The notes: generated by a model from the sequence alone, not told the origin. Numbered from the stretch's first letter, positions 1 through 14,209 are shown. The stretch: 14,209 nt of DNA from Candidatus Nanohalobium sp. (GCA_042217545.1 JBDGSM010000042.1:11826-26034), one strand, 5' to 3'. Numbers and translations are program-made.

Positions 1-57
1 GCCGTCAACCTATTAACAGATCTCAGAGGCGAACCTTTCGTCGACCACGACATGTGA
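1..57 (+). CDS. 3' end of an upstream gene, possibly a thioredoxin-reductase-like FAD/NAD(P) oxidoreductase (partial)
   Basis: Frame 1 reads AVNLLTDLRGEPFVDHDM-TGA(55-57) and ends 4 nt before the next ATG (62). The tail resembles the AxNLxSxLxGExxVDHD C-terminus of small TrxB-like oxidoreductases (recalled, not searched). Only 18 aa are visible. Confidence 0.45.
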   Translation, partial: AVNLLTDLRGEPFVDHDM

Positions 58-61
58 GACC

Positions 62-719
62 ATGAAGTATGACGCCATGATCTTTGACTTTGACGGAGCT
101 CTGCTTGACCCACGGATTCGACTGGGCAGACAACGCCAGGAAGGAGAAAGCCCGTGAACTGGGCTATAACAACGATCTCTTTGAACTGAGAGCGCTCTTC
201 GAGGCAGAGAAATCTGCTGAAGCCATGAAACATTTCCTAGAAAGACATGAAATAGATGTAGAGGACCTGAAGACCTGGGAAAAACATGCAGAGCAGACAA
301 AGATAGATCTGGTGAAGAAAGGAGATCTAGGCCTCTATCCAGATGCCAGGAAACTCCTGGAAAATCTTGACGTGCCGAAGGCCCTGGTCAGTAACGCTTA
401 TGGAGAGGCCACGGATCGGATCGTCAGACATATGGGCCTTGACACCGAGTTCGAGTTCTGGAAAGCACCTAGCCTCAATGATATAGAAACCTACGTCGAA
501 AACATGAAGCCCAACCCGGATATGCTTCAGGAGGCAATGAACGCCATGAACTCTGAAAACGCTGTTATGGTCGGTGACTCAAAAACAGATGTAGGAGCGG
601 CGGAGAACGCGGGAATCGACTCCATCTACATCAACAGGTCAGGAGAGACTTTCGAAAAAACAACTTTCAACGCTGAAAGCCTTGAAGAAGTAAGGAAGAT
701 AGTCAGAGACAAGGCCTAG
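62..719 (+). CDS. HAD-superfamily hydrolase (phosphoglycolate-phosphatase-like), frameshifted near nt 107-111 (pseudogene or assembly indel)
   Basis: ATG62 frame gives MKYDAMIFDFDGALLD (HAD motif I, DxD) and then stops at TGA155-157. The next frame (track ORF 84-719) supplies motif II (LVSNA), motif III (KPNP) and motif IV (MVGDSKTDVGAAENAG). The two parts join around GAC-C-CAC (107-113). Confidence 0.85.
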
Positions 720-1444
720 GAGATCTTACCCATCATCTCTTCTGCACCTTCAACCAGTCTGGGTCCAGGCCTGTTCAGCAATGCATCATCGATCACGTAA
801 ACATCTCCGTTCTCCACAGCTGTTATATCCTGCCATCCAGGTCTTGAAAGGACTTTTTCCGTGTCTACATTTTTTCCTGCGCCGCAGACGTTGATGAAGA
901 TGTACTCAGGATCAAAACCTTTCAGTTTCTCCAGTTCAAACTCTCTGCTACGTTCACCTTCCTCGAGAAAATATTTTCCTCCTATCCTTTCTACAAGGCC
1001 TGGTATCCAGTTGCCTGATGCCATTACAGGGTTATTCCATTCCTCGCAGTAGATCCTGGGTGCGCCGGAGACATCTATTCCTGACAGGCCTTCTTTCATC
1101 TCTTTCACGAGTGAATTGGCCTTCTTTTCGGCGTCGAACCTTCTGCCAATCTTTTCTATGCTGCTGTAGATTTCTTCCACGGTCTGCGGAGCAACGTGCA
1201 GTACTTCGAGGCCTTCAAGCTCCTTCTTTATTGGTTCCTGGAGGCTGTCACTTGTCAGGATGAGGTCGGGGTCGATATTCCTGATCCTCTGGAAGTCTAT
1301 GCCTGATGTCCAGCCGCCTACTGACTTCTTTTTCCTGGCTTCCTCAGGGTGATTGCAGAGGCCTGTAGTTGCCACAAGATGTCTTTCAAGGTCCAGACGG
1401 TAGATTATCTCGGTGTTTGAAGGTGCCAGGGAGACTGTTTTCAT
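716..1444 (-). CDS. BtuF/TroA-like helical-backbone (cobalamin/Fe-siderophore) binding protein lacking a signal peptide
   Basis: Typical class III solute-binding motifs: VSLAPSNTEI, VGGW..IDFQRI..IDPDLILT, IYCEEW.NPVMASGNW, FDPEYIF, W.DITAVENGDVYVIDDALLNRPGPRLVEG. An in-frame TAA lies 11 codons upstream of the ATG. Confidence 0.85.
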   Translation of the reverse strand: MKTVSLAPSNTEIIYRLDLERHLVATTGLCNHPEEARKKKSVGGWTSGIDFQRIRNIDPDLILTSDSLQEPIKKELEGLEVLHVAPQTVEEIYSSIEKIGRRFDAEKKANSLVKEMKEGLSGIDVSGAPRIYCEEWNNPVMASGNWIPGLVERIGGKYFLEEGERSREFELEKLKGFDPEYIFINVCGAGKNVDTEKVLSRPGWQDITAVENGDVYVIDDALLNRPGPRLVEGAEEMMGKIS

Positions 1445-1470
1445 CGGAATGTTTGAGAGTTTAATGTTGC

Positions 1471-1478
1471 TTTTTTAA
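1471..1478. promoter_or_regulatory. Candidate shared TATA element of a divergent promoter
   Basis: TTTTTTAA lies at the centre of the 60-nt spacer, 27 nt from both divergent ATGs (1444 minus, 1505 plus). This is the usual spacing for leaderless archaeal mRNAs. Confidence 0.45.
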
Positions 1479-1504
1479 CTAAGAAGGGTTATTTGTTGGT
1501 ATAG

Positions 1505-1831
1505 ATGTTCCTGTCCATCTTTGACATGACCTACAGTATACTTACAGGTGTTATCTCTGTGGTGCTTGCCGTGGTCGCGTCCGCGATTATCTTCGAACTC
1601 AGTACGGATGAGGAGACAGCTCTCCACAGGTTCCATCTGAACCAGGAGGAGTCAGTTATGGATTTCCGTGTCTTCTTCCTTGCCAATATGGTCATGGTCG
1701 CTGCTTTTGTAATCTACTGGATAGGCGCAGTAGCAAATATCCCGTTACTGGAAAGCTTTAACAACTATATAATTTCATTATACGGAGTTTTTCTGGCTTC
1801 GCTGTTCACAAGGTGGTGGAGACGGTTCTGA
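1505..1831 (+). CDS. Small 3-TM membrane protein, hypothetical
   Basis: 108 aa with three hydrophobic stretches, a charged loop ETALHRFHLNQEES and a basic C-terminus TRWWRRF. Confidence 0.75.
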   Translation: MFLSIFDMTYSILTGVISVVLAVVASAIIFELSTDEETALHRFHLNQEESVMDFRVFFLANMVMVAAFVIYWIGAVANIPLLESFNNYIISLYGVFLASLFTRWWRRF

Positions 1832-2235
1832 ACAGCCCGTTAGGCTATATAGTGCAGAACTATCAGGCGGTACAGGCCTTAGCAGGTATAATTCTTTTCT
1901 CGGCGACTGCTTACTACAGTTACGGAATCGTTCAGAACCTGAAGGAGAAACAGGAGTACGCGTTAGCCCGTTTTTTCCTGAAGAGGAAGACAAGCAGGAG
2001 CTTCCTTGTGATCTCTGTCTCAGCACTTATACTTTCGTTCGGTATGACACTGAAGAATATAGGCAAGTTTACAGGCCAGGAAAGCTACGTAGCTATCGCA
2101 TTGATGAGCCACGTACTCATGCTTTTCGGGGTACTCTACTTCACGTTCAATATATATCTTATCACCCGGCCAGGCCTTGACCATGCATCAGGTAGAAAGA
2201 GCAGTGAAGAGGAAAACAAAGAGGAAACCCAGTAG
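1813..2235 (+). CDS. Small 3-TM membrane protein, hypothetical; probable paralog of 1505-1831
   Basis: About 140 aa, GTG start overlapping the upstream gene (exact start uncertain). Three hydrophobic stretches, loop EYALARFFLKRKTS, acidic tail. Confidence 0.75.
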   Translation: MVETVLNSPLGYIVQNYQAVQALAGIILFSATAYYSYGIVQNLKEKQEYALARFFLKRKTSRSFLVISVSALILSFGMTLKNIGKFTGQESYVAIALMSHVLMLFGVLYFTFNIYLITRPGLDHASGRKSSEEENKEETQ

Positions 2236-2290
2236 ATAAGGCCCGGGGTAACAGGAAGCTTTTAGAGCTTCGAGGCCTGACTTCCGTTTT

Positions 2291-3133
2291 ATGAATCACA
2301 GGATTGGAGCACACGTTTCTATTTCTGGAGGAGTTGAAAAAGCAGTGGAGAGACAGGAAGATGCTGGGGGTAACTGCGGACAGATCTTCGCGGGCTCTCC
2401 AAGGACCTGGGCAGTCTCGGAATATGAAGATGAGGATGGAGAAAGATTCCAGGAGCTGCGGGATCAGAAGGATCAGAACCCGTACGTAATCCACTCCACT
2501 TACCTGGTCAACCTGGCAACCCCTAAAGACGATCTATTTGAAAAATCTCTGAAATGCCTTCAGTCCGAGCTTGAAGCAGCGAAAAAACTTGGTGTCGAAT
2601 ACGTCGTCTTCCATCCTGGCGCTCACACCGGCTCAGGTAGAGAGAACGGTATTGAAAGGATCAGTGAAGGCCTTGACGAGCTTGATATACCGGAAGGTGT
2701 TAAAATTTTGCTTGAGAACACCGCAGGTAAAGGGACTACGCTCGGCAAATCCATGGGAGAGCTCCGGGAGATGATGGAGGCCTGTGACACGGACAACGGA
2801 AAGATCGGTGTATGTATAGATACATGCCACGCTCACGCCGCAGGCTACGAGCTGAGGGACGATGAAGGATTTGAAGATTTTCTGCAGGAGATTGAAGAGG
2901 ATCTGGGCCTTGAGAACGTTGATGTCCTGCATCTGAACGATTCAAAGGATGAGAAAGGCAGCGAAAGGGATAACCACGAGCATATCGGTCAGGGAAATAT
3001 AGGCCTTGAAGGCTTCAGGAACGTGGTTAACTCGGAGAACCTGGAGGACAAGCCGATGATCCTGGAGACGCCGGTTGAAGATGACCGGGGATACCGTGAG
3101 AATATCGAGGAGCTTCGGAAGCTGATCGAGTAA
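2291..3133 (+). CDS. nfo: Endonuclease IV (AP endonuclease family 2)
   Basis: Zn-ligand motifs of Endo IV are all present: IGAHVSISGG, HSTYLVNLA, VFHPG, LLENTAG, CIDTCHAHAAGY, HLNDSK, DNHEHIGQG, ILETP. Confidence 0.96.
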   Translation: MNHRIGAHVSISGGVEKAVERQEDAGGNCGQIFAGSPRTWAVSEYEDEDGERFQELRDQKDQNPYVIHSTYLVNLATPKDDLFEKSLKCLQSELEAAKKLGVEYVVFHPGAHTGSGRENGIERISEGLDELDIPEGVKILLENTAGKGTTLGKSMGELREMMEACDTDNGKIGVCIDTCHAHAAGYELRDDEGFEDFLQEIEEDLGLENVDVLHLNDSKDEKGSERDNHEHIGQGNIGLEGFRNVVNSENLEDKPMILETPVEDDRGYRENIEELRKLIE

Positions 3134-3154
3134 GGAGGCCTTGTACCTTCCTGA

Positions 3155-3166
3155 TTTTTCTTTTTT
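3155..3166 (+). terminator. Oligo-T archaeal terminator candidate after nfo
   Basis: TTTTTCTTTTTT about 21 nt downstream of the nfo stop. Confidence 0.5.
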
Positions 3167-3263
3167 AGGCGTTTATCCTTTGTGTTTTTAAGGCTCGTAC
3201 ACTGTTTCTTTTTTGGAAGAAAACTTCCATTTCACAACGAAAATTTTTGAGGTTATAGAAAAG

Positions 3264-3764
3264 ATGTCCAATATTCACAGAGATCAGCGCGTCGGTGTTT
3301 TTGTCGACGTCCAAAATATGTACTACAGTGCTAAAAATCTTTACAATTCTAAAGTGGATTTCGAGAAGCTTCTTGATTCCGCAGTGATGAACAGGGACCT
3401 TATCAGGGCCTCTGCGTACGTTATTCAGGCGGATACTCCGGATGAGAACAATTTCTTTGAAGCGCTTCGTAAGATTGGTTACGAGGTCAAGATTAAGGAG
3501 TTGAAGGAGTTCTATGGCGGTGAGAAGAAAGGTGACTGGGATCTCGGCATGGCAGTCGATATGATCCAGCAGGCCAAAAAGCTTGACACAATCGTTCTTG
3601 TGACTGGTGACGGGGACTTTGCTGTTCTTGTCGACCATCTGAGGGCGATGGGTTGCCGTGTAGAGGTCATGAGCTTTGGTAGAAGCAGTGCGAAAGAGCT
3701 GCGTGAATCCGCTACAAACTTCCTGGATATGGACGAGAAATCCGATAAGTTCCTTGTCGATTAA
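3264..3764 (+). CDS. NYN-domain (LabA/DUF88) PIN-like putative ribonuclease
   Basis: Motifs VFVDVQNMY, KKGDWDLGMAVD, LVTGDGDF, LRAMGCRVEV, ELRESA..F. ATG3264 is preferred over the track's TTG3213 because GAGGT (3249-3253) precedes it and the domain starts there. Confidence 0.9.
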   Translation: MSNIHRDQRVGVFVDVQNMYYSAKNLYNSKVDFEKLLDSAVMNRDLIRASAYVIQADTPDENNFFEALRKIGYEVKIKELKEFYGGEKKGDWDLGMAVDMIQQAKKLDTIVLVTGDGDFAVLVDHLRAMGCRVEVMSFGRSSAKELRESATNFLDMDEKSDKFLVD

Positions 3765-3776
3765 GTGGTGTTTGAG

Positions 3777-4946
3777 ATGAGCAGAGCACGTGATATATCC
3801 GCGGTAGAGGTGATGGAGGAAGAACTTTTCACGGTTAGCAGCGATAAATCAATCTCCCAGATCCGTGACAGGATGGAGGAGAACAATCTCAGGGCTGTAG
3901 CTGTTGTAGATGAGAAGAACCGTCTTGAAGGCGCTATCAGTTACAGGGACCTCATCAGGTACATCCAGTTCAATCCCAAGAAGACGAAGCTGGAGAAAGT
4001 TATGCATACTCCTCCCGAGTTCGAGTCCAGCGACAACCTTATCGAGCTGGCGGATTTAAGGATTAACTCGGGCAGGAAGCTGCTCGTAGCTAAGGAAGGT
4101 AAGAAGCTGAAAGGAGTCGTGAGCGACGAACAGTTCCGCTCGGCACTTCTTGAAGCGGAGGAGATAGATAACGTTTCTACAAGAGATCTGGCGACCTACG
4201 AAGTTATCCACGCATTCGAGGATGACTCCATAGAGAAGGTCAGGCACCAGATGCTCGACAATAATATCTCCCGTGTCCCGATACTGGACGAGAACGGCAA
4301 CCTTGTCGGTGTTCTAAGGAGCACGGATGTCCTGAGAACATTGATCACCCGCGAAGGTCAGGCGCCAGGCGGGACCTCAGGAGACTCGCTTGAGGACACA
4401 CAGATCGCTGGCGGGAACGAGAAACAGGGACTCTCAAAGATAAGAGTTTCCGAGATCATGAACCGGACTCCCACAACACATGAAGGCCATTTCTCAGGTA
4501 AAGAAGCCGTAGAACTGATGAACGACAGGGAAAGCCACGAAGTTATCATCGTGGATGACAAGTACCCTGAAGCCGTCATAACGGTCAAGGACTTCATCCG
4601 TGAGTTAACAAACCTTGAAATGGGTAATGCAGTTCTTGTCAATCTTGTAGGCCTTGACGTTCCAGAGGAGAAAGCAGCAGTTCACGAAAAGATCAAGACC
4701 CAGATCCAGGGCTCCCTGGGACGTAAGTTGGACAATCCCGAAGAGATCAACCTCCATGTTAAGAAAGCCGAAAAGGACGGTAAAGAGCACAGGTACGAAG
4801 TTACACTGAAGCTTTTCTCTGATCTCGGCCAGTTCACAGTTAACGAAGAGGCCTGGGACCTGCTTGAAGTAGTAGACTCAGCACTGGAAGAGTTGAACAC
4901 CCAGGTCAGGAAGAAGAAAGAGAAACGCAAGGAGCACAGGCGTTAA
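3777..4946 (+). CDS. 4xCBS + C-terminal HPF/RaiA-like protein; probable archaeal ribosome hibernation factor (Hib-type)
   Basis: Four CBS repeats (LRAVAVVD..LEGAISYRDL; RKLLV..LKGVVSDE; ISRVPILD..LVGVLRSTDV; HEVIIVD..EAVITVKDF). They are followed by about 100 aa with the HPF pattern INLHVKK..RYEVTLKL..FTVNEEAWDLLEVVDSALEELNTQVRKKKEK. ATG3777 follows GGTG; the alternative start is GTG3765. Confidence 0.8.
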   Translation: MSRARDISAVEVMEEELFTVSSDKSISQIRDRMEENNLRAVAVVDEKNRLEGAISYRDLIRYIQFNPKKTKLEKVMHTPPEFESSDNLIELADLRINSGRKLLVAKEGKKLKGVVSDEQFRSALLEAEEIDNVSTRDLATYEVIHAFEDDSIEKVRHQMLDNNISRVPILDENGNLVGVLRSTDVLRTLITREGQAPGGTSGDSLEDTQIAGGNEKQGLSKIRVSEIMNRTPTTHEGHFSGKEAVELMNDRESHEVIIVDDKYPEAVITVKDFIRELTNLEMGNAVLVNLVGLDVPEEKAAVHEKIKTQIQGSLGRKLDNPEEINLHVKKAEKDGKEHRYEVTLKLFSDLGQFTVNEEAWDLLEVVDSALEELNTQVRKKKEKRKEHRR

Positions 4947-5302
4947 GCGCCAATCTCCTGTTTTTCCATTTTCTCTATTTTATCTTCATCTGTCATTCCG
5001 TACTTCTCCGATATCTTCTTGAATGACATAACGCTCCACATAAGGTAGAGGAAGACAAAGATCAACGCAAGATACAGCGGATACCTTGCGAAGGATATCT
5101 TTCGGAATGCCGCATTGTAAAGTCCCCAGTAAGCGATGTATATTATCAGTACGCCTATAACAAGCATCAATCGATGTGAGAACTCCTTAAGTACGTCCGT
5201 CTCGATCTTCTGAGACGCATTCCAGACTATGAAGAAGCTGATAAGACCTATACTCAGCGTCAGCGACGTATTAATCGATAACAGGGTTAAACTGATAGCC
5301 AT
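4943..5302 (-). CDS. Small 3-TM membrane protein, hypothetical
   Basis: 119 aa, three hydrophobic helices and a charged C-terminal tail. Its stop overlaps the convergent CBS gene stop in TTAA (4943-4946). Confidence 0.75.
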   Translation of the reverse strand: MAISLTLLSINTSLTLSIGLISFFIVWNASQKIETDVLKEFSHRLMLVIGVLIIYIAYWGLYNAAFRKISFARYPLYLALIFVFLYLMWSVMSFKKISEKYGMTDEDKIEKMEKQEIGA

Positions 5303-5333
5303 AAAACGAAATTACCGAGCCCTTCTTAAATAA

Positions 5334-6494
5334 TTACCCAGTCTCCTTGATCTCCACCACCCTCACGTCAGCATCGCTGCCGACCATGGACCTGAACTTC
5401 TGACCACTGTAGTTCCCGGTTACAAGCACAGTAATCTGGTTGTTGCGGAAGTGGATGGAGATAAGATCTTTTCCGAAGAAGTTCTGAGCCTGCATCTCGA
5501 TATGTTTCTCACTGCTGTAACCCTGGTAATGATGGAGGTTGTCGTAACCTATAGGCACAAGTATGAGGCCCAGGACGATCATCGCAGCAGGTATAACCTT
5601 CCTCAACTTCTCAGCCTTCTGCTTCTTGTAGTAAGTCGTCGGCGAGAGGCCTATGATCTTGAAAGAGACATAACCCGAAAGAAGAACAGCAAGGATATTG
5701 ATAGCTGCTATCGAAGCGGCGTGAAGGGCGTAAGTCAGGTTTCCTATCTTGAGGCCTATCCCTGCTCCTGCCAGAGGCGGTACAAGAGCTATCGCAACTG
5801 CTACCCCAGCTATCTGGTCTCTGAAGCCTGTCGCGAAGGTGAAGGCTGCAGCTGCTCCAACGAGGAAAGACAGTAGGACTACGGGCATTCCGAAGGAGAC
5901 GATGATCTGTAGAGCTGGAGTCATCGTGACAGGGAACGGCAGGACTGCGATGTAGGAGATGGCTATCGCCATCAGGAAGCTTAGGAGGCCTGAAACGAGG
6001 CTTTCCTTCATCAATGAGCTGTCGCCTATCGCGAGAGAGATAGCTCCTGATACGAAAGGCGAGAGAAGAGGTGCAAGCATCATCGCCCCTATGACCACGA
6101 TGAGATTGTTCAGTATGAGGCCGTAGGACGCGATAGCGGATGAGAGCGCGACTAAGGCCCACTGAGCCTTGGAGAAGCCCGAGAATCCCTGGGCCTTGCT
6201 GTAGATCTCTTTCTGTGACAGGAGGGAAGCGCTACCTCTCGTCTTCTGCCCTTTCTGTATCAGGCTTTCCTGTTCAAGTATCCTTATAGAAAGGTCTCCG
6301 GACTCGATCTCCGTGTCCTTCAGCTCTTCCGTGAGATCGTCTATATCGTCCGCGTCCACAGTCGCTGTGAACTCAAGCACCTCGTCTCCCTGCTTCTCAG
6401 CCTCGCTGGAGGTTATATCGTTGCTGTACTTGTCGAGGACCTTGTCAACCTCCTCGTTGAACTCCTTCGGGACGGTGACCTGTACCTGTCTCAC
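5334..6494 (-). CDS. TIGR00341/DUF389 family membrane protein
   Basis: N-terminal MRQVQVTVP soluble domain, then a multi-TM region with the DUF389 motifs LSSAIASYGL, VVIGAMMLAPLLSP and IAGVAVAIALVPPL. GTG start. Confidence 0.88.
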   Translation of the reverse strand: MRQVQVTVPKEFNEEVDKVLDKYSNDITSSEAEKQGDEVLEFTATVDADDIDDLTEELKDTEIESGDLSIRILEQESLIQKGQKTRGSASLLSQKEIYSKAQGFSGFSKAQWALVALSSAIASYGLILNNLIVVIGAMMLAPLLSPFVSGAISLAIGDSSLMKESLVSGLLSFLMAIAISYIAVLPFPVTMTPALQIIVSFGMPVVLLSFLVGAAAAFTFATGFRDQIAGVAVAIALVPPLAGAGIGLKIGNLTYALHAASIAAINILAVLLSGYVSFKIIGLSPTTYYKKQKAEKLRKVIPAAMIVLGLILVPIGYDNLHHYQGYSSEKHIEMQAQNFFGKDLISIHFRNNQITVLVTGNYSGQKFRSMVGSDADVRVVEIKETG

Positions 6495-6525
6495 AGGAGA
6501 GGATTGTCAGGCCTTGGTTAATTAG

Positions 6526-8322
6526 CTATGCCCTGACCTTCAGCTTGCCGGACTCCGAGGCACCGATCACGCGGTTCGCGAGCTCGGACTGCTTTGTCAA
6601 CGAGATATCTCCGTTTTTCCCTACAGTAGCTGTGAAAAGGAACTCGTCTCCATCGTAAATATCTACCTCTGTACCGGACATGTTCTCACCGGCATGTATC
6701 AGGACGGAGTTACCCCGCTCCTCTACATCATAGGAAACCTCGGACTTGGTAGTAGCAGTGTTCTTCGGCTCGACAGTGATGTCAAGGCCTAACTCGTCCT
6801 CCAGGCGGTCGATATTTTCTCCACCTTTACCTATAACATGGGAAACTTCGTCCTCCGAGACCATGAGGCGGATATGATTGTCCGAGATAAACTCGATCTC
6901 GGGACTGTTTACCCTGTTGCCGATAAGATGCATCAACTGTTCCTTGGCAAGTCTCTGTGCACCAGACTCCTTCGAGGCCTCCGAGACTGGAACGACTACT
7001 GTCTCCTCTCCGTACGTGTAGATCTCGTAGACTGGTGCGTCGTCTTCGAACCTGGAGATCTGGATAACAGGTCGTGCCAGGTCCTCCTCTGTCATGCCTT
7101 CAGGAACCTTGACAACGAGCTCCAGCTTGTAGACCTCCTCAATCTGTGCATCCTTGATAAATACTACAGTATCACAGACCTCGGGGATCATACCAAGCTC
7201 CACCCTCCCGATCAAACGCTGAACTGCATCAACAGCCTCTGAAGCATGGACAACTCCGATCATTCCAACACCAGCCATACGCATGTCGGAGAAGACCTCG
7301 AAATCATCAGTCTTCCTTACTTCATCGAAGACTGTGTAATCAGGCCTTGCGAGCAGGAGGAAGTCACCTGTATCCTCCATCGAATCCTCAAGGCCTGTGT
7401 ACTGCGTGACATCAGGGCCTACATCCAGGTCCCGGGGCTTCTCCATAGTCTTCACGACCTCCCCGTTCTCGCTGTAGTACTCCGCAAGAGCCTGGGAAAA
7501 AGTAGACTTACCGTGTCCTGGTGCACCGGCGACAAGGATTCCCTCTGCCTCGGTCTTGAGTCTTGTAAGAAGTTCATCGCTCATCGCATAATCATCCAGG
7601 GACACCTTGGCAACAGGCCTCACAGCTGTAATCTCCGCTGCCTCGGAGAACGGAGGCCTTGTCATCGCTATCCTGTACCTTCCAAGCTGGATGACTGTTG
7701 CGCCTTCCTTCTCCATCTCGACCAGGCCTTCGTCGCTCATTTCGGCTGCTTCCACGGTCTCATTGATCAATGAGTACATCTTTCCACGTGAAAGCTGTTT
7801 ATTATCTATTTCCTCAAGTTCAAACTCTCCTGGAAGGCCTCTCTTCGCCTTAGGGTTCGCACCTTCTTTCAGGTGTACGCTCATTGTCTCATCGTCGAAG
7901 TATTCTTCCAGAGGAAACTCCACGTTCTTCTCCTTCTCGTACTGTTTACATTCTATGCCTTTAGCCCGGGCGACCTTTGCCTGTACTCCATCTGCGGTGT
8001 AAAGCGTGGCTCCGATCTCCTCAGCCATGTCACGAATCAGTGCGTCTATCCTTCCATTATGTGATAGCTCTATCTCCTCAGTAGTCGGTTTCCTGCCTCT
8101 GAAGCTGATTTCAAGGTCTTCCCTATCTGCCAGCATCCTGATCTTTTTGATCTCCTCGATGCCTTTGTAACCGGTCTCTTTACCTTCATTGGCCTGATTC
8201 TCCAGCTCGTCGACAACGAACTCAGGTATTATTATATCTGCTCTCAACTCACCTCTCTCGATCAGATCTGAAAGCTTTCCGTCGATAATGATAGAGGTGT
8301 CAGGTACGATTTTCTCTGTCAT
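6526..8322 (-). CDS. PIN-domain P-loop ATPase with KH domain (PINA / MJ1533 family)
   Basis: PIN domain (IVPDTSIIID, VVDELE, RIDALI, LYTAD), Walker A GAPGHGKST, Walker B TVFDEVR, GVGMIGVVHA and a KH GxxG loop (VIGKGGENI). ATG8322 is preferred over GTG8331 by TATA-like spacing. Confidence 0.92.
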   Translation of the reverse strand: MTEKIVPDTSIIIDGKLSDLIERGELRADIIIPEFVVDELENQANEGKETGYKGIEEIKKIRMLADREDLEISFRGRKPTTEEIELSHNGRIDALIRDMAEEIGATLYTADGVQAKVARAKGIECKQYEKEKNVEFPLEEYFDDETMSVHLKEGANPKAKRGLPGEFELEEIDNKQLSRGKMYSLINETVEAAEMSDEGLVEMEKEGATVIQLGRYRIAMTRPPFSEAAEITAVRPVAKVSLDDYAMSDELLTRLKTEAEGILVAGAPGHGKSTFSQALAEYYSENGEVVKTMEKPRDLDVGPDVTQYTGLEDSMEDTGDFLLLARPDYTVFDEVRKTDDFEVFSDMRMAGVGMIGVVHASEAVDAVQRLIGRVELGMIPEVCDTVVFIKDAQIEEVYKLELVVKVPEGMTEEDLARPVIQISRFEDDAPVYEIYTYGEETVVVPVSEASKESGAQRLAKEQLMHLIGNRVNSPEIEFISDNHIRLMVSEDEVSHVIGKGGENIDRLEDELGLDITVEPKNTATTKSEVSYDVEERGNSVLIHAGENMSGTEVDIYDGDEFLFTATVGKNGDISLTKQSELANRVIGASESGKLKVRA

Positions 8323-8376
8323 ATGTTTCACAGTTCGGGGTAAAGCTTGAAAAATAGCTTGATTGAACTCTATGAG

Positions 8377-8388
8377 AAAAGAAAAAAA
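8377..8388 (-). terminator. Oligo-T terminator candidate after the acidic orphan gene
   Basis: The minus strand reads TTTTTTTCTTTT about 11 nt after the stop at 8400. Confidence 0.45.
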
Positions 8389-8399
8389 GATAGAACACG

Positions 8400-8714
8400 C
8401 TAGAGTTTTTCTGCAGGAGTCAGGCTACCGTCGTCCTCAAGTACGTCATCAACGTCGAACTCGTAGGAAAGATCTCCATCTTCCTGCTCATCGTATCCCT
8501 CAACAGAGACAGCACCATCTCCCCCGTAGGCCTCAGCCATAGCATCAGGATCTAGCGCGTTATCTACAGCATAATTGTCAACCAGCTCATCCTTCGCACC
8601 CCATTCACTCCCCAGGACTGCGAGTACGTTCTCCATCTCCGCCGTGACAACCTCTATATCGCCTGAGCCGTTCTCTGCACGGGCTTCAAGTTCCAAAGGT
8701 TTAGATGCCGACAT
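8400..8714 (-). CDS. Small, very acidic hypothetical protein
   Basis: 104 aa with 30 D/E and 4 K/R. TTTATTAA lies 25-32 nt upstream of the ATG and a T-tract lies downstream. Confidence 0.7.
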   Translation of the reverse strand: MSASKPLELEARAENGSGDIEVVTAEMENVLAVLGSEWGAKDELVDNYAVDNALDPDAMAEAYGGDGAVSVEGYDEQEDGDLSYEFDVDDVLEDDGSLTPAEKL

Positions 8715-8779
8715 GGGATAAATCTTATCGTCGAAAACTTAATAAACCAACAGTTATTTGCTACTCTGCAATAACATTT

Positions 8780-9646
8780 TTAGATGTCCAGCATACCGTC
8801 ATCGTCAAAGAACTCGTCCTCGTCCTGTCCCAGCTCTGTTTCGACAGTTCCCTCCTCAAAGACATCGGGTTCCGCGAGATCGACCTGGGTCAGCACATGC
8901 TGGGCAACATCTCTTCCGGTCTTCGTGAACATGTAGTTGTCGGTAAGAAGGCCTTCATCTCTCAAGCCTGTCGCCAGGCCCCTCACAGTGCTCTCGGGAA
9001 CATCAAGTTCCTCGCTGATCTCCGTGGGGCTCATACCAGAACCGTACAGGAAGAAGGCCTTTATCTTCTCTCCGCTCTTAGACTGCTGTTACCGTAGTCC
9101 TACGTGAAAAGACTGCGGTAGAAATCTCCTGCATCTATCTCCAGGCCCGAGAAAACTGTTTCGATGGCTTCGCTGCTCCTTATGAACTCCTGTCCAAGAT
9201 CCGTTATCTCACCTTCTTGAGGGGAGAATTGCCCTCTTTCGACAAACTTAATTCGAGAAGGCCTGCGTCCCGGTAATCATGTATCCAGTTGTTTCTTGTA
9301 CTCCTGTTATCTGTAGGCATATCCGTGTCGTAATGGTTGGAGAAGGCTTTCAGGCCTTCAAGTTTGCTGTAGCTGTTCCCTCCGGAGTTCGTTGTCTTCA
9401 GTGCATCGTATATCTCGTCAAGGTTCTTGAACGCTTCAACGGCTTCTCCGTACTCTTCTTCATCTTCCTCTTTGAAGCTTTCCAGGTTCCCGTCGTCGAA
9501 GACGCTCCCTATGCTCCATTCCAGCTCTCCGTCATATGTTTCTCCTGTATCCACGATCTTGCCATATTCCTCGAAAGGCCTTGCTCTCTGCATAATCTGC
9601 AGGATGTATCTCTGTGCGTCGTCAGCGCATTCGGGCCTACCGCCAT
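8780..9646 (-). pseudogene. Disrupted tandem winged-helix (wHTH) protein gene, about 290 codons when reassembled
   Basis: ATG9646 gives MAVGPNALT; shift near 9620; DAQRYILQIM...TRNNWIHDYRDAGLLE; shift near 9217-9251; EGEITDLGQEFIRSS...FYRSLFT ending at TAG 9102-9100; shift near 9085; SKSGEKIKAFFLYGSGMSPTEISEELDVPESTVRGLATGLRDEGLLTDNYMFTKTG... to the stop at 8780. Two wHTH-like 'L/YRDxGLL...TxxG' units are visible. TATTTA lies 25-30 nt upstream of ATG9646. Confidence 0.65.
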
Positions 9647-9799
9647 ATAGGAGGCCTCGCAGCCAAGAACTAAATACATATTTACTGGAAGATATACAAC
9701 ACAACAAAACCATTCTTTTGCTACCTAACAGTGAATATTCAATCTGGGTCAACATGGATAGGTATTTAAGGAAAAGGCCTCTAATTTCAGCATACGAAA

Positions 9800-9847
9800 A
9801 CACCATATGTGTGGGGGGAGGGCTTGGTTCTCCACAACATATGTGTG
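9800..9847. promoter_or_regulatory. Candidate tandem NrdR boxes
   Basis: ACACCATATGTGTGGG (9800-9815) and CCACAACATATGTGTG (9832-9847) partly match the bacterial consensus acaCwAtATaTwGtgt. They are 32 bp apart and directly upstream of nrdR-nrdJ. Confidence 0.6.
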
Positions 9848-9859
9848 ATGCGCCACACA

Positions 9860-9870
9860 GAAAGTTAAGT
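9860..9870 (+). promoter_or_regulatory. BRE/TATA-like promoter of nrdR-nrdJ
   Basis: GAAAG-TTAAGT, with TTAAGT at -30 to -25 relative to ATG9895. Confidence 0.5.
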
Positions 9871-9894
9871 TGAATTAGAGGTAACGCTGCCGTT

Positions 9895-10338
9895 ATGAAA
9901 TGCATCTACTGTGATGAAGGGGACACGAAAGTTGTAGACACGAGGGAATCCTCGAAGAAGATTCGCCGCAGGAGAGAGTGCAAGAACTGCGGACGCCGCT
10001 TCACGACGTATGAAACTGCGGAATCTATGGAGATAGAAGTCACGAAGCGGGACGGCGAAGACGAAACGTTCAGCGAGGAAAAGATCCGTAACGGCGTCCA
10101 GAGGGCAGCGAAGAAGACATCACTGGATGAAGATCAGATCGAAGAAGTAGTTGAGGCCGTGAAAGACAGGATACGCGGTAAAAAATGCGTTAAGGCCTCG
10201 GAGATCGGCGAGTTTGTGAAAGAAGAGTTGAAGAAACGCGACAAGGTCGCATACATACGGTTCGCTTCCGTTTACGACTCCTTTGATGACGTGGAGTCGT
10301 TTGAGAAGGAAGTGAAAGCGCTGCAAAATGATAACTAG
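9895..10338 (+). CDS. nrdR: Transcriptional repressor NrdR
   Basis: Zn ribbon CIYC...TKVVDTR...IRRRRECKNCGRRFTTYE, ATP-cone (VTKRDG..E.FSEEKI) and C-terminal AYIRFASVYDSF. It lies directly upstream of an RNR gene. Confidence 0.96.
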   Translation: MKCIYCDEGDTKVVDTRESSKKIRRRRECKNCGRRFTTYETAESMEIEVTKRDGEDETFSEEKIRNGVQRAAKKTSLDEDQIEEVVEAVKDRIRGKKCVKASEIGEFVKEELKKRDKVAYIRFASVYDSFDDVESFEKEVKALQNDN

Positions 10339-10361
10339 AACTCATACTTTAGGTTGAAACC

Positions 10362-13300
10362 ATGGCTAACAAGCTAGAACAGAAGTCAGAATTCAAGTTA
10401 CCCGTTAAAAGGGTCAAAGGAGACACCGTCGAAGAACGCTTGACGGAGAACGCTTACGAGCGTATCCTGCCGTCACGCTACCTTCTCAAGGATGAAGACG
10501 GTAACGTCACCGAGACCCCAGAAGAAATGTTCGAGCGCGTCGCAAAAAACGTCGCGCAGCCCGACAAAAACTTTGATGATATAGATTACGAGGAATCCTG
10601 GAAGGAGTTCAAGGACCTGATGACGCATCAGGCCTTCATGCCGAACTCCCCGACACTGATGAACGCTGGAGCCTCACTTCAGCAGCTAAGTGCCTGTTTT
10701 GTTGTCCATCCTGAAGACGATATGGACTCTATCTTTGATACTGTTCACGACGCTGCGAAGATCTTCCAGTCCGGTGGAGGCATGGGATACCCTTTCCACC
10801 TTCTGAGGCCTAAAGGAGACATCGTCAAGTCCACAGGAGGCATTGCCTCAGGACCAATGTCTTTCCAGCAGGTCTTCGACACGATGTGTGGGACCATCAA
10901 GCAGGGAGGAAAGAGAAGAGGAGCACAGATGGGTATAATGAAAGTCGATCATCCCGACATCCTCAGGTTTATTGTTGCAAAGAGAAAGGAAGGCAACCTC
11001 TCCAACTTCAACATCTCCGTAGGCATCACCGAAGACTTCATGGAAGCAGTGAAAAACGACGAGGAATACACATTGATCAACCCACGCACAGGAGAACCGT
11101 TCGAAGTCAGTCAGAAGACGGCAGAGTTCTACAACAGCGATGAGGAATGGTATCCAGAAGCCGCAGGATCCGACCAGGGAAGAGACGACAACTTCTGGAG
11201 AGATCATGCCTCAAGCTTCGGCGACGAAATCAAGGACTACGAAATCGAACTGGAACCAGGAGAAGAAATGACTTTACCCGCGAGATTCATCTGGGAAACA
11301 CTTATCGATGGTGCATGGAGAAACGGCGAACCAGGCCTCTACATGTACGACGAAGCCAACAAGATGCACTCGTTTGACGTAGAGAAACATCCTGAACATA
11401 GAATGGAAGCCACAAATCCATGTGTAACAGGAGATACACTGATATCAACTGGCCAAGGGGTTTTCACTGCAGAAGAGCTGAATAAACAGAAGATAGCTAC
11501 AGATGTGGTTGTCGACAGCAGAAGAAGTGATGAAAAAGTTAAGGAAGCCTCCAGCGTATACAAGACAGGAACAAAGGATGTCTACAAGCTAGAGACTGTT
11601 GAAGGCTTCGAACTGAGACTCACGGCAGATCACCAGGTAATGACTGGAAATGGCTGGAAAGAAGCACAGAACCTGGAAGAAGACGACCAGGTACATATTC
11701 TTGACCGTGAAGGCTCCTTTGGCCACGGAGGAACTGAAAAGGAAGGTAGAGTTCTTGGATGGCTTGTCGGAGACGGCCAGATGAAAGACAGTGAGAAAAG
11801 AGCTGTCCTGCATTTCTACGATCAGGACACCGAGATCTCAGAGGAGTTCGCAGGATACGCCAACGAGGTAGTAAGAACTCCGGAAGGAAACGCAGACTAC
11901 GAAATAGGCGTCCAGCAAGTACAGAGAAGGGAAGGTCATAGACAGAAAGCAGAAGCAAAAGAGGAAAGAGTTAGATCACAAAGACTCTACGAACTGGCCT
12001 CGGAATACAGCCTGGATGAAGAAAAGCTGCAGGTTCCAGAGAAGGTATTCAGATCCAGCAAAGAGTTAGCCAGAGGATTCCTGCAGGGCCTGTTCACAGC
12101 CGACGGCTCCGTACAGGGCAACGTTGAAAAAGGAGTGTCTGTAAGGCTCTCCAGCAGCGATGAAGAACTACTCAAGGAGGCACAGCAACTGCTGCTCAAC
12201 TTCGGAATCTACAGCAAAGTCTACACAGAGAGAAGAGAGAAAGGAAGAAGAGAACTTCCGGATGGCAAAGGAGGAAAGAAAGAGTACGATACCAAGGCAC
12301 AGCACGACCTGATGATCAGTAAAGGAAGCCTGAAGACATTCCAGGAAAAAATAGGGTTCCTCAGAGAAGACAAGGAAAAGAAGCTGGAAGAAAAACTCTC
12401 CAACTACACAAGAGGGCCTTACACAGAGAAGTTCATGGCAACCGTTGAAAACCTGGAGAAAGACGGACATGAAGATGTCTACGACCTGACAGAGCCAGAC
12501 ACTCACAGCTTCATAGCAAACGGCTTAGTAGTCCACAACTGCGGAGAACAACCGTTGGAGAACTACGAGGCCTGTAACCTGGGACACATCAACCTGTCCC
12601 TCATGGTAGAGGATCAGGGAGACGGCGCCGCACTCTCATTCGCGGAATGGAAAGAAGAAAACAAGGAGCGATACGACTTCAGCGATCAGTCAGATCTGAA
12701 CGCTGCAATGCAGGAATACCTCCAGGAAGCACTTGACATGGAAGAATTCGAGTACGTTGCAAAGACCAGCTTCAGGTTCCTGGACAATGTAGTTACGATG
12801 AGCGACTTCCCGCTGGAAGAAATCGAGGACAAGATCTCCTCCTTGAGAAAGGTAGGCCTCGGACTCATGGGATTCGCGCAGATGCTGATCCAGTTAGGCA
12901 TCCGCTACGGAAGCGACGAATCAGTCGCAGCAGCAAAAGAAATCCAGAGACTCATCACACGGTTCAGCATCGAGGAATCCAACCGGCTTGCGGATGAAAG
13001 AGGAAAGTTCCCTGACTGGGATGACTCCAAATGGGCGAACCCCACCGAACACAGGGAATGGTTCAGACAGTACACAGGAGGCCTTGACCCAGAAGAGTAC
13101 GAGGACGGACTCGCGATGAGGAACCACAACACAACAACGATCGCGCCGACCGGAACCACCAGCATGATCGGGAACACCTCTGGTGGATGCGAGCCGATCT
13201 ACAGCCTGGCGTACTTCAAGAACGTCGCGAAGGATATCCAGGGAGAGGACATGCTCGTCGAGTTCGACGACTACTTCATCAAGGCCCTGGAAGCGAACGA

Positions 13301-14209
13301 CGTCGATGTGGAAGAGGTCAAACAGGCTGCTCAGGAGAAGATGGAGAACAACGAATGGGAGGGAGTAGAAAGCATCCCGGACGATGTTCTACCGCCTGAG
13401 GTCAAGAAGATATTTGCCACGACTGAACAGGTAGCACCAAAGGAGCACGTCGATGTACAGGCTGCTTTCCAGACTCACAACCACTCAGGGATCTCCAAGA
13501 CCATCAACTTCCCGAACGAGGCAACCAAGGAAGATGTGAGGGAAGCGTACATGCGGGCCTACGACAAAGATGTCAAGGGAATGACAGTTTACAGAGATGG
13601 CACCAGAGACACTCAAGTCATGCAGACTAATCAGGAAAATACCTTGACCGACATGGACAAGGTCGACATGCTCTCCGAAGTCATTGAAGAGTTCGGCGGA
13701 GCAGAATCCCTGCTGACAAGCAACGAGTTCCAGGAAGTCACAGCACAGACAGAGATGGAGGTGCAGGAAGAAACAGAAGGCCTCGACCAGGAAGTCACAC
13801 AGGAAGGAATCCAGGCCGACACAGACAAGCCAGAGGAACACACAGAGATGAGCAAAAGTCACGGAGTCGAAGAAAGGCCTAACGTCGTAAAGGGAACCAC
13901 GCAGGAGATCGAAACCGCCTACGGAGACCTTTTCGTCACCATCAACGACGCAGAGAACAACGGACCGTTCGAAGTATTCGCCCGCGTAGGTAAGTCAGGC
14001 GGATACACACAATCCTTCACAGAGGCCCTGGGAAGAGTCTCCAGTCTAGCGTTGAGAAGCGGTGCAGACGCAGAAGAACTGATCAACCAGCTCGACGACA
14101 TCAGGTCGCCGCAGATCAGCTGGGACAACGGACAGCAGATCCACTCCATCCCTGACGCGATCGCAGAAGCCGTGAAGAGACACCTTCAGGGCGGAAGTGG
14201 AAGCCAGCA
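10362..14209 (+). CDS. nrdJ: Adenosylcobalamin-dependent (class II) ribonucleotide reductase with intein; 3'-partial
   Basis: One frame runs from ATG10362 (MANKLEQK...[16 protein letters not shown]) to the window end. It contains [87 protein letters not shown] and KGMTVYRDG. An acidic linker and a TSCPD-like domain ([30 protein letters not shown]) follow. There is no N-terminal ATP-cone. Confidence 0.95.
11421..12539 (+). mobile_element. Intein (373 aa) with LAGLIDADG homing endonuclease in nrdJ
   Basis: Begins CVTGDTLI after ATNP. Block B LTADHQV, endonuclease motifs VLGWLVGDG and [10 protein letters not shown], block F VYDLT. Ends [11 protein letters not shown] followed by C-extein CGEQ. 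Removing it restores NPCGEQ. Confidence 0.96.

Follow-up and report, generated by a model that had tools for sequence, protein, structure and literature searches.

AGGCCT is the top-ranking hexamer in the genome of Candidatus Nanohalobium sp. described here (G000), and it is over-represented in 13 of 50 genomes of the family (termed rich below; the others are termed poor). Each of the 13 rich genomes encodes an AddAB-like pair, a DNA-break-processing system of bacterial type, none has a detectable NurA, the nuclease usual in archaea, and no DNA methyltransferase of the families profiled is common to them; these observations are new. Because the pair is present and NurA undetectable in all 13, AGGCCT is a likely candidate for the stop-and-repair signal of the pair. 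We propose that AGGCCT is a putative palindromic Chi-like site for this AddAB-like helicase-nuclease, and put the probability of this reading at roughly 0.45.

Abundance of AGGCCT in the window and in the genome

The window, the whole stretch of 14,209 nucleotides that was analysed, contained 45 AGGCCT (Table 1), as the original prediction had counted against about 3-3.5 expected; dinucleotide shuffles gave a mean of 3.79 and a maximum of 11, and none of 200 reached 45. Its estimate that about 45 of about 76 GGCC had A..T flanks, the rest being mainly AGGCCC/GGGCCT, was borne out by a recount of 77 GGCC, in which 45 had A..T flanks, 17 were AGGCCC/GGGCCT and 15 remained. All three codon phases were hit and genes on both strands were involved, also as described. 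Three of the spacer sites that it had listed (2273, 3136 and 6509) were confirmed and a site at 9055 was added, while those at 9652 and 9775 are uncertain as spacer sites because they lie outside the called gene 9204-9593 yet inside a longer ORF (9204-9905). The PIN-ATPase-KH gene was used as the tree marker, and its orthologs in non-rich relatives carried 0-2 AGGCCT each. One of the eight sites in the ribonucleotide reductase gene was located inside an intein of about 1.1 kb.

Table 1. AGGCCT sites and genes of the window, and the candidate reader genes elsewhere in G000
Feature	Location	Strand	Remark
Scattered AGGCCT (45)	329..13880	.	Local subset of the 3,699 sites in the genome
Spacer AGGCCT between ORF 1813-2235 and endonuclease IV-like gene	2273..2278	.	
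AGGCCT directly after stop codon of AP_endonuc_2 gene	3136..3141	.	
Spacer AGGCCT between DUF389 gene and PIN-ATPase-KH gene	6509..6514	.	
Spacer AGGCCT between ORFs 8780-9034 and 9204-9593	9055..9060	.	Absent from the original list
PIN-ATPase-KH gene	6526..8331	-	8 AGGCCT in three phases (RP, EAS, xGL)
Ribonucleotide reductase gene	10362..14207	+	Open at window end; 8 AGGCCT in three phases
AddA-like gene	G000:C17:39063-41795	-	Outside window; candidate AGGCCT reader
AddB-like gene	G000:C17:41792-44359	-	Outside window; candidate AGGCCT reader

Across G000, 3,699 AGGCCT were found in 1,032,751 bp, about one per 280 bp, on 82 of 82 contigs. The excess was 15.4-, 14.9-, 9.7- and 12.4-fold against backgrounds of order 0, 1, 2 and 3, which were trained with AGGCCT masked. 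Coding sites numbered 523, 1040 and 1512 in the three frames, against 122, 195 and 269 after synonymous shuffling. Outside called genes there were 581 sites in 148 kb (3.9 per kb, compared with 3.5 per kb in coding sequence), and density was about twofold just 3' of stop codons genome-wide. A dicodon-preserving null, which swallows five of the six letters, left a 1.8-fold excess in frames 1 and 2 (1.1-1.3 in the relative G020). The enrichment thus extends genome-wide at about 15-fold, occurs in all frames and in spacers, and survives the dicodon shuffle, and on these points the original prediction stands. AGGCCT occupied 61-75% of the positions permitted by the protein sequence in G000 versus 3-6% in G020.

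Sequence requirements, spacing and effects on proteins

Substitutions of every type in AGGCCT are opposed. The six core neighbours stood at 0.8-1.4 of expectation in G000, versus 16 for AGGCCT, and the only one-step variants that were raised were flank variants, so that the GGCC core is strict and the flanks are graded. G019 followed a log-additive pattern per strand, with about 2 for other GGCC, 4-6 with a single A/T flank and 13 with both flanks. Vsr-type single-edge conversion was rejected, as the one-step neighbours in G000 were not drained; AGGTCT (0.48) and AGGGCT (0.57) were low in G003, as expected where Gly codons are saturated.

The force behind AGGCCT alters proteins. In aligned orthologs, AGGCCT-compatible peptides were 1.38-1.67 times as frequent in G000 as in G020, and 1.2-1.9 times in three rich genomes. 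Density and not position appears to be kept, shared occupancy being no higher than for controls at the divergence compared: the odds ratio for sites shared between orthologs was 1.5-2.5 versus 1.0-2.5 for five control hexamers. The orthologs share about 60% of their amino acids, a divergence at which this comparison has low power.

AGGCCT sites avoid one another within 20-50 bp, and the effect is over by 50 bp. Pairs at 6-20 bp numbered 62 against 110 expected in G000 (z -6.7), 23 against 53 in G019 and 48 against 81 in G003. Other hexamer pairs, inverted or direct, showed no such depletion, and hairpin avoidance was rejected as the cause because other inverted pairs were not depleted. In G019, the depletion of inverted half-site pairs reached further than that of direct ones. 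Intergenic sites had a flank bias of the form TTnA..TnAA, and at occupied sites A/T was weakly in excess at distances of 5 and 15 bp from the centre. Ten-base phasing was weak and did not exceed that near AAGCTT or AGATCT; nucleosome-like 10-bp phasing was rejected as weak and non-specific. A Fourier test, which differs from the damped-sine method of PMC5861425, detected no periodicity on the scale of kilobases or tens of kilobases in G019 or in a 760-kb part of G003 (p 0.6-0.8). The full word cannot be polarised because it is a palindrome; half-sites in G019 were divided 1750 to 1897 between the strands, and neither a clear switch nor chromosome-scale polarity was apparent in this comparison, made without a located origin.

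An integrated element of G019 (205-233 kb) had 4 AGGCCT in about 28 kb. Genes without homologs were less occupied than others (0.64 versus 0.66-0.72 in G000; 0.50 versus 0.54-0.62 in G019).

Distribution of AGGCCT among relatives and in other DNA

The rich genomes comprise G000 and 12 of 49 relatives, with a 7-25-fold excess calculated with GC taken from loci. The word switches on and off between relatives and is lineage-specific. Among 3-22 kb samples of poor genomes, no rival word came near the level of AGGCCT; ACCGG/ACCGGT was raised 2-4-fold in several of them. No acidic-proteome virus was seen among the top of 81 loci longer than 2.5 kb (at least 121 matched), which is not evidence of absence. 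In other prokaryotes, no enrichment above 7.3-fold was found among 79 loci longer than 2.5 kb (at least 120 matched, 27 of 64 parts).

AddAB-like genes and NurA in the family

The family divides almost cleanly into genomes with NurA and genomes with the AddAB-like pair, which consists of a UvrD + PD-(D/E)XK protein adjoining a second PD-(D/E)XK protein, the model of which matches AddB. All 13 rich genomes had the AddB-like gene and none had NurA; of the 37 others, 16 had the AddB-like gene and 21 had NurA. Three of the 50 genomes had both and three had neither. A frequency-matched control, the VRR-NUC nuclease (29 of 50 genomes), occurred in 8 of the 13 that are rich (p = 1). The AddAB-like pair has probably taken over resection of double-strand breaks from NurA. 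As the choice between AddAB and NurA mostly tracks one deep split, the independent contrasts are about three or four and Fisher p values overstate the association. The HerA-family profile PF01935 matched all 5 genomes examined and is too unspecific for interpretation.

AddA extends into the nuclease domain in all 13 rich genomes. In poor genomes with AddB and without NurA, the AddA next to addB stops short of this domain in 8 of 13, three of which have a second, longer AddA copy elsewhere. Poor genomes with AddB only were not significantly richer in AGGCCT than NurA genomes (p 0.68). Genus g2 is split: G003 and G023, which are rich, carry the pair and lack NurA, G068-G070, which are poor, carry NurA and lack the pair, and G035, also poor, lacks both. 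Two genomes with an intact pair and no NurA, G005 and G014, had 1.5- and 1.0-fold AGGCCT, and G005 has most of the signature residues described below. Haloarchaeal copies of the pair were in loci without AGGCCT excess.

The AddB-like model (pLDDT 85) had five B. subtilis AddB chains as its top matches (E 4e-11 to 6e-10); a sequence search of the alignment against solved structures gave a weak Cas4 match only. An AddB signature of eight residues was set in advance and scored on 88 new non-redundant loci. Six of these loci had at least 6-fold AGGCCT enrichment, and all six matched 7-8 of the eight residues; the 79 loci with 6 or fewer matches did not exceed 3.2-fold. L466 (8/8), L472 and L461 (7/8) showed no enrichment, and the six new rich loci were 53-85% identical to rich-clade proteins. 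The AddB proteins of rich genomes do not form one clade; by diagnostic columns they came only at rank 29 of 495 clade sets. The N-terminal 250 residues were more similar between rich clades (0.34-0.47 versus 0.31-0.38 per 50-residue block).

The gene screen covered G020, a poor genome that is incomplete, together with 73% of G003; seven candidates besides NurA were profiled family-wide. With a screen of this extent a better candidate may be missed. C5 and N4/N6 methyltransferases, MutS, DprA, NucS, the histone-fold protein, RadC and VRR-NUC did not track AGGCCT. A 407-aa nuclease-like protein (present in 33 of 37) was rejected as a tracker, and an 86-aa protein tracked AGGCCT only partly. The AGGCCT/GGCC methyltransferase that the original prediction had offered as one option was not supported: PF00145 was found in one of nine sampled rich genomes and in none of four closed ones. 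PF01555 was above cut-off in one of five rich relatives, and the G000 match of that search is one that we take to be a tRNA methyltransferase.

AGGCCT as a putative Chi-like site

Among the options in the original prediction, the best fit is a recombination or self-recognition mark, with the AddAB-like pair as candidate reader. In the proposed mechanism, AddA would unwind DNA starting from a break, and AGGCC(T) on the passing strand would be recognised by the inactive helicase-like domain of AddB together with the AddA nuclease. Recognition would attenuate degradation and the end would be passed to recombination, while incoming DNA without AGGCCT would be degraded further. A palindrome would serve approach from either direction. 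If recognition per site is only partial, as we suppose, each extra AGGCCT would help unless directly beside another, and selection or Chi-favoured recombination could fill most open positions. Recognition per Chi of about 0.23 has been reported, with the suggestion that clustered Chi are not independently recognised (PMC5443536), and in B. subtilis AddA nuclease residues contribute to Chi binding (PMC4614115).

The Chi of B. subtilis AddAB is AGCGG (PMC3321194, PMC4614115, PMC5443536) and that of E. coli RecBCD is GCTGGTGG, the known sites being described as non-palindromic and polarised, with one per 5 kb in E. coli (PMC8022716). Like these, AGGCCT is short, GC-rich and over-represented genome-wide, is poorer in recently acquired DNA, has no apparent fixed positions and is accompanied by a pair of proteins with one motor and two nucleases, the second subunit being AddB-like in its predicted fold. 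Unlike them, it is palindromic, apparently unpolarised and archaeal, and fills most allowed positions at about one per 280 bp. The AddB-like protein also differs from B. subtilis AddB: it has about 855 aa and 10-12% identity, no NCBIfam AddB match, and three scattered cysteines only instead of a four-cysteine Fe-S set. We found no Chi-type signal described for archaea in the literature. With somewhat more reserve, we suggest that AGGCCT may be the first archaeal Chi site and a palindromic one, for which nanohaloarchaea would have swapped HerA-NurA resection for an AddAB-like machine; lineages with the machine still intact would have saturated their genomes to a protein-changing level, and the word would have been lost with loss of the AddA nuclease or return of NurA.

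Alternative explanations

The palindrome, the strict core with graded flanks and the short-range exclusion would equally be expected from a homodimeric chromatin or architectural protein bound to duplex AGGCCT with a footprint of 20-50 bp, selection holding the density and shared ancestry accounting for the AddAB link. The flank bias and the weak A/T excess would suit such a protein as well. We consider it unlikely, since the 120-aa histone-fold protein, compared by presence, does not distinguish rich from poor genomes (matches in 37 of 37), ten-base phasing is no stronger than near AAGCTT or AGATCT, kilobase periodicity was not detected in G019 or the part of G003 analysed, and the gene screen gave no further DNA-binding candidate.

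HIP1 is GCGATCGC, alternate cyanobacterial HIPs such as GGCGCC are known, and HIP abundance is given as 1000-2000 per Mb (PMC4390886, PMC5861425). The HIP-like system of the original prediction holds in that AGGCCT is palindromic, genome-wide, frame-independent and lineage-specific; its methyltransferase with biased repair is unsupported. Like HIP1, AGGCCT is a hyper-abundant, frame-independent palindrome (at least 15-fold) of genes and spacers, is on or off between relatives and has partly raised one-off variants. It differs in that no accompanying methyltransferase was found among the families profiled, no kilobase periodicity was detected and positional conservation did not exceed controls at the divergence compared, and from HIPs in general in being 6 bp long, 67% GC and denser. 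A repair ratchet directed by methylation, of the kind put forward for HIP1 (Elhai 2015), would have a methyltransferase, undetected or from the haloarchaeal host, mark AGGCCT, and functionless sites would build up as repair keeps the marked strand. Whatever the type of substitution, such a ratchet can make gain of sites more frequent and loss less so, and repulsion could result if neighbouring marks compete (as we infer from PMC4390886). Transfer of a methyltransferase from nanohaloarchaeon to host has been proposed (PMC11001535), and in Alcanivorax borkumensis SK2 the identical hexamer is the target of an RM system that both methylates and cuts it, with 1,674 sites reported (PMC12128166). No such RM enzyme is common to the rich genomes, however, which share no C5 or N4/N6 methyltransferase and no motif-bearing candidate (D12, N6_Mtase and Vsr profiles aside). 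None of 5 genomes searched yielded MutS, and the methylation motif reported for a nanohaloarchaeon is GDGCHC (PMC10266531). The ratchet is therefore rather improbable.

We give little credence to methylation-free, sequence-biased mismatch cleavage or gene conversion, in which the site-bearing strand would be favoured, for example by a variant of NucS or by a small protein of unknown function. NucS is present and MutS absent, and the 86-aa unknown protein occurs in seven of 50 genomes, six of them rich. But the NucS of G019 is 77-84% identical to that of rich and poor genomes alike, highest to the poor G020, and the 86-aa protein was not found in five g21 genomes, is present in the poor G069 and has no fold match.

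The uptake sequences of Neisseria and Haemophilus are DNA-uptake signals accumulated by molecular drive. Such a signal, also hypothesised for HIP1, which correlates with type IV secretion genes (PMC13756078), would agree with protein-changing accumulation and A/T-rich flanks; it is very improbable here, as DprA was found in 0 of 5 genomes and RadC in 33 of 37 whatever the AGGCCT state (the competence genes checked), and spacing effects stop within 50 bp. An origin in biased use of codons, dicodons or amino acids, or in faulty binning, is refuted by the intergenic and ortholog results: the dicodon null takes away much of the signal, but the excess is found in all frames, in spacers, on every contig and in closed relatives, and G020 orthologs are scarcely occupied.

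Significance

Highly iterated palindromes have had no proven cause for three decades. If the Chi-like reading is true, one of them would be explained by a named repair enzyme, and methylation would not be needed. With a specific enzyme pair in every AGGCCT-rich genome, the open question becomes a two-protein nuclease assay. The near-clean split of the family between NurA and the AddAB-like pair matters even if AGGCCT is not the signal of the enzyme.

AGGCCT in the window and the genome

The over-representation claimed in the original prediction was confirmed in the window, where 45 copies of AGGCCT were counted against a shuffle mean of 3.79 and A and T flanked 45 of the 77 GGCC tetramers. Throughout the Candidatus Nanohalobium genome (G000; 1.03 Mb, 82 contigs, 92% complete), AGGCCT was the commonest hexamer, with 3,699 copies distributed over every contig and a 15-fold excess with order-0 and order-1 backgrounds when the site was masked. 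Its independence of reading frame also held: by our own gene calls, the three frames contained 523, 1040 and 1512 copies, where synonymous shuffling gave 122, 195 and 269; outside genes the density was 3.9 copies per kb. CTAG, CCAA/TTGG, CTAA/TTAG and CTTA/TAAG were depleted to 0.5-0.7 of expectation in the whole genome. Contigs from the same habitat join across the intein of the ribonucleotide reductase gene in the window.

Coordinates of features in the window, G000 and two relatives (G003, G019)
Feature	Location	Strand	Remarks
NrdR-like gene	window 9895-10338		precedes ribonucleotide reductase
Ribonucleotide reductase	window 10362-14207	+	LAGLIDADG intein (about residues 356-730), TSCPD domain
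86-aa protein	G000:C7:15008-15190		gene screen
86-aa protein	G003:C1:181960-182220 (L159:1960-2220)	-	gene screen
Giant protein gene	G000:C9:32587-57504	+	8,305 aa; 80 AGGCCT; HerA-family ATPase match near end
nucS and radC	G000:C28:3-1116; G019:C1:841582-843117		divergent neighbours directly upstream of RNA polymerase genes
Integrated element	G019:C1:205000-233000 (L028-L029)		4 AGGCCT in about 28 kb; read from sequence: integrase-like gene, metal-resistance/heavy-metal transport cargo, many small unknown ORFs

The places that the encoded protein permits were filled with AGGCCT to 75%, 61% and 72% in G000, to 57-66% in G019 (51% in frame 1) and to 70-85% in G003, and to only 3-6% in the AGGCCT-poor G020. 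Peptides compatible with the word were 1.2 to 1.9 times more frequent in rich-genome orthologs than in the aligned orthologs of G020, indicating that amino acids have changed. Between orthologs at about 60% amino-acid identity, a divergence that gives low power, AGGCCT positions showed no conservation above that of control hexamers.

Word grammar and spacing

A change within the GGCC core abolished the excess and a flank change left part of it. The gradient in G019 ran from about 2 for other GGCC sites through 4-6 for one correct flank to 13 for both; the grammar of G000 was stricter, with AGGCCC/GGGCCT as main variant. All nine neighbour classes were far rarer than AGGCCT itself, and core neighbours were not drained in G000. 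From this we infer that biased repair in one step, of the Vsr kind, cannot produce the pattern, which would require selection, drive or repair favouring the whole word.

Pairs of AGGCCT 6-20 bp apart were fewer than expected from permutation of occupancy within frame and peptide class (62 vs 110 in G000, 23 vs 53 in G019 and 48 vs 81 in G003). The avoidance reached 50, 35 and 20 bp, respectively, and the close-pair deficit survived permutation within genes; other hexamer pairs showed no close-range deficit. Ten-base phasing around the word was weak and unspecific, and no kilobase periodicity was found. That a duplex-binding chromatin protein reads AGGCCT seems unlikely.

Distribution among genomes

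Thirteen of the 50 genomes in family f1 were rich, namely all members of genera g1, g18 and g21 and two of six in g2, with G034 weaker at 7-fold; densities this high were not seen in any of 24 genomes from other families. A tree built from one gene for 30 of 37 genomes placed poor G020 and G032 as the sister group of rich G003 and G023, which means that the AGGCCT state has switched more than once. A non-acidic viral contig in IMG/VR (loci L253 and L257) had 16 copies in 8.1 kb (about 10-fold), and several other viral loci there had AGGCCT at 5-8-fold. ACCGG was 2.5-4-fold over-represented in several poor genomes (loci of G011, G016, G032 and G010), and GGCC was strongly avoided in G017, G018 and G021 (0.1-0.3).

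An AddAB-like gene pair tracks the word

We screened the genes of G000 against all of G019, 760 kb of the 1,046-kb G003 and the first 20 contigs (1-20) of G020. The screen left 149 candidates because G020 has gaps, and those related to DNA were profiled. An adjacent gene pair tracked AGGCCT. Its first member (910 aa) combines a UvrD helicase with a PD-(D/E)XK nuclease at the C terminus, and the second (855 aa) has its own nuclease. Five B. subtilis AddB chains were the best fold matches of the 855-aa protein model and outranked AdnA, UvrD and RecC; their TM-scores were low (0.35-0.37).

In family f1, the AddB-like gene was present in 13/13 rich versus 16/37 other genomes, and NurA, the usual archaeal resection nuclease, in 0/13 versus 21/37; the pair and NurA were nearly exclusive (both in three genomes, neither in three). 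Within g2, both rich genomes had the pair; of the poor ones, three had NurA instead and one had neither. AddA extended into its nuclease domain in all 13 rich genomes. Thirteen poor genomes had AddB and lacked NurA. In the AddA breakdown of these, which leaves out G064, five (G015, G021, G032, G033 and G066) had truncated AddA alone, three (G010, G027 and G065) had a truncated AddA adjoining addB and a longer copy elsewhere, addB was fragmented in G013, and no AddA match was found in G028. The richest poor genomes were G065 (3.0-fold) and G010 (2.6-fold). G005 and G014 are counter-examples, with an intact pair yet poor in AGGCCT.

Between addB and truncated addA of G021 and G033 (L440, L446) lies a small ORF, which we take to be RelE-like. 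NurA-like proteins of G068-G070 were longer (456-468 aa ORFs) than others (about 325 aa). Copies of the AddAB-like pair are common across haloarchaea, in some cases on plasmids, and occur in Hadarchaeota as well (L551-L617).

AddB residues

AddB proteins of rich genomes fell into separate clades. Over the first 250 residues from the N terminus, which in B. subtilis AddB scan for Chi (PMC3321194), the sequences were somewhat more alike from clade to clade; their diagnostic columns ranked only 29 of 495 clade sets. A signature of eight residues (seven from a set of nine and one picked by eye) was fixed before new loci were scored. The 103 non-redundant rows included 15 that matched earlier proteins exactly; these were set aside, leaving 88. 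Scores of 7-8 were reached by all six loci enriched 6-fold or more and by three without enrichment, and none of 79 loci scoring 6 or less exceeded 3.2-fold. The test is only partly independent because the six enriched loci are close to rich clades.

Methyltransferases and other genes

The methyltransferase proposed as cause did not emerge from searches with PF00145, PF01555 and motif scans, which found none common to rich genomes. PF00145 was present in 12/37 genomes, just one of them rich, and had no match in the four rich genomes that are closed; PF01555 was above cut-off in one of five rich relatives, and motif scans of G000, G019 and part of G003 yielded no shared candidate. Accumulation of AGGCCT by a methylation ratchet is quite improbable.

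MutS and DprA were each found in none of the five genomes searched. NucS was present in rich and poor genomes alike; G020 has kept nucS and lost radC. Four other candidates failed to follow AGGCCT: the histone-fold protein, a nuclease-like protein of 407 aa, RadC and a nuclease of the VRR-NUC type. An acidic 86-aa protein of unknown fold followed it partly (seven of 50 genomes, six of them rich).

A candidate Chi-like site

In searches of the literature outside subscription journals, we found no description of AGGCCT as an over-represented palindrome, of this excess in archaea or of an archaeal Chi-type signal; by term search the word was absent from the main text of PMC4390886, PMC11001535, PMC10266531 and PMC10609329. 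The simplest mechanism joining the facts would be that AGGCCT is a Chi-like site, to which we give a probability of about 0.45. The intact pair in G005 and G014 disagrees with this reading, half-sites in G019 showed no clear chromosome-scale polarity, the AddAB link could stem from shared ancestry, and AGGCCT is far denser than E. coli Chi as described in part of PMC8022716. According to passages in PMC4614115, the AddA nuclease helps to form the Chi pocket, which fits the loss of AGGCCT alongside AddA truncation. Passages in PMC5443536 report or suggest that AddAB recognizes each Chi only partially and that clustered sites are not recognized independently. If AGGCCT is a Chi-like site, partial recognition would make a high density valuable and non-independent recognition would make close pairs redundant, and a palindromic word would serve both directions.
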